From a virus (taxonomy: Duplodnaviria; Caudoviricetes): DNA of 64,000 nucleotides. The stretch is from IMG/VR virus record IMGVR_UViG_3300032232_000840, positions 3,717 through 67,716 of that record, one strand, 5' to 3'. Both the position numbers and the translations under genes were made by a program. A model generated the notes under the pieces. It saw only the letters and a program-made list of their open reading frames with translations, ran no database searches and was not told where the DNA came from. Positions 1-64,000 of the stretch are shown here, one piece after another. How positions within the stretch are numbered: the first letter of the stretch is position 1; each line of letters begins with the position of its first letter.

Positions 1-1
1 G

Positions 2-487
2 GCGGAAGCAGATCGCCTGACCCGTCTCTACCGCAGCAAGAATCCGAAGATCACAGCTTTGTGGCGTGCGCTGGAGGATAACCTCCGCAAGACAGCTCGT
101 AACCCGAACGAGGAGGACGCCATCATGGCTATGCCTAGCGGAAGGGTGATGACCTACAGAAAGGTCTCCGTGGAGAACGGAGGACTCACCGCAGAGCTGC
201 CTCGCCAAGGGAAGCTCATGCGTCTCGGCCTGTGGGGTGGGGTCTGTGTGGAAAATCTAGTTCAAGCCGTAGCACGTGATGTCTTCATGCACCACTGCTT
301 CCAGATCGAGTCCGCAGGTATCCCGGTGATCATGCGAATCCATGACGAAGCCGTGTGCCTCGTCCGAGAGGAGGAAGCTGAGCAGAAGCTAGATCAGATC
401 GTTTCAATCATGTCCACCGTCCCCGAGTGGGCACCCGGCCTCCCGCTCGCAGCAGAGGGATCACTTTCCAAAGTCTACAAAAAATAA
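2..487 (+). CDS. Family A DNA polymerase, C-terminal part (5' truncated by the window edge)
   Basis: Frame is open from base 2 (AEADRLTRLYRSKNPKITALW). It contains ENLVQAVARD and motif C RIHDE. Confidence 0.9.
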   Translation, partial: AEADRLTRLYRSKNPKITALWRALEDNLRKTARNPNEEDAIMAMPSGRVMTYRKVSVENGGLTAELPRQGKLMRLGLWGGVCVENLVQAVARDVFMHHCFQIESAGIPVIMRIHDEAVCLVREEEAEQKLDQIVSIMSTVPEWAPGLPLAAEGSLSKVYKK

Positions 488-496
488 ATCTACAAA

Positions 497-2659
497 ATGA
501 AACTCTACTCAATTCCAAACATCGTTAGTCACGTCGCCACCATCGAAGATGACGTTGCCCTCAGCCAGATCGCAAACAAGCGTGCCCTCGGCATGACCAA
601 GGAGCAGTTCCGTACCCATTGCGCCCAATCCTCAACGCAAGGCAACTTCCTCTCCGTCTGGGAAGGAATCAATCCCTTGGCTCGCATCAACACCGGAAAC
701 CCTCCGCGTATGCTGCACGGCATCATTGCGGATTACGACTCGGTGCAAGCGATGAACAAGCTGTCAGCTCTGCCCACCAGCACAGGTCACTTACCGACGT
801 GGGTGGTGGAGACATTCACCCCAGGCAAGTGCCGACTCATCTGGGCGTTCGAGAAACCAGTCTGTGTTTCCAACCCATTCGTTACTGAAGGATTCCTCAA
901 GGAACTAGATGCAAAACTAAAAATCAGCGACGCTCTGCCCGGTTTTGACAAGTCGTCGTGGAAGGAGTCCCAGTACTTTGAGATCGGGTTCGGGATGCAC
1001 AACGTGCAGGGAGCTACGCCAGTTCCAAAAGCCCTTCTTGCTCAGTGCCTAATGGAGGGAGGACTCAAGGCCAGAGTACAGGTTGAGACTGATCCAGAGA
1101 TCCCAATGGATGTGGTTGCAGCAGAGGTGGAGCGTCAATTCCCCGGTCGCTGGGTGGGTGCCTTCGAGGAGGGCCGCAGGGGTCCTCTGTTCTGGATTCC
1201 AGACGGCATCGCCCGAGACGGATGTGCGGTCGCAGAGAACGGAATGATCTGCTACTCAGACCGAGCCGCATCGAACTTCATGCCTTGGCGTGCGGTGCTG
1301 GGTGGTCAGTTTGTGGACGCCTTCGAGACCCAGAAGGTGGGCAAAGCAGCCGAGATGTACTGGACAGATGGCAAAGCCTACTGGACCCGATACGCCACCG
1401 AGAAGTGGAGGGACCACCAGACCGAAGCAGCCAAGAGGCACCTGAAGGTCTCCGGTAAGTGCTCTGACAAGATCCGTAAGGGGCAGCAGGGTTCCGAGAT
1501 CGATAAGATCCTCGTCTATATCGACAACAACCGGAGGGTGGACGCAGCGGTGCCGATGCTCTTCGAGAAGGAGGAAATCATCCCCTACAATGGTAAGGAG
1601 TATCTCAATACCAACACCAAGAAGGCGATGGCTCCGGCGGAGGATGGTGATCCGAAGCACTGGCCTTGGATTCACAACTTCATCTTCAACGGACTCGACG
1701 GAGAGCAGGAGGGGATTCCCGCCTACGAGTTCTTCCTAGGCTGGTTCAGAAGGCTCTGGTTAACAGCGTACCTGGGTAACCCTCAACAGGGGCAGTCGAT
1801 CATCTTGGCCGGGGAGGCTCACACCGGAAAGAGCTTCGTCTCTAAGTGCTTGGTGGGAGTAGCGATGGGAGGATCTGCCATCACTGAGGATCTCCTCTTG
1901 CAGAAGACCAAGTTCAACTCTCAGGCGGCTGAGTGCGCTATCTGGCGTTGCGACGACGCGATCTCTGAAGGCGACTACAAGACCAAGCAGACTCTGGCGG
2001 CATCCCTCAAGGCGATGGCTTCCAACCCTGAGGTCTTATACCACCCAAAATACATGACTCCGACGCAGCTCCCTTTCAAGGGGAGGGTCATCCTCACCTG
2101 TAACGTCGATCCGGAGTCCCTGAAGATCCTCCCGTTCTTGGACGGCACGATCAAGGACAAGCTCATGCTCTTTAGGATCTCCCCGACCTATAACCCCCAC
2201 TTCTTCTCCACCAACACAGAGAACGAGAACAGGGTACTTCAAGAGCTACCTCACTTCCTGCGCTGGCTCATGGACTACAAGGTTCACCCTGGAGTAATCG
2301 ATCCAAACTACCCCCGCTTCGAGATCAAGAGCTTCCACCACAAGCAGCTCGTCGATGAGGCCAACAGCGAACAGAGGGAGTCCATCCTTGCGGAGGTCAT
2401 CGCCACGGCAATGGTCACCCAGAGGACGGTGGTCAAGAAGGGAGAGAAGCTGAGGCTTACAGCCACAGAGCTCGTATCCCTATTCGAGGCAGTCGGGGCA
2501 AGCAAGACCATCCAAGCACTGGGAGGGGTCGTCTACTTAGGGAAGATGCTCAACAAGGTGGTCGAGCAGAAGCTCTCAGTTCATCTAACCAAGCCCGCCA
2601 CCAAGACTCACGGAAGAACGATGTACACCTTCGACCCCTGGGCCGAGGAAACGGAATAA
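497..2659 (+). CDS. Primase-helicase (AEP-like N-terminus plus SF3/D5-like helicase)
   Basis: HGIIADYD acidic motif, Walker A GEAHTGKS, Walker B WRCDD; directly follows the polymerase. Confidence 0.85.
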   Translation: MKLYSIPNIVSHVATIEDDVALSQIANKRALGMTKEQFRTHCAQSSTQGNFLSVWEGINPLARINTGNPPRMLHGIIADYDSVQAMNKLSALPTSTGHLPTWVVETFTPGKCRLIWAFEKPVCVSNPFVTEGFLKELDAKLKISDALPGFDKSSWKESQYFEIGFGMHNVQGATPVPKALLAQCLMEGGLKARVQVETDPEIPMDVVAAEVERQFPGRWVGAFEEGRRGPLFWIPDGIARDGCAVAENGMICYSDRAASNFMPWRAVLGGQFVDAFETQKVGKAAEMYWTDGKAYWTRYATEKWRDHQTEAAKRHLKVSGKCSDKIRKGQQGSEIDKILVYIDNNRRVDAAVPMLFEKEEIIPYNGKEYLNTNTKKAMAPAEDGDPKHWPWIHNFIFNGLDGEQEGIPAYEFFLGWFRRLWLTAYLGNPQQGQSIILAGEAHTGKSFVSKCLVGVAMGGSAITEDLLLQKTKFNSQAAECAIWRCDDAISEGDYKTKQTLAASLKAMASNPEVLYHPKYMTPTQLPFKGRVILTCNVDPESLKILPFLDGTIKDKLMLFRISPTYNPHFFSTNTENENRVLQELPHFLRWLMDYKVHPGVIDPNYPRFEIKSFHHKQLVDEANSEQRESILAEVIATAMVTQRTVVKKGEKLRLTATELVSLFEAVGASKTIQALGGVVYLGKMLNKVVEQKLSVHLTKPATKTHGRTMYTFDPWAEETE

Positions 2660-2664
2660 CACTT

Positions 2665-2728
2665 TCAGACCCGTCCGGAGAAAAACAAACAAACGTGTTT
2701 GTGGATCTGACGAACCGGGCGGGTCTGA
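2665..2728 (+). terminator. 14-bp stem hairpin after the primase gene (terminator or processing site)
   Basis: TCAGACCCGTCCGG (2665-2678) pairs with CCGGGCGGGTCTGA (2715-2728) with one G-U; 36-nt loop. Confidence 0.5.
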
Positions 2729-2739
2729 CACTTTAACCT

Positions 2740-3006
2740 ATGAACATTCTACCCACGGACACCGCAAACGGACGGAACGTCGTCAGAGAACTTATCCTCC
2801 TACGGAGCCCTAACCTGGAGTACCGCACTCACGAACGGGATAGCAACTACCAATGGAAGAAGATCCCCTACGGCATGGGCCAGACGATAATTGACTGGTC
2901 CTTCTGGGAGTTCCGACTCCTAGGGGACGAGCCAGAACCCGCAACCCCTTTAACCTCAGTAAACCCCAAACACATATTAAACCATGAGAATCAGAGAACT
3001 AATTGA
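2740..3006 (+). CDS. Hypothetical protein
   Basis: 88-aa ORF with an A/C-rich leader, co-oriented with the replication genes. Confidence 0.6.
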   Translation: MNILPTDTANGRNVVRELILLRSPNLEYRTHERDSNYQWKKIPYGMGQTIIDWSFWEFRLLGDEPEPATPLTSVNPKHILNHENQRTN

Positions 3007-3169
3007 TCACCATTGTCAGATGTCAGCAGAGACAAAACTAGCCGCCTGCGGCCATGCAATCGTCGGAGCATTCGAGGCGCGGGTCACCAATCGCTTCCAC
3101 CAGGATGCGGTTGATCTGCTCAAGAAGATCGAAAGCAAGACCCCCGAAGAGCCGACCAAGGAGGGGTAG
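2984..3169 (+). CDS. Hypothetical protein
   Basis: 61-aa ORF overlapping the previous stop region. Confidence 0.55.
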   Translation: MRIRELIDHHCQMSAETKLAACGHAIVGAFEARVTNRFHQDAVDLLKKIESKTPEEPTKEG

Positions 3170-4426
3170 GGGAGGGGGCGCGGATGGTTTGAACCATTTG
3201 AAATGCAGGATTTGGAAGTTAAATAAAAGAGTAGTGATTAGAGGTGTTAAGAGGCAATTAGGGGACTTAACCATGTTAAATAGGGTTTTACCCCCACCCA
3301 CCCCCACCCGACTTTTTTATAGATAAGTCGCTACAGAACAGAGAGATAGGCCAGAAAAAAGGCGTTTGGGTAGGGGGGGGAGGGGCACTTTCAAAAACTC
3401 TCCGGAGAGAGGGGGTGCGAAAACACCTCTCCCTATATATATATATCTCTAAAATTAATTTAAGATATTTACCCCTACCACCCCCACCCCAAGTCCTCCC
3501 ACCCCCACTGGTACTGGCGCAAACGGGGTAGGGGTAAGCAAAAACCACCCCCACCCCTACCCCCACCCACCCCCACCCCAGGTGCCCTGTTACTCTGTAG
3601 AGCTGGTATTTTGACCTGTTGCCCTGTTGCTTGGGTACCAAGAGCCTTGGTAGAGTGTTTGCAGGATTGCAGGGTAACGGGGTAACGGGGTAACAGGGTC
3701 GCCAAGTACTAATTATAAACGTATTAGTACTTGAGTGTAAATAAGGTCGGACGGGGTTCAGGTCGCTGCTCACTGGGATAACCCCAGTGAGCCCCTCAAT
3801 GCCCCGCCCGATTTGAGCTGGAACTTGTGAGTGATTCTTACAGGTTCCGCAGACCAGACTCTACACAAATGTTCACAAATGGCAAGGTTTTGTAAACCCG
3901 AACGGGTACGATCTTTGAGTTATACCTCAATTTTATACCCTTTCGGTCATATCTTTGAGTTATAAGTCATATTGAATCCGAACAACTACTCCTTGGTGGT
4001 AAACATGATATACCACTCGTGAATGGTAAACCACGCCTATTTATCGTTCAGGCTGGGTTTAGATTTGTATGTATAAACTCCCCTCATAGGTGATTATCCC
4101 AGTATTTTTTAATCAAGCTACGATTCATTTCCAGCAACTGAGGTAAATGGTGTCAGAGATCGGCAACAACCCTAGAATGTCAACTATAGCTTACATAATC
4201 GGCAATTATGTCGCGTAAAGCAAACAATAGCTTCTGTTACAGATCGGCAAAAGGATCGGCAATTTGAGCCTATAGTCTAATCTTGACCCCTAGTTTTTAG
4301 ACCCTGAGCTAAAACTCGACCGAGACCCTGGCTATATTGCCTCGATTCTTGCCGCCTAGGAGCCCCGCCAGCGAGTTTTTAGGGTTCGGGAGCTCCTTAT
4401 TCTGCTTCCTGGCCGCCAAAACGCTT
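3170..4426. other. Non-coding, repeat-rich region (candidate replication origin or packaging region)
   Basis: No credible ORF. Contains C/G tracts, a (TA)n run, GGGTAAC x3, a 10-bp hairpin at 3768-3792, ATCTTTGAGTTATA x2 (3911, 3951) and ATCGGCAA x4 (4159, 4198, 4243, 4255). Confidence 0.55.
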
Positions 4427-5212
4427 TTAAGCGGCTTTTAGGAGCTCAAGTGCCGCCATTGGCCTGCCCAGTAGCCAGAGTTCCACGTCAGGCGTGATCA
4501 GGTCACGTTTTAGTTCGTTGATCCTGCCCGGTATAACTCGGAGGTTTGCGGGGTGATGGAGACCTCCTAGAGCTAGGGGCAAGACATGATCGACGTGGAA
4601 TCGAATTCCTGAGCACTTGGTTACCCTGGACGCTAGACTGTAGATGCTCGTAGTGATCTCCTTGAGTTCTTTAGGTAGAGCCACTCTTGTCTTGCTCCGG
4701 CGAGCTGCTTTCTCAGCTCTTCGCTTATCTGGATTCCTAAGCCTTTCTCTCCTGCGCTTATCCCTTTTTCTCTGTTTCTTAGTCTTATCCCGCTCTTCGG
4801 CCAGCTTCAGGTAGTTCAATTTTCGCACCTCCTTTTCCCTTTCTCGATCCCTGCGAGTTTTTTCTAACCGCGCTTCCTTACGCTCTTTACGCTCAGATCT
4901 CTCTTTTGCTTTCTTGGCCTCTCGCCCCATTCGGGCTTCCTCTATGCCGCGCCAGTACTTTTCAGATTTAATGCGTCCCTTCTCTTTAGCTTTGGCTTTG
5001 TACGCCTCTAGTTTCTCGGGGTTCCTTTCTCTCCATTTTTTCTGATCCGCACTGGCCTTTTCCCGGTTGGCTTCGCGGTACTTCTTCAGTAATTCTCTGT
5101 ACCTTTCTTTATTTTCGGCCTGCCATTTCCTTGATTTGGCGATCTTGTCCTCTCTGTTCGATAGGTAGCGCAACCTGGCGGCCTCCTTTTTTGCGGCTTC
5201 GTCTTTAGGCAT
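4427..5212 (-). CDS. HNH endonuclease with a long basic helical N-terminus
   Basis: C-terminal HVDHVLPL..GGLHHPANLRVIPGRINELK. Confidence 0.85.
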   Translation of the reverse strand: MPKDEAAKKEAARLRYLSNREDKIAKSRKWQAENKERYRELLKKYREANREKASADQKKWRERNPEKLEAYKAKAKEKGRIKSEKYWRGIEEARMGREAKKAKERSERKERKEARLEKTRRDREREKEVRKLNYLKLAEERDKTKKQRKRDKRRRERLRNPDKRRAEKAARRSKTRVALPKELKEITTSIYSLASRVTKCSGIRFHVDHVLPLALGGLHHPANLRVIPGRINELKRDLITPDVELWLLGRPMAALELLKAA

Positions 5213-5334
5213 AGGTGTCCTATACCGCAGGCATACCGCGATGTATACCTAAAAAATTTTACCAAAAAATTCCACAGAGGGGGATATATACGTTTGACGA
5301 TTGGTTCGGCCTCCCCCACCCCACACCCCCCGGC

Positions 5335-5820
5335 GGGTAGGCGCGGAGAAGATGAACTCCGGCCTGCTCACTTATTCGGCTAACTTGTCAGCTGCGAGTC
5401 CTCCAATGGAGGCCAGCGGATCGGGATGGAAGCCCCGACTGTCTAGGTGGCCAATGGCTACTGAAGCTCCCTAATGGGGGAACGAGGCTTGTCGTCTCTA
5501 ATCGACACATGGGGTGTTCCTACGCTCTCCAATAAACCTAGTGCGGCCGCAAGGCTTAACTACCTAGGTGAGGGGCAGTTAAGGGGAAAACACGAGACGG
5601 AGCCCATGTAAAAGGAAACGGATAATGTCTTTTCCATGCTCGGGAGTGGGTAGCACCACCTTGAGTAGATACAGTCAGTCTCTGACGGAACCTTCCGATA
5701 ATGGCACCAGGATGCGTGTGCTTAAGGGGGAAATCCGTGAACGCCGCCAAATGCGGGCGGCGATCAGAGGGGACACTTTAACCTTACCCCTCTGATGTAT
5801 CGCCCGCAACATTATGCGGA
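5335..5820 (+). ncRNA. Candidate large structured RNA or structured leader
   Basis: At least 12 consecutive hairpins with many G-U pairs on the + strand, recurring AAU/UAAU loops and a GCAA tetraloop; no convincing ORF. Confidence 0.5.
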
Positions 5821-5842
5821 CACAACACAAGGAAAGAAAGTT

Positions 5843-6154
5843 ATGTCCAACACCACTAAGAAAGAGAAAGTCGCCGTTGCTCCCTCCGTTATTGCGGAGC
5901 AGATTGTCACCGCTGGCAAAGCCCTCGGTTATGTCACTAAGGAGTTCGGCAAGGGATCGTTCGTGATCTCTGTCAAGGACTCCTATGTCCAGTTCTTGTC
6001 CAAGCTCCCCAAGGACAAGGATTGCTCTGCTGAAGCTCGCCTCTTCCGAGGCTTGGTCAAGGGAGTCGAGGGACTCGTGAACGGCGATTCCAAGCAGACT
6101 TGGGTCATCCACCGCAATGGCTCCTTCGGCCACTACGGCAAGTTCGCCTCCTAA
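5843..6154 (+). CDS. Hypothetical early protein
   Basis: ATG preceded by GGAAAGAAAG; strongly C-ending codons; followed by a terminator. Confidence 0.75.
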   Translation: MSNTTKKEKVAVAPSVIAEQIVTAGKALGYVTKEFGKGSFVISVKDSYVQFLSKLPKDKDCSAEARLFRGLVKGVEGLVNGDSKQTWVIHRNGSFGHYGKFAS

Positions 6155-6181
6155 TCTCTGACAAGTAGGAGCATTGACCCT

Positions 6182-6209
6182 CAGCCTCACCCTGCAAAGG
6201 GTGGGGTTG
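6182..6209 (+). terminator. Hairpin terminator between convergent genes
   Basis: 12-bp stem CAGCCTCACCCT/AGGGTGGGGTTG with a GCAA loop. Confidence 0.65.
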
Positions 6210-6212
6210 CAG

Positions 6213-6839
6213 TCAGTTTTCCTCGGTTACAGATCCCAAACCCGTCAAATTACTCTGTGAGGGTTCAGGATCGGACACTTCTAGTACACTTTCGGCAATA
6301 AACTCGCCTTCAATGACTACATCTTGACCTTGTGCCATGAGTCTCTCATTCACAAGTTGAAGGCTCACGATCGTGTTGACCTTGCCCTCGTTGTCATCAA
6401 TGCCGAGCAACCTCCGCATCATCTTGTCGGCAATGTCCATGTCCTTCCAATTCCTAGGTGGAGCAACAATGCTCTGATCCAACAACATTGCCATCTTCTG
6501 AATCCCTTTGTTTCGGTAATCCTTAGTCGCTTGGTCAATATCGACCACTGAAGCTGCCGATGTAGGTTTTTGAGCAGCATCTGCGGCCATTATCTGCTCT
6601 GTGAGAGATTTATTAACCGCAGCCATGCGACCCTGTGACTCTGTTACTCTGTTACCCTGCTCCTCGATCGCCTGTTTCAGTGCATCCGATCTCCTCTTCG
6701 GTGTATCCCATTTGCCTCTCAGGCTACGTGCTTTAATTGTAGCCAGCTTGATGTCGAACAGAGAAGCCACCTTCCTCATCGGCATCCCTGCTTCCACTGA
6801 CTCTTTAATCTTGTCCCACGGGACATTTAGTTGATTCAT
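6213..6839 (-). CDS. terS: Probable terminase small subunit (N-terminal HTH)
   Basis: From Met at 6839: WDKIKESVEAGMPMRKVASLFDIKLATIKARSLRGKW resembles phage TerS N-terminal HTHs, followed by a helical region. Confidence 0.55.
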   Translation of the reverse strand: MNQLNVPWDKIKESVEAGMPMRKVASLFDIKLATIKARSLRGKWDTPKRRSDALKQAIEEQGNRVTESQGRMAAVNKSLTEQIMAADAAQKPTSAASVVDIDQATKDYRNKGIQKMAMLLDQSIVAPPRNWKDMDIADKMMRRLLGIDDNEGKVNTIVSLQLVNERLMAQGQDVVIEGEFIAESVLEVSDPEPSQSNLTGLGSVTEEN

Positions 6840-6897
6840 TCGGTATCCTTTAACATCAACTCTTCGGTATAAGCAACCACTAAATAACAATCCTATC

Positions 6898-6987
6898 ATG
6901 CACACGAGAACCATACTTACTACCTTTTTGGGAGCTATTATCTTCATCGCCTACTTCGCCCTCTTTGCGGCGTACCTCTTCGCTTAA
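6898..6987 (+). CDS. 29-aa single-TM peptide (not in the ORF track)
   Basis: MHTRTILTTFLGAIIFIAYFALFAAYLFA. It has the CCTATCATG leader used by other genes here and a motif copy at 6866-6880 upstream. Confidence 0.5.
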   Translation: MHTRTILTTFLGAIIFIAYFALFAAYLFA

Positions 6988-7007
6988 CCCCAACCAACCC
7001 AACAACT

Positions 7008-7196
7008 ATGTCCCGATTCATCCGCCGCCGATCCTCCACTGCCCGACTGGCTAAGCAGGAGCAAGACGATCGTTTCTTTGGTCGATCCACCAACCCCAAC
7101 TCCGATGGGTTGTATCGGTACGACATCAACGACCGACACATCCGTCAGAACGACAAGGGTAGAGCTGGCTACTACTGCCAGCAGATGGGTCGGTAA
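7008..7196 (+). CDS. Hypothetical small basic protein
   Basis: ORF with an A/C-rich leader in the early cluster. Confidence 0.55.
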   Translation: MSRFIRRRSSTARLAKQEQDDRFFGRSTNPNSDGLYRYDINDRHIRQNDKGRAGYYCQQMGR

Positions 7197-7278
7197 TGCT
7201 CTTACACCACATCGGATAAACGCGGCACCCGATGTGTCTTGCAGCAGCCGCACAACCAACACAAAAGGAAAGAAAGCC

Positions 7279-7452
7279 ATGACCATTGACCATGCCATCG
7301 CCCACGGCGTTTATGCCGAGCCTAGCAACGACATCACCCTGCCCTTCGCCTTCGTGCGCCGTGGTGAGGAGATCGAATACATCGCCCCCGTGGAGACCGA
7401 CATTCCCTCGGAGGACGACTACACCGCCAACTTCATCATCAATCGGCTGTAA
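7279..7452 (+). CDS. Hypothetical small acidic protein
   Basis: ATG preceded by GGAAAGAAAG, the same leader as 5843. Confidence 0.7.
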   Translation: MTIDHAIAHGVYAEPSNDITLPFAFVRRGEEIEYIAPVETDIPSEDDYTANFIINRL

Positions 7453-7469
7453 GCCCAAACTCTGTAATC

Positions 7470-7679
7470 ATGAACCACTTCACTCAATCCCATCGCTCCA
7501 TGCACTCCATCGCCGCGTACTACCGACGCCATGCGAACCGCATCGAAGCACCGGATGCCTTGATCACCTCGTATAGTCAGCCCGGAATGGTGGACATGGA
7601 CTTCGCCTTCGTTGCGGCGACTCCTGCAAAATCTCCCTATCAAAAGTACACGGCAAACAAGTCTTGCACTTCTCGGTAG
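7470..7679 (+). CDS. Hypothetical protein
   Basis: ORF in the tightly packed early cluster. Confidence 0.5.
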   Translation: MNHFTQSHRSMHSIAAYYRRHANRIEAPDALITSYSQPGMVDMDFAFVAATPAKSPYQKYTANKSCTSR

Positions 7680-7718
7680 GCGGTATAAGAAACCACATAC
7701 CTAAAACAAGTTTACCTT

Positions 7719-7910
7719 ATGAAAGAATCATACGGATCAAAGCGGGACTACCCGAAGATCGACATCTACCTGCGCCACCTCAACGGCCAGCGCGAGTACC
7801 ACATGAGCACGACCTGGAGCCGCACCTGCAAGGAGGCTAAGGCCAGGTTCCTCTTGGAGCATAACTACTTGGATGCAGGTCAAGTGACCTGCTCCTTCTC
7901 CATCAACTAA
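7719..7910 (+). CDS. Hypothetical protein
   Basis: 63-aa ORF; motif copy at 7682 upstream. Confidence 0.65.
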   Translation: MKESYGSKRDYPKIDIYLRHLNGQREYHMSTTWSRTCKEAKARFLLEHNYLDAGQVTCSFSIN

Positions 7911-7923
7911 CCGACTAATCCCT

Positions 7924-8115
7924 ATGAGCCGAACCATCCGAACCACCCACACCCACTGGCTTCGCCATCCCAAGCACCTGGGCTCCCGCCGTGCTTCTGC
8001 CTCCATCCCCGAGGATGAGGAGGACGCTGGCATGAGCCTTGGCAAGATCCACCAGCCACCCGACGCATGGGAAGACAAGCCTGTTGCTTCCCGACGCGAG
8101 ATCATCCGCCGTTAA
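7924..8115 (+). CDS. Hypothetical basic protein
   Basis: 63-aa ORF with a CCCTATG leader. Confidence 0.55.
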   Translation: MSRTIRTTHTHWLRHPKHLGSRRASASIPEDEEDAGMSLGKIHQPPDAWEDKPVASRREIIRR

Positions 8116-8132
8116 TAAAAACACCTATCATA

Positions 8133-8774
8133 ATGCGTAAAAAGAAACTCAAACCTCCTGTAGTAACCCTTGTCTGCTCACTCTGCGGAGAGTTGTGCGA
8201 AGACAACTTCGGACTCCCTGCCGCTCCTTTGTCTAGTGGTCGGAGCTGCTTGAGGTGTGGCCCTAAGGTTCGCCAAGCTATATATAAAGCCGACCTAAAG
8301 CGGGTACTTTCCATAAGTTTAGGTAAGTCTAAGCCAAATCCTAAGACACTGGTTGAACCCATCACTACGGATATCAGCTACCCCGACGAACCTGCTGCGC
8401 CAGCACTCAAGACCTACCTAGTCGAAGTGCTCCGCACTGGCTACTCCTGTCGGACGCTTGAGATCCAAGCTGAGAACGAGGAGCAAGCCGCCTCATTAGC
8501 TGAAGACGAGGCGGGTAACTACGAGTACTCCGAGCATACCTCCGAGTATGAGATCGAATCGGTAAGAGAGAAAGCCGATGAACGAATGATCAAAGAGTAT
8601 GGAGAGCGTTGCCCTACCTACACAGCTCACTGCATATCCTGTGAAGCCTGGAGGTACTACGACAAGTTCGGTAAGTGCCCAACTGCTGAGCAGATCGACA
8701 TATGGATTGCTGCCATGTCGCCCTGTGACCCTGATGTCGAGGAGATTCCTTGGAGTCACCTGACAACAAAGTAA
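8133..8774 (+). CDS. Hypothetical modular protein (Zn-ribbon, DpnD/PcfM-like acidic segment, CxxC)
   Basis: CSLCGELC..CLRC; YLVEVLRTGYSCRTLEIQAENEEQA; CISCEAW. Confidence 0.6.
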   Translation: MRKKKLKPPVVTLVCSLCGELCEDNFGLPAAPLSSGRSCLRCGPKVRQAIYKADLKRVLSISLGKSKPNPKTLVEPITTDISYPDEPAAPALKTYLVEVLRTGYSCRTLEIQAENEEQAASLAEDEAGNYEYSEHTSEYEIESVREKADERMIKEYGERCPTYTAHCISCEAWRYYDKFGKCPTAEQIDIWIAAMSPCDPDVEEIPWSHLTTK

Positions 8775-8842
8775 TCTTAAAATAAAAACTAGTTGCGTGG
8801 TATCATCAACCACGATACCAAAAGACATCCTACAAACAAATT

Positions 8843-9154
8843 ATGACGACAACACAACACACACCCGGCCCTTGGAACTACGACGAGTACAACGGATCAC
8901 TCTGGATCACTGACGACTCCGGCATAGGAACCATCGCCCAGCTAATCCCCGAGCCGAACAAGGGTATCTGGGACGAAGATAAAGCCAACGCACGACTCAT
9001 CGCCGCCGCCCCCGAGTTGCTCGCCGCTTTGCAGTCCCTCATCCAGTACCTCCCTGAAGAGGATATTTACTATGAGGATGCGTCTGCATATCGGCAGATC
9101 AGCGCGGCAGTCGAGCGTGCCGAGGGAGTAATCGCCAAAGCCACCGCACCATGA
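8843..9154 (+). CDS. Conserved phage hypothetical protein (HTPGPW...ANARLIAAAPELL family)
   Basis: Diagnostic HTPGPW and ANARLIAAAPELL motifs. Confidence 0.8.
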   Translation: MTTTQHTPGPWNYDEYNGSLWITDDSGIGTIAQLIPEPNKGIWDEDKANARLIAAAPELLAALQSLIQYLPEEDIYYEDASAYRQISAAVERAEGVIAKATAP

Positions 9155-9375
9155 GCCATCGAGTTCCTAGGCGAATCGTCGAACGTAACCGCAGTTTGTA
9201 TTTCAACAGACTGGAGCAAGCCTCCACCGAGTATTGGTATCTGAAGAACGCCGACTGCCGTGGCTGGATCTCCAAGATCAACGGCAAGTGGAAGATGGGC
9301 GGCTACCACCGCCTCACCAAGCACCCCAACAAACTGAAGCACCACAACCTAACCCAACTCACCTTTGACTTATGA
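9151..9375 (+). CDS. Hypothetical protein
   Basis: ATGA-type overlap with the upstream gene. Confidence 0.55.
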   Translation: MSHRVPRRIVERNRSLYFNRLEQASTEYWYLKNADCRGWISKINGKWKMGGYHRLTKHPNKLKHHNLTQLTFDL

Positions 9376-9638
9376 GCACCGAGAACGATTGGATTAAGAC
9401 CGAATGGTTCTGCCCCCTGTGCGGAAAGCCGCACGTTTGGAAAGAAGATACTGGTGGTGGCGACTATTATGTGGGCGAGCACCACATCTGCGTTGTCTGC
9501 GGGGCTGGGTTTTACCTCCCCGACAAGCCCGAGAAGTTCCAAGAGCTCTACTACTCCAACGGACAGCCCAGCATCGGCACCACAAGCTACCTGCGCCTCA
9601 TGCACATCGTCAACAACCCAACCCCACCAACACCATGA
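9372..9638 (+). CDS. Zn-ribbon hypothetical protein
   Basis: CPLC...CVVC pairs; stop/start overlaps on both sides. Confidence 0.65.
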   Translation: MSTENDWIKTEWFCPLCGKPHVWKEDTGGGDYYVGEHHICVVCGAGFYLPDKPEKFQELYYSNGQPSIGTTSYLRLMHIVNNPTPPTP

Positions 9639-9805
9639 CAACCGAAGAATACGACATCCTAACCCGACCCTACCTCGAACGCATGGCACGCCAAACCCAG
9701 CTCCGGAACGAGCGAGAGTGGAGCTACGCCATCCTCACTGCCCTGTTCCTCTGCATCTTTGCAGCCGCGTTCTGTTTAACCCTGTCATTTCTACTCAACT
9801 ACTAA
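9635..9805 (+). CDS. Small membrane protein
   Basis: C-terminal hydrophobic helix; start overlaps the upstream stop. Confidence 0.6.
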   Translation: MTTEEYDILTRPYLERMARQTQLRNEREWSYAILTALFLCIFAAAFCLTLSFLLNY

Positions 9806-9810
9806 CACCT

Positions 9811-10347
9811 ATGACCACCGCAACCAAAGTCAAGCCGCCCACCCGATCCCAGATCATCAATCAACTCCTACCCATCCGCAGGGAGCAGCTAAAGAAAGAG
9901 TGGGACGACGCCAAGGCCGAATACAAGGTGGCCGAGGAAGCCTTTGAGGCTCTCGCCACCGATTGGATCAAAGCAAACCCAAGCGTCTGGACTCCCTTTA
10001 TATCGGTCGATTCCTATTACTCTGGAATGAGTATCAGTTGCTTCCTCGTTAACGAGAAGGATCACGCCACTGGGTCAGGTACCACGATGATGCCGCCCCA
10101 CCTCTTGGCTGAGTACAACAAGCTGGAAGACATAGAGAAGAAGCACCACAAGATGCTTAACCCCAATCACTTGAGCGATCACAGCATTAGGAAGATGATC
10201 CGAGAAGAGCTCGATGCACTCGACCCTAAGTCAGTCATCGACAACACCGCACCTACCGAAGAGATGCCTGTAGTGAAAGAGTACTTGGAGCAGTTCATGG
10301 CAACCCTCACCAAGGTATCTAAAGCTCGTGCTCGTCTAGCCGCTTAA
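9811..10347 (+). CDS. Hypothetical protein
   Basis: Met at 9811 after an AACACCT leader; helical, charged protein. Confidence 0.7.
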   Translation: MTTATKVKPPTRSQIINQLLPIRREQLKKEWDDAKAEYKVAEEAFEALATDWIKANPSVWTPFISVDSYYSGMSISCFLVNEKDHATGSGTTMMPPHLLAEYNKLEDIEKKHHKMLNPNHLSDHSIRKMIREELDALDPKSVIDNTAPTEEMPVVKEYLEQFMATLTKVSKARARLAA

Positions 10348-10366
10348 ACAATCAACCCTATCATAT

Positions 10367-11506
10367 ATGAACGCACTCATTACACCCGACGAACTAGCCA
10401 GCCGAGTATGCTCCGGCGGCATCCTCTACTCCATCACGCTGGGTCGCTTCGGCACCGAGAAGTTGGATAAGCAAGCCAGTGCCAAGGCGAGAGCCGACGC
10501 TGGCATCACCGACAAGAAGTCAGCTCGGGTTTACAAAACCCTCGTCAACGCTCAAGTGATCGAGATGATCAAGAAGCTGGATGCCTACATCCGAACAATC
10601 CCCAAGAAGTACGGAGCCCCTTGGGGTCCGAACATCTGGTTCATCCCTGCCTCCAGGTACATCGAGCTGACTCGTGAGATCAAAGTCAAGCTGGACGAGC
10701 GCAACGAGTTAGTTAAGAGAGTAGCCGACGAGTATAACATTGCCCGTGAGGAGGCTAAGACCCGCTTGGGCACTATGTTCGACGACGCCGACTTTCCTCC
10801 AGTGACTCAAGTGGTCAGCAAGTTCACGCAGGAGACTCGCACCGCACAGATCACCTCACCGAATGGGTCGATGCTCGGAGTCTTCGGAGACATCGCCTCG
10901 GCAGTCATGTCGGATGTGCAGGAGACCTTCAACGATCAGATCGGTTCGATGGTTCCCTACATCAAGGAAGTCTTGCTCACGCCGTTGGTCGCCATGTCTT
11001 CCAGCTTGCAGAATGAGAACGCCATCTATCGGGACACCCTATTCACCAACGTGTGGGATGCTTCCGAGCAGGCTAGGGGACTCAATGTTGTGCAGGACGA
11101 GGAGATCCTCGGAGCGATCAACGAGATCGACAACTGCCTACGCCGTCAGCCTGAGACTTGTAGGGAGAGCAAGACTGCTCGCTCTATGGTCGCCGCTGAT
11201 TGCGGACGCATCATCGAGCACCTCGGCGGCACGATCCCTGCACCAGCACCGGACAGCAAGAAGGTGAAGGTCGAGGAGACTCCCGAGCCTGTTACCCTGT
11301 TACCCGATCCCCCTGCGGTCATTCAGCTCGATGAGAAGATCTTTGATTCTCCTCGTAGCTGGGCAAACCCCTCCACGATCTTTAAAGCCGAAGAGATCAA
11401 CGAGCCTACTGATGAGCAGATCCACTCGGTAGCTGATGCAGCCCCCTCAGTAGAAGTAGAAGCCGACGCATCTGGTGAGGACATCCTCGCCAAGCTCGGC
11501 TGGTAG
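10367..11506 (+). CDS. DUF3150-like protein
   Basis: KARADAG..SARVYKTLV, PWGPNIWFIP and LGTMFDDADFP resemble this phage family; sits before an AAA/VWA pair. Confidence 0.55.
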   Translation: MNALITPDELASRVCSGGILYSITLGRFGTEKLDKQASAKARADAGITDKKSARVYKTLVNAQVIEMIKKLDAYIRTIPKKYGAPWGPNIWFIPASRYIELTREIKVKLDERNELVKRVADEYNIAREEAKTRLGTMFDDADFPPVTQVVSKFTQETRTAQITSPNGSMLGVFGDIASAVMSDVQETFNDQIGSMVPYIKEVLLTPLVAMSSSLQNENAIYRDTLFTNVWDASEQARGLNVVQDEEILGAINEIDNCLRRQPETCRESKTARSMVAADCGRIIEHLGGTIPAPAPDSKKVKVEETPEPVTLLPDPPAVIQLDEKIFDSPRSWANPSTIFKAEEINEPTDEQIHSVADAAPSVEVEADASGEDILAKLGW

Positions 11507-11583
11507 GTATCACACACCACAACAACAATTCAGTCAGTAATCATCAACCAAACAAGTCAGTCCAACCCTTAAACAACACCATT

Positions 11584-12603
11584 ATGACAACCATCGAAGC
11601 AACCCCATCTCAGCTCACCTCCGTCCTCAAAGATTGCCACGCCGCAGGGCTTAGGCCGTTCATTCAGGGTCAGCCTGGAGTTGGCAAGTCCGCCGTCGTC
11701 GCCGAGTACGCTCGCAGCATTGGCGCAGAGTTCATCGACGCCCGTCTCGCCTACTACGCCCCGCAGGACGTACAGGGTTTCCCCTACCTCCACACCGACC
11801 CCGAGTCCGGCGAGAAGTCCATGCGCTTCTCCAAGCCAGCCTTCTGGCCTCAGACCGCCAACCCCGTCATCGGTCTTGAGGAGTTCAACTGCGCCACTCG
11901 CCCGGTGCAGAACGTCGCCCTTCAGCTTCTCAACGACAACCGAGTCGGCGAGCACGAGCTGCCCAAGGACGCCTTCGTCTGCCTCCTCGGTAACCGCGCC
12001 GAGGATCGTGTCAACATCGAGAAGCTCAGCTCCGCTGTGGTCAATCGTATCGTCAACATCCGAGTCAAGCTCGACCTCAACGACTGGGTCAAGTGGGGAC
12101 AGAACAACGGCATTGACTCTCTAGTCACCGCCTTCATCCGCTTCCGCCCCGACCTCTTGACCACCTTCAATGGTGCCAAGTGGGACGGCGTCAGCAACTT
12201 CGCCAGCCCCCGTACTTGGGAGAAGGCGAGCAAGATTGTGGAGACCAGCAGCAACCGCCATGTGCGTCACTTGTTGCTAGAGGGCGTGCTCGGTCAGTCC
12301 GCTGCCGCTGAGTTCCTCGGCTTCCTCGGCGTGTACGAGAAGCTCCCCGACCTCGATGCGGTGCTGCTCAACCCAACTGGGTCGGATGTGCCGACCGATC
12401 CTTCCACGATCTACGCAACCTGCGCTGGTCTGGCTAAGCGTGTGAAGCCCGCCACGATGGGTGCCTTCACCACGTACATCGACCGCATGAGCAAGGAGTT
12501 CGGCGTGTTTGCCATCAAGACGGCAGTCACCTCCAACAAGAAGCTCTGCGCTACCCCAGCGTTCACCACCTGGGTTACCGACAATCAGGACGTGTTCGCC
12601 TAA
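11584..12603 (+). CDS. MoxR-like AAA+ ATPase
   Basis: Walker A GQPGVGKS, Walker B IGLEEFN, LGN sensor, VNR arginine finger, ASPRTWE lid. Confidence 0.9.
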   Translation: MTTIEATPSQLTSVLKDCHAAGLRPFIQGQPGVGKSAVVAEYARSIGAEFIDARLAYYAPQDVQGFPYLHTDPESGEKSMRFSKPAFWPQTANPVIGLEEFNCATRPVQNVALQLLNDNRVGEHELPKDAFVCLLGNRAEDRVNIEKLSSAVVNRIVNIRVKLDLNDWVKWGQNNGIDSLVTAFIRFRPDLLTTFNGAKWDGVSNFASPRTWEKASKIVETSSNRHVRHLLLEGVLGQSAAAEFLGFLGVYEKLPDLDAVLLNPTGSDVPTDPSTIYATCAGLAKRVKPATMGAFTTYIDRMSKEFGVFAIKTAVTSNKKLCATPAFTTWVTDNQDVFA

Positions 12604-12607
12604 GACC

Positions 12608-12787
12608 ATGTTCCGAGTAGAGGAAGACGTACACCTATACGTCCCAATATACCGAGTAGTTCAGTACGTACCAAGTGGACTCAAGTACCGAGACTCCACT
12701 TGGTACGACTGGGCACGAGCCGATGCTCGCTGCCAGTTATTAAACAGCGCAATCAAACGACTCACTAACAACGCAACCAATAAATAA
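12608..12787 (+). CDS. Hypothetical protein
   Basis: ATG 4 nt after the AAA stop codon. Confidence 0.5.
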   Translation: MFRVEEDVHLYVPIYRVVQYVPSGLKYRDSTWYDWARADARCQLLNSAIKRLTNNATNK

Positions 12788-12799
12788 ACATCCAACTAT

Positions 12800-14086
12800 A
12801 TGTCCGAAGCATCCGATAAAGTGGCGCAAGCCACGACCACCATTGTTCTCGACCACCCCTTCTTCGCCAGCCTTCTGCTCAGCATGAAGCGCATCGAAGA
12901 CCCCTCCGTCGATACGGCCTGCACCAACGGCGTCATCATCAAGTACAACCCCGACTTCATCAACTCTCTCAGCGTCGGACAAGTTGCTGGCTTGCTCGTC
13001 CACGAGGTTCTCCACCCTGCGCTAGGTCACCTCACTAGGTTGCCCCGCGACAAGGAAGGTAACATCGCTGGCGACTACGCCATCAACAACTTCATGGATA
13101 ACTACAACCAGTCCGCTGGTTCCCGTAAGTTGGATTTGCCTGACGGCGGTTGCATCGACCACGAGTTCGACCCCCTATCATGTGAGCAAATCCTCGCTGA
13201 GCTGCGCCGTCGCCAGCCACCTCAGCCTCCCGAGCCACCCAAGGGTCCAGAGCCTCAGCCTGGCACACCTGAACCTCAGGAGGGCGAGGGTGGGGGAGAC
13301 GGCGAACCGCAGCCTCAAAATGGCGGCAAGCCACAGAAGCCCAGCGGCAACGAGGGCAAGCCAGATCAGCGCACTCGTGAGCAGGGCGCATGGGGCGAGT
13401 TCGAGGATCAAGCTGGCGGCGAGAACGGCGAGACACCTGACGAGATGAACTCCGAGTGGGAGCGTCGTGTGATCCAAGCCGCTACCGCTGCCAAGATGCA
13501 GGGCACGATCCCCGCCTGCATCGAGGCTCTCATCGACGAGATGGTCAACCCCAAGGTTCCTTGGCAGCAGGTTCTCGAACGCTTCGTCGATCAGACCTCG
13601 GCCAACGACTACTCTTGGAATCGTCCCGATCGTCGCTTCCTTCCGGACGACATCGTACTCCCCGATCTCCAAGACGAGACGCTGGGCGAGATCGTCATCG
13701 CTCTCGATACCTCTGGCTCCATCTACGGAGTGCCCAAGGTTGTCGGTGCGTTCCAGAACGAGGTCAATAACCTCATCACCCGATGCAAGCCTACCAAGGT
13801 TACCATCATTCAGTGCGACTCCCGAGTCACCGATGTGCAGGAGTATCACGAGGGTGAGCTGGTCGAGCTCAAGCTCAAGGGCGGTGGCGGCACTTGCTTC
13901 GAGCCAGTAGGCGAGGAGATCCGCAAGCGTAACATCGACCCTCGTGTCTGCATCTATCTCACCGATCTGTACGGCAGCTTCCCCGAGGTTGCTTGGGACT
14001 TCCCTACCATCTGGTGTGTGTACGGCAACGAGTCCGGCGTGGCTCCCTTCGGCGAGACCATCCACATCGCGGAGGACGGCGAGTAA
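12800..14086 (+). CDS. DUF2201-type metallopeptidase plus VWA-like domain protein
   Basis: TACTNG, HEVLH zinc motif, Pro/Gly linker, MIDAS DTSGS and GGGGT. Confidence 0.9.
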   Translation: MSEASDKVAQATTTIVLDHPFFASLLLSMKRIEDPSVDTACTNGVIIKYNPDFINSLSVGQVAGLLVHEVLHPALGHLTRLPRDKEGNIAGDYAINNFMDNYNQSAGSRKLDLPDGGCIDHEFDPLSCEQILAELRRRQPPQPPEPPKGPEPQPGTPEPQEGEGGGDGEPQPQNGGKPQKPSGNEGKPDQRTREQGAWGEFEDQAGGENGETPDEMNSEWERRVIQAATAAKMQGTIPACIEALIDEMVNPKVPWQQVLERFVDQTSANDYSWNRPDRRFLPDDIVLPDLQDETLGEIVIALDTSGSIYGVPKVVGAFQNEVNNLITRCKPTKVTIIQCDSRVTDVQEYHEGELVELKLKGGGGTCFEPVGEEIRKRNIDPRVCIYLTDLYGSFPEVAWDFPTIWCVYGNESGVAPFGETIHIAEDGE

Positions 14087-14106
14087 CACAATCAACCCTT
14101 AAACAA

Positions 14107-14718
14107 ATGAAACGTAAACGATACTCATCAGCAAGTAAACTCGGTAAGGCTTGGCTCGACCGAGAGATCAAGTCGGAGTCAATGGCCGGACGCTGCGGAG
14201 CGTACCTGCTAGTCGCCGACCCCAACACCCTCTGGAATGGCGAGAAGCGTCTAGTACTGGTTCGCCGTCACAAGACGCTCAACCTAGTTATGGCTTCCCG
14301 CCACGGGACTCTATCGCTGGGTAAAGCCGCCCTTGAAGCAGTAGACAAGTCCCTGCACATACCGGAGAAGTGCGATACCCGCTGGGACTACAAGAACAAC
14401 CAAGTCATTAAAAGTAACGTCGTACCCCGCAAGGTGCCCGTTCCCTTCACTTACTTGGACGACTTGGATGATGAAGCTCTGTCATCCTGTGACCTTGCGA
14501 CCCTGCAACCCTTAGCCCTGCAATCCTGCAAACCAACGCTCGATCGCCTGATCAAATGCTTCCGTTCCAAGTCCCACCAAGACTGGACGCACCGCAACGC
14601 AGTGAAGGAGTGGGAGCTTGAGCGTGAGTCTCTCGCAGCCGTAGGTCTGGAAATCCCCAAGTCCTACGAAGATCGGAAACTAGTAGCCCTTGCAACACGC
14701 AGACTTCAACCCAACTAA
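14107..14718 (+). CDS. Hypothetical protein
   Basis: Met at 14107 after an A/C-rich leader. Confidence 0.65.
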   Translation: MKRKRYSSASKLGKAWLDREIKSESMAGRCGAYLLVADPNTLWNGEKRLVLVRRHKTLNLVMASRHGTLSLGKAALEAVDKSLHIPEKCDTRWDYKNNQVIKSNVVPRKVPVPFTYLDDLDDEALSSCDLATLQPLALQSCKPTLDRLIKCFRSKSHQDWTHRNAVKEWELERESLAAVGLEIPKSYEDRKLVALATRRLQPN

Positions 14719-14722
14719 CCCC

Positions 14723-14920
14723 ATGCCAAAGCTAAGACCTAAGAAAGAGGGACCCCATAAGTACGTCGCTTATGCGTCCATAATCACAACCATGCGTTTG
14801 GAGTTTACAGCCTCCTCCATGAAGCAAGCTCGTCAGATTGTCGAAAACTCTGATGGCTTCGAGTGGATCGCTTCCAATGATGGATACTGGGAGGAAGGCT
14901 CCATCGAAGAACAACCTTAA
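14723..14920 (+). CDS. Hypothetical small protein
   Basis: Met 4 nt after the upstream stop. Confidence 0.6.
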   Translation: MPKLRPKKEGPHKYVAYASIITTMRLEFTASSMKQARQIVENSDGFEWIASNDGYWEEGSIEEQP

Positions 14921-14940
14921 TCAACTAACCCTTAAACAAT

Positions 14941-15720
14941 ATGATCGCCTACCCACCAAAACCTAAGAGCACCTACAACCAAGAGTACCACGAACGAAAG
15001 TGGAATGAAGTTAAAGAAAGCATCGACGAATCGATGTTTGAACTTGAGACCCTGCGGGAAGACCTCGGGGATCAGTTCTTCAACGCCATCCTGAAGAACC
15101 GCAGCAAGGTACTAGCCGTTATTAACCAGCGTAAATATCTACGCGATGTCGGACGCCTCAGTAAAACCGCTGAGTGTGAGCGACCCAAGTACTTCGACGT
15201 GATCCAGAAGATCAATAAGAAGCTCCCCGAGCGAATCCAGATGCACAAGAATCAAGTGCTCTCTCGGATCAAGGACTGCATCGAGGATGTCCTCAAAGTA
15301 TCCGAGATCTGGAACACCTCGATCACTCGGGACGATCTGCGACCATACGACATCACCGCCCTCTGCGAGGTGCGATCTGGCTGGAGAAGCAATCGCACCG
15401 ATTGCATTGCCAACCTTCCCTTTAACTGGCTCCACACGCCAGCCTCCAAGGTGATGAAGGCTTTCGATAATAAGTTCTTTGCTATCGAGTGCCGACGTGA
15501 AGTCGCCCTAGATCAAGGCGACATCCAGATGTACTGGGTTAACCGCAAGGTGCGAACTGCTAAGGTTGGCTTCAAGCCAGCCGAGGTCGGCTACGCAGCC
15601 ATCAACGCCAACGAGTTCACTGGATGGGGCGAGACCCCCGAGCTCGCCGTCAAGTCCTTGAAGAGGGACATCGCCAAAGCCGCCAAGGCTCGTCTGCTGG
15701 AGAGCCTCAAGCGGTCTTAA
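14941..15720 (+). CDS. Hypothetical protein
   Basis: 259-aa ORF with a typical leader and codon usage. Confidence 0.75.
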   Translation: MIAYPPKPKSTYNQEYHERKWNEVKESIDESMFELETLREDLGDQFFNAILKNRSKVLAVINQRKYLRDVGRLSKTAECERPKYFDVIQKINKKLPERIQMHKNQVLSRIKDCIEDVLKVSEIWNTSITRDDLRPYDITALCEVRSGWRSNRTDCIANLPFNWLHTPASKVMKAFDNKFFAIECRREVALDQGDIQMYWVNRKVRTAKVGFKPAEVGYAAINANEFTGWGETPELAVKSLKRDIAKAAKARLLESLKRS

Positions 15721-15733
15721 CCAAACACCTATC

Positions 15734-16144
15734 ATGACAACGCAACAAATACACGACAACCCCGACCTAGCCAAAGCCGTCCACGAGACCGCCACCCAGA
15801 AGCTGAACGATCCCGAGTGGGAGCCGTTTCCCATCGACCTTGTCGGTGGTGACCTTGAACTAGGTCAACGCGCCTTCGAGGTACTTCAGACGCTCGGCTA
15901 CGCCAAGGAACCCTCGGGAGTTAACTGGCCTGAGGTGCTTGAGACTCTCGGCTACGCCAAGGAACCCTCGGGAGTTAACTGGCCTGAGGGGATGGGGATG
16001 TCTACCGAGCCTCATTACGACACTTACTACGACGACCTCATTCACCCCCGAGCCAAGGAGCACCTTATCAAGTACGGCAAAGATTACGTCGAGTGCCTCG
16101 AAGCATTCATGAGATTAACCAACCAACCCATCAACCGCTTATAA
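15734..16144 (+). CDS. Hypothetical protein with an 18-aa tandem duplication
   Basis: EVL(Q/E)TLGYAKEPSGVNWP x2. Confidence 0.7.
   Translation: MTTQQIHDNPDLAKAVHETATQKLNDPEWEPFPIDLVGGDLELGQRAFEVLQTLGYAKEPSGVNWPEVLETLGYAKEPSGVNWPEGMGMSTEPHYDTYYDDLIHPRAKEHLIKYGKDYVECLEAFMRLTNQPINRL
15878..15989 (+). repeat. 54-bp tandem duplication (43-bp exact core)
   Basis: CTCGGCTACGCCAAGGAACCCTCGGGAGTTAACTGGCCTGAGG at 15893-15935 and 15947-15989. Confidence 0.95.
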
Positions 16145-16148
16145 CACT

Positions 16149-16361
16149 ATGAAATTCTGGTATCACTACAACAAACCCGCATCACGCTCACAGGGCTGCA
16201 ACATCCTCACCGTCCACTTCAAGGGGGCTTGCCACCTTGTTAAGGACATCGTGTGCGGCGTCCCCACCGCCACCCGTACCCGCAAGTCGCAGCCGTTCTG
16301 CGTCATTGCGGGGGACGCCTCCGGCATTCTCGTAGAAAACGAGGTTGCTTACATTAGCTAG
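16149..16361 (+). CDS. Hypothetical protein
   Basis: 70-aa ORF (MKFWYHYNKP...). Confidence 0.65.
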   Translation: MKFWYHYNKPASRSQGCNILTVHFKGACHLVKDIVCGVPTATRTRKSQPFCVIAGDASGILVENEVAYIS

Positions 16362-16388
16362 GTATCATATACAACAACACTACCTCCT

Positions 16389-17108
16389 ATGAAATATCAT
16401 CTGACCCTGCGGTCTGGTAACTCGAAGACTGGCACGATACCCGTTACTACCTCTTCCGCCGATACCTGCCCCGATGCCTGCCCCTTCAAAGCTAACGGGT
16501 GCTACGCGGACGGAGGTCCTCTCGCACTCCACTGGCGTGCGGTGACCAACGAGACCCGTGGTACGAACTGGCAGTCCTTCATCCGTCAGATCTTCGAGCT
16601 ACCAGCTCGTCAGCTATGGCGTCACAACCAAGCTGGAGACTTGCCGGGTCTCAACAACGACATCGATCGCAACAAGTTAGAAGAGCTAGTCATCGCCAAC
16701 CAAGGCAAGCGTGGGTTCACCTTCACACACAAGCCCCCGACTCGTCGGAACTTGGATCTGATTCGATCCGCCAACACGCACGGATTCACCATCAACCTCA
16801 GTGCCAACACGCTTGATCACGCCGACAAGCTGATCAAGACGGGCTTGCCTGTAACCGTCGTCCTTCCGCAGGAAGACGTAGCCAAGCGCAACCAGCTCAC
16901 CCCAGCCGGACACAAGGTAGTCACCTGCCCAGCAGCCCGATCCAAGACGATCAGTTGCTCTACGTGCGCCCTGTGCCAGAAAGCAGATCGAAACTTCATC
17001 ATCGGCTTCCCAGCCCACGGGGCTCGTAAAAACTCAGTCAGTCAACTTGTGCGTCAGGTATCTCATACCACGCACATACCAACAGCAACCCAACTCGCAA
17101 CCAAATAA
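16389..17108 (+). CDS. Cys-rich Fe-S/radical-SAM-like phage protein (Gp88-like)
   Basis: SGNSKTG, Cx3Cx6C (TCPDACPFKANGCYA), WRHNQAGD, C-terminal CPA..CSTCALC..GFPAHG. Confidence 0.6.
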   Translation: MKYHLTLRSGNSKTGTIPVTTSSADTCPDACPFKANGCYADGGPLALHWRAVTNETRGTNWQSFIRQIFELPARQLWRHNQAGDLPGLNNDIDRNKLEELVIANQGKRGFTFTHKPPTRRNLDLIRSANTHGFTINLSANTLDHADKLIKTGLPVTVVLPQEDVAKRNQLTPAGHKVVTCPAARSKTISCSTCALCQKADRNFIIGFPAHGARKNSVSQLVRQVSHTTHIPTATQLATK

Positions 17109-17110
17109 AA

Positions 17111-18517
17111 ATGTGGATACTACCAAAACAATTACACACGTTAGCCTCTGCTCTGGATACGGAGGCATTGACTTGGGACTCAGAGCAGCTCTGCCGTCTC
17201 TACGAACAATCGCTTACTGTGAACGGGAAGCCTTCCCGATCTCGATCCTTCTCCGCCGCATTGAAGAAGGACAACTGGATGTCGGCCCTATCCACACGGA
17301 CCTTAAAGCCTTCCCTTGGGAACTCTTTCGTGACCGAGTTTCTATCCTCAGCGGCGGATATCCTTGTCAGCCATTTTCAGCCGCCGGTAATCGCAAAGGG
17401 AAGGACGACCCCAGACACCTCTGGCCTTGGATCGCAGATGGCATTAGGGCTATGCGACCTCGCCAGTGTTTCTTTGAAAATGTCGATGGACACATCTCGA
17501 TGGGACTCTCCACAGTCATCAGCGATCTGGAAGAGCTTGGTTACCAAGCGACGTGGGGAGTTTTCAGCGCGTCTGAAGTTGGCGCACCTCACCAGAGAAA
17601 ACGGGTCTTTATCTTGGCCCACCGCAAATGCGAGGGACTGGAAGGACTCCGTGAATTCAGTACCTCCCTCGGTTGGTCAGACGAGAGGATACAGCTTGGG
17701 AATGGCAGTAGCAGAGAAGAACTGGCCGACTGCCTCGACGAGGGATCACAAGGGAGGTTACGAGGGGGGGCGAATCCGGAACGGCAAGGTGTCGATGGAC
17801 ACGCTGGATGTAGCAGTTCAGGCGTACTCGGAAGGTGGCCTGCTCGCCCAGGCGAACCCCAATTCAGTTGGGAGCCCCCAAGAGTCCTCGACAACAAAGT
17901 GGGCGACTCCAAGCGCGTTCGATTGGAATCAACCGGAGACCAAGGAGCAGTGGGAGAAGAGAGCAGCGACTCAAGCCGAAAAGGGAGTGAACCTTCATCT
18001 GCCCCTCAAATCTCAGGCGATCCAAGTGGGGAACAACTGGGCGACTCCCAATACTCTAGATCACATGGCTCTACGTTCTCCGGAAGCATTACTTCGGCAA
18101 GCAACTACGACCCGCTCAGGGAGAACGGCTCCGGCGAATTTGAGAGAGCAAGTCGATCCCTCCTCGGTGGAGATCTACAAGCAAGCAAGCTGGCCGACAC
18201 CGACCTCGATGGAGGCTGGGAAGATCGGCAATCAACCGAACTTCGGTCAGTTGGGGCTGAGCAATCACCCAGCCATCGTGGGATTGCCGGATCGGGAGAA
18301 GGCGGCGAAGTCGGATTCGACGGCGCAACAGAAGCAGAAGATCACAGCCAAGCTCTCCCCGAGGTTTGTGGAGACCTTGATGGGGCTTCCAATCGGATGG
18401 GTTATGCCGAGCTGTGCCGAACCTATGACAACCGCACCCACGAGCTCCGCGCCCTCGGGAACGGAGTGGTATGGCAGCAATGCGCCCACGCCTATCGAAC
18501 TCTCGTTGGTCAACTAA
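17111..18517 (+). CDS. Overlapping-frame methyltransferase partner (beta-like) with W(P/A)T repeats and motif IX
   Basis: 468-codon open frame, five W(P/A)T repeats, and LSPRFVETLMGLPIGW, which aligns with motif IX. Confidence 0.75.
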   Translation: MWILPKQLHTLASALDTEALTWDSEQLCRLYEQSLTVNGKPSRSRSFSAALKKDNWMSALSTRTLKPSLGNSFVTEFLSSAADILVSHFQPPVIAKGRTTPDTSGLGSQMALGLCDLASVSLKMSMDTSRWDSPQSSAIWKSLVTKRRGEFSARLKLAHLTRENGSLSWPTANARDWKDSVNSVPPSVGQTRGYSLGMAVAEKNWPTASTRDHKGGYEGGRIRNGKVSMDTLDVAVQAYSEGGLLAQANPNSVGSPQESSTTKWATPSAFDWNQPETKEQWEKRAATQAEKGVNLHLPLKSQAIQVGNNWATPNTLDHMALRSPEALLRQATTTRSGRTAPANLREQVDPSSVEIYKQASWPTPTSMEAGKIGNQPNFGQLGLSNHPAIVGLPDREKAAKSDSTAQQKQKITAKLSPRFVETLMGLPIGWVMPSCAEPMTTAPTSSAPSGTEWYGSNAPTPIELSLVN

Positions 18518-18528
18518 TCCAAAATTAA
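17113..18528 (+). CDS. C5 cytosine DNA methyltransferase, catalytic (alpha-like) frame, GTG start
   Basis: Motif I SLCSGYGG, IV GGYPCQPFS, VI FENV, VIII QRKRVF and X LRALGNGVV; no motif IX. Confidence 0.9.
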   Translation: MDTTKTITHVSLCSGYGGIDLGLRAALPSLRTIAYCEREAFPISILLRRIEEGQLDVGPIHTDLKAFPWELFRDRVSILSGGYPCQPFSAAGNRKGKDDPRHLWPWIADGIRAMRPRQCFFENVDGHISMGLSTVISDLEELGYQATWGVFSASEVGAPHQRKRVFILAHRKCEGLEGLREFSTSLGWSDERIQLGNGSSREELADCLDEGSQGRLRGGANPERQGVDGHAGCSSSGVLGRWPARPGEPQFSWEPPRVLDNKVGDSKRVRLESTGDQGAVGEESSDSSRKGSEPSSAPQISGDPSGEQLGDSQYSRSHGSTFSGSITSASNYDPLRENGSGEFERASRSLLGGDLQASKLADTDLDGGWEDRQSTELRSVGAEQSPSHRGIAGSGEGGEVGFDGATEAEDHSQALPEVCGDLDGASNRMGYAELCRTYDNRTHELRALGNGVVWQQCAHAYRTLVGQLIQN

Positions 18529-18539
18529 CAAAACCTATC

Positions 18540-18776
18540 ATGAACGAACACCTCACAAGCAGACGCCGCAACGGCAAAGCCCTCGGTTACACTGTTTCGG
18601 ACGACGACTCCGGCTGGGGCGAGCACCGCAGCCTCGGAGCCTCAGTCAACAAAGCCTGCGCCAAGTGGCTAGAAAATAAGCTAGGATACAAGTCCACCTT
18701 CGGAGGCGGACGCCGCTTTAGTCGCGAGCAACTTGCGACTCGGAAGCCTTCTTCTCCGATCGGATCAGCCACTTGA
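18540..18776 (+). CDS. Hypothetical basic protein
   Basis: CCTATCATG leader. Confidence 0.55.
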   Translation: MNEHLTSRRRNGKALGYTVSDDDSGWGEHRSLGASVNKACAKWLENKLGYKSTFGGGRRFSREQLATRKPSSPIGSAT

Positions 18777-19122
18777 GGCAACGCTCCATGAGGGAGTCCA
18801 GCAAGTACGCTGAGGCTTCCTCATGGCCCGCCTCTTCCTTCACCCCCTTGGCGTGAAGCGTGTTAAAAGTAACGTGAACCAACTCGTGAGCAAGAATCGC
18901 GATCTTCGCCGGAGTCGGCTCGAACTTCTGCATGAAGACGATGTTCCCGCAATTAGAGTAGTAGGTAACCGCATCCATCGTCTCGTACCCTTCCAAGTCT
19001 AGCTCTATCTTTTTCTTCTTGCACCAAGCCGCTGCCTGTTCCGGCGAGCAAGGGCAAAAGAAATACAAAGCATCCTTGTACGGGTCGATCGAAAGTCGAG
19101 TTCCTTTAGGTAGATTGCTCAT
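18718..19122 (-). CDS. Small HExxH metallopeptidase-like protein
   Basis: ILAHELVH...GHEEASAYLL; ATGA overlap with the upstream HNH stop. Confidence 0.7.
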   Translation of the reverse strand: MSNLPKGTRLSIDPYKDALYFFCPCSPEQAAAWCKKKKIELDLEGYETMDAVTYYSNCGNIVFMQKFEPTPAKIAILAHELVHVTFNTLHAKGVKEEAGHEEASAYLLDSLMERCLKWLIRSEKKASESQVARD

Positions 19123-19727
19123 AGGTCTGGTGCCAAATAGGCACCGATGTCGAGTAGCCCAGCATGGCGTTCCCGGTGACATCGGCAGCAAAGCAGCAAG
19201 CACTTTTCAGACTCTAGCAGAGCGGAAGGCATATCGTTCCTACGTGATGAAATCGTGTAGCTCTTCTCCTCCGGCTTGAGGTGATCAAACTCCAGTGCGG
19301 CGATACACTTGTTGTACCCACATACCGCGCAGCATCCGCCGTGTTCAGCCTTGATTTGAGTAGATATGTTGCGTCTCCGCACTTTGTTCCGAGATACGGT
19401 TTTCTCTTTCTGCCCACTGCCTAAGTAGTAACTGATCGTGCCCATTGAACACGGAATCGCCTTGGAAATGTCCTTATAGGACATACCAGTAGCTCTTAAA
19501 GCAATAATATGGTCGCCAAGTACACTCAAAATATCAGTGATATATACCTCATTTGTTTTACGTATACTAGGTATATTATACCACCTAGACAAAATACTTA
19601 TTAAAAAGACCTTTTGGCGTTGACCAAACCGATAACGCCCCATAACCTTTCCGGCAATCCTTGAATACAGCTTCGTTATGACCCACCTGTTCGCACTTAT
19701 CCCCCACAAGGTATATGGGCGCGTCAT
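19119..19727 (-). CDS. HTH plus HNH endonuclease (true start probably near 19530)
   Basis: GMSYKDISKAIPCSMGTISYYL HTH; CAVCGY..ALEFDH..KCLLLCCRCHRERH. Confidence 0.8.
   Translation of the reverse strand: MTRPYTLWGISANRWVITKLYSRIAGKVMGRYRFGQRQKVFLISILSRWYNIPSIRKTNEVYITDILSVLGDHIIALRATGMSYKDISKAIPCSMGTISYYLGSGQKEKTVSRNKVRRRNISTQIKAEHGGCCAVCGYNKCIAALEFDHLKPEEKSYTISSRRNDMPSALLESEKCLLLCCRCHRERHAGLLDIGAYLAPDL
19570..19584 (+). promoter_or_regulatory. Representative copy of a genome-wide 15-bp operator-like motif GGTAT-N5-AC(C/A/T)AC
   Basis: This copy holds the perfect dyad GGTAT-ATT-ATACC. Other copies: + at 6866, 7682, 8799, 11506, 16361, 17057, 20634, 27389, 48985, 60733, 61523; - at 36420, 43643, 52919, 56062. 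Confidence 0.7.
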
Positions 19728-19804
19728 GACGATCTACCCGCTGAGGTAGCCTGGGATTGCCAGAACAAACAAAAAACCCCACCCGTCGGTTCCTTAAATT
19801 GTAT

Positions 19805-20035
19805 ATGAACTCCTCGACAATCAACATTGCCGATCTGATTCGGTTGCTAGATCAACCAACCCTCGACGCCCTTAGTGCGCGGTTGCACAAAGTGCTAGAC
19901 ACCCTCGAAGGAGCTGATGCAGGTCAGCTACTCTTCGAGTTTATCCATGAGGGCTTGACCGCCCACGAAGAGTTCGATCCTAGAGCCGCCACAATGGTTC
20001 TCTGTGAGATCGAGCAAGACGCTGCGGCAGCATAA
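19805..20035 (+). CDS. Hypothetical acidic protein
   Basis: In-frame ATG at 19805; terminator downstream. Confidence 0.6.
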   Translation: MNSSTINIADLIRLLDQPTLDALSARLHKVLDTLEGADAGQLLFEFIHEGLTAHEEFDPRAATMVLCEIEQDAAAA

Positions 20036-20047
20036 AGGAACCTCTTA

Positions 20048-20083
20048 GCCGCACCCTGGGTAACTGGGGTGCGGTTTATTTTT
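20048..20083 (+). terminator. Rho-independent terminator
   Basis: GCCGCACCCT/GGGGTGCGGT stem followed by TTATTTTT. Confidence 0.75.
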
Positions 20084-20095
20084 ACCTACAATAAT

Positions 20096-20236
20096 ATGAC
20101 ACCACGCACTAACCACGCTGAATTCTTAAAGAAACTAGCTCTTGCCAAGACACCCTCGGTAAAGCCCACGAATAAAGGCCCTCTCTACATGGCTCTAATC
20201 CGAGCCAAACTGAACGGAGCGGCTAAACCTAAGTAA
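20096..20236 (+). CDS. 46-aa basic hypothetical protein (not in the ORF track)
   Basis: MTPRTNHAEFLKKLALAK...; A-rich leader. Confidence 0.4.
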   Translation: MTPRTNHAEFLKKLALAKTPSVKPTNKGPLYMALIRAKLNGAAKPK

Positions 20237-20370
20237 ACAATCGGGTAAGTTGTCCAGAGCCCTGGCGGGTAGCCCTCCTATGGATGGGGCTTTCTATCCC
20301 TGGTACGCCGCAGCCAGTCGCCAATCGACAAAGCGGCAACCCTTTTTTCAACCCTTCAAAACCCAACACC

Positions 20371-20622
20371 ATGACCGAAGAAAATACTGCTAAGACAAAA
20401 AGAACCCGATCCTGCACGATGGTAAATAGAGCTCAAGTAAAAGAGTTCGCCCTCCGCGTAGCCCATAACAACTTCGGCCCCCGGTTCAACCGCGTTGGCT
20501 CCTGCTTCCTCGATGAGTTCACCGAAGAGGTTGAGCGGTTGCTTGCCTCCAAGGTCAAACGTCACCCCAGCCGTGGCAAAACGCTCCTATCATCATTCCC
20601 GCGTACCGCCTACGAAGGTTAA
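20371..20622 (+). CDS. Hypothetical basic protein
   Basis: ATG after an AAAACCCAACACC leader. Confidence 0.65.
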   Translation: MTEENTAKTKRTRSCTMVNRAQVKEFALRVAHNNFGPRFNRVGSCFLDEFTEEVERLLASKVKRHPSRGKTLLSSFPRTAYEG

Positions 20623-20670
20623 CTCTTGACACTGGTATCATATACTACAACACTACAACGCAGTTTCTCT

Positions 20671-21030
20671 ATGAGTTCTCTTAAAACACCTGAAGTAGCC
20701 ATTCATGCTCTATTCCAAGAGTTGGGATGTGACCTTGATGAGATCAAACACTGCATCAAAGAGTTCCTCAACGGAGACTCCGGCGACTTCTCCGATGAAG
20801 ACGAAATTCTCGGCTTCTTAGCTAGAGACCTCAAGGACGAGCACAGACACGGCGTCTACGAGACCAGTTCCGCTGGTCGCATTCACATCACGGGGGATAG
20901 CAATCAGATTATCGTGGCTCCTGACATCATCTTCGCCGTCATGACTGAAGGTGCCCAGTGCAGCCTCAATACCTGCACCTGTGAAAACAAACACTCACCT
21001 AAAGATAAATCGTCAACCCCAACAAAGTAA
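20671..21030 (+). CDS. Hypothetical acidic protein
   Basis: ATG downstream of TTGACA and the motif at 20626-20648. Confidence 0.65.
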   Translation: MSSLKTPEVAIHALFQELGCDLDEIKHCIKEFLNGDSGDFSDEDEILGFLARDLKDEHRHGVYETSSAGRIHITGDSNQIIVAPDIIFAVMTEGAQCSLNTCTCENKHSPKDKSSTPTK

Positions 21031-21033
21031 CCC

Positions 21034-21285
21034 ATGCCAACTGCAAAGAAACGCTTCGCAAAAGTAGTCACTAACCCTACCACAGGTCGCACCAAGACCG
21101 TCCGCTACGGACAGGCCGGAAAGGCTAAGGACGGCGGTGATCGCATTCGACCAGGAACCTCCAAAGGAGACGCTTACTGCGCCCGATCGGCCAAGATCAA
21201 GGGCGACTGGAAGAGCGATCCTAACAGCCCCAACAACCTGAGCCGCAAGAAGTGGAAATGCAGCGGCTCCAAATCCATGAAATAG
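21034..21285 (+). CDS. Small highly basic conserved phage protein
   Basis: KTVRYGQAG...AYCARS...KW, a pattern seen in aquatic phages. Confidence 0.75.
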   Translation: MPTAKKRFAKVVTNPTTGRTKTVRYGQAGKAKDGGDRIRPGTSKGDAYCARSAKIKGDWKSDPNSPNNLSRKKWKCSGSKSMK

Positions 21286-21287
21286 CC

Positions 21288-21515
21288 ATGCCTACAGCAC
21301 GCAACTACAAGAAAGAGTACCGGGACTTCCAAGGGAAGCCCGAGCAGATCAAGCGTCGAGCCGAACGGAATACCGCCCGGGCCAAAATGGTCTCGGCTGG
21401 TCGGGTCCGTAAAGGTGACGGCAAAGATGTCGATCACCGCGACCGCAACACTGCCAACAACAGCAAGTCCAACCTTCGGGTGATGAGCAAGTCGGCCAAC
21501 CGATCTCGCCAGTAG
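21288..21515 (+). CDS. Minimal HNH-like protein
   Basis: RNYKKEY...DVDH..N..NLRV.SKSANRS. Confidence 0.75.
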   Translation: MPTARNYKKEYRDFQGKPEQIKRRAERNTARAKMVSAGRVRKGDGKDVDHRDRNTANNSKSNLRVMSKSANRSRQ

Positions 21516-21629
21516 CATGACTTTAACGGCCTACATCGTAGTGGCAGGCGGCTTAATCGCGCTTGTCACCATGATCAACCATACCCAGTGGCCGTGGGAA
21601 TAAACCTCTAACCCCAACAACCCAACCCC

Positions 21630-21821
21630 ATGTTCGTCAAAATTAAAGATACCTACATCAACCCCGCCCACGTCAGCCTCGTCTCCCTCCGGAACGAGAA
21701 CAAGACGCTGGTGGTAGACCTCGCTTACAGTAAGGCTGAAGACCCCGTCTTCGTCACCTTCCAGTTTGATACTGAGAGCGACACCCTCGAAGCCCTTCAC
21801 TCCATCATCGGCGATGTCTAA
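21630..21821 (+). CDS. Hypothetical protein
   Basis: 63-aa ORF (MFVKIKDTYINPAHV). Confidence 0.7.
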   Translation: MFVKIKDTYINPAHVSLVSLRNENKTLVVDLAYSKAEDPVFVTFQFDTESDTLEALHSIIGDV

Positions 21822-22143
21822 GGAGATCAACCACGAAGCTGACGAGAAGCTGGACCTCGATGTCCAGCACGCAGTCGCCGAAGCCATCACTGAAGCCTCG
21901 GAAGCTGGCTCACTTGTTGGTCAGGAAGCCCCTGTCTACAAGTGCCACACCTTCCTCCCCGCCAGTGGAGGAGAGGACTACGCCAAGGCGATCACCAACC
22001 AGCTCAACCACCTCGCCCCCGCGCTCGGTGTGCTTGGTTTTCAGGTGACCTACAAGGAAGACTCCTTGTCGCCCCTCGCTACCAAACCGGATCGCGGTTA
22101 TTTCCAGATCCGCGTGTTTGCGTCGGACGTGGTCGTAGTGTAA
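21814..22143 (+). CDS. Hypothetical protein
   Basis: Met at 21814 overlaps the upstream stop region. Confidence 0.65.
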   Translation: MSKEINHEADEKLDLDVQHAVAEAITEASEAGSLVGQEAPVYKCHTFLPASGGEDYAKAITNQLNHLAPALGVLGFQVTYKEDSLSPLATKPDRGYFQIRVFASDVVVV

Positions 22144-22221
22144 TACATCATTAGAGAGTACTGAACGCCTGGGACGCACGGCGTGACTGCTCGGAGAGAC
22201 GAGCACAACCCCTAAAACAAC

Positions 22222-22503
22222 ATGAAAACTAAAACTCTATTCCTTGCAGCCCTGTTACCTGCAACCCTGCTAACCCCTAACCTCAACGCTCAGATTCCTC
22301 CAGGCATCGACGCATCACAGGTGGTCAGCGGTAGGACTTATGCCGGACGATACGAGTATCAGATGAAAGACGGCTCCACCCAAGAAGGCAGGGTCCACAC
22401 CATTGCAGATCCCAAGCATGGGAGTGCAGTGATCATCACCGTACCCGATAGGGGGGAGCAGACCACTACGCTGGTCTCCCCCGGAATGTCGATCACCCAC
22501 TAG
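22222..22503 (+). CDS. Secreted small protein
   Basis: Signal-peptide-like MKTKTLFLAALLPATLLTPNLNAQ. Confidence 0.65.
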   Translation: MKTKTLFLAALLPATLLTPNLNAQIPPGIDASQVVSGRTYAGRYEYQMKDGSTQEGRVHTIADPKHGSAVIITVPDRGEQTTTLVSPGMSITH

Positions 22504-22727
22504 ACCTCGGTACAGGTTTCCTTGCCCCATCCGTTCTGACGGCACATGGCATCCTGTAACCATGCAACCCTGTCGCCCTGTACCACGATGCCATTGGCCT
22601 TCAGGTAGCTGTTGACCTTAAACAGCAACTCGGTAAACGCCCCCGCCTTTAGGGTGATGTCATGCACATCGCAGTGCCACCTCCACCCTCCGGGCGGGTC
22701 TAAATCTAAACTATTCAACTTAAACAT
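22500..22727 (-). CDS. Hypothetical protein at the end of the virion module
   Basis: Met at 22727; PPGGW...N...QDAMC. Confidence 0.55.
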   Translation of the reverse strand: MFKLNSLDLDPPGGWRWHCDVHDITLKAGAFTELLFKVNSYLKANGIVVQGDRVAWLQDAMCRQNGWGKETCTEV

Positions 22728-22730
22728 ATT

Positions 22731-22955
22731 ATGAGTGCTTATTGGAACCCTGAGAATCGTCACAAGTATGAGAAGATTGACTACACCCGCAAACCGGGGC
22801 AACCGAAGCCTTGGGTAAAGCGTACTGGTTTAATCATCTCATCAGTCTTGCTCGCCCCCGTGTTCATCGCTTTCTTGATCGCCATGTGGTATATCATGAT
22901 CCCGTTGTGCGTCTTTTCACTAGGGTACGTGGCGTATAAGTCGTTCTCATCCTAA
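22731..22955 (+). CDS. Small two-TM membrane protein
   Basis: Long hydrophobic C-terminal half. Confidence 0.5.
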   Translation: MSAYWNPENRHKYEKIDYTRKPGQPKPWVKRTGLIISSVLLAPVFIAFLIAMWYIMIPLCVFSLGYVAYKSFSS

Positions 22956-25900
22956 CTTCAGTTTGCCGCCCAATATCTCGGCCTCGATCTGCTTTACCGC
23001 GTGGTTACGGGCAGCGTTACCGATCTTAGAGTCGAGATAATCTTGAGCTAGGTTCTTGTTTTCCCTTGCGTACTGGGAAAGCTGGTCAATCATCTCCGGC
23101 GTAAGCATCTCCTTCATGGCTTCACCCCGGAGTTGCACAAAACGGCGGTTAACCTCTGGGTATTTACCCATCTTGCTCTTGACGATCGCCCCTTGAGCGT
23201 CCAGATACCGGAACTCAGTGGCCTTGCTAGGGTTTGGAAGAATCAATCCTGCTTTAATTATTGGAGAGATGATCGGATGAGGAGCCATGTTGCTGGCATT
23301 CACAAACCTCCAAGTGGTGGCAGAGTACCAAGGCTGTTTGATCGGCTCTCCCAGCGTGTTGAGTGCAGGCGTATTGTAACCAATCGATGCTGGAACCATT
23401 GAGTAGAGCCAGCCCTCGGTCGTGCCTGTATCAAGTCGAGCTACCTGCCCGTCTTTATCCATGCCAAAAGTATTCCTAGCCCAACGCACTAGACCTGGGT
23501 TTGTAAACCCAGCCACAGTCCCTCCCGCCAGCCTCTTCAGACTGCTAGTCTGCTGAGTAGGATTTGTCGCCCGCAACGCCTCGAAAAGGTTAGTAACACC
23601 CGAAAGCATATTCTTGTCTAGTACCGTGGAAGCCGAGGAAAGAGCTGCTGCCCACGCCACCTCAGAAGTCGTCTGCTCATCCTTCTTATATCGGATAGTA
23701 TCAAATCCCGACCCCAGACCCCCCAATAAAATCCCGAGAGCAGGCCAATCCACATAACGATAGAAGTGGCCTCCGATACATACGGAGTTAGGCTCCCATT
23801 TTTGCGTGTCTTTTAACTGCTGCTTGTCCATCGAATTACGAGGACCCGCCCCGTGGATAGCAAAAAAAGGAACCTTACCTTCCTGCTCTTCCAAGAGACC
23901 CTTATAGGCTAGATACGCCAGAGACATAAATGCAGTAGTCCCGAGAATCGACTTTGCAAACTGAGCGGACTGCTCCGGAGAGCCTTCCTCGAACTTCCTA
24001 GGAGCGTACTTACTGTTCTCAGAAAAAGATCGCTGAGAGGGCGACATATTCTTCGCCCTGAGTGCCCCCCACACCGTGTAGTCCAAAGACTGGTTCATGA
24101 TGTTGGAAAGCGTGTTCATAAACGAGAGCACAAACTTCGTGACCTTGAGCTCAGAATTCATCTGAGAAGCAAAACCCGCCACAAACCTACCCAAGATTCC
24201 ATGAGCCCCCTCGTTGTAGGTAGCGTGCTCCGCGAAGTTAGACCCCTGCTCGGTCACCCCTTTATAAACCTCCTCACGTCGATTCTGAAGCAACTCAGAG
24301 ACTCGGCGTTCGATCCACTTCTTCTGGTTTCCGCTGTCTGCCCCATACATCCCCTCAGCAGCTTCCTTTTCAGCCGTCGCCCGCACCCCTTCTGTAACTT
24401 TCTGATCCGGGTAGAAGAGATCGCGAATGATCTCGTTTACCTGTTCGGTGGATCTGCCCTGCTTGTGTTCCAAAAAGAACCTTGTAGCCATTCGCTGCTT
24501 GGCTTCGTCGGCGGACACCATGTTCATAGCGTCAAGTGCCAGCATGGCGCGACCTACGTACTTGAGCTTGCTTGCATAAGAAGCGACCAAACCTGCAACA
24601 CCTTTGTAGTCGGCTGGATCTAGGTTCTCCAAGTGAGAGGCTCCCTCCATCTGGTTGACTCGGTACTGGGTCGTCCCTTCCTGTAAAGCCCTACCAATTT
24701 CCTGCCTCGACCGCTTTCCTAGAAACGAGCCGTAAATAGTAGAAAGACCATCGGCAATGTACCTAGAGTCTCCAGTCTGCCACAAGTAGCCGAGAGACTC
24801 CATGAAAGTCTCAGTGACGACACTGATATGCGAGCCGCCCAAGTTGACCATCTGGGTAGGAGGGCCGCTTAGCACTCCCGCTTGCCATGCTGCCGTGGTG
24901 ATATCGAGTATCTTAGAAATACCCTCTACGCTCTTCCACTTACCCAAGACTTCCTGAGTACGCTTTGTTGCAATCTTGTTGAGGAGATCCCCCGTCCTCT
25001 GGTTGCGGTACTGACCCTCTGGGAGAGCTTGTACTTCAGCCGCTTCCTTCTCGATCTGAGCACTAAATCTCTCATCCCAAGTTGGTAGTTTGTAGCTATC
25101 TGAAATCGCATTATAAAACCTCTCTTCTGTAAACGCACCTAGGTTCACGAGCTTCAACATCTTCTGGATGTCACTCTCCTTGATCTGTTTGATCCCCGCC
25201 CTAGCGTCTCGATCCGCCTTGTTTTTCAACAGGGCATCTAGTTGAGTCTTTGCCGACTTGTGGGCCTCAAACTCGTAAGTCTGACGTAAGGACTCCGCCA
25301 CCCGGACAGCTTGTTCTGGGCTTAAATCACTATTAGTAATGATCTCACCGATCAGAGCCTCCCGACTCGCGTTCCTATCACTTAGTGTCTTTTTAACCAC
25401 ATCACGGAAAACAACTTCTCGGCGAAGTAAGTCCTGAGCTTTCTTCATGGCTCCGCCATCAAACTTTGCTCCTTCCAGAGCTGCTCGCTGGGCAGGACTA
25501 ATCTTTGCATCGGGGTTCACTAGGATTGCCTCCCTAGCGGAATTAAACGCTCTCTCCGATAGCTCGGAAATATCCAACCCTTCTGCGAGTGCCTTAACTG
25601 CTGCCTCCCGATTAAACTCCGGCTTTTCCTCGATCCCCTTGAACACCTCGCGCATACGCGCAGAGATCTCTTGGTGGATGTTCTTTTGAAGGATTTCCAG
25701 TGCGGGTCCGTTTACCTTGGACTCTTTACCTACTGATCCTGCAATCTTCTTGGCAAGGGAAGCTGCCGCCTTCTCCGCATACTGAATGCCCAGAGGCGTA
25801 GAGTTCTTAGAAGGGCTCGTGTTGTCTGGGTCGCGAACAGCGTCAAAGAAGTCGAACACGCTCTGAGCAAATCCATCTTGTACTTCCTTGCTGGAGGCAA

Positions 25901-28900
25901 AGATCTTACGGATCAACGTCCTTGCCCTACCCACAGTCTCCTCAGCACCTGTTTCAATGCTAGCCTGCACCGCTGTTTTCAGCTCCTGTGCAGTCTTGTC
26001 GCCCGACAACTTGGCAGCTTGTTGCTTGAAAATAGGGGATAGGTACTCATCGATGATGTACCTGCCATTCATGTTCCTTGAGATCATGCGGAATACTGCA
26101 AGCATCTTACCGCTTGCGGTAGCCTTCTCCGAGAGCTCACGGGTCAACTGGTTTCCCGTAGTTGTGTACTCGGCGAGTTGCACCTCATCAGCAATCGTCT
26201 TCACTCCTGCTGACTTAATCTGCTTCTCCAGTGCCCATTTAAGAACTTTTGCTTGCTGGGCAACAACGTACTTGGCGGTAGCTATCTCCGGCTCCGTATT
26301 AAGTCCGTTAGTTGCTCCTGAGAGTAACATACGAGCGATATCTTTATTTGAGTCACCAGCCTGTACTCGGGTTGTGATCCAATCTTCTGCTACATCGATC
26401 CACTGCTTAAAGCTCTCGGGGATATAGGTCTTTCCGGCCATCATTGCCCGGACTTCCGGATCAGCCGTCAGTAGATCCTTCTCCAAAGCCCGAGTGGGCT
26501 TAGGTTTCTGAGGGGTTATGCTGATTGCTCGGAGCTTGCCGCCCTGAGCCTGTTGAAAAGGCTCCCTACCAACAAAGTAGGTTACAGGATCAAATACTCC
26601 AATTTCTCCATTAGATAATTTCTTAGCATTTTCTTCATGCACATCCTCAAGCCACAAGTTGAGCTCCTCGTTATAAAAGCCTACGCGCTTCGGCTCTGGA
26701 AGAGCGGGCGGCTTGAGTCCCGCGTCAATAGCAAGTTGATGGGCTTTTGACATACCCTTACCCGTCTCGAAGACCTCCTTAAAACCCCTAGCTTTAAGGC
26801 TGTTAGTAATTTCCAGTTCTGTTGGCTCCGAACCTACCGCGTCTGGTTGGGATATGACGGGCATAAGCTCGCCCTCAAAAGTGGTGAAACCCTTGAATTT
26901 AGGAGCTAGTTCCGGAAACAAATACCTTTGTGCAGCGATGCGCTCCAAGTACGCCGTAAGAGACCCATCGTGGAAATTAAGAGTATTTCGCTTCCACCAA
27001 GTCTGAGTCTCCTCATCAAAGTAAACTTGATGCTCGCTTTCTCCTCGTTTCCCTTGCTCTTCCCAACGCCTGTTAAATTCGTCCTCTGATATGAATAGGC
27101 CGTTTTCCTTGGCCCATTTCTCTAGGGCGTCCGCTTCAGCAGCGTGGGCTGCCTTTCTGAAGGCTTCACTCGTTTTACTGTTCGGTCGTAATCCGCTAAG
27201 GCTTCTTTGGCTGACCTCCAGGGCTGCTTGGAGATTGCTTCCATCGCTCGTTCTGACGAGATCCTGTGCGATTCGCTCAGGTAGCTCCTTGGTGGTAGCT
27301 CCGTATTGCCGCTTGATGTAGGAGTCTCGGATATCGGAAGGGTTGATTGAGATTTTTTCATTTTGAGAGTTATTTGGGTTGACTTTTTGGTATAATACAC
27401 CACTACCACTCTCCGTGTCAAGCGTAGGCTCCCCATACTCTCTCTCACTCATGTGATCGAACATCTTGTTCAAGTACTGATCTAGGGCGGAGTCCTTCTT
27501 GACGTTGAATCCGAGCCACTTGATCAGCTCACCCTTGAGGTACTTCCAGGCACTTACGAGCTTCCCAGTAATCGAGTCACGGATTTCAAGATTGTTGAGC
27601 GCATCACGAACCTCTCGGTTCTTGAGAGCGGCTGCGAGTAGCTCGTGGGGATTGGAGAAAGCGTAGTGGAATGCGTCGGACTCCTGTTTATTGAGGACAG
27701 TCGGATCAGCGGCACGAGTCCAAAGCTCTTTAGAAGTAAGCCCTTTCTTAACCGCCTCAGCTTGAATCGTCTTGAAGAGACGTTGTATCTCAGGAGGAAG
27801 ATTTCTATCAGCAGTGAGTGAGTGTAATACTTCCTCAAGGATAGTCTCAGCGGCACTGTCTTTCGTAAGAGCAATTCGTCCAGTTGCTGGGTCATACTCT
27901 CCCAATACTCCAGCCTCCAACCTATCATGCACATCGACCGGAATGCGTAGGAGTTTACCAGACCCTGCGAATTTCTTCAGTAGGAACTGGGCAACCACAT
28001 TTACCATCGAGTCGTGCTCGGGGTTATTAGCGAGATCGTAGAGTACGTCCTCGGCGTGGGTCACTCGGATCGGCTCTCCACGAGTCTCTGCAACCCTGTC
28101 GCCCTGTGACCCTGTATCAATAGCGTTTAACTGCTCATTATCAATGTCTCTAAGCTCCCTAAAAAGTTGATCTCTCAAAGGATCTGCAAAACTATTAAAT
28201 TTAGAAAGTCGCTCCAACGCCCCCTCTAACTTGGACTCAAGGGCTGACCCCCTGACAGAATCTCTCAACCGCTCTATTGCTTCTGCCCCGGCTCTATACG
28301 GATCGATTGTTCCGTTAGCTTTATTTCGCTCTATTAATGTGAGATCTGGCGGCATCTCATTCGCTGACAGGGCGTGGAGGACGAATGTTTCCATACCGAA
28401 TGGAAGTTGATCTTCCTCCCAAGGAAGATCGCCTGTTTGGTGCATAATATCTTTTATCTTCTCCCATTCCGGAACTTGTTTTTGTTCGTAGTACTCCTCT
28501 AATTTGTTGATCTGTTTTATTATTTCACGGGTTTTTTTGCTCCTTTGAGCCCGTCCCCCTGTATCAATGGATCTGAGCGGACTCACCTCAAATTTTCCGT
28601 TGCCGACAACATTGTCCATCAACTGATCTGGAGTGAAATCCATGTCAGCTATCCTGTCAGCTCGTTCACTAACCCGACTCAAGTAGCTTGACTGGCCTAC
28701 TACAGACTCTTCCAACCCTTCCGTCTGGCTCCATATTTTCTCAGCGGCAGAAAGTCGTTCCTTAGTTGCCTCAAGTCTATCTTTCAACAATTCGAGTAGT
28801 TCCTCAGGAGAGGTTGACCTCCTCCCTTCGTTGTCTTGTTCATCAGACTTAAAAAGGAGCTCCTCAAACTCACTTTCCGAAAGTATCTCGCTCTCCTTCA

Positions 28901-31900
28901 TCGAGTAAGCGATCTCAAGGACTTTCTCAGACTCGATCTCCCCTTCGACTTGCTCAAGGGCTACCAACTCCCCCTCGCTTCTTTCGATAGCAGCGTAGGC
29001 TTTTTCAATTCCTTGAGCTTCGTAGGCAGAGGTATCTACTGACTTAGCTTGAGGATTAGGATTTGACAGTTCGTCCTCGACTTTTTGTGCGGCATCCGAA
29101 ATCTGCTTATACTCCTCATCGCTAATACCTAGTCGGTCAGCGATCTCTGATTTACCGAGCATTCTGGCTAGAGCTAGACGGCGCACCAAGGGTACGTCTG
29201 GACGCCCCATGTGAGCAATGGCTCTACTGACTAAAGCAGCAGTAGAGTTCTGCTGCGCCCCCGAAATCTTGTTGGGATCAGTGCCTACAAAGGTTCCCCC
29301 GATAGTTGCATCGCCATCACCTACAGGAGCATCTAGCGAGGTGCTGGAATTTACAGCGGCGGAAGTCTGTGACGCAAATTCTCCTTCCTCGGTGCGCTTG
29401 TTAATCCAGGCTACGGCCTGCTCCACACTTCCCGTAGGCATACCCTGCTCCTCGTACTTAGTAAGCGTATTGCGGCTGCGACCAGTTGCCCGACTAATGG
29501 CTGAGATGTTACGGGTTAAAACTGGAGTATCAGCATCCAACTGATCCTTGACGGGTTCCGGCAAGGTATTGAGATCCACGTAGGTAACGATTCCATTCTC
29601 AAGAGTCACCTCTCTCAATTTCATCGTGCCAGTCTCTTGTACTCCAAGATCCCTCCACTGGGCTCCCTTGAGCGATGCTACCCCTTCTCCGTCAGCCAAG
29701 CCCGCTTGGTCGAAGGTCTTAGCCATCGGGTTGTTGAGATCTGTCCTGGAGTAACGCTCTGGGTCTAAGCGGTAATCTTTTTTCATATCCCCGATCTCCT
29801 TGGAGATAGCGTCCCTCTCCTTGCTGTCGGTAGATTTCGATAGTTGATCCCTTAGCGACTCAAACCTCTCGAAGTATTCTTGGGACTCCTGATCTTTGTA
29901 CCAGTAGTTAGGGACTTGAGATTCAGCTACAGGTTCTTCTGGAAGGGTCTCGGCGACTGGCTCCTCCACCGAAGTCTCTACAACAGGTTCTTCCACGACA
30001 GGAGGCTCCACAACCGTCTCTGGCCTCGTGATCTGAGCCTTTGCTAAATTGTTAAGGTGCTTCTGAACATCAGCCACCGTTATTTTGAGAGGCTGGCCTT
30101 TCTTGTTGATTCGTACAGGTACGTCCTGAAGATTAATTTTTTCACTCTGCGCTAATTCAACTGCTTTCGGTGAAGCGTTGATCTCGACGGGGGGCTCAAA
30201 GTCTTCAATATCATCCTGTGACTCTGTGACTGGTTCCTCTGTCACCTCTTCGCCTTCAGATAGCCATTTCTCTTCCAGCCACTTCTCCAAGTCAAAAGGC
30301 GCAATTCCATCTGGGCGGGGTGCGCCGTTCTCTCCGGTAATCCTAAGAGCTGGAGCGACTGGCTTCTGACCAGTACGTGCCTCAATCTCACGACTGATCT
30401 TTTCTTTGATAGAGTTGTTGGCGGCGGAGGCTTTCCTGACGCTCATCTCGGCGTGCAGCTCTTGAAGCAGAGGTACATCCTCTGCTCGTATCGCAGCATC
30501 GACTAACTGGGAGACTGATGGGATTGGCTTCCCCGTGCGCTTGCTAACCTTAGGTTCATTCGCGTACAGATCGGCAAACCTGCGATTCTCTACGTACTGC
30601 TCCGGAGTGCGGCCTTGAGCCTGTCTCTCGGCGGGGGTTACAGGAGCTTGACTCTTCTTGGCCTCTTCCAGCTCGCGCAGGATTCCGTCTGTATGGAAAG
30701 TGAGGTTCTGGGGCTTCTGAGCCAAGGCGGCTGCGTGGAGGGCTACCCGCCCTTCCGGTGTCGCTGGATCGATCTCAGGTTCGACCGCGTCGGTTGGTAA
30801 GGCAGCAGGGGTCTCGGTAGCACCCGATACATCCGGTAGGGCCGGAGCGGGTTCTACCGAAGATGCTAAAGGGCTTTTTCCATCGGTGCCCCCTACCTTA
30901 TTCAATTCGTCAATTACACCTTGCGGGTCTTTAGCTATGCGCTCTTTCAGCAGCATGAGGGACCCAGTGTCTAACTTGTCGGTATCTTCTCGCGGTATAT
31001 CGTCAGCCGTTAAAGTTCCTTTTTTCTTCAGGATATGCTGCAACCGAATTGCGATTAGCTCTTGCGTATCCTGATCTATCCCCCTGCTATCGAATAAGTA
31101 TTTAGTAGATGGGCCGACATTATCCGGATTTGTAGTCGTGGTTTCTTCAACCCTATCCGCCGCCATTTTCTTTGCGGCCTCGGCACGTGCAACCCTTTCG
31201 GCTTCTTCTTTAGCCAGTCGAGCGGCCTCTGCTTTTCGAGTGGCCTCTGCCGCAGCTTCTGCTGTTGCTGGGGAATTAGATGCCAGCAAGTCGTCAACTT
31301 GACTCTCGATGTTTGAGTCACCTGGTGGGATGTAGGTCTCAGTGGCCTGCTCGACTGCCCCAGAGGCAGCTCCTCCCTTGGTTTTGTAAGGGTTGAGGAA
31401 CACCCCGCCTGGGCCAACCCAAGGTTTGACCGCCAGACCAGCAACACCCTTGAGAGCTGCTGTGCCAGGATCTTCTCCTTCGGCAATGCCCATGCCTGTC
31501 ATAACGCTAACGCCAGCGGCTCCGCCCAGTGCGTGCCCAAATTGTTCAGCGGCCTCTTGTTGAGCCTTTCCGGCTGCAATGGCTTCTGGAGTCAAGGTCG
31601 TGGTACCGGGAATCACGGCCTTGGTTGCCCTCTCTACCTCTTCACGGGCTTCCTTGCTGCCGATCTGCTTGGCAATGGTAGCGATCCCTTTGCGTCCGGC
31701 CTGAGTTCCTAGAGCCTTGACTGATCCAGCAAGGGCAGAAGCACTTGGCTTACCCATGCCGACCAGAGATCCGGCAAAAGTAGAGACTGGATTAGCCTTA
31801 TAATCGGCCTGAGCCGACTTGGTTCCCATGAATGACTCTGGAGCAATTTCATCGGAAGCCATATCTTGGAGCTTACGAGCCCCCATGCCGAAACCGATAC

Positions 31901-32192
31901 CTCCCGCCAGAGCCCCTATAGGAACGGCAACGGGGGCGAGGGGACCAGTTAGAGCACCAGCGGCTGCGCCAGTACCCATTGCTCCCAAGAGACCCGCTAC
32001 TCCAGGGATGACACTACGTCCTGCCTCACGGCCAAAAGATCCAAGCTGCGAGGGCGTTTCTTCCGGCGTCTCAACCTCCTTTTCTTCTGGCTCTTGAGTG
32101 GCGGAGGAGGGGGCAGCGTATTTAGTCCACGGCCCCTCTTTAGTTTTGTCGCTTGACGAGGCGTATCTTTCCCAAGGTTTTTGGTCGGACAT
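22947..32192 (-). CDS. Giant (3081 aa) polyvalent internal virion/ejection protein
   Basis: Position at the end of the structural module. Recognisable PSBD-like, HTH, sigma3.2-4-like, zincin-like (EEVLH) and polyvalent-kinase-like (ESEHQVY...EDVHEEN...DP) segments, then a long helical C-terminus. Confidence 0.8.
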   Translation of the reverse strand: MSDQKPWERYASSSDKTKEGPWTKYAAPSSATQEPEEKEVETPEETPSQLGSFGREAGRSVIPGVAGLLGAMGTGAAAGALTGPLAPVAVPIGALAGGIGFGMGARKLQDMASDEIAPESFMGTKSAQADYKANPVSTFAGSLVGMGKPSASALAGSVKALGTQAGRKGIATIAKQIGSKEAREEVERATKAVIPGTTTLTPEAIAAGKAQQEAAEQFGHALGGAAGVSVMTGMGIAEGEDPGTAALKGVAGLAVKPWVGPGGVFLNPYKTKGGAASGAVEQATETYIPPGDSNIESQVDDLLASNSPATAEAAAEATRKAEAARLAKEEAERVARAEAAKKMAADRVEETTTTNPDNVGPSTKYLFDSRGIDQDTQELIAIRLQHILKKKGTLTADDIPREDTDKLDTGSLMLLKERIAKDPQGVIDELNKVGGTDGKSPLASSVEPAPALPDVSGATETPAALPTDAVEPEIDPATPEGRVALHAAALAQKPQNLTFHTDGILRELEEAKKSQAPVTPAERQAQGRTPEQYVENRRFADLYANEPKVSKRTGKPIPSVSQLVDAAIRAEDVPLLQELHAEMSVRKASAANNSIKEKISREIEARTGQKPVAPALRITGENGAPRPDGIAPFDLEKWLEEKWLSEGEEVTEEPVTESQDDIEDFEPPVEINASPKAVELAQSEKINLQDVPVRINKKGQPLKITVADVQKHLNNLAKAQITRPETVVEPPVVEEPVVETSVEEPVAETLPEEPVAESQVPNYWYKDQESQEYFERFESLRDQLSKSTDSKERDAISKEIGDMKKDYRLDPERYSRTDLNNPMAKTFDQAGLADGEGVASLKGAQWRDLGVQETGTMKLREVTLENGIVTYVDLNTLPEPVKDQLDADTPVLTRNISAISRATGRSRNTLTKYEEQGMPTGSVEQAVAWINKRTEEGEFASQTSAAVNSSTSLDAPVGDGDATIGGTFVGTDPNKISGAQQNSTAALVSRAIAHMGRPDVPLVRRLALARMLGKSEIADRLGISDEEYKQISDAAQKVEDELSNPNPQAKSVDTSAYEAQGIEKAYAAIERSEGELVALEQVEGEIESEKVLEIAYSMKESEILSESEFEELLFKSDEQDNEGRRSTSPEELLELLKDRLEATKERLSAAEKIWSQTEGLEESVVGQSSYLSRVSERADRIADMDFTPDQLMDNVVGNGKFEVSPLRSIDTGGRAQRSKKTREIIKQINKLEEYYEQKQVPEWEKIKDIMHQTGDLPWEEDQLPFGMETFVLHALSANEMPPDLTLIERNKANGTIDPYRAGAEAIERLRDSVRGSALESKLEGALERLSKFNSFADPLRDQLFRELRDIDNEQLNAIDTGSQGDRVAETRGEPIRVTHAEDVLYDLANNPEHDSMVNVVAQFLLKKFAGSGKLLRIPVDVHDRLEAGVLGEYDPATGRIALTKDSAAETILEEVLHSLTADRNLPPEIQRLFKTIQAEAVKKGLTSKELWTRAADPTVLNKQESDAFHYAFSNPHELLAAALKNREVRDALNNLEIRDSITGKLVSAWKYLKGELIKWLGFNVKKDSALDQYLNKMFDHMSEREYGEPTLDTESGSGVLYQKVNPNNSQNEKISINPSDIRDSYIKRQYGATTKELPERIAQDLVRTSDGSNLQAALEVSQRSLSGLRPNSKTSEAFRKAAHAAEADALEKWAKENGLFISEDEFNRRWEEQGKRGESEHQVYFDEETQTWWKRNTLNFHDGSLTAYLERIAAQRYLFPELAPKFKGFTTFEGELMPVISQPDAVGSEPTELEITNSLKARGFKEVFETGKGMSKAHQLAIDAGLKPPALPEPKRVGFYNEELNLWLEDVHEENAKKLSNGEIGVFDPVTYFVGREPFQQAQGGKLRAISITPQKPKPTRALEKDLLTADPEVRAMMAGKTYIPESFKQWIDVAEDWITTRVQAGDSNKDIARMLLSGATNGLNTEPEIATAKYVVAQQAKVLKWALEKQIKSAGVKTIADEVQLAEYTTTGNQLTRELSEKATASGKMLAVFRMISRNMNGRYIIDEYLSPIFKQQAAKLSGDKTAQELKTAVQASIETGAEETVGRARTLIRKIFASSKEVQDGFAQSVFDFFDAVRDPDNTSPSKNSTPLGIQYAEKAAASLAKKIAGSVGKESKVNGPALEILQKNIHQEISARMREVFKGIEEKPEFNREAAVKALAEGLDISELSERAFNSAREAILVNPDAKISPAQRAALEGAKFDGGAMKKAQDLLRREVVFRDVVKKTLSDRNASREALIGEIITNSDLSPEQAVRVAESLRQTYEFEAHKSAKTQLDALLKNKADRDARAGIKQIKESDIQKMLKLVNLGAFTEERFYNAISDSYKLPTWDERFSAQIEKEAAEVQALPEGQYRNQRTGDLLNKIATKRTQEVLGKWKSVEGISKILDITTAAWQAGVLSGPPTQMVNLGGSHISVVTETFMESLGYLWQTGDSRYIADGLSTIYGSFLGKRSRQEIGRALQEGTTQYRVNQMEGASHLENLDPADYKGVAGLVASYASKLKYVGRAMLALDAMNMVSADEAKQRMATRFFLEHKQGRSTEQVNEIIRDLFYPDQKVTEGVRATAEKEAAEGMYGADSGNQKKWIERRVSELLQNRREEVYKGVTEQGSNFAEHATYNEGAHGILGRFVAGFASQMNSELKVTKFVLSFMNTLSNIMNQSLDYTVWGALRAKNMSPSQRSFSENSKYAPRKFEEGSPEQSAQFAKSILGTTAFMSLAYLAYKGLLEEQEGKVPFFAIHGAGPRNSMDKQQLKDTQKWEPNSVCIGGHFYRYVDWPALGILLGGLGSGFDTIRYKKDEQTTSEVAWAAALSSASTVLDKNMLSGVTNLFEALRATNPTQQTSSLKRLAGGTVAGFTNPGLVRWARNTFGMDKDGQVARLDTGTTEGWLYSMVPASIGYNTPALNTLGEPIKQPWYSATTWRFVNASNMAPHPIISPIIKAGLILPNPSKATEFRYLDAQGAIVKSKMGKYPEVNRRFVQLRGEAMKEMLTPEMIDQLSQYARENKNLAQDYLDSKIGNAARNHAVKQIEAEILGGKLKLG

Positions 32193-32197
32193 ATAAG

Positions 32198-34468
32198 TTA
32201 AATTTTTACCCAGTTCTTTTGATCGGCAGGATCGCCACCTTTGAATTTGTGCCCGTCCACTACCTCCCCGATTTTAGGTGCTTTGACCTCTTCTGCGGTC
32301 TTAGCTTCTACAGGGGCGGTGGCGGCGGTGGGGTTAAGAATCCCTTTCTCCTCTTCATTGTACCGATCTAGCTCCGCCTCGATGGCAGCCATATCCGCAT
32401 CTCGGGTTTTGCCTCCGCGCATAGTGTCGGCTTTGTATTTGTCGAGTCTGTCATTCGCTTGTCTCCTCAGTCGGTCGATACGATCCTTGGCCTGAGCGGT
32501 CTTCTTATCGGCTTTTTCTTCCGCTTGGTTCTCAGCAGCCTTCTCAGCAATCTTCAGCTTGTCGGCGCGAGTTTCTGTATTGGAGACATTGTTGGCGGTT
32601 CCGGCCACGTCAGCAGCCTGCTTTCTTGCACGCTCGTTTTGGCGAAGGTCGGTAACCGATCCGCCCATATTCTGCCCGACCGCATAGTTGACCAGTTCTG
32701 GCATCGCGGTTCCTCGGAGAGCCTGCATTGCCATATCGTTCGTAAGCAGTGAACTACCCAGCGCATTGATACCCGTAGACTTAGGTAGGAACCTTGCAGC
32801 AAGCTCGGGATTGGCTTTAAGCTGCTCATCAGTAACTCCATTGGCCTTTGCCATACCCGCTGCGGCCTTACCAATGTTTGCATCAATCTGAGCACCCCTA
32901 AGAGGATTGCCATTGGTACGTGGTGCGCTTGCCGCTTCCATAGCGTTCTTAGCGGTATACTGATCCCAACGGGCTTTCTCTGCCTGAGCTGTGGGAGAGT
33001 TTCGCATTGCTTCGGCCTGCTTAGAAACTTCAGCTTGGAAATCTTTCGTGGTTGGTAGACCAAAAGTATTATCGCTCTTAGACGCAAGAACTTCACGGGC
33101 CTTGGCATCGGCATCTCTACCAGCGTTGTATTGAGCAACGCTCTCTGGGGTAGCCGTTACGTTTGCAGGTCCAGTGGTGAAGTTCTCGTCTGGCTCGCTA
33201 GGAGCCGAGCGATCCACAACTACTGGTACTCGATTGAATCCAGGTTTAGCGGCGGCGGCGTCCAGCTTCGTCAAGAGATCTCCGAATGAGGGTTCCTTAG
33301 TGCTATTGTACTCGGCGATCCGCTTCTCGATCACACTGGCAGGCGTATTCCGATCAATGATGCCACGGCGATTGAGCTCCGTAAGAGCTTGCGTTAGGTC
33401 TGGCGTTGCCGTGATGCGAGCATTGATCTCCTTCTGGATGTTAGAATTTATGCTCCCCTCCATAGGGCCCGATTCCTTTGCGATACGATTAGCGTTATTC
33501 TCCAAGAACTGCTTCGCTGGAACTCCCTCGATAAGCTCTCCCTTTGGAGTACCCCTTGGGATCACACCGCTAAGATCTTGGTAGTTCAGGACGTTACTTG
33601 CTACAGTTTGAGGGTTGAGAACAGATTGCGCTGGCTGTACCGATCCACCTCTAGGTTTGCCCATAGTTACGGTGCCCCCACCCGCAGGGTGATAAGTAGT
33701 CGTTCCATCAAGGTTCCTTTCGCTCCGAGTAATTCCTCCCGAAGACTCGTAGAGACCCTGCACCCTTCCAGATCCATCGCTCATTGAACCAGCCTGAGGA
33801 ATGATTGCGTTACCTTTGCTATCAGACGGGAGAGTACGATCCACCCCGTCATTTCCTCTAGCAAGAACTCCAGCCGCACGAGCCGCCTTATCCTCGTCGT
33901 GCTGACGGAAAACATTCTGGACATTTGTTATGCCAGCCATGCCGCGATCATATTCGTTCTGTGCCGCTCTAGAATCGACGCCGTGGTTCTGCCCATAGGC
34001 GAGCCTCCACTTGAGCATATCCATATTCCGCTGCATCATGTCGGGAGCGTAGATCTTAGGTTGCGCTGCTTCGGGGGCAGAAGCTACCTCTGGAGTGGTC
34101 GCTTCAGCGGCTGCTGTTGACGGGGCTACTGGGGCTGAGGGAGTTGCCCAAGTAGGCTGCGGGAATTGAGGGCTCCCAGGAATAGCCGCCATTTCACGAT
34201 CTTTTCTAGCCCAAGGGTTATCACCCATCACAAAGTTCTTAATGCCCTTACCAACCGTAACTATAGGAGCCTCAGACTTAGCTTGAGGGGAGTCATTCGG
34301 ACCTACTGGCTTTATTCCTGCTGCCCGTAGCTTATCCGCATAAGTCTGAGGCGTCCCGTAATCCGTAACGCTGGGCGAAAGCAAGCCGTCGCCCATAGGC
34401 TTACCTTTGGCGGCTTCAGCCTCTTGCTTTTTCTTCTCTTCTTCGGACATGGGTGTGGTAGCTGCCAT
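32198..34468 (-). CDS. Probable internal virion/ejection protein
   Basis: 756 aa, Ala/Pro/Lys-rich with a coiled C-terminus; directly upstream of the giant gene. Confidence 0.6.
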   Translation of the reverse strand: MAATTPMSEEEKKKQEAEAAKGKPMGDGLLSPSVTDYGTPQTYADKLRAAGIKPVGPNDSPQAKSEAPIVTVGKGIKNFVMGDNPWARKDREMAAIPGSPQFPQPTWATPSAPVAPSTAAAEATTPEVASAPEAAQPKIYAPDMMQRNMDMLKWRLAYGQNHGVDSRAAQNEYDRGMAGITNVQNVFRQHDEDKAARAAGVLARGNDGVDRTLPSDSKGNAIIPQAGSMSDGSGRVQGLYESSGGITRSERNLDGTTTYHPAGGGTVTMGKPRGGSVQPAQSVLNPQTVASNVLNYQDLSGVIPRGTPKGELIEGVPAKQFLENNANRIAKESGPMEGSINSNIQKEINARITATPDLTQALTELNRRGIIDRNTPASVIEKRIAEYNSTKEPSFGDLLTKLDAAAAKPGFNRVPVVVDRSAPSEPDENFTTGPANVTATPESVAQYNAGRDADAKAREVLASKSDNTFGLPTTKDFQAEVSKQAEAMRNSPTAQAEKARWDQYTAKNAMEAASAPRTNGNPLRGAQIDANIGKAAAGMAKANGVTDEQLKANPELAARFLPKSTGINALGSSLLTNDMAMQALRGTAMPELVNYAVGQNMGGSVTDLRQNERARKQAADVAGTANNVSNTETRADKLKIAEKAAENQAEEKADKKTAQAKDRIDRLRRQANDRLDKYKADTMRGGKTRDADMAAIEAELDRYNEEEKGILNPTAATAPVEAKTAEEVKAPKIGEVVDGHKFKGGDPADQKNWVKI

Positions 34469-34469
34469 A

Positions 34470-35303
34470 TTATTTAAGATTCACGCCGCTTTGACCGGGT
34501 AGCATGGAGGTACGTCGCTTGTTCTGACCCTGACCTAGGGTTCCGTGCGCTGCGTGGTTGGCGGAGTCTCCTACGCGGCCAACTGCGTTCGAGATAGAAC
34601 CGAAGAGTCCGCCGAGATGACTATTCTCTCGGTATCCCCGTCCAGAATTCGGAACCTGCTGCATGGGAGCAGCAGCGATTTCACCAGGGCGATGATGTCG
34701 GGGGTAGTTTACGATTCCGTGTGCAACTGGCATCCCATTGGCGATTCCATTCTGAGGGGAGATCGTTGAGTGCGCCGTCGCGGTCGGAGGAGTAAGATTT
34801 AAGATGCGGTTGGACGGGGCGATTGTCTGCGAAGCAGATGGAGGTTCCGTAAGCCCGTTGACAACCGGAGAACTGATTTGAAGACTGCTTGGGGGAGTAG
34901 AGGGATTGCTAACCGGAGCGGCGTAAGGCTGCATCCCAGCATCGGGGAGAGGGAGGTTGGACTGAGTGGGCTGGAGATTTATTACCCTCCCCTGACCTTC
35001 AGATTCATAGCCCGCTACTGGGCCGACCCCGCTGTTCATTGGCAAAAAGGGGTTTCTGTACTGGAAATCAGATGATGGGGGGAGCATTGAGCTGGACGCA
35101 ACACTACCGGGGACATAAGCCTGCTGAGACTGAATGCTGGTTCCGGTATAAGGGTTGGTGCGAGCAGCCTCCCAAGAGTGAAGTGGAGCCTCACCCGAAC
35201 TACTTGGAGCGTTGATCGGAGTAGCCTGCCCAGTCTGTGCCCGACCAATTCGATTGGTGTTTCTCTTATCTGCTTCTGATTCTTGGGTTCCGGATGTGTC
35301 CAT
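34470..35303 (-). CDS. Low-complexity Pro/Ser-rich probable virion protein
   Basis: 277 aa, flush with neighbouring genes in the structural operon. Confidence 0.55.
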   Translation of the reverse strand: MDTSGTQESEADKRNTNRIGRAQTGQATPINAPSSSGEAPLHSWEAARTNPYTGTSIQSQQAYVPGSVASSSMLPPSSDFQYRNPFLPMNSGVGPVAGYESEGQGRVINLQPTQSNLPLPDAGMQPYAAPVSNPSTPPSSLQISSPVVNGLTEPPSASQTIAPSNRILNLTPPTATAHSTISPQNGIANGMPVAHGIVNYPRHHRPGEIAAAPMQQVPNSGRGYRENSHLGGLFGSISNAVGRVGDSANHAAHGTLGQGQNKRRTSMLPGQSGVNLK

Positions 35304-35315
35304 AATAGTTGGGGG

Positions 35316-36317
35316 TTAGTATCTAGCAGGAATCCGCATTGCGGCTCCGATGGGGTTCATTTGCAAAGTGATCACGGGATTTCCCATGTCTTCCTTCAGC
35401 TCCGCGTTAAGCAGTTGAATCGCTTTCTGGAAATAGGTCTCGGCACGCTCCATGTCGTTCTTGTCCTCGTACTGGAGGCTCATGAGAACGAGTTTCAGGG
35501 CACCCTCGTTGCCGGGGATAATGAGAGTCTCGTCATCGGCTTCGTTTACCAGTTCGACAAAACGACGTTTGCAGAGGCAGTTTAGTCGGCTTGCGAACTC
35601 GCCACCGGAAACCTTGTACCGCTTGTAGCTAGGTACTGTTTCAGTGGGCTCGTAATCGGCGATCTTGCACTTGAGAGAAGAGTTGCCGTGGTTCACTGCA
35701 AACAGGTTCACGGTCCCCTCAGTCACTGGCTTGTGGATAGAAACTATTTTAGCGACTAGAGAGGGGAGTGTAACCCCCTCGGCGGTAAGCGTGACCGAGA
35801 GCCAAGCATTTCCCTGAGTATTGAAAATGTCGTTCCCGTTCACATCGACTGCGGAGATCTTGACCACCTGACCGATGTCGTTTCCATCAGTGATCTCGAA
35901 GCGGGGGTAGAACTCTGCGGTAGGCTCGTTGTAGGTGACGAAGCCGTCCCCCATATCAATGATCATCTGCATCCCTGTGCCCGCGTTCACCTGACCGGAG
36001 CCTCCTGCGATATACTCCTGCCAGCGTGGGTAGACCAGACGTGGGAGACCGGGCATATCGCCCGTGGCGAACTGGACGCCGAGCACCGATTGGAACTGGC
36101 GAGGTAGAGTCACGTACTTGACGGCCTCTGAAGTCCACCACTGGGTGGGATCGTCGGTGTTAGCCATCGAGACTGGCGCGATTAACCCCTTCCACTTTCC
36201 GCTGCCGTAAATTCGCTCTAGCGCAGAGTTAATTCGATCGGTTACCAGGGCAGCATCAAGCGTCGGAGAGACGTACTTGAAGAGCTTTGTTCGGGCTTGA
36301 TCGAGAGTTAGTGCCAT
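35316..36317 (-). CDS. Probable head-tail adaptor / tail tubular protein
   Basis: N-terminal helix (DRINSALERI), beta-rich middle and C-terminal helices (ALKLVLMS..AETYFQKAIQLL), as in podovirus adaptors. Confidence 0.55.
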   Translation of the reverse strand: MALTLDQARTKLFKYVSPTLDAALVTDRINSALERIYGSGKWKGLIAPVSMANTDDPTQWWTSEAVKYVTLPRQFQSVLGVQFATGDMPGLPRLVYPRWQEYIAGGSGQVNAGTGMQMIIDMGDGFVTYNEPTAEFYPRFEITDGNDIGQVVKISAVDVNGNDIFNTQGNAWLSVTLTAEGVTLPSLVAKIVSIHKPVTEGTVNLFAVNHGNSSLKCKIADYEPTETVPSYKRYKVSGGEFASRLNCLCKRRFVELVNEADDETLIIPGNEGALKLVLMSLQYEDKNDMERAETYFQKAIQLLNAELKEDMGNPVITLQMNPIGAAMRIPARY

Positions 36318-36434
36318 AGAAAGGGGTGGAGGTGAGACAGACGACCAACATCACCAGCCTTTCTAAGGGCTATCGCCGTTAAAACTGCATTAAGTAGTGC
36401 GGTATGTCAAGAAAAAGGTGTTGTATAAGATACC

Positions 36435-36725
36435 TTATTCAGACGGAGTAACCGGACCCCACTTAGGCGGGTTTAAGGGACAGGAAGTAGTAGCCATCCG
36501 CAGCTTTGCTTGAGTTGAGCATCCGCATTTATTGCAAGATCCAGTCCCTCCAAATCCCGATGGATTCCAGAACTCACAGCCTTTGCAAATAACTAGCCTT
36601 TCTTCTAGCTGCTCTGGTGTAGTGGTCTTGAACCCATTGATGGCAAACTCAGATGCAGCCTCAAAGAAAGAGGAGGCTTCGTTTGTTAACCTTACAGCCC
36701 TTTCAAATATTTTTGTTTCGATCAT
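36435..36725 (-). CDS. Small Cys-rich protein
   Basis: RL.IC.GC...C.KCGC...KL.....CP...KW. Confidence 0.75.
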   Translation of the reverse strand: MIETKIFERAVRLTNEASSFFEAASEFAINGFKTTTPEQLEERLVICKGCEFWNPSGFGGTGSCNKCGCSTQAKLRMATTSCPLNPPKWGPVTPSE

Positions 36726-37201
36726 TCAAAATAGAATTTGCAGGTGAGATCTATGCCATACGCCCCACCCCAATAAGCATTGAAGGTGGCATACTGAATG
36801 CTTAGTTTAATCTTTCCTCCAGATGTTGTTTCAACGAATGGCGTGAGGGTTCCTTGAACTCCGCATGAGCGACAGTTGCCTGTAAGGTCGCAAGTTAAAG
36901 AACTCCCATTTCCAGTGATTGTTCCGCGATCATCAAACCATGCGTACACATCGGCTTTTGGAGTTTTAGATTCAGCGCAGCATTGAGAAAATTCATCTGA
37001 ATAAAGTGTTCCAGTTATAGTTCCATTAACGCAACTAGGAATTTTGTTTGAACGATAGCAATCTCTATTGTTAGGTCCACCACTTATGTTAGGGCATACA
37101 TCCAGCCCAACGAGTTTCTTATAGGCCTTTTCACTGGCGCAATATGGTTCACAGTCGCACACTCCAGTTGATGGATTTAATGTAGGTAACTTAATAGCCA
37201 T
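36722..37201 (-). CDS. Cys-rich probable tail-associated protein
   Basis: About 12 Cys; stop/start overlap with the neighbour. Confidence 0.6.
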   Translation of the reverse strand: MAIKLPTLNPSTGVCDCEPYCASEKAYKKLVGLDVCPNISGGPNNRDCYRSNKIPSCVNGTITGTLYSDEFSQCCAESKTPKADVYAWFDDRGTITGNGSSLTCDLTGNCRSCGVQGTLTPFVETTSGGKIKLSIQYATFNAYWGGAYGIDLTCKFYFE

Positions 37202-37207
37202 GACATC

Positions 37208-39448
37208 TTAATAGGGTTCAGTTCCAAGCACCTTCATCTTCATTGTGCTTCCTTCAACGCAAACCTCAATCTCCTGCCAAAAAGCACTAACTTCTGTCCC
37301 TCCATTTGTTGGAACATTTATAAATACATTAGCCCCTGCACCCTGACCAGTGGTAAGGGTTAGTTGATGTGGCTCATACGAGCCTTGCTTTCCATTGGCA
37401 TTTAGTTGAAGTAGGTGAGGGGTAAGAAATGCCTCTCCAGTTAGTGGGTTGGATAGGGTAAGCTCATGTGGCTCGTAAGATGCCTGTTTATCTCCATCAT
37501 TTAATTGAAGCAGATACGGAGTAAGAAATGCCTGACCATTTGCTGGATCAGTGATTGTTAACTGATGCGGTTCATAAGTTCCACTCTTTATTGCAGGGCC
37601 AGAGCCAGTGTTAAGGTGAAGTGCTGTAGTAGATAGATAGGAGCTTCCTGTAATTCCAGATAAGGTCAATTGCTCTGCTTCATATACTCCAGTATAAGTT
37701 CCTACTTCTACTTGAAGTGCTGCCGTTGAAAGGTATGATTGCCCTGTGCTGGACGTAAGAGTTAATTGAATTGCCTCATAAACGGCGTTACCGCTGCTGC
37801 TACCAATGGAAAGTTGAGCCGAGTCAATGAAAGCCCAATCCCCACCATTCGTCATCGTTAGGTAATTAGCATCTAGGACACCAGATTTAGCTCCCTCTTT
37901 GATTTCCGTAGAGTAAGCAGATAGTTTTCCAGTATTCGCCCCATCAGTAAATTCTATCTGGGTGGGCTCCAGCTCCATTTTCTTCCCCGTCGTATCTTGA
38001 ATCCCGAGGTATCCAGGTTTCAGAGATCCCCAGTCACCGCCACTACCAGTTACCGTTATCTCTTTATCGCTGATAAACGAGATGCCCCCACCTTTAGATA
38101 CCGCCAGGGAAGACCCAACCGAGTCCGCTTTTAGGAGAAAATTAGAATCAGATCCCCCCACCCCGTGTAGTGCAGAAGAGGAACCATTAGCTTCCAGCAT
38201 GAACCACCTGTCTCTGGTATTCTGACCGTAGAGTTTAGCGGTACCAGATACATCTGACTGAGTGAAGATCTGTTTGGAAGCATCTTTATAATGAGAGACT
38301 GTATAGACATCGGCTTCAGCAGGTTTCCCGAACCATACGTTGAATCCGCTGTTAATACTTCCGGACCAATCTAAGAAGGGGAATGTTGGGACCAAGGGAT
38401 CTGTAGCAGATGATACTTTGCCCGAGGTATCGAGAACGGAATAAATCTTTTCAGATGACAATACAGTCCTAAACAAGGCTGTAGCCGCACGAGACCCAGC
38501 CTTACGGCTTCTAGCCACCGCTCCAAGTAATTCACTTTTATCCGTAAGAGACTGACCCTGACCGACGCCGTCAAAACCTTGCCCGCCAGAATTCGAGTCT
38601 GCGGGGGCCCTATGTGGCTCGTCCTCAGATACAGGTGGCTCGGGCATCGAGAGATTTCCTCCGGAATCCTCTGGGGGTGCTCCCACGATCTCAGTTGGAG
38701 ATGGGGGGAAAGATTGAGATCCCGACTCCTCGGGTTGGCTGGTTGGAGTGTTGCTAGTCGAGCTATCTCCCGTCTGAAGAACGACCTCTCCTACCGAACT
38801 TGTTGGAGAGACACCCGGCTCGCCAGTCTCTGAAGGAACGATAGATGCTTGAATCTGGGGTAGGGGAACCTCCGCCAACTCCGACCTATTGAAAGGTTGT
38901 TCACTATCTATAGAGATTGAAGGGGAACCCGTGGAGGGAGTTAGGACACTGGGAACTACTGCTGCGTCAATCGGAGGTGGGGTACTAAAAGCAGGGCTAG
39001 GAATAGAGATCGAGGGGATAGCTGGGAGCTCTACGCCGTGAGGACCGGAGAACAATACGGCTCCTGAGTTCTGCATCAAGATATTAGAACCGCTCTCAAA
39101 AATGTTAATGGCGGGAGGAGAGTCCGAAAAACTCCCAGACTTTCTAAAAGCCGAAGCATCTACTTGAAGGTCGCTACCGGATATAGCAATCGGATGACCA
39201 TTTAAAGTCATCTTTCCGAGGACATCTTTTACGGAAGCATAGATGTCATCGAGCATTGGGATCGACGGGGCAGCTTCTCGTAGCTGCTGTAAAATAGCTT
39301 GTGAGCTACTCCGACGGGAAAAAGGTTGGTCTAGGTCTCCCTCATTGTTTGCAGCCGTATCTCTCTTCTTAACCTGCTCTGCTATAATGTCCCTCTCCCG
39401 GGTATCAGTGACTCTCGGTATCTTTGTTTTATCATCTTCGTCGGACAT
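37208..39448 (-). CDS. Tail fibre/spike-like protein
   Basis: Pro/Ser-rich N-terminus, then beta-strand repeats (YEPHQLT..AFLTP.LLQL, ~32-aa period) and a C-terminal EIEVC..KMKVLGT. Confidence 0.6.
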   Translation of the reverse strand: MSDEDDKTKIPRVTDTRERDIIAEQVKKRDTAANNEGDLDQPFSRRSSSQAILQQLREAAPSIPMLDDIYASVKDVLGKMTLNGHPIAISGSDLQVDASAFRKSGSFSDSPPAINIFESGSNILMQNSGAVLFSGPHGVELPAIPSISIPSPAFSTPPPIDAAVVPSVLTPSTGSPSISIDSEQPFNRSELAEVPLPQIQASIVPSETGEPGVSPTSSVGEVVLQTGDSSTSNTPTSQPEESGSQSFPPSPTEIVGAPPEDSGGNLSMPEPPVSEDEPHRAPADSNSGGQGFDGVGQGQSLTDKSELLGAVARSRKAGSRAATALFRTVLSSEKIYSVLDTSGKVSSATDPLVPTFPFLDWSGSINSGFNVWFGKPAEADVYTVSHYKDASKQIFTQSDVSGTAKLYGQNTRDRWFMLEANGSSSALHGVGGSDSNFLLKADSVGSSLAVSKGGGISFISDKEITVTGSGGDWGSLKPGYLGIQDTTGKKMELEPTQIEFTDGANTGKLSAYSTEIKEGAKSGVLDANYLTMTNGGDWAFIDSAQLSIGSSSGNAVYEAIQLTLTSSTGQSYLSTAALQVEVGTYTGVYEAEQLTLSGITGSSYLSTTALHLNTGSGPAIKSGTYEPHQLTITDPANGQAFLTPYLLQLNDGDKQASYEPHELTLSNPLTGEAFLTPHLLQLNANGKQGSYEPHQLTLTTGQGAGANVFINVPTNGGTEVSAFWQEIEVCVEGSTMKMKVLGTEPY

Positions 39449-39460
39449 ATCTGTTCTCCA

Positions 39461-42400
39461 TTATGTGGCATCAGGAATCTTGACTTCGACGATCTCAGTA
39501 ACCCAGATGCCCATACGCCAGTGCTCGCTATTTCGGGTTACTTCGTACCAGTTTCCGAAGGGCAGGGTTGAGGGAGATGTGGCGGGAATAGAAACTGTAA
39601 TGTTGCCCATTGCTTCCCCGATCATTGTGGGTACCTCAAGGGTATAGGCTCCTCGTAAGGCTCTCGGTAGCTGGATCGAGAGCAACTGCTTACCCGTGCT
39701 GGTAGAGTTATTGTTATTGTCGAAAGCAGATTGATTCGTCCCTTGCTGCGTACCTTGAGACGTCGAAGTAGTGGACTGCGTAGAGGTAGAATTCCCCGTG
39801 GAGTTGGAGCTCCCCGTAGACTCGACATCTGAAGTAGATGAGCTGGTTCCCGACGCCGTGGAGGAGGAGGTTCCTGACGAGCTAGAGGTGGAGCTAGAAG
39901 TTCCTGACGAGCTAGAGGTGGAGTCAAAGGAACTAGTACTGGTCCCAGATGACGTAGAGGAGTTATCAGAAGTACCCGCCGAAGAAGAATTCGATGTCGA
40001 AGTTCCATTGCTAGTGCCTGAGCTTGTGCCAGTAGAGGACGAGGTTCCCGAGCTGGTACTAGTAGAGGTAGAAGTGCCCGAGCTGGTACTAGTAGAGGTA
40101 GAAGTACCCGAGCTCGTGCCAGTGGTAGAGGAAGAAGAGGTTCCAGTATGAGAGCCAGAGGTAGTCGAAGTTCCGGAGTTCGTACCGGAGCTAGTCGAAG
40201 TTCCGGAGTTCGTACCGGAGCTAGTCGAAGTTCCGGAGTGGGTTCCAGCTCCAGTACTAGTGGAAGTGCCTGAGCTAGTTCCTGTTGATGTAGAAGTGCC
40301 TGAGTGAGTACTTGTACTTGTAGAAGAACCAGAGTTCGTACTCGTTGAAGTTGACGTTCCACTATGAGTTCCCGAACTATTTGAAGTGCTAGAGTTTGTA
40401 CCTGTTGAAGATGACGTTCCACTATGGGAACCGCTTCCGTTAGACGAATTGATCCCAGAGGAAGACTGGCTATGAGAGGCACCCCCGTTCGAGAGTGAAG
40501 TTCTAGTGGTCGGCCCGGTAGAGCTTCCAGTACTATAGTCATCTGGATATACGGTTTCCGAAGTAGAACTTGAGTTACCTGTAGATCCCGAACTGTAGGA
40601 AGTAGATGTTGCAGTTTGGGTAGAAGTCGAAGTTCCAGAGCTTATACCTTCTGAAGTCGAAGTCCCAGAGCTTGTACCTGTTGAAGTCGAAGTCCCAGAG
40701 CTTGTACCTGTTGAAGTCGAAGTTCCAGTATTCGTACCTGTTGAAGTCGAAGTCCCAGTATTCGTACCTGTTGAAGTCGAAGTTCCAGTAGTCGTACCTG
40801 TTGAGGTAGATGTCGAAGTACCCGAGCTTGTACCAGACGAGGTGGAAGTACCTGAACTAGTGCCTGTTGAAGTCGAAGTACCCGAGCTTGTACCAGTTGA
40901 AGTCGAAGTTCCAGTATTCGTACCTGTTGAGGTAGATGTCGAAGTACCCGAGCTTGTACCAGACGAGGTGGAAGTGCCTGAGTTGGTACCAGATGATGTT
41001 GAAGTCCCTGAGCTCGTACCTGTTGAAGTGGAGGTCCCAGAGTTTGTGCTGGAACTCGTTGAAGTAGTCGTATTGGTGCCGGAACTCGTCGAAGTTCCAG
41101 TATTAGTACCGGATGACGTTGAAGTCGAAGTGCCAGAGCTCGTGCCTGTCGAGGTGGAAGTCCCAGAAGTATTCGAGGTGCTTTGAGAGGTACCGGAAGA
41201 GTTAGAAGAAGATGTCCCTGTAGAGGTAGAGCTACTAGTTGAGGAAGTCTCCGACGTATTTACGGAAGCAGACGTGCCAGTAGAATTTGAGGTGGAAGAT
41301 CCGGTAGAAGTTCCAGACGTGCTAGAGTTACTAGTGCCTGTAGAGGCAGTCTTTGAAACCCTTGGCAAGGAATACTCAATAACCTTATTAAAAGCCTGAG
41401 GCTTAAAAAGAATTGGGTCGGCAGGTTCAGCGGGAGGACCGAAACTGAACTTACGGGTTATGCGAGACTTGAGAGGGCTATCCGAAGAGGATTGCACGTT
41501 CACCTCAGTAGAAAGTGATTCCGTGCCTTTAATAACTACGCTAGTAACAACATCGGGAAAAGACTCACGCCGCCTCCCATACCAAACTTGATCGGGGGGG
41601 AGAGAAGGGATCTTGCTTATGATCTGAATGGAGCGGTGCTTATCAGAAGGCTCGATTTCCGTTGCCCCGGCTCCAGATCCGAACTGCTCGATGCCGCCAA
41701 GAGTACCCGATTCAACTACAGACTTCTCAATTTCGATAACCACGCCGAAGCGTGGGTCAACTTGAGTGCCCTTTAGTACGGGGAAGTCGTCAACCATCTC
41801 CGTTGTTTGAGTAACGGCCTGACCATTACCTAGATTCTCGACTGAGGAATCAAGGATATTGAAGCCCTCCTCGGCAACAGAAGTATCGGCAGAAGAGAGC
41901 TTTTCAGTAACTCTAGTGAGACCGCCGCCAAACTCCTTTACCCACTTCCCACTAGTTAGGGAAGCAGTAGAAGTAATGGGCCGACTAGTCTTACGCTTCC
42001 TCTTCTTGAAAACGGTTACTTGTTCTTCGGTAGCGGAGAGGTCTCCGGTATCGAGTGAAGGAGTAGCGGCGTCTCCCTCTTCATCAGTACTGACTACCTC
42101 CGAAGAGGTAACGGCGGGGACAAGAGCACGGAATTTCTGAGGTACTACGTCAGGCCGTTCCTTCGAGAAAGATTGCTCGGAGAACACTGTTTCAACTGTC
42201 GCAATAGATCTGACGCTCTGACCATTGCCCAAAGCATCGGAACTTCCCTCCACCACGAGCGCACTTGGGGTAATGGCATCGTCTGCGGAGCCAGTTGCCA
42301 CAAGTCTCTCATGTACGGTGGCGACTTGTCCTTGCGGAGTGATCTTCTTACTTAGGAGTTCTTCGGTGGCGGCATCGATGGCAACCGTGGTCTTCTCAGC

Positions 42401-43078
42401 CTTGTTGGCGTTATCCTTCTGGGCGACCGTACTCTCCACGATCGTAGAGCTTGTGTCGTCCGGTAACTCCGACGGGAGAACCTCGGTCCGGGTGATGGTG
42501 AACTGTCGCTGAGCCTTGAACTTAGCTGGCACTACGTCGGCAGAACCTTTCTGGCGCGTTACGAGATCTGGTCCAGGCAGTGTCTGATATGACCGCATGA
42601 CCTTGATGAAAAGAGAATCGAGCTGCCCGTCGGACTGGTCATCTTTCAACCGGACGATCTCTTCATCGACGAAAGTAGCGTCTGAATAAACGGGATCAGT
42701 GGAGCCTACCGCTGGCGGCTCGTACCCTTCACGAGGAAGAATGTAGGTGCGGATATAGATCGGGTGTGCCGTGTGACCGCTTCCGTACTTAACTGCGTAG
42801 TTGTAGTCATCTTGGTCGGCGCGGTCCGCTGCGTAGACCCGACGAACCCACATGAAATTCTGCTCCTGATCAAGGGGAGTCTGGTAAACTAACTTCAGAT
42901 TTGGGTAGAGAACTTGATCGGGATGCAGGTCGCCATACTCCAGCGCAACATACCCAGGCAAACGAGTGTCCACATCCTGCACGACCAAGAGGTCGGAGGT
43001 ATTGGGCGTCGGGTAACTGACTACCGGATTATCGGGCGTCAGCGGCCTAGGAGTGGGTCTTTTGGGAGAACTTGCCAT
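39461..43078 (-). CDS. Large tail protein with ~500-aa Ser/Thr/Gly repeat insert
   Basis: Globular N-terminal half, repeats such as GTSTSTGTSS, short globular C-terminus. Confidence 0.7.
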   Translation of the reverse strand: MASSPKRPTPRPLTPDNPVVSYPTPNTSDLLVVQDVDTRLPGYVALEYGDLHPDQVLYPNLKLVYQTPLDQEQNFMWVRRVYAADRADQDDYNYAVKYGSGHTAHPIYIRTYILPREGYEPPAVGSTDPVYSDATFVDEEIVRLKDDQSDGQLDSLFIKVMRSYQTLPGPDLVTRQKGSADVVPAKFKAQRQFTITRTEVLPSELPDDTSSTIVESTVAQKDNANKAEKTTVAIDAATEELLSKKITPQGQVATVHERLVATGSADDAITPSALVVEGSSDALGNGQSVRSIATVETVFSEQSFSKERPDVVPQKFRALVPAVTSSEVVSTDEEGDAATPSLDTGDLSATEEQVTVFKKRKRKTSRPITSTASLTSGKWVKEFGGGLTRVTEKLSSADTSVAEEGFNILDSSVENLGNGQAVTQTTEMVDDFPVLKGTQVDPRFGVVIEIEKSVVESGTLGGIEQFGSGAGATEIEPSDKHRSIQIISKIPSLPPDQVWYGRRRESFPDVVTSVVIKGTESLSTEVNVQSSSDSPLKSRITRKFSFGPPAEPADPILFKPQAFNKVIEYSLPRVSKTASTGTSNSSTSGTSTGSSTSNSTGTSASVNTSETSSTSSSTSTGTSSSNSSGTSQSTSNTSGTSTSTGTSSGTSTSTSSGTNTGTSTSSGTNTTTSTSSSTNSGTSTSTGTSSGTSTSSGTNSGTSTSSGTSSGTSTSTSTGTNTGTSTSTGTSSGTSTSTGTSSGTSTSSGTSSGTSTSTSTGTTTGTSTSTGTNTGTSTSTGTNTGTSTSTGTSSGTSTSTGTSSGTSTSEGISSGTSTSTQTATSTSYSSGSTGNSSSTSETVYPDDYSTGSSTGPTTRTSLSNGGASHSQSSSGINSSNGSGSHSGTSSSTGTNSSTSNSSGTHSGTSTSTSTNSGSSTSTSTHSGTSTSTGTSSGTSTSTGAGTHSGTSTSSGTNSGTSTSSGTNSGTSTTSGSHTGTSSSSTTGTSSGTSTSTSTSSGTSTSTSTSSGTSSSTGTSSGTSNGTSTSNSSSAGTSDNSSTSSGTSTSSFDSTSSSSGTSSSTSSSSGTSSSTASGTSSSTSDVESTGSSNSTGNSTSTQSTTSTSQGTQQGTNQSAFDNNNNSTSTGKQLLSIQLPRALRGAYTLEVPTMIGEAMGNITVSIPATSPSTLPFGNWYEVTRNSEHWRMGIWVTEIVEVKIPDAT
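39740..41350 (-). repeat. Degenerate coding repeat array (mostly 10-aa/30-bp units, with 14-aa/42-bp variants)
   Basis: e.g. GAAGTCGAAGTCCCAGAGCTTGTACCTGTT-like units in tandem near 40650-40960. Confidence 0.9.
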
Positions 43079-43127
43079 CTAAAAATAGGGGGGAGGGGAA
43101 CTCCCTCGTCTACCTTAAAGCGTGGGA

Positions 43128-43334
43128 CTACTTAATGGTGATCGAAAGGAACCCACTTCCATCGTCCTGACGAACAGAAAGAGAAAGGGAGATAATATCC
43201 GAAGCAAACTTACCATTAGGGAGACGGATAAGGTCCTCGCCAGTCAAAAGAGTCTGGATAGCAAGCACTTTAGATGCTTCAATATCAGCGCGAGCTGAAA
43301 TAGGGGTAGGAAGAGTAGTGAGTTCGATCGACAT
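43128..43334 (-). CDS. Hypothetical small protein
   Basis: 68-aa ORF in the late operon. Confidence 0.65.
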   Translation of the reverse strand: MSIELTTLPTPISARADIEASKVLAIQTLLTGEDLIRLPNGKFASDIISLSLSVRQDDGSGFLSITIK

Positions 43335-43427
43335 CTTATTGGGAGCTCCCTTTGAACAGTTGAGCCTCTGGTTATTTTTACCGCTGGTGTTTAAATGTGT
43401 GGTGTAAGTGTAGTATATTACACCCGA

Positions 43428-43673
43428 TTAAGAGTCGAGGTCTGGGGCGTGTTTGTCAAACCTTTTACGACTCTTAGTTTTCCGGTTAGAGAACTTTTCA
43501 ATATGAGACCCCCCGATAAATACGTCCTCACCCTCTGAAGAAGCATCTAAGCAAGTATGGCAGAGACCGTTATAGACGACAGGCTCTTCATCACATTGCT
43601 TGCAGAGGTTGACCTGATTATACATGAGTGCGTGGTAGTAGTGTTGTATAGGATACCCAGTTAAAAAGATCAA
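43428..43673 (-). CDS. Hypothetical CxxC/CxxC protein (start uncertain)
   Basis: CKQC...CHTC. Confidence 0.45.
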   Translation of the reverse strand: MIFLTGYPIQHYYHALMYNQVNLCKQCDEEPVVYNGLCHTCLDASSEGEDVFIGGSHIEKFSNRKTKSRKRFDKHAPDLDS

Positions 43674-44251
43674 GCACCTATGCGAACAAGTCGCTTAATT
43701 AGTGATCTATTTCGGGTCTTATAATAGACCCCATCGCCTTCACGGCTTCCTTCTCCGTTAGTGTTACCCTCCACGGTCTGAAGGGTCTTCCCATTGTCGG
43801 AGATCACGATCCCAACATGGGAGAAAGTGTACATAACGATGTCACCGGGCTTCGCCATTTCGGTTGGCTCCAAGACCTTAGTCGTATTGGGTCGATCTTT
43901 AGCCCAAGCCGTGAATCCGTATGCTAGGGCAGTCTTTGGCCTCCACTGCTCCGGCGTGCGGACTTTGAGGCCGAGCCACTGGACGACCTCTGGATCTTTG
44001 ATCCATTCGGCGATACACCAATCCACGAATGCAGCACACCAAGCAAACCCCTTCAGATCAAGGTGAGTTGCCTCTTGGTATCTGCGAACCTCCGCCCCCG
44101 AGTTGGCTCCCGACTCGCGGACTCCAACCTGGCTTTCTGCAATCTTGACGAGTTTAGCGATCATGATTCTCAGCAAATCTTTGGACGAACTTAGTGGTGG
44201 CGACGGCACCGATAGATACTTCGAGAAGTCTCGACAGATCCGGAGGGACAT
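43670..44251 (-). CDS. Endolysin, CHAP-family amidase/peptidase
   Basis: AWCAAFV (catalytic Cys), HVGIV (His), TVEGNT. Confidence 0.85.
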   Translation of the reverse strand: MSLRICRDFSKYLSVPSPPLSSSKDLLRIMIAKLVKIAESQVGVRESGANSGAEVRRYQEATHLDLKGFAWCAAFVDWCIAEWIKDPEVVQWLGLKVRTPEQWRPKTALAYGFTAWAKDRPNTTKVLEPTEMAKPGDIVMYTFSHVGIVISDNGKTLQTVEGNTNGEGSREGDGVYYKTRNRSLIKRLVRIGA

Positions 44252-44378
44252 CCTGACCAGTCACCATCCATCGAATGACGACGGCGAAGAGGAGCAAAAG
44301 CACTAAGAAAAAACCGATCCGCGTTGCGGAAGCCGATCCGTCTGGAGCCTCAAGGACACTTATGAAGAAATCTTTCAT
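44154..44378 (-). CDS. Holin-like two-TM protein
   Basis: Two hydrophobic helices, adjacent to the endolysin. Confidence 0.6.
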   Translation of the reverse strand: MKDFFISVLEAPDGSASATRIGFFLVLLLLFAVVIRWMVTGQDVPPDLSRLLEVSIGAVATTKFVQRFAENHDR

Positions 44379-44488
44379 TTCTTCTTACGGGAGATGAAGT
44401 CCTCGATTTCTGGAGTGAGGCAAATTAGAAAGAACATGACCAGCATCCCTAGTCCCCCAGCTAAAAAGCAGCATAGGATCTCTTTCAT
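44375..44488 (-). CDS. 37-aa single-TM peptide in the lysis cassette
   Basis: MKEILCCFLAGGLGMLVMFFLICL...RKKK; ATGA overlaps on both sides. Confidence 0.55.
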   Translation of the reverse strand: MKEILCCFLAGGLGMLVMFFLICLTPEIEDFISRKKK

Positions 44489-44892
44489 AAGAAGAATTTC
44501 CAACCCGTTTTGAGGCCGACCCCGGCCAAAGTGATCCCAGCAATAGTCAAAGCTAGAAGCCTCCAGAACCAAACTTCCTTGAGGGCTTTCATCCTCTTTT
44601 CATGCTCGTAAGCGGCCTGATCTTCAGCCTTAGTAAGCTGCAATACCAAGTCATCCACCTTACCCGAATACTTGGCTACCTCGATCTGAGCCGAGTCAAG
44701 CGAAGCAGAGAGAGCGTCGAGAGTTGGCTTTCCCTCTGGAAGGACGTAGGGGCGCAGCTTCTCGGTATTAGTCTTGGCCGACGCAACGGACTGAACAACC
44801 GCCGTGGCGGAAGGGGGAAAATAAGTTAATGGCTTCTTATGGGCGCATCCAATAAGAAGTACTGATGCACAAACAATAAGAAGTTTGTTCAT
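44485..44892 (-). CDS. Lipoprotein with C-terminal TM (unimolecular-spanin-like)
   Basis: Lipobox LIGC at residues 13-16, coiled middle, C-terminal hydrophobic helix. Confidence 0.55.
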   Translation of the reverse strand: MNKLLIVCASVLLIGCAHKKPLTYFPPSATAVVQSVASAKTNTEKLRPYVLPEGKPTLDALSASLDSAQIEVAKYSGKVDDLVLQLTKAEDQAAYEHEKRMKALKEVWFWRLLALTIAGITLAGVGLKTGWKFFL

Positions 44893-45068
44893 TTTAAGAG
44901 CCGTTTAATCCCTGCATAAATGGCAATAAAACCAGCGCACATGGACACAAGCAACGTGAGATTCTGCATCCAAATGTGCGGAGAATCTAAAAACGAGATA
45001 ACAAGAGATAGCAACGACACAACAGCCGAAGTCGGGCCGACATCAGAGGATGTGCCGTTGCTGCTCAT
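44889..45068 (-). CDS. 59-aa two-TM holin-like protein (not in the ORF track)
   Basis: MSSNGTSSDVGPTSAVVSLLSLVISFL...LVSMCAGFIAIYAGIKRLLK; ATGA overlap with the lipoprotein gene. Confidence 0.65.
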   Translation of the reverse strand: MSSNGTSSDVGPTSAVVSLLSLVISFLDSPHIWMQNLTLLVSMCAGFIAIYAGIKRLLK

Positions 45069-45073
45069 GATAT

Positions 45074-45277
45074 TTACTTAACAGCGATCTGGAGGAATCC
45101 GCCGCCGTTAGGCTGCACGTTCACCACAAACTGGGTGATGTCGGTCGCTGTCTTTCCTTCTGGCAGAACAATGAGGTTTGCGCCACCAAGAAGAGCTTGG
45201 AAGGCAGACACATCGGCTGCGGTGAGGGTTGCACGAGCCTGTGTTGGCTGTGATACTGGAGTAAGGGTTACGGACAT
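45074..45277 (-). CDS. Hypothetical small protein
   Basis: In-frame Met at 45277. Confidence 0.65.
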   Translation of the reverse strand: MSVTLTPVSQPTQARATLTAADVSAFQALLGGANLIVLPEGKTATDITQFVVNVQPNGGGFLQIAVK

Positions 45278-45371
45278 ATTTTGTTTTGCTTGCTTTGACC
45301 AGTTAAGCATCTGTTTGTTTTTGCCTTCGATTAATGTTCAGCGTTTGCTTCTTCATTTTCGTCGGTCAAAA

Positions 45372-46724
45372 TTATAAATTGATGAACCAAGGAAGGTTAA
45401 GCAGCCTTGCGATTGTCTGGTCGCTTCCTCCACCAGAGGGGGCATCAATCAAGACCTCGCCATCAAATCCAGCTAGGCCGCCAATTAAAAAAATGGCTGC
45501 TGGAATGGAAAATGTAGAGGTTCCAGTGATGGTTTGATTAGTAAATGCGATGTTGCCATTGAACGTGGCGTTTCCTAAAATTACTCCGTAGAAGATGAGA
45601 CTGTCATCGTTAAACGTAGCATTCCCTGAGACTGATCCTTGGTGTTGGCTGCTATCGTTAAACGTGGCATCTCCTAAGACTGATCCAGAAGGGCTATAAG
45701 AGGTGATGCTACTATCGTTAAACGTGGCATTCCCTGAGACTGTTCCATTGAGTCTTCCATAACCATAAAATGTGGCATCTCCTGTTGTATTAGTTAACTC
45801 TGCCTGACTAGACATCACATAAATGTGGTTAAGCGTTACTGGAGCAGACGGCGCAAAATACACATTCCCATACAAATAAACAGTATCACCTGTTGATGGA
45901 AGAGCTGTCGCTGGAATTGCAAACTCCGCATCTTTCCACCAGTTGCCTAGCGTGTCCCACGTTGCATCATTATTAGTATTTGCATAATAGAGATTAAAAG
46001 TAATTGCACTAACCCAAACGCCAGCCTCCCAATTTTGACCAAGCCACTCTCCTGTGTAGGGAGTGCCACCAGAAGTTATATTGATGGCTGGAAAAGTAGT
46101 ATACCCCTGATATGAGGTATTAATAGAGATGCCGTCTATCTCAAATGTGCCATCGTTGATGTAGCTTCCGAAGCTGTAAAAATTATATCCAGTGAATGTG
46201 CCGCCGAAGATCTGGGCAAAGTAGGAGGTAACACTATTGCCAGAAAATGTGCCGTCATAAATGTAGCCAAGGTCAAAATCACTACCCGGTCCCCCATAAT
46301 AGCCAAAGATGGTAAAATTATCTCCAGTGAATGTACCACCATAGATGATGCCCTCGTGGGCAAAGTTGCTTCCAGTAAATAAGCCGCTATGGATAGTTCC
46401 ATAACTTCCATATACTGCTGCGTTGGTAAAATAATCACCAGTGAATGTGCCGCCATAGATGTCGCTGTTGCTGGTAACATATATAATATTACAACTTCCA
46501 GTTACAACTTGGTTCGGATCAATTATAGAATTGATATTTATCCCTTGCCCTCCAGTTGCATCTATTAAGTCATAATCACTATACCAAGCACCGCCATTCC
46601 CATCGTCAGTCCAAGGGATATTTGTTGGATTGCTTCCAGATCCATCGGCAGCAGTATTCCAGTTGCTTAGGTTTTCCCAAGCTCCGTATTGCCAATCGGT
46701 GTTTATGCAATAGAGGTTAGCCAT
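45372..46724 (-). CDS. Beta-helix-like adhesin/capsid-fibre-like protein
   Basis: IYGGTFTG and GNATFNDSS repeats; two copies of an N-terminal W..L.NW module. Confidence 0.65.
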   Translation of the reverse strand: MANLYCINTDWQYGAWENLSNWNTAADGSGSNPTNIPWTDDGNGGAWYSDYDLIDATGGQGININSIIDPNQVVTGSCNIIYVTSNSDIYGGTFTGDYFTNAAVYGSYGTIHSGLFTGSNFAHEGIIYGGTFTGDNFTIFGYYGGPGSDFDLGYIYDGTFSGNSVTSYFAQIFGGTFTGYNFYSFGSYINDGTFEIDGISINTSYQGYTTFPAINITSGGTPYTGEWLGQNWEAGVWVSAITFNLYYANTNNDATWDTLGNWWKDAEFAIPATALPSTGDTVYLYGNVYFAPSAPVTLNHIYVMSSQAELTNTTGDATFYGYGRLNGTVSGNATFNDSSITSYSPSGSVLGDATFNDSSQHQGSVSGNATFNDDSLIFYGVILGNATFNGNIAFTNQTITGTSTFSIPAAIFLIGGLAGFDGEVLIDAPSGGGSDQTIARLLNLPWFINL

Positions 46725-46736
46725 GATCTAAGCCTA

Positions 46737-46973
46737 TTAATCCTGACCAACGCTAGTTACAGCACCATTAGCGTCATAGTTCAAATAGAGGTAATACACA
46801 GGCGTTCCATTTCGCTTGAACGTGATGTACGTTGGCTTTGTTGGAAACGAGCTGTTGCTGTATTGCATATCAACTTGGTTATGGGGAGGGATGGTGAAGC
46901 CGCTCTGGGAGTCGAGCTCCTTGGCGATTTCAGTTAATAGGACATTTTCACCAAGTGAGGGGCTGAGTTCCAT
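46737..46973 (-). CDS. Small virion-accessory protein
   Basis: IPPHNQVDMQYS...ITFKRNG...L.YD; paralog-like to the 55323 C-terminal module. Confidence 0.6.
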   Translation of the reverse strand: MELSPSLGENVLLTEIAKELDSQSGFTIPPHNQVDMQYSNSSFPTKPTYITFKRNGTPVYYLYLNYDANGAVTSVGQD

Positions 46974-47046
46974 TTGCGTAATAAATAAATTGTTTTCCGA
47001 CAGGGGTGGAAAACTAGAGGGATCGAACCTCTAGCTTCCCGGTTAA

Positions 47047-47505
47047 TTACTTCTTAGCGAAGGGGTTGCCCTTCTTTTTCTTGTCTTCCTTATCCTTGTC
47101 GGACTTGTAGGACTTCTTTTCGACAGCGTCTAGGAAGTCTGCGGGCTCTTCGCCCTCTGGCTCCTCTTCACTGACCTCTTCGGAAACTGGCTCTTCGGGC
47201 TCGTCTTCGGTGACCTCTTCTTCAGGGATCTCCATCAACGCTTCCTCCTCGCCGCCTTCCTCAGGCTCGTGCTCGTCATCGACAGGGGTGCCGTCGAGTT
47301 CGTGCAGGACAAGTTTCCCATTCTCAAACTTCACGGTCGCCATTGCGTCAAACGGTTCCCCGTCTTTGACGCCATCGGGCACCTTGAAACCTGAGGGTTT
47401 GATGAAACTGATTTTTCCACTCTTCGTGGAACTGGCTTCGTCTTCGACAAGAGGCTCTTCAGCCTTCTTATCTCCGCCGCCCAGGAATGCTTCCATTGGA
47501 TTCAT
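47047..47505 (-). CDS. Acidic protein downstream of the capsid gene
   Basis: Glu-rich with a basic C-terminal tail. Confidence 0.75.
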   Translation of the reverse strand: MNPMEAFLGGGDKKAEEPLVEDEASSTKSGKISFIKPSGFKVPDGVKDGEPFDAMATVKFENGKLVLHELDGTPVDDEHEPEEGGEEEALMEIPEEEVTEDEPEEPVSEEVSEEEPEGEEPADFLDAVEKKSYKSDKDKEDKKKKGNPFAKK

Positions 47506-47572
47506 GCGCTTGGGATTGAGTTCCAGAGAGGTGCTCCGCTTTGTGGGCGAAGCACCTGCTCTGGAGGTTCAA

Positions 47573-48775
47573 TTAGGCGTTGATGACCGTGTCGAGAACG
47601 AGGGGCGTCGAGGACCGCTTGTGGCGGATGACGTAGCCCCACTCAGGACGGATCGGCTTGGAACCGCTGGAGAGGATCGCACGGAAGTATCCGATGGTCC
47701 CATCTGGGTTGGTGTCTGGGGTGATGATGTTCTTCCACTTGAAGTCGCCCATGTAAGAGACTGCGTCGAAGGTAACATTGCTTCCAGCAGCCGTGATGGG
47801 CTTAGGAACGAGGTTGCAGAACACATCCTGGTGGAAGATGATGGTGTCCTCGAACTCAGCGGTCTCGTAGGCAGGATTGATGTCCTGCTTGAGTCCCTGA
47901 GTCGTAGCGACCGCCTTGTAGGGCAGAACGCGGACCCATGCACCATTGACGAGGTCGTAACGTGGACCCCAATCATCGACCATGTGGAAGAATCCGGAGT
48001 AGCTGCGCTCGATACCGAGAGGAGCGAGGAGCTCATTCTTGGAATCGGAGTAGCGGTAATCCATACGGATGTTCTCACTAGCCATGATGAGGTTGCGGGA
48101 AGCCTCCGAGGAGAGGATCGCACCGAAGACGGGGCGAGCGTTCTCACGATCGAGAGGGTTGTTGCCTGCACCATCACGGATGAGCTTCATATAGACCCGA
48201 TCCAGGATGCCCTGAGTCAGAGTGCTGGTAGGCTCGGTGGTCGAGAAGGCCGATCCATCGCCAGAGGTAGCAACGAGCTGTCCGCTTGGAGCGAGAACTG
48301 CGTTGATCTTGTTCTGGGCGAGGCGGACGTACTCATCGCGGAAACGATCCTGCCAAGCATAGGAGGTGTTCTCCTGGAGGATGGCGAAGATGTTGGAGAG
48401 CTGCTCTTTACGCTTGAGGGAGAAGCGCAGGTCATTGACGCTGAGCTTAGGGCTCTCAAGAGCGGTGTGAGTCAGGTTGTAGCTACGCAGGGTCTGCGCG
48501 AACTCGATGACCTGAGCACTTGGGACGGCGTTGTTACCACCACCGACGAGGCCAGTACCGGAAACGGGGTCAAGGGAGACCTGGTTCCAAGAAAGGCTGT
48601 TGGCGGGAAGAGAACGCTCGTAGGTGAGGACCTTGATGGAGTCGCCCATTTCGTCGGGCCAAGTGTCCTTCTTGATGAGTTTGAGCCAAGGGCTCGTGTT
48701 GAGGGTCTTGCGGTAGATGTCAGGACCAATACGGTTGGCCTCGTTAATGAGGACCTGTTCGATGTCGTAAGCCAT
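47573..48775 (-). CDS. Major capsid protein
   Basis: 400 aa, strongest codon bias in the window, located after portal and scaffold. Confidence 0.85.
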   Translation of the reverse strand: MAYDIEQVLINEANRIGPDIYRKTLNTSPWLKLIKKDTWPDEMGDSIKVLTYERSLPANSLSWNQVSLDPVSGTGLVGGGNNAVPSAQVIEFAQTLRSYNLTHTALESPKLSVNDLRFSLKRKEQLSNIFAILQENTSYAWQDRFRDEYVRLAQNKINAVLAPSGQLVATSGDGSAFSTTEPTSTLTQGILDRVYMKLIRDGAGNNPLDRENARPVFGAILSSEASRNLIMASENIRMDYRYSDSKNELLAPLGIERSYSGFFHMVDDWGPRYDLVNGAWVRVLPYKAVATTQGLKQDINPAYETAEFEDTIIFHQDVFCNLVPKPITAAGSNVTFDAVSYMGDFKWKNIITPDTNPDGTIGYFRAILSSGSKPIRPEWGYVIRHKRSSTPLVLDTVINA

Positions 48776-49032
48776 ATAATTAAAATGGTTGGGTGGGGTT
48801 TAACCGATCTATCCACCGGATATTTCCAGTGCTTAAACAGACCGATCGTGGTTTTTCCCTCACCGGAGCCAGGGGAGAGCCAGAGTTACCTCCGGATTTT
48901 AAGCTCTTAAAAATATGTACTAACGAAGTCTGATTAAGGCTCAGACCGCCTTGTTCCAAGTAGAGGTGACTGGGGCACGAGAGAGGTATCTTATACAACG
49001 CACATTCTGTCAACTATATTTCTCCAAAATAT

Positions 49033-49095
49033 ATTCCCCAGCTCGCAGTTTAGATCAAACAACCGATTGGTTAGTGTTGCAGCGAGCCGGGGAAT
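49033..49095 (-). terminator. 14-bp stem hairpin between scaffold and capsid genes
   Basis: Minus-strand ATTCCCCGGCTCGC pairs with GCGAGCTGGGGAAT (one G-U); 35-nt loop. Confidence 0.45.
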
Positions 49096-49105
49096 AACAG
49101 GGGAA

Positions 49106-50329
49106 TTAACCTAGTTGGGCGTCCAGAGCTTCCAAGAAGCCGACATCCTCGGAGACCGAGCGGCTCATGTCTGCGCTGCCCGATCCGGCTTTAGGAGATC
49201 CGTTCCGGTAGCCGACAATCTTCTTGTTGGCGGCGTCCAGTTCAGACTTGGCCTCCTTCAGGGCCTTCAGGATGTGTGGCAGCAGAGCTCCCGAGTGAGC
49301 TAGATAGGCTTTGAGCTCGGGGTTGGCATTGCTGTAGTCGCCCTTCGCCAGACGCTGAACATCTGCTGCAATCTCCTCGTCAGAGAGAACGGGGACAGAC
49401 TTTTTCAAATCCTCGAACACCTTGTCGGTAGCCTTCTCGTAAGCCTCTTTGGCCTCGGTGCTTGCCTTCTCTGACTCGGCTGTTTGCTTGGCGATCTCGG
49501 CCTGCCTGCTCTCCTCGATCTGGCTCATGCGCTCACGGGCAGAGTTCTGGAACATATCGCGACGGCGGATGATCTCGGAGTAATCGTCTGCGGAAGCGTA
49601 GAACTTCAACCTATCACGCTCATTCATCGAGGCGGCGATGTCTGCGATCAAGTCACTCTGCTTGGCTGGGTCAGACTCAGCCATCGCAGTTAGCATCTCC
49701 TTGCTGGAGAGCTCGTATTTCTCCGCCAACTGGTTGAGGTAGCCGACCACGTTCACCATTGGAGTGACCACATTGGCCTTGTACTCTTGGGTAGCCTCGA
49801 CACGGGCGACGGCAAGCTCGGACTCGTACTCCTGGTTGATCTGCTTGAGGCGTTCGACCTCAGAGGTATCGACCACGGCTGTCTTGGCCTTCTCCAGATC
49901 GGCTTTAAGGGTCTCGATCTCCTTGGCGTACTCCTTGGCCTTTTGAGCCTCGGCGCGGAGCTCACCCCATTTGACCTTTGCCTTATCGGTCAAGTTAGAG
50001 GGAGCCTCTTCAGCCTTAGGCTCTTCCTCAGTCTCATCTTTCTCCTCTTCCTTTTCAGGTTCTTCAGGAGTCTCTTCCTTTTCAGGAGTAGGCTCTTCCT
50101 TCACCTTAGCTTTCGCCCCCTTGGCCTTCTTCTCGGCCTTAGGCTTTTCTACTTCAGGCTCCTTTTCAGCATAGGGGTCCTTCCCTTCCGAGGCTGCGTC
50201 GAGGAGTGAGTCGAGGCGAGTGCCCCAATCGAAACCGGAATCCTTTTCAAAGGAGCTGGAGGATTGTTGCGTGGTTGAAGATACCTCTGGGGTAGAGGCT
50301 GCGGTTTCGATTGGTGCTGTTGGGTCCAT
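49106..50329 (-). CDS. Capsid scaffolding protein
   Basis: Acidic disordered N-terminus, long coiled coil, located between portal and capsid genes. Confidence 0.75.
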   Translation of the reverse strand: MDPTAPIETAASTPEVSSTTQQSSSSFEKDSGFDWGTRLDSLLDAASEGKDPYAEKEPEVEKPKAEKKAKGAKAKVKEEPTPEKEETPEEPEKEEEKDETEEEPKAEEAPSNLTDKAKVKWGELRAEAQKAKEYAKEIETLKADLEKAKTAVVDTSEVERLKQINQEYESELAVARVEATQEYKANVVTPMVNVVGYLNQLAEKYELSSKEMLTAMAESDPAKQSDLIADIAASMNERDRLKFYASADDYSEIIRRRDMFQNSARERMSQIEESRQAEIAKQTAESEKASTEAKEAYEKATDKVFEDLKKSVPVLSDEEIAADVQRLAKGDYSNANPELKAYLAHSGALLPHILKALKEAKSELDAANKKIVGYRNGSPKAGSGSADMSRSVSEDVGFLEALDAQLG

Positions 50330-50344
50330 TGGGGTTGGGTTGGT

Positions 50345-50632
50345 TTATTCTTTCTCAGCCACGTGTCCCCACGGGGCTAGAGCTTCTTTAACTACTTCGG
50401 GCTTCTGGACGGCGAGCGTCCGGAGATTACGCAAAAAATCGAAGTACCCCTCACGCTTGGCGTTGAGCAGAGCGTGATTCTCCATGAGATTCGGGGAATC
50501 GGGTCGCAGGGTAGTTTTGGGTAGTTGCTCCTCGGTTAGTACCGAAAGAGCTGCTTGGAAAACATCGCTGCCAATAACTAGGGCAAGCTGTTCAATCAGG
50601 TCCGGTCTTTTGGACCAGTCTTTGTAAGTCAT
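50345..50632 (-). CDS. Small protein between portal and scaffold
   Basis: 95 aa; syntenic position typical of podoviruses. Confidence 0.65.
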   Translation of the reverse strand: MTYKDWSKRPDLIEQLALVIGSDVFQAALSVLTEEQLPKTTLRPDSPNLMENHALLNAKREGYFDFLRNLRTLAVQKPEVVKEALAPWGHVAEKE

Positions 50633-50635
50633 GCT

Positions 50636-52870
50636 TTAGGCGATTTGTGCAGCAGACGCTGCACGGATTTTTTGCGCGGTCTCGGCATCGCGGAGAGCGA
50701 GCTTCTGCTTCGCTTCTGCGGCTTCGAGAGCCAGTTTTTGTTGGTGACGCTCCGCCTCCATCTGCAACTCTTGCTGACGGGCTTGGAGCTTTGATTGATC
50801 TTCTGAGGCAACTCCTGGCTGCTGGGCTTGCTCTGCTGCCTGAGCCTGCTGAGCTTGAACTTTTTCGGCGGTCTGCTCTGCAATCTCCCCAGCCTGCTGG
50901 AGTGCTTTCTTGAGCTGTCCATACTCCTGCTTGCGCGAGGCGTCCTGAGCGAGCTGCTCCAAGTGAGCTGTAGCGTGAGGCATGGCTGCTTGGAAATAAG
51001 CCGCAGCCTGCTGCGGGTCCATCTGCTGCTGCTGCACTGCCTGAGCCACTTGCTGGATGTCCGGAATATGGACCGAAGCATGGACGAAGTGATTCTCGTT
51101 CGGGGCAATCTGCATCTGCTTGCCCTGCGACATGGCTGCATTCTCCAGTTCGGCGATCTTTTGATCGATGACCGGACGTGCGTCTGGCTTGGCGGGAACG
51201 TAGCGATCGACATGGTCGTAGCCGACGCGAGCAGCAACGCGATCGCGCAGAAGGTTCTGTTTACCCTGCTCGTCGAAGCTGCCGATCATCTGCATGAATT
51301 CATCCATCGCGACCAAGCGGAGCTGATCCGATCCGGCTCCGATGGAGCGGACGGCGTTGACCTCTTCAACCTTATTGTGAAGAACATCGAGGGGCACTCC
51401 GCGAGAGGTGCAGTATTTCTTGAAAGCGGCGACGGCTTCGCCACCGCGCTCTGCGGCAAGGTAATCCTCACGAGTTGCACGCTTGAAGGCTGCACGGATC
51501 AGGCGATTCCAAGGCTCATAGAACAAGTTCATGGCTCCGGTAGTGAGCCTTGCGTCACCTTGGAGTTGAGCCTGAACCTCAAATTTGGTGCGCTCTTTCG
51601 GATTTGGGTTACCCGCAGTGGACTGGTAGGAACCAGCGCGGTTCTGCAACTGCTGTTGCATATCCTGAAGAACCGGAACCGCATTTTGTCCGATGTTTGG
51701 GAGCTGCTTGTCGATGACGTTGACCCCGGCGTTCAGCACGCTGAAAGGTCCGAGATACTCGAACGCCAGATCCTCAAGAGACTCCTGGCTGTCCGGCTGG
51801 ATGAGCAGGGAGGTCGAAAGCATCGCGCCATCGACGAACTGGCATCTCATGCGATTGGAAACCTGGATGTGCGGGAAGATCTTATATCCGAGTCCTCGGA
51901 TTGCTTGGTAGAAGCCGTTGGTTCCAACCCCGTAGGTGAACGTCACGAACGCATCGCAGGCTTTGCGGAAGCGGTTCCGCTTGGCGTAGAGGAATTCTTT
52001 ATTGCTGCCGTCGGCTAGAGAAATGTAGTGGGAGATCGTTCCGTCGAACTCCTTGACCCAGGCATGGATCACTCGGACTTCCGATCCGGAGCCATGAGCC
52101 ACGAAGAGATCGTTGTTCTTGAGATCCTCAGCGTAGCGTTCCCAGTCGGTGATGTGGTAGGTGTTCTGAGCCCCGGTGTTGGCGAGGATGGCTTTCTTGA
52201 CCTCGTCCACGTCCCAACCGAGTTCGGCTGCACGCTCCTCGTCTTTGATGAAGCTGTAAAGCTCGTGGCCTCGCATGATGCGGGGGGAGACTGCGATCTC
52301 GACCATCTCCTCCGAAGCAAATGTTCTACGTGGAAGCAAGAAGTCTCCGATCTTGGAGATCTGCCAACGCCAATCGTATTCGTCCTCGAAATAGGCTACC
52401 GATACGCCGTGCTTGATGAAGAAGGTGCTGTTGAGAACGTGCTTGAAGGAAAACTCATCCCACTCGCGCAACATCTTTGTAAATCCTTCGGAGATGATTT
52501 GTTCGTAGTCAGACTTCTTCTGAGCGTCGGACTCCTTGACGGAAATACTGACCAGTTTTTCCACCGAGTTGATGAGATCGACATATCCGGCAAGAGCTGA
52601 CTCTAGGAGGGTCTCGGCCTCGCCGAAGTTCAGGTTACACCGTTGGCCCATTCCGGCCTGACGGAGCACGTGATCGTCGTAAGGAGCTGCCCCGTCGAAC
52701 ATTGCGTCCACCTCGGCTCGGTTACGAGCGTTGATGTCATCGGATTGTTTCAGACGGAGATAGACCGCATGGAGAGAGTCCGGGTCTTTGATACGGCTAG
52801 GCGGAGTGGAGCCGTCGGCGTTAAGATTGCCGACCAACGGGTCATTGACCGAAGGTGAAAGAGTCTCCAT
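50636..52870 (-). CDS. Portal protein
   Basis: 744 aa with a Gln-rich C-terminal barrel-like coil; ERTKFEV; between terL and scaffold. Confidence 0.85.
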   Translation of the reverse strand: METLSPSVNDPLVGNLNADGSTPPSRIKDPDSLHAVYLRLKQSDDINARNRAEVDAMFDGAAPYDDHVLRQAGMGQRCNLNFGEAETLLESALAGYVDLINSVEKLVSISVKESDAQKKSDYEQIISEGFTKMLREWDEFSFKHVLNSTFFIKHGVSVAYFEDEYDWRWQISKIGDFLLPRRTFASEEMVEIAVSPRIMRGHELYSFIKDEERAAELGWDVDEVKKAILANTGAQNTYHITDWERYAEDLKNNDLFVAHGSGSEVRVIHAWVKEFDGTISHYISLADGSNKEFLYAKRNRFRKACDAFVTFTYGVGTNGFYQAIRGLGYKIFPHIQVSNRMRCQFVDGAMLSTSLLIQPDSQESLEDLAFEYLGPFSVLNAGVNVIDKQLPNIGQNAVPVLQDMQQQLQNRAGSYQSTAGNPNPKERTKFEVQAQLQGDARLTTGAMNLFYEPWNRLIRAAFKRATREDYLAAERGGEAVAAFKKYCTSRGVPLDVLHNKVEEVNAVRSIGAGSDQLRLVAMDEFMQMIGSFDEQGKQNLLRDRVAARVGYDHVDRYVPAKPDARPVIDQKIAELENAAMSQGKQMQIAPNENHFVHASVHIPDIQQVAQAVQQQQMDPQQAAAYFQAAMPHATAHLEQLAQDASRKQEYGQLKKALQQAGEIAEQTAEKVQAQQAQAAEQAQQPGVASEDQSKLQARQQELQMEAERHQQKLALEAAEAKQKLALRDAETAQKIRAASAAQIA

Positions 52871-52915
52871 GAATTAAAACAAAAAGGGGTAAGTGCGCTG
52901 TACGCAACAACTAAA

Positions 52916-52947
52916 TGCGTTGTATATGATACCTTGTCAAGAGGAAA
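52916..52947. repeat. 32-bp direct repeat, copy 1 (contains the operator motif and a minus-strand TTGACA)
   Basis: TGCGTTGTATATGATACCTTGTCAAGAGGAAA, identical to 56059-56090. Confidence 0.95.
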
Positions 52948-55122
52948 TTAGGTAAGGACTGTTGTAAGTTGCTCACCAGTTGTGGCTACCGTGGAGGAGT
53001 TCTTGAGCCTTTCACCGATGCTACCCGATACGGACAGAGAGGAAGTAGCCTCACTCCATACCGCCGTAGCGGTGGCTGAAGGGTCCCCAGCGGAAGAAAT
53101 GTTAGCGTCCAGGTGAGCTAATTCCACGGCGAGGTTAGTCCGGACTGCGGAGGCTATCGTTGAGGCCGAGGGAATATCTCCTGTGGCTGCCGGGGCTGCG
53201 GGTAAGTTATCAGTCTTCGCTTTAATGGCCGCGATGTCCACATTGTCTGGGGCTGTATAGGCTGAAGCCGCAAGCCGTGAAGAAACAGCGGCGTCGAGGT
53301 TTGCGTCAGTCTTCGCTTTGATCGCTGTGATGTCTGCGTTATCTGGAGCCGTGTAAGCTGAAGCGGCGAGGCGACTGGAGACCGTAGCGTCGAGGTTTGC
53401 GTCAGTATTTGCTTTGATAGCCGCAATGTCTGAGTTTGCTGGCGCAGTGTATCCAGAGGTTGCTAGGCGACTTGATGTAGCAACGTCGATCCTACCAAGC
53501 TCCGTTGTAAGATTCGTCCTAACAGCCGAAGCATTTGTCGCTGCGGTTGGAATGTCAGAGACGGCTGCTGGGGAGGAAGGCAGGTTATCAGTCTTGGCCT
53601 TAATAGCAGTAATAGATGTATTGTCTGGGGCTGTATATCCAGAGGTTGCTAGACGAGAAGAAATCGCAGCATCAAGATTTGCATCTGTATTCGCTTTGAT
53701 GGCTGAAATATCCGAATTTGCTGGAGCCGTGTAAGCTGAAGACCCAAGCCGTGAAGAGATAGTAGCATCTAGGTTGTCGAGGTTTGCCGCACGAGTGGTC
53801 GTGAGTCCCTGCGAAGTGAGTGCTTCCTGTACATTTGCTGCGGTGAGGACTGCTGTTCCAGTTGTTGCGTCTACTGGCACTCCAAGGGCAACACTTCCAG
53901 CGGCTGGGACGGCAAGCGTTCCTGTCAAGTTACCTGCAGCATAAGATACGCCTGTCCTGACATCAGTGGACGCAGGATTTCCAAACACACCAAAGTCTGG
54001 CCCATACAAAGTATAGAAAGTGCTTGAGCCATTCAAAGCTCGTCGATGTTGCATCAACGCTGGGACAACACTTAAATATTGTCGCTGGCTATGGACAGCC
54101 ACTACACCAGTTGGGCCATCAAATAATGAACCGCTAATAGTTACACCTGTAACTGTGCTAAGAACAGCGTGATTGTTTCCAGCAGTAAAGGTGCATCCTG
54201 TGCAAGTAGTCACTCCAGATGCTTGATTGGCAACGGCAGGGCCAGCAATCCCTATTAGGGTGCTGTTAGTTATTGTGAGGGTTCCGTTACCCATGTTGCC
54301 GACTCCGTAACTTGAAGTACCAGAACTATAACCTCCATTTATTGTGCTAGTGGTTATGGATACCAGCCCAAGTCCAGTAACGTAGATTGCGGTTCCTGAT
54401 TGGTTGGTGGTTCCTCCAGAAATAACGCTACCCGACACAAGTATCGATCCAGTAGTATTTGAAAAAATTGCATAGCTTACATTGGTGCTGTACCCACCAT
54501 TGATGGTGCAAGAATTTGCCGATATTGTTCCAGTGCTAGAATTAATTAGGCATGGCCCTCCGTTTGAACCTTGCACAACGCATCCAGTAAGGGTGAGCGT
54601 CCCTGTACTTCCCCATACGAGGACATAAGAGGTTTGGGTTGTTCCAGCAATTAGCTGCAACCCAGAAAGAGAAATATTTATAGCTCCAGATGCTGTCAGA
54701 CAATTAGTAGTCGAACCACGCATATCGGTAGTTATCACCCTGCTTGTAGAGAGTATAAATCCACCTCCTGCTGTTGCGCCAGCTCCAGTATTATTCAGCG
54801 TAGTAATTGTAGCATGAGTGATTGCTGTTCCAGTTCCAGTTCCAACTCCAGAGGCTAGAAAGATGGTTCCAATAGTGTTTGAAGAAGCTCCAATCGTGGT
54901 AAAATTCGTAGTTCCAACAAAAGTGATTTCATACCACTGACCAATTACAAAACTTCCAGCATTTACGGAAACATTGTTTGAGCCACCTATTGTGATGTCT
55001 TGATCAATAGTCACATTGAATCCGTTGGCATAAACAGTCGCCCCATTGGTTGGCACAACACCCCCATTCCAAGTGGAAGTTGAAGACCAGTTTCCGTTAG
55101 CTATGGCACGAAATGTAGCCAT
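52948..55122 (-). CDS. Beta-helix fibre/adhesin-like protein with C-terminal ~28-aa repeats
   Basis: N-terminal GNWSSTSTWNGG, Gly/Ser/Thr beta-helix repeats, and AIKA.TDANLDA.ISSRLA...YTAP repeats. Confidence 0.7.
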   Translation of the reverse strand: MATFRAIANGNWSSTSTWNGGVVPTNGATVYANGFNVTIDQDITIGGSNNVSVNAGSFVIGQWYEITFVGTTNFTTIGASSNTIGTIFLASGVGTGTGTAITHATITTLNNTGAGATAGGGFILSTSRVITTDMRGSTTNCLTASGAINISLSGLQLIAGTTQTSYVLVWGSTGTLTLTGCVVQGSNGGPCLINSSTGTISANSCTINGGYSTNVSYAIFSNTTGSILVSGSVISGGTTNQSGTAIYVTGLGLVSITTSTINGGYSSGTSSYGVGNMGNGTLTITNSTLIGIAGPAVANQASGVTTCTGCTFTAGNNHAVLSTVTGVTISGSLFDGPTGVVAVHSQRQYLSVVPALMQHRRALNGSSTFYTLYGPDFGVFGNPASTDVRTGVSYAAGNLTGTLAVPAAGSVALGVPVDATTGTAVLTAANVQEALTSQGLTTTRAANLDNLDATISSRLGSSAYTAPANSDISAIKANTDANLDAAISSRLATSGYTAPDNTSITAIKAKTDNLPSSPAAVSDIPTAATNASAVRTNLTTELGRIDVATSSRLATSGYTAPANSDIAAIKANTDANLDATVSSRLAASAYTAPDNADITAIKAKTDANLDAAVSSRLAASAYTAPDNVDIAAIKAKTDNLPAAPAATGDIPSASTIASAVRTNLAVELAHLDANISSAGDPSATATAVWSEATSSLSVSGSIGERLKNSSTVATTGEQLTTVLT

Positions 55123-55125
55123 TAT

Positions 55126-55356
55126 TTAGATTCCTTTTTCTTCTCGGTATGCGCCGATTGCCTCGTTGATTGAGGCGATGAACTTCAAGTCGATTGCATT
55201 TCCAGATAGAGAAGAAGTGTTAATGTTTTTTGACTCTCCAGAGCCGTCAATGACTGAAATACTGAAAGCGATAGAGGAAGAGCCGTCAGGCTGTAGGCTA
55301 TAGGCTAGTGAGATTTGTTCGTTCATGAGTAGGTTACGGTTGTGCGGTTTGTCCAA
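55126..55356 (-). CDS. Hypothetical small protein
   Basis: Flush with the fibre gene start. Confidence 0.5.
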   Translation of the reverse strand: MDKPHNRNLLMNEQISLAYSLQPDGSSSIAFSISVIDGSGESKNINTSSLSGNAIDLKFIASINEAIGAYREEKGI

Positions 55357-55736
55357 GCCACTGCATTAGCAGTAGCTTTTTCCGATAGGCTTCCATCGGA
55401 GTTAAAAGTGAGTCGGTAAATGAGCCATGCCGCTGCGCTTTCCAATGTAGAAAGAGGTGCCTTTCCTAGATAATTTACATTTCCCAGAAAATCAGATCGG
55501 TGCTGGTAGACTGGGGCGTCAGCCCCAGCCGCCCCGTCGTCTCCTTTTGGGCCTGGAGGACCTAAATGAAGAGTGGCGGGGACAATAGTTGGCTCTAAAA
55601 CGGAGTGAACCTGAGGGAAATCCCCCAAAGCCACGCCGATCTGAAAAGGTCCGGAGACGGTAGCCGATAGCTGAGCATCGACGACCGCAAGCTCAGTTGC
55701 TAAAGGGGAAACCGTTGCTTTGAGATCCTGGCTCAC
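55323..55736 (-). CDS. Small fibre-associated protein with a short collagen-like segment
   Basis: GPPGPKGDDGAAGAD; C-terminal YLGKA....WLIYRL..W..R module. Confidence 0.7.
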   Translation of the reverse strand: MSQDLKATVSPLATELAVVDAQLSATVSGPFQIGVALGDFPQVHSVLEPTIVPATLHLGPPGPKGDDGAAGADAPVYQHRSDFLGNVNYLGKAPLSTLESAAAWLIYRLTFNSDGSLSEKATANAVAWTNRTTVTYS

Positions 55737-56041
55737 GGTTTGACGTGAACCACCGAGTCAACCATTCGGGTTGTCCACCCATCAGGTTGAACCAAGGTGG
55801 CCTTATGGTAGTAGTCCTGGGTGCTCAGACCCTCAGTCTGACTGGGGGTAAGGTAAACCTTGAGCTGTCCAGAACCGAGGTCATTAACGGAAAAAGTGAG
55901 TAGCGTCTTCCCGCCAGCACGATCCAACAGCTCTCCGGTGAGAGTGCTGCCAGTGTAGTCAAAGGGGGCACCGGAGTTCGTCAGAGTGAGGATATACCCC
56001 CAGCTACTACCTTTAATAATGTTGGGAAGAGGGGAAGACAT
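55733..56041 (-). CDS. BppU-N-like Ig-fold virion accessory protein
   Basis: From Met 56041: IIKGSSW..LTL.N.G.P.D.TG.T...G.L.VYLTPSQT..L. Confidence 0.65.
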   Translation of the reverse strand: MSSPLPNIIKGSSWGYILTLTNSGAPFDYTGSTLTGELLDRAGGKTLLTFSVNDLGSGQLKVYLTPSQTEGLSTQDYYHKATLVQPDGWTTRMVDSVVHVKP

Positions 56042-56058
56042 GAGTAGTGGGTAATAAG

Positions 56059-56090
56059 TGCGTTGTATATGATACCTTGTCAAGAGGAAA
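56059..56090. repeat. 32-bp direct repeat, copy 2
   Basis: Identical to 52916-52947; overlaps the terL stop codon. Confidence 0.95.
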
Positions 56091-58920
56091 ACTGATCGCG
56101 TTGTAGTGACTTTCCAAGGTTAGCTAATCCCAATTTCCTAAAGTTATAGGCTCTTTTGGACTCAAAAGTGGACTGCTCGTTCTTTGCCTTGACTGTCATC
56201 CCCCCGAACCCGAACCTTTGACGGCAGAGTTCGATCAAAATGGCTGCGGCGTCCGCAATATCTGGGGAAGCTCCCACTCGACCCTTCATGTCAACTTTGC
56301 TCTCAACTCGCATCCGGAGAGCTGTGCCCTTGTCGGTGCTGTATTTGCGAGAGCACATCTCCTTGGCAAGCTCTCGGTCGATTCCTTTGAGCTGCCCGTT
56401 GCGGATCAACTCCTTGGCCGAGAACCAAAGCTCGGAGACCCGGTTGACGTACCTTTCGCACGAAGGGGTGTTGTCAGTTGCGGAAACGGGGAGCTCGGAA
56501 GCCTTACCTCCGAACTGGACCCGGAGCACGTTCCGAGACCAGATCATGTCCACGATGTCGCCGAAGGGTCCTCCCGCGCCACTCGCGTCGAATGCCGTGT
56601 GCTCAGGTAGTATGCCCTCGATCTCGCACTTCTCTTGGAACTGACGGACGATCTGCTCGCTGCGAGTTTGCTTTTTATTGGTCACGTCGTCCTGGAGTAG
56701 CTCGTAGTGCGTGAAGCAAAGAGCTGGGATTCCCTCGCGGGAGATTCCGTAGAGCCCGTGGTAGAGCACTGATCGATCGCCACCATTGGTGAACGCCGGA
56801 TCAAGTGCCGCCACCTTGGTAGGCTCCTCCAGCCAGATAGCTGTCTTGTCGGCTTGGGTAGCGATGATCTCCGCCTCGGAGTAGATATTGTCCTCGTCTC
56901 CGGTCGGTGCCCAGTAGCCACGGAACATTCGGTAGTAGGCAAGCGAGTTCTCGCCGAAGCGTGCCTTGGCCTCGTCGATCTTGGCCTGAGTCACGATCCA
57001 GGGATAGATGAGCTTATTGGCGATGACGTTCGGGGACTTCTCTCCGTCGAAGCGGATACACAAGCCCCGCTCGGTCTCCCACTCGTCTTCAAGAGGGCTG
57101 ATGGACTGCCAGCCGTCTTTCGGCTTCGCAAGGATTCCGAATGCGTCGAAGCGGGATGCAGGGTTGCCGATGCCGATGAACTGGAACTCGGGGTTCAGGG
57201 AAAGGTTGCTGGCGGATGCCTCCAAGATTGATTCCGAGAGCTCGGGCATTTCGTCGGCGATCACTATCACGCGTTTGTTTTTGAATCCGATCAGCTTGCC
57301 GACCGCCTCTTTCTCTTTCTTTTTCTCAGCGGCGATAAGCGTGATGCCGGACTTATCGCTGGTTCCGCCAGTCCCATCCTCAAATCGGATGAGGCCCATG
57401 CTATCGACCAATTTCCCAGGCAAAGGGGGCGCGGCTTGCCAATAATCTCGGATCGATCCCCAGATACGCTTGCGGGAGTCTTTGAGCGTAGTCGAGGTGA
57501 CTAGAACCATTGTGTCGTAAGGTGCGACAATGAAGTTTACAATAGCCCAGATAGCGTAAAAATCGGTGTTGTGATTTATAGTAAAATCCCCCAGTAGGAA
57601 TCTACCGTCTCCATCGAGGGTGTACCCGTACCAATCGCCTTCACCCAACTGCTGCACCTCAAAAGAAGTACAGTCGGAATTCTGTCTTCGCTTTTTGGTA
57701 ACACACTTCTTACGGAGGGTCGGAATCTCAGACGTATTCCCCAAGATGCAGATCCTCTGGGATGTATACTCCTTCCCGTTGAGCTTTATGATGCGGTCTT
57801 TGACAGTTACTCGGAACCCCAGCGACCTAGCTAGAAACACGATGTCTTGGGCCAGTCCGGGATAGGAGCAAGCAATCTCGTAGTAGGTGCCCGCAGAGTA
57901 TCCATCGGAATCTATGATTCCAGCAAGTAGGCGCATCCGTTTTTCATGACTATTGATCAAGTACCGTCGAGCGATCCTCTTTTCTCCCTCCCACGGTCTG
58001 GCGAGGGGAGGATTTCCGGAAGACTCTTTTACCAAATCGAAAAATGGGTTACCGCGAGCACCCTTGTGGGACACCATGTATGTGGGGCACTTCCCAGCGT
58101 AGGAAGTCACTTTGAGATCATACCCTTCAGACTGAAAATAAGTTTTCAGATACTGTGACACGTCGAGATCAGTCTTCGGGGAGCAAGTGATTATAGGCCG
58201 TCCCGTGGTGCCGTCACCGAGCCAGATCCCATAGATGCGTGGGTCAATCTCGACGGGCTGCTCGGGGAACTCTACCCCCGTGCAAACAAGTTTGAACCGC
58301 TTCTTAAAAGACTCGCTGGAAGCCAGGTAATCTTTGACGGAAATATCGATAAGCTCCCCGACACGTTTCCGACATCTCTCTCCAGACCAAGCCCGTTTGA
58401 GCGTAAGGATATGATCGTCGTTACATTCCCACGAGTCTCCTTTCTCGGGAATAATACGAACCATGTTTGAGCGGCCAGGATTCGTAACGAGAACATTACG
58501 GGGTTTGGAGTCCGGCCCCATGAGCTGATCGCCTACTCGCACTTCGTCGTTTCGTTTGATAGTCCCGTCGAACATCAACACGGGAACGTGCGGAGCAAGA
58601 CACTTCCCCGAACTCGCGCAGCCAGCCACGGCGAGGTACTTGTTCTGGCACGCGGCCTCCAACATTCTTTCTGCCCACGGGTGCCAGACGAAGGGTTTAG
58701 GCCCATCCGCAGGCCACAGAGCGGAAACGATACGCTTGAAATGGAACTCGGGAAGCTCTCCGCCTTTCTCCAGCGGCATGGGGTTTCGGAACGAGTAAAT
58801 CTCTCGGTTGAATTGATCGATTTTTTTATTCCACCAACGCCCGTACTGGAACTCTTGGTCGGTAATTTCCACGATGCGACCATCGGGAGTTTTAATTTTG
58901 CCGCGTACAGGAGAGCTCAT
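56080..58920 (-). CDS. terL: Terminase large subunit, intein-containing (likely start Met 58920)
   Basis: Walker A GCASSGK|T, Walker B VIADE, nuclease ALDPA and DIADA. Confidence 0.9.
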   Translation of the reverse strand: MSSPVRGKIKTPDGRIVEITDQEFQYGRWWNKKIDQFNREIYSFRNPMPLEKGGELPEFHFKRIVSALWPADGPKPFVWHPWAERMLEAACQNKYLAVAGCASSGKCLAPHVPVLMFDGTIKRNDEVRVGDQLMGPDSKPRNVLVTNPGRSNMVRIIPEKGDSWECNDDHILTLKRAWSGERCRKRVGELIDISVKDYLASSESFKKRFKLVCTGVEFPEQPVEIDPRIYGIWLGDGTTGRPIITCSPKTDLDVSQYLKTYFQSEGYDLKVTSYAGKCPTYMVSHKGARGNPFFDLVKESSGNPPLARPWEGEKRIARRYLINSHEKRMRLLAGIIDSDGYSAGTYYEIACSYPGLAQDIVFLARSLGFRVTVKDRIIKLNGKEYTSQRICILGNTSEIPTLRKKCVTKKRRQNSDCTSFEVQQLGEGDWYGYTLDGDGRFLLGDFTINHNTDFYAIWAIVNFIVAPYDTMVLVTSTTLKDSRKRIWGSIRDYWQAAPPLPGKLVDSMGLIRFEDGTGGTSDKSGITLIAAEKKKEKEAVGKLIGFKNKRVIVIADEMPELSESILEASASNLSLNPEFQFIGIGNPASRFDAFGILAKPKDGWQSISPLEDEWETERGLCIRFDGEKSPNVIANKLIYPWIVTQAKIDEAKARFGENSLAYYRMFRGYWAPTGDEDNIYSEAEIIATQADKTAIWLEEPTKVAALDPAFTNGGDRSVLYHGLYGISREGIPALCFTHYELLQDDVTNKKQTRSEQIVRQFQEKCEIEGILPEHTAFDASGAGGPFGDIVDMIWSRNVLRVQFGGKASELPVSATDNTPSCERYVNRVSELWFSAKELIRNGQLKGIDRELAKEMCSRKYSTDKGTALRMRVESKVDMKGRVGASPDIADAAAILIELCRQRFGFGGMTVKAKNEQSTFESKRAYNFRKLGLANLGKSLQRDQFSS
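57568..58602 (-). mobile_element. 345-aa intein with a LAGLIDADG homing endonuclease
   Basis: Starts CLAPH after the Walker A GK and ends INHN before Thr; GIWLGDG and LLAGIIDSDG blocks. Confidence 0.92.
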
Positions 58921-58991
58921 CTTTTTTCTCCAGTTTGTACGAGATCCGTCCGACTTTTTCTCGGCTCCCTCGGTTTTCTCTGTAGAAAACC

Positions 58992-59015
58992 CGGAGTTGA
59001 CGGGGCTCGAACCCG
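58992..59015 (-). other. Candidate attP core: 3' end of a tRNA (Asp-like)
   Basis: Minus strand CGGGTTCGAGCCCCGTCAACTCCG = T-arm, 3' acceptor strand and G discriminator, with no 5' half; ~100-160 bp upstream of the integrase. Confidence 0.7.
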
Positions 59016-59113
59016 AGCATTGCATATACCACAATCAAAAAGTGTCATATCTGTAAAATCCATCTAACAGAGTAAAATGTCAATGAGTTTCATATACCGC
59101 TTACCACAAATGA

Positions 59114-60376
59114 GTGTCTGATCTTACTCCTTTTGGCGTTGACAAAGTGTACGATCTGTACGATTTTCCGCTCATGAAGGTTCCTAAAAACATCACTTAT
59201 CCATTCGTTCAGAAGACCAAATTCGGCAAGATTAAAATCTATAAGAACGGCACGGAAGAGAGCCCCAACTTCATTGTCTCGTGGGTATCTTCCGAATTAG
59301 GGAGGCAGAAGAAATCCTTCCGAGACCAAGACAAGGCTTTCCTCAAAATGGAAGAGCTGATCGACGATTTCGAGGCGGGGAAGATCTCCCGAAAGAACGT
59401 CACCACCGAAAAAGCGATGTTCGTCGCAGAGTGCGAAGAAATGCTCAAACCCTACGGAGCTACCTTAATAGAAGCGGTGCGATTCTATGCGGAGCACAAA
59501 TCTAAGACGGCAGTAAAGCCGATCATGGCTGCGGATGCAGTAGTCGAGTACCTTAAACGATTCGAGGATACCAAGGGCCGCCACTACCGATCGGCAAGTA
59601 GCAACCTCAAGAAATTCGGTAGGCACTTCTTGAAGACACTGGACAAAATCACCGTCACGGAGCTCGATACCTACTTCACCTCGATCTCCAAGGTTGGGAA
59701 GACTAGGAACAATCACCTGACCTACGCCCGCACGTTCTTCAAGTGGGCTAGGGATTATTGCCAATACCTGCCGGAAGGGAAGATGGAGATCGATAAGATC
59801 AAGGAGCCCTATCCGGAGAAAAAGACGCGCCCCGATCTCTTTACTCCCGAGGAGATGGGAAAGCTCTTGAACTGCGTCGATAAGAAATTCATGCCGTACC
59901 TGGCTATTGGAGCATTCGCGGGAGTTCGCAGTGCCGAGATCTGCCGCCTCAAGTGGGAGGATGTTCGGATTGACCAGAAGCGTATCGTTCTTAGCCCAGA
60001 AGTTACCAAGACCCACAGCGGTCGCTTAGCGGTGATGCCGGATAATCTGATTGCGTGGCTTAATAGCTATACAGGGGAGAAGAAGGGCCCCATATCGCCC
60101 TATGTGGAGGACCAGATCTGCAAATTCCCCATAGAGTGGGCTCGGACAGCCGGGATCACTTGGAAGAGGAATGGGTTGAGGAAGGGGTACATCTCAGCCT
60201 GTATGGCGTATGCAGACGCCAGCGCAGCGGTAGTGGCAGAGAACTGCGGGAATAGTCCCGAGATGATCAAGAGCAACTACCGGATGCTGGTTCTTCCGGA
60301 CTACGCAGAGGCGTGGTTTGGAGTCTATCCGGCGGGGTATGTGCCCCCTGTCAAACAAGAGCTCAAAGCGGCTTAG
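59114..60376 (+). CDS. int: Tyrosine integrase (start possibly ATG 59174)
   Basis: Catalytic R (GVRSAEI), K (TKT), NGLR, CGNS and Y (SNYR). Confidence 0.9.
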   Translation: MSDLTPFGVDKVYDLYDFPLMKVPKNITYPFVQKTKFGKIKIYKNGTEESPNFIVSWVSSELGRQKKSFRDQDKAFLKMEELIDDFEAGKISRKNVTTEKAMFVAECEEMLKPYGATLIEAVRFYAEHKSKTAVKPIMAADAVVEYLKRFEDTKGRHYRSASSNLKKFGRHFLKTLDKITVTELDTYFTSISKVGKTRNNHLTYARTFFKWARDYCQYLPEGKMEIDKIKEPYPEKKTRPDLFTPEEMGKLLNCVDKKFMPYLAIGAFAGVRSAEICRLKWEDVRIDQKRIVLSPEVTKTHSGRLAVMPDNLIAWLNSYTGEKKGPISPYVEDQICKFPIEWARTAGITWKRNGLRKGYISACMAYADASAAVVAENCGNSPEMIKSNYRMLVLPDYAEAWFGVYPAGYVPPVKQELKAA

Positions 60377-60493
60377 GAAGGGTCATGAGGTATGTAAGCG
60401 TATTACTTAGAACAATTCTTGTTGCATACACCACGCAATTACATTACTTCTTTACATGAGCCAACGCTCAACCTAAAACAAACAAACACGACC

Positions 60494-60688
60494 ATGCCTA
60501 ACAAAATCGCCGACCACAGGTGCCGAGTCACCTACATCGAAGAGATCGAGAATATGGAGACTATACGAGCAATCGCAAAGAAGAATGGTATCTCCCCGTC
60601 TGCAATCATTCGCGCTGCGACACACCAAATGTGTGAAAAGCTGCGTCAACACCCAAACACTCGCTTCGTAGTACCGATCTTTGAATAG
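60494..60688 (+). CDS. Ribbon-helix-helix (CopG/Arc-like) regulator
   Basis: RVTYIEE beta strand, then IRAIAKKNGISPSAIIRAA. Confidence 0.65.
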   Translation: MPNKIADHRCRVTYIEEIENMETIRAIAKKNGISPSAIIRAATHQMCEKLRQHPNTRFVVPIFE

Positions 60689-60751
60689 TAATCACCGACT
60701 CAATTCGCTACCCCCGGAGCGTTTTGAGTACAGGTATCATCAACCACAACA

Positions 60752-61084
60752 ATGAGACGCACAGCAGCCCTTACGCTAGAAGCCGCACACAGCTTCCGAG
60801 TTACCTCCCTTCCAAATGGTCGATTGAAGATCGAACTGGAGGACGTGGAGACGCAGCAACTCGAATCCGCAGCCCCCCACACCGTGTACGATAAATCCGG
60901 TGTAGCTAGGAGGCTGGGCGTAGGAAAGAGATCTATTGATAACTATATCCGACAAGTGCGAAACCCCCTGCCGTATTCCATTGCGATGGGCCGTGCTCGG
61001 TTCCTTGAGTCCGACGTGATCGACTGGCTCGTGAAAGGTCAATCTCCCGCAGCCAAACGTGTCAAAGCCCGACTGGGAGCATGA
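60752..61084 (+). CDS. Excisionase/AlpA-like HTH protein
   Basis: YDKSGVARRLGVGKRSIDNY...LPY...RARFLESDVIDWL. Confidence 0.75.
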   Translation: MRRTAALTLEAAHSFRVTSLPNGRLKIELEDVETQQLESAAPHTVYDKSGVARRLGVGKRSIDNYIRQVRNPLPYSIAMGRARFLESDVIDWLVKGQSPAAKRVKARLGA

Positions 61085-61554
61085 AAGCAATCCTCGCCCT
61101 CGATCTTGCAACTCAGACTGGCTGGGCTTATAGCTCGGCTGGTTTGATTTCGTCGGGTAGTGCGGGGTTTCAACTCAAAAAGAAAGACCAACCTGGAGTG
61201 AGATTCTTAAAATTTAGAAGCTGGCTGCGCGATCAGATCGAGATCGTGAAACCGGAGCTCGTGGTCTTTGAAGAGGTCATGCGCTGGTCCAGTGGAGCGG
61301 CGGCAAAGTGCTACTGCGGACTACTCGCGATCATGATGACCGAGTGTGAAGCCAAGGAAATCCAGTACGAGGGAGTCCATGTCGGAACGATCAAGAAAGC
61401 GGCGACTAAGAATGGATCAGCTTCCAAGGAGCAGATGATCGAAGCGGCGAAAGCACGAGGCTATGCTCCGACGGACGATAACGAGGCTGATGCAATCCAT
61501 CTTCTCCATATTTTCCTCGATAGGTATCTTACACCACGCAACACAAACACATGA
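61081..61554 (+). CDS. RuvC-like Holliday junction resolvase
   Basis: ILALDLA, VVFEEV, DDNEADA acidic motifs. Confidence 0.85.
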   Translation: MKAILALDLATQTGWAYSSAGLISSGSAGFQLKKKDQPGVRFLKFRSWLRDQIEIVKPELVVFEEVMRWSSGAAAKCYCGLLAIMMTECEAKEIQYEGVHVGTIKKAATKNGSASKEQMIEAAKARGYAPTDDNEADAIHLLHIFLDRYLTPRNTNT

Positions 61555-61775
61555 AAACCGAAATAGAGCAACGCTGGCGTCCGCCCAGCATCCCAAATGG
61601 ATGGAGTGCAACCTTTCGCCGATTCCACGGCTACTGGGAGCTTAACTGCCCTCACGGAGTAGGTCACCCAGACCCGAGAGATCCTGCCCTCCAGGCCGAC
61701 GAGACTGGTGGAATCCACGGATGCGACGGCTGCTGCTCCCAACTCCAAGAACTCTTAACCCAGAACACTAAATGA
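61551..61775 (+). CDS. Hypothetical Cys/His protein
   Basis: CPHGVGHPD...HGCDGCC. Confidence 0.7.
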   Translation: MKTEIEQRWRPPSIPNGWSATFRRFHGYWELNCPHGVGHPDPRDPALQADETGGIHGCDGCCSQLQELLTQNTK

Positions 61776-62128
61776 GCCGACTAGAACGCAATTTCAAAAT
61801 GGCAAACGCCGCCAGTCCGAACGTCACCCCGCCCCCAAGTAAAGCCTACCTCGATAACTACGACTCCATTTTCAGGAAACCAAAACCCAAAAACCCAAAA
61901 TGCAAAACGACCAGTACAAAGCAGGCCAAGACGAAATGCGGGAGCGCATCTGCGCCCTCGTCGCGCACCACATGGAAACCGCAAGGATCTTCCACGGCAA
62001 AGGCAGCGAGGAATACCTCCGCTACCGGAATCTCCTCGAAGAAGTGCGTATCGACCAACAAAGCGAGCAAGCAGTGGTCACTCAAGCAGCTCAGTAACCT
62101 AGGAATGTCAATGTATGGAATCGAATAA
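61772..62128 (+). CDS. Hypothetical protein (N-terminal AYLDNYDSIF motif; 3' part overlaps the next gene)
   Basis: ATGA overlap with the upstream gene. Confidence 0.45.
   Translation: MSRLERNFKMANAASPNVTPPPSKAYLDNYDSIFRKPKPKNPKCKTTSTKQAKTKCGSASAPSSRTTWKPQGSSTAKAARNTSATGISSKKCVSTNKASKQWSLKQLSNLGMSMYGIE
61900..62097 (+). CDS. Hypothetical protein
   Basis: A/C-rich leader; helical sequence. Confidence 0.6.
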   Translation: MQNDQYKAGQDEMRERICALVAHHMETARIFHGKGSEEYLRYRNLLEEVRIDQQSEQAVVTQAAQ

Positions 62129-62411
62129 CCCTACCGAAAGCATTCTCGACGAGGCAATCCGAGTCACCTCCGGTGATCGTCGTCGCGACTACGATGCCGC
62201 TGGCCCAAATCACGAACGCATTTCCCGGCTTTGGAATGCCTACATCACCTCTCGTAAAGAGGCGAACGCACTGCTCAGCCCCCTAGACGTGGCGACCATG
62301 ATGATCTTACTCAAGATCGCACGGGCATCGTTCACCCCGACTAGGGACAGCTACGTGGACATCGCAGGCTACGCCAAGTGCTGCGCCCAGATCCAAGGAT
62401 TCGAGCCGTAA
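62115..62411 (+). CDS. DUF6378-like protein (all-alpha, nucleotide pyrophosphohydrolase-like)
   Basis: ILDEA....GDRRRDY...RISRLW...DVATMMILLKIAR...DSYVDIAGYA. Confidence 0.75.
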   Translation: MESNNPTESILDEAIRVTSGDRRRDYDAAGPNHERISRLWNAYITSRKEANALLSPLDVATMMILLKIARASFTPTRDSYVDIAGYAKCCAQIQGFEP

Positions 62412-62412
62412 A

Positions 62413-62754
62413 ATGAGCTGCGCCAAGAAACGAGTTCAGTGCGTTTTAGTGAGTAAACAAGGCTACGTCTTTGTGGGCGAGAACTGGTGCAACAATCCCC
62501 AGCAATCTTGCCCACGAGACGCCGAGGAGGGGTATGAGAAGTGCCACTCTATCTGCAAGCAGAACGCGCACGCGGAGGTCGAGGCTATCCGACTCGCAGG
62601 ACCGTATGTCAAGGGCGCAACCGCTTACCTCATCAATCACCACCACTATTGCAGGGACTGTCAGATCGCTCTGTTCGATGCGGGGGTCGTAGCACTCAAG
62701 CGCGTCGAGTCGATGGATGAGATCCCGAAACCTTTCCACATAACAACTAAATAA
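62413..62754 (+). CDS. dCMP/cytidine deaminase-like protein
   Basis: HAE and YCRDC zinc motifs. Confidence 0.85.
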   Translation: MSCAKKRVQCVLVSKQGYVFVGENWCNNPQQSCPRDAEEGYEKCHSICKQNAHAEVEAIRLAGPYVKGATAYLINHHHYCRDCQIALFDAGVVALKRVESMDEIPKPFHITTK

Positions 62755-62757
62755 AAT

Positions 62758-62937
62758 ATGAAACTAAAAATAGAACTAAACGGAGAACAGGAAGACAAGA
62801 TCATCGCTAAGTCGATCAAGCTCTCATACGAGCGCAATGACCGCATGGGAAGGCATGAAAACCCAGACGACTTCGCGGAGATGCAAGAAGCATTCCGTCT
62901 CGTCTACCACTACTACACCGGGAAGCACCTCAAGTGA
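62758..62937 (+). CDS. 59-aa hypothetical protein (not in the ORF track)
   Basis: MKLKIELNGEQEDKII...; ATG 3 nt after the upstream stop. Confidence 0.55.
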   Translation: MKLKIELNGEQEDKIIAKSIKLSYERNDRMGRHENPDDFAEMQEAFRLVYHYYTGKHLK

Positions 62938-63001
62938 ACGAGCTTAGTAAGGCTCGGGCTGAGTTCTATAAACAGCAACGGGAGAAACTGAAACTAGCAG
63001 C

Positions 63002-63109
63002 ATGAAACCCAAGATCAAGGCATCACTACCGACCTGCGCCAAGTGCGGACGCAAAGCACCAGTCAACGCGAAAACAAACAAGTGCATAAATTGCGACAAA
63101 ACAAAATGA
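63002..63109 (+). CDS. 35-aa Zn-ribbon peptide (not in the ORF track)
   Basis: CAKC...CINC; ATGA overlap with the next gene. Confidence 0.45.
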   Translation: MKPKIKASLPTCAKCGRKAPVNAKTNKCINCDKTK

Positions 63110-63339
63110 CAACCGACACACCACAGACTGATGCCTGCGGTTTCTGCGGAGAAAAAGACTGCGAGCCTTACTGCCGCCCTCACGGTCAAGAATGCCGATC
63201 TCCTTTGTGCGAGATGACCGAGAGAGCAAAGAAAGCAGAGGCCGAGGTCGAGAGGCTTCGTTCAATTCTCACAGATCATGCAACTTTCCTGCGTAAAAAC
63301 GGATTCGACGTACAAGCAAACACACTAGATCCGAAATGA
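63106..63339 (+). CDS. TDTPxTDA-family hypothetical protein
   Basis: MTTDTPQTDA plus a coiled AEAEVERLR segment. Confidence 0.7.
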   Translation: MTTDTPQTDACGFCGEKDCEPYCRPHGQECRSPLCEMTERAKKAEAEVERLRSILTDHATFLRKNGFDVQANTLDPK

Positions 63340-63782
63340 CAACCGACACACCACTAACTGATGCCGCAAGGCAAAAGTACTATGACGGCACCCCCTCGGA
63401 ATGGGTGCATTACAAAATTGCCATGATGCTTGAGCATGAGCTAGGGGAGCTAGAACGTGAACTTCAATCTCTCAGCAACCGACTTGAAAATATGACGGAT
63501 TCGAGAGATTGCATGATTGAGGATCGCAACCTCCTCTCGGCAAAGGTCAAGAGGCTCCATACCGAAAACTTCTGCCTCAAAGAACAAATACAAGAGTTTT
63601 ACGAGCACCTTGCATTCTGGCCATTTATGCTCGGGTCATTAGTAATCGCATCTATTGGATTCTTTTACACGCTCGGCAAAACGCAAACAGGGACTTTCGG
63701 TGATCCGATTATGGCACTTTTATGGTGGCTGCTTCCGTTAACGGTGATCCTACTTAAACTTGGAACCTACCTGCCGCGATGA
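63336..63782 (+). CDS. TDTPxTDA-family protein with a C-terminal membrane segment
   Basis: MTTDTPLTDA, ELERE coil, hydrophobic tail. Confidence 0.65.
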   Translation: MTTDTPLTDAARQKYYDGTPSEWVHYKIAMMLEHELGELERELQSLSNRLENMTDSRDCMIEDRNLLSAKVKRLHTENFCLKEQIQEFYEHLAFWPFMLGSLVIASIGFFYTLGKTQTGTFGDPIMALLWWLLPLTVILLKLGTYLPR

Positions 63783-64000
63783 ACCATTCCCAACCGAGGC
63801 CGAAGTCAGAGACATTATGAACAGATACTACAACCTCATTAAAATGAACCCAACCGACACACCACGCACCGATGCCGAAAGGATCGGGGAGCTAGAACGT
63901 GAACTTCAAGCTATCAGCAACCGACTTGAAAACATGACGGAGTCGAGAGATTGCATGATTGAGGATCGCAACCTCCTCTCGGCAAAGGTCAAGAGGCTCC
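63444..64000 (+). repeat. 115-bp near-identical direct repeat (63444-63558 and 63886-64000)
   Basis: GGGGAGCTAGAACGTGAACTTCAA...GGCAAAGGTCAAGAGGCTCC with a few substitutions. Confidence 0.9.
63844..64000 (+). CDS. TDTPxTDA-family protein (3' truncated)
   Basis: MNPTDTPRTDA followed by the same ELERE coil. Confidence 0.65.
   Translation, partial: MNPTDTPRTDAERIGELERELQAISNRLENMTESRDCMIEDRNLLSAKVKRL

Follow-up and report, generated by a model that had tools for sequence, protein, structure and literature searches.

Few RNAs of bacteria and phages exceed about 400 nt and contain many conserved helices, the known ones being ribosomal RNA, RNase P, group I and group II introns, OLE, GOLLD, ROOL, and HEARO. 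Known large multi-helix RNAs are catalytic, guide proteins, or form unexpected RNA-only assemblies. GOLLD and ROOL are large ornate RNAs that are often borne by prophages, and GOLLD was first seen in lake metagenomes. Alternative pairings of the 1:2/3:4 versus 2:3 kind are used by the trp leader and by the Rho-dependent mgtA and corA leaders. The leader of the lambda N gene consists of nutL and an RNase III hairpin, and RNase III sites are also present in the early region of T7. The immunity RNAs of P4 (CI) and of P1/P7 (c4) are processed from the leader of the transcript that they control. The early promoters of phage N4 have the geometry of a 5–7-bp stem and a 3-nt loop.

The locus described here lies in a window of 64,000 nt, which is the whole stretch of DNA that was analysed and corresponds to bases 3717–67716 of an IMG/VR virus record of 67.7 kb with a completeness rating of 97%. 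The record belongs to an uncultured temperate lake phage. A first-pass annotation had proposed that a large, unannotated structured phage RNA, either free or as a leader, is encoded on the plus strand at 5335–5820. Its stems were predicted from one sequence and were then examined on sequences that had not been seen at that stage, where most of them were supported. The stretch is very probably a conserved plus-strand structured RNA of a family absent from Rfam. The chance that it acts as a large cis-acting leader of the mRNA of the downstream gene, ORF103, with a switch at its 3' end, is about even.

The structured stretch was located in a 631-nt gap between a 261-aa ORF (4427–5212, minus strand) and the start of ORF103 (5843, plus strand). 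The 261-aa ORF is an insertion in the present phage; the upstream DNA is otherwise non-coding. A 1.2-kb ORF-poor region of origin-like appearance follows the primase-helicase gene and is directly upstream of the RNA. Four iterons (ATCGGCAA) were found in this region at 4159–4262 and were conserved in the homologous phage L002, and C-rich repeats were also present there. ORF103 was the lone plus-strand gene, with minus-strand genes on both sides, and its downstream neighbour (6213–6947) was convergent with it.

One full homologue was found, in the IMG/VR phage L002 (locus also L003), and its upstream 550 nt aligned with window positions 5274–5842. The identity of the RNA with L002 was 78.5% (115 substitutions in 535 aligned columns), with peaks of 88–90% in 5301–5350 and 5501–5600, and the conservation continued through to the ribosome-binding site. 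ORF103 gave lower values of 65% at the nucleotide and 61% at the amino acid level, and the non-coding spacer was better conserved than the flanking genes. Partial variants with at least 80% likeness, X2, X3, and X5, were collected as Logan contigs from three lake-metagenome runs of two studies. Their variant lists were nearly complete for 5306–5508 (X2, X3) and 5508–5751 (X5) only; the run-derived variants given here are among those listed, and 29 substitutions and 8 indels lie beyond them. The X3 contig aligned from 5274 and was unlike the window before this position. X2 and X3 were mosaic, with 273 unlike bases in place of 5509–5740.

The relatives of ORF103 numbered seven, with 61–99% identity, and fell into six clusters at 90% identity. 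The last ~100–140 nt of the RNA were covered by the over-called N-termini of four of them (P0002, P0010, P0005, and P0013) and by a pseudo-ORF (P0019), and these read-through peptides exposed the conservation of the 3' end in four more lineages. Searches for related loci with ORF103 or with the 261-aa ORF alone gave none. A search with the ORF103 alignment gave a single locus, L002, among viral contigs, whereas metagenome and genome contigs contained no match. Exact-pattern scans with five conserved blocks matched only the L002/L003 contig, the 3' hairpin pattern was not found in metagenome and genome contigs, and blastn against 50,697 phage records gave no match. The phage's own genome contained no paralogue of the region. 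Two loci that share a 19-nt C-rich block, L004 and L005, were rejected as homologues, because a model of the 5' half scored them at just 11.6 bits (E of 0.044 over 88 kb). The family is still small and is represented by two genomes in IMG/VR, by contigs from at least two metagenome studies, and by six clusters of ORF103 proteins. The features of the locus were as follows.

497–2659: gene of a primase-helicase-like protein (DUF5906 and primase PHROGs).
5274–5299, plus strand: upstream block ACAG-GGG-n-ATATATACGTTTGA, where homology with the relatives starts (alignment with L002).
5306–5334, plus strand: C-rich tract UCGGCCUCCCCCACCCCACACCCCCCGGC, nearly invariant.
5335–5369, plus strand: stem S1, 13 bp in the window, partly conserved (identical in X2 and X3; five broken and two gapped pairs in L002).
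5391–5417, plus strand: hairpin Ha, with outer GCUG.G/C.CAGC, inner CCUCC/GGAGG, and a variable loop.
5421–5438, plus strand: hairpin Hb, UCGGG/CCCGA, three stem versions.
5443–5466, plus strand: hairpin Hc, with a conserved AAU-centred loop.
5467–5480, plus strand: hairpin Hd, CUCCC-UAAU-GGGGG, loop invariant; 5468:5479 is changed from U-G to G-U in L002.
5490–5507, plus strand: hairpin He, UGUCG/CGACA; 5490:5507 is changed from U-A to G-U in L002.
5524–5578, plus strand: long hairpin Hf with a GCAA-capped tip, stems invariant.
5579–5613, plus strand: purine-rich core strand UUAAGGGGAAAACACGAGACGGAGCCCAUGUAAAA, 100% identical in L002, one inserted A in X5.
5614–5635, plus strand: hairpin Hg, GGAAA.GGAU-AAU-GUCUUUCC, with A-U to G-C changes.
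5637–5667, plus strand: hairpin Hh, covarying in L002.
5686–5697, plus strand: small hairpin CGGA-ACCU-UCCG, read from the alignment; UGGAA-CGC-UUCCG in L002.
5704–5721, plus strand: small hairpin GCAC...GUGC, read from the alignment; CGCAA...UUGCG in L002, with 5707:5718 changed from C-G to A-U.
5742–5819, plus strand: 3' module of X, Y, Hj, Z, and W, invariant segments around a variable hairpin.
5742–5748, plus strand: segment X, CGCCGCC.
5753–5762, plus strand: segment Y, GCGGGCGGCG.
5763–5796, plus strand: variable hairpin Hj, replaced by a different, unrelated 9–11-bp helix in L002.
5801–5807, plus strand: segment Z, CGCCCGC.
5815–5819, plus strand: segment W, UGCGG.
5829–5836, plus strand: Shine-Dalgarno-like AAGGAAAG, after CA-rich ACACAACACA, read from the sequence.
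5843–6154, plus strand: ORF103, a conserved basic protein of 103 aa with its own conserved ATG.
6185–6206, strand not assigned: 9-bp GCAA-capped hairpin CCUCACCCU-GCAA-AGGGUGGGG between the convergent genes, read from the sequence.

The first-pass annotation had described a row of adjacent stems, and all 14 that it listed folded as stated when each interval was folded alone. The region also folded better than dinucleotide-shuffled controls. The minimum free energy (MFE) of the plus strand of 5335–5820 (486 nt) was −195 kcal/mol, compared with −169.9 ± 6.4 kcal/mol for the shuffles (z −3.96). The minus strand gave −174.8 kcal/mol (z −2.96 against its shuffles), which was 20 kcal/mol less favourable than the plus strand. 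When 300-nt windows were regressed on G+C, the region was only 1.0–1.7 sd better than the genome average, and the energy alone would not single it out. The best-folding part of the window was 3500–3800, not the structured region.

The structure was supported by the pattern of substitutions. When the annotated stems, defined on the window, were scored on L002, 94.5% of cells were paired and 10 pairs had changed on both sides, compared with 0–2 when the partners were slid; none of 500 shuffles reached 10. On the L002 substitutions, the MFE structure of the window alone had 9 double changes where 2.9 were expected, and its broken pairs were fewer than expected (30 compared with 42.7; P about 0.002). 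Variants X2, X3, and X5 added independent compensatory changes at 5401:5411, 5421:5438, 5422:5437, and 5616:5633, the covariation being based on one full homologue and three partial variant sets. Compensatory changes, wobble changes, or loop swaps supported nine of the 14 stems; three were invariant, and two were broken in the homologue, namely 5674–5686 (3 of 5 pairs) and part of 5335–5369 (5 pairs). The invariant elements were 5511–5528, 5742–5762, the stems of 5536–5569, and the long-range helices that RNAalifold placed from the C-rich 5' tract. Being invariant, these helices are uninformative for covariation, as are the pairings among X, Y, Z, and W.

Hairpin Ha contained four covarying pairs across two independent lineages: 5393:5415, 5396:5413, and 5402:5410 (U-A to C-G) in L002, and 5401:5411 (C-G to A-U) in X2 and X3. 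The stem of Hb was ATGGG/CCCAT in L002 and GAGGG/CCCTC in X2/X3, and the changes as aligned by the tool were U-A to G-C at 5421:5438 and C-G to G-U (X2) or G-C (X3) at 5422:5437. In Hc, 5448:5460 was changed from U-A to C-G in L002, and the changes 5458 C>U and 5459 U>C swapped G-C and G-U pairs in X2, X3, and X5. The tip of Hf was changed from GCAA to UUC(G) in L002 and X5 with the stem kept, and one-sided wobble changes were found at 5528:5574 and 5530:5572. In Hg, 5616:5633 and 5617:5632 were both changed from A-U to G-C in L002, and 5616:5633 was changed likewise in X5. The two-sided changes of Hh in L002 were at 5637:5667, 5639:5665, 5640:5664, and 5649:5656, with one further one-sided change. 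The two small hairpins at 5686–5721 are less certain, because RNAalifold proposed another fold there.

The C-rich tract was identical in X2 and in X3 (contig start at 5322) and had one inserted C in L002. RNAalifold paired this tract with the G-rich strands 5511–5517 and 5582–5586 by invariant pairs; alternatively, it could be a rut-like Rho-loading site. The first 19 nt of the purine-rich core strand were repeated at 5722–5740 (internal repeat family D6).

The direction of the RNA was read from its wobble pairs. The many G-U pairs reported by the first-pass annotation were indeed present: in at least one sequence, 18 of 105 pairs in its stems and 26 of 135 RNAalifold pairs were G-U. More than 10 changes interconverted Watson-Crick and G-U pairs, which is valid on the plus strand only. 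Since these changes would leave A-C mismatches on the minus strand, the plus strand is the functional one, and the earlier claim of RNA-level selection with plus direction holds.

The recurring AAU and UAAU loops stood in part. Tight hairpins, with stems of at least 4 bp, carried AAT in the loop four times, at 5405, 5453, 5473, and 5624, compared with 0.5 in shuffles (P about 0.0005) and 0.38 per 486 nt in the rest of the window. The loops at 5446–5462, 5467–5480, and 5614–5635 were kept in the relatives, with an AAU core in Hc, UAAU in Hd, and AAU closed by U-G in Hg, and an unpaired GAUAAUG at 5696–5702 was also conserved. The loops at 5400–5412 and 5490–5507 were changed: that of Ha varied among AAU, GUAU, GAC, and GAU, and that of He was UAAU in the window and UGAU in L002. 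The motif is therefore real but not universal.

The absence of a good ORF across the region was borne out. Frames with a start codon inside it encoded 40–57 aa only, 64-aa and 171-aa minus-strand frames overlapped it, and the indels relative to L002 broke every frame. A 73-aa stop-to-stop frame of the minus strand had no relative among 5.8 billion proteins, and a search with a 70-aa plus-strand frame returned only the read-through pseudo-ORF P0019 and two low-complexity matches. The substitutions between the RNA and L002 had no codon periodicity (42/39/34 by position), and 11 of 14 indels were not multiples of 3. The substitutions in ORF103 were distributed as 30/26/52, unlike those in the RNA.

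The RNA did not belong to a described class. The whole window gave no match in Rfam 15 at the gathering score, in a comparison that included GOLLD, ROOL, OLE, HEARO, CsrB/RsmZ, C4, T-box, group I and II introns, RNase P, and 6S, so that none of the ROOL, GOLLD, HEARO, and CsrB-like families named in the first-pass annotation was recovered. At E up to 10, 5100–6000 and the L002 homologue each gave three chance matches of 12–19 bits, to differing families. The annotation had recognised no tRNA, tmRNA, or group I or II core, in agreement with ARAGORN, which found no tRNA or tmRNA gene in the whole window, and with Rfam. A group I or II intron was also rejected on the grounds that the upstream side is non-coding DNA or, in the present phage, an inserted minus-strand ORF, and that ORF103 downstream has its own conserved ATG and ribosome-binding site. 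A sponge of the CsrB/RsmZ type was rejected likewise: GGA was present only in the loop of Hb (AUGGAAGC), for which L002 has AAGCACGAG, and the recurring loop was (Y)UAAU instead.

The last 80 nt of the RNA contained segments that were invariant in six lineages. The 3' module preceded the ORF wherever the upstream sequence was visible (window, L002, P0002/P0010, P0005, P0013, and P0019) and ended 10 nt before the Shine-Dalgarno sequence. Segments X, Y, and Z were invariant in the window, L002, and the four peptide-inferred lineages, and W was identical in the window and L002. The read-through peptides suggest still other versions of Hj elsewhere. Invariance of X, Y, Z, and W around a freely replaced Hj is the pattern expected of strands serving two partners. 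Two mutually exclusive folds of the module were computed, X:Y + Z:W and Y:Z + X:W, with energies of −39.3 and −40.1 kcal/mol in the window (gap of 0.8) and −34.7 and −37.3 kcal/mol in L002 (gap of 2.6). In the second fold, Y:Z and Hj formed a hairpin of two helices around an internal loop. The module may work as a switch. The Shine-Dalgarno sequence was not paired in either computed conformer and no U-tract followed the module, so the output of such a switch would be Rho access, processing, or something else.

Among the sequencing runs listed for the region, none was an RNA run. No terminator-like site was found by the terminator scan in 5213–5843, which includes the space between the RNA and the ATG, and no sigma-70-type promoter was found in the same interval. 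The block at 5274–5299 is a candidate core promoter or transcript start. A Bacteroidota −7 motif (TAnnTTTG) at 5289–5296 was considered as a promoter and dropped, because it was only mildly enriched in the window (33 compared with 23 expected) and mostly within genes. The hairpin at 6185–6206 probably marks the end of the transcription unit; the terminator scan, which requires a T-run, missed it. Given the convergent gene at 6213–6947 and this dividing hairpin, the unit apparently contains the RNA and ORF103 only.

A cis-acting leader is favoured because nothing interrupts the link between the RNA and the ribosome-binding site and because the module is bistable in silico. Conservation of the Shine-Dalgarno-like site was seen in L002 and, through their peptide extensions, in P0006 and P0002. 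As in riboswitches and attenuators, the RNA is directly upstream of an ORF with kept linkage and has exclusive alternative pairings in silico; of their output elements, neither an intrinsic terminator (5213–5843) nor a helix sequestering the Shine-Dalgarno sequence was found. In the proposed mechanism, ~5295–5842 would be transcribed rightward as a structured 5' leader of ~545 nt of the ORF103 mRNA. The leader would run from the C-rich strand through the Ha–He array to a core of Hf and the 35-nt purine-rich strand, followed by Hg and Hh, the two small hairpins, and the X/Y/Hj/Z/W module. The large upstream fold may serve as a sensor, or as a platform to which another RNA or a protein (ORF103 being one possibility) binds, and its state would decide between X:Y + Z:W and Y:Z + X:W. 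This choice would in turn set the expression of ORF103 through Rho access to the C-rich and CA-rich tracts, processing, or translation initiation.

A 545-nt leader that is better conserved than its 103-aa protein is unusual, which argues for a function of the RNA of its own. In a second reading, less likely than the leader but a serious rival to it, the RNA would be made together with ORF103, then released, and would act in trans as a large non-coding RNA, either free-standing or as the RNA component of a particle with protein. This reading ranks second on account of an RNA that is longer and better conserved than ORF103 and of the nature of the protein. ORF103, which always accompanies the RNA, is small, basic, and lysine-rich, with a folded structure predicted at pLDDT 81. 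No ORF103 family was found in Pfam or PHROG, Foldseek gave no match in PDB or BFVD, no neighbours were found in the ESM Atlas, and the structure searches gave no recognisable RNA-binding fold. The best VIA match, to part of a glycosyl hydrolase, was rejected, as its Z of 5.7 falls short of the noise level of that tool.

Such a free RNA could be released, for instance, if RNase III cut the long irregular hairpin of Y:Z and Hj, whose two helices and internal loop resemble the RNase III sites of T7 and lambda. Once free, the RNA might use its UAAU loops to capture a protein of the host or phage as a decoy or sponge, or it might be a scaffold with ORF103 or a catalytic or assembling RNA. The enrichment of AAU-loop hairpins, three of which keep the loop in relatives, is consistent with the first of these roles; the variable loop of Ha and the UGAU of He in L002 weigh against it. 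The large ornate RNAs GOLLD, ROOL, and OLE are among those that exceed 400 nt and have many conserved helices (bioRxiv 10.1101/2024.12.08.627333). The present RNA matched no large-RNA model of Rfam, and neither a terminator nor a separate promoter divides it from ORF103. Slightly more doubtful still is the specific form in which an ornate RNA of ~500 nt acts in its own right, in a particle with ORF103, as a decoy, against defence systems, or through self-assembly or catalysis, where the UAAU hairpins and the purine core would be functional and the linkage to the ORF would reflect co-expression of a partner.

Two minor readings place the function at the level of replication or of the DNA. It is improbable that the transcript acts like ColE1 RNA II, activating or priming the origin-like region next to it, or that it is an antisense copy-control target with CUAA recognition loops of the YUNR type. 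The RNA is directly downstream of the iteron-bearing region, it resembles RNA II in its length of ~550 nt and in the short hairpins arrayed at its 5' end, and both C-rich and G-rich strands are present. A primer of the ColE1 RNA II type was nevertheless rejected, as the RNA points away from the iterons into a ribosome-binding site and a conserved ORF and no antisense promoter was found; the phage also encodes its own primase-helicase. The origin repeats of L003 differ (CCCTAAC) while its RNA is the same, so the repeats and the RNA are not coupled in sequence.

More improbable again is a DNA-level element made of single-strand hairpins or protein sites, such as N4 virion-polymerase promoters, primosome signals, or operators. 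Several hairpins (Ha, Hc, and Hg) have 5–7-bp stems and 3-nt loops like the early promoters of N4, the minus strand also folds better than its shuffles, and the phage encodes a virion-type polyvalent protein of 3081 aa. The sole Pfam match of this giant protein was its Kinase-PolyVal domain, however, and no RNA polymerase domain was detected in it. The wobble changes would be C-A mismatches on the minus strand, the template for rightward transcription, the helices of Hf, Hh, and Hj are long and irregular, and the swap from a GNRA to a UUCG tip is typical of RNA. The least probable reading, that the stretch has no function of its own and is explained by recent shared ancestry or recombination and by chance hairpins of a G+C-rich spacer, fits the very few homologues, the mosaic relatives, and a folding energy that is no outlier within the genome, and is already disfavoured by compensatory changes in excess of every control, by a spacer better conserved than its flanking genes, and by a 3' module invariant in six lineages whose ORF103 differs by up to 39% of amino acids.

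The locus thus adds a further large multi-helix RNA, absent from Rfam, on temperate phages of lake bacteria. Its genetic tie to a small protein without a fold match makes a compact two-part system for direct expression and probing. As a leader, it would be among the longest structured cis-regulators in phage, with a four-segment switch that has no terminator and leaves the ribosome-binding site unpaired, features that suggest an output through Rho or processing. As a trans-acting RNA, it would join the short list of large ornate RNAs as a new class.

When the RNA was compared with the trp, mgtA, and corA leaders, the position next to an ORF, the four conserved segments with two nearly isoenergetic exclusive folds, and the putative Rho-loading C-rich tracts were shared, whereas a U-tract terminator, a leader peptide, and pairing of the Shine-Dalgarno sequence were lacking. 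The upstream "sensor" of ~450 nt is well beyond typical riboswitch aptamers. When compared with the lambda N leader, both are long structured leaders before a gene of ~100 aa in a temperate phage, and the long, irregular hairpin that closely precedes the ribosome-binding site and contains an internal loop is like the RNase III sites of lambda N and T7. However, no boxA or boxB was recognised, the present leader is more than twice as long, and ORF103, being predicted as folded, is not a disordered arginine-rich protein like N.

The immunity RNAs of P4 (CI) and P1/P7 (c4) are likewise temperate-phage leaders with internal repeats, here two copies of UUAAGGGG(G)AAA, both of which are complementary to the C-rich 5' tract. 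The present RNA differs in being much larger, with no match to C4 in Rfam and no acceptor-stem/CCA feature of the RNase P type seen. When compared with GOLLD and ROOL, the RNA gave no covariance-model match at E up to 10, had no tRNA genes nearby, ran into the ribosome-binding site of a conserved ORF with no terminator in between, and has so far been found in a handful of lake-phage contigs only. In other respects it is like them: an RNA of the ~500–800 nt class without coding capacity, with many conserved hairpins, borne by phages and present in lake metagenomes.

The RNA at window ~5295–5842 (+ strand) is a structured RNA of approximately 545 nt and a putative leader. Contigs from two lake-metagenome sequencing runs, X2 and X3, carried partial variants of the RNA and matched window 5306–5508 at about 90% and window 5741–5900 at about 96%. 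Between these blocks, 273 bases took the place of the 232 bases of the central domain (5509–5740), and because they were too dissimilar to be aligned at 80%, the central domain has either been exchanged or is far more divergent in the X2/X3 lineage. In contrast, the central domain was the best-conserved part of the RNA in L002, an IMG/VR contig of a related phage.

Two small, nearly identical IMG/VR contigs, L004 and L005, were rejected as RNA homologues. They had the following regions in common:

L004 1325–1484 and L005 207–366 (− strand in L005): region sharing the 19-mer CCCCACACCCCCCGGCGGG as an exact match, ahead of an ORF rich in Gly and Pro

Apart from CCCCACACCCCCCGGCGGG, neither contig matched the RNA model (11.6 bits), and the shared 19-mer is probably due to chance.

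The surroundings of the RNA and of the downstream ORF103, encoding a conserved 103-aa basic protein, contained the following features:

4427–5212, − strand: 261-aa Lys/Glu-rich ORF
5213–5250, − strand: three GGTAT repeats ahead of the start of the 261-aa ORF
5675–6190, − strand: 171-aa open frame, antisense to ORF103 and overlapping the RNA at its 3′ end
6185–6206: GCAA-capped hairpin of 9 bp, separating ORF103 from a convergent 244-aa minus-strand ORF

The 261-aa ORF gave weak PHROG matches to an endonuclease VII family (E 1e-6) and was absent from L002. It looks like an inserted free-standing gene, since in L002 (2363–2430) the positions corresponding to window 4386 and window 5264 were joined directly. 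The GGTAT repeats resembled a GGTAT-N5-ACC motif found genome-wide. The antisense frame, which had a shorter open equivalent in L002 (2839–3066), is likely a shadow frame, and the hairpin is a probable two-way terminator with no clear T-run.

Downstream of the replication genes, several repeat families and an AT-rich stretch were located in an ORF-poor region:

3170–4427: ORF-poor region, approximately 1.2 kb
3291–3580: CCCCCACCC-type repeats
3675–3700: three GGGTAACGGGG repeats
4159–4262: four clustered ATCGGCAA repeats

The most extreme folding-energy outlier of the whole window (3500–3900, + strand) lay inside this repeat region, with −127.8 kcal/mol per 300 nt, 4 s.d. below the G+C-corrected mean, and no Rfam family matched it. 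ATCGGCAA occurred 14 times across the window versus 3.9 expected. In the counterpart region of the related phage (L003 10450–12350), the ATCGGCAA cluster was kept and CCCTAAC(A) repeats replaced the C-rich ones of the window. The ORF-poor region probably represents an origin or iteron region in which the sites are phage-specific.
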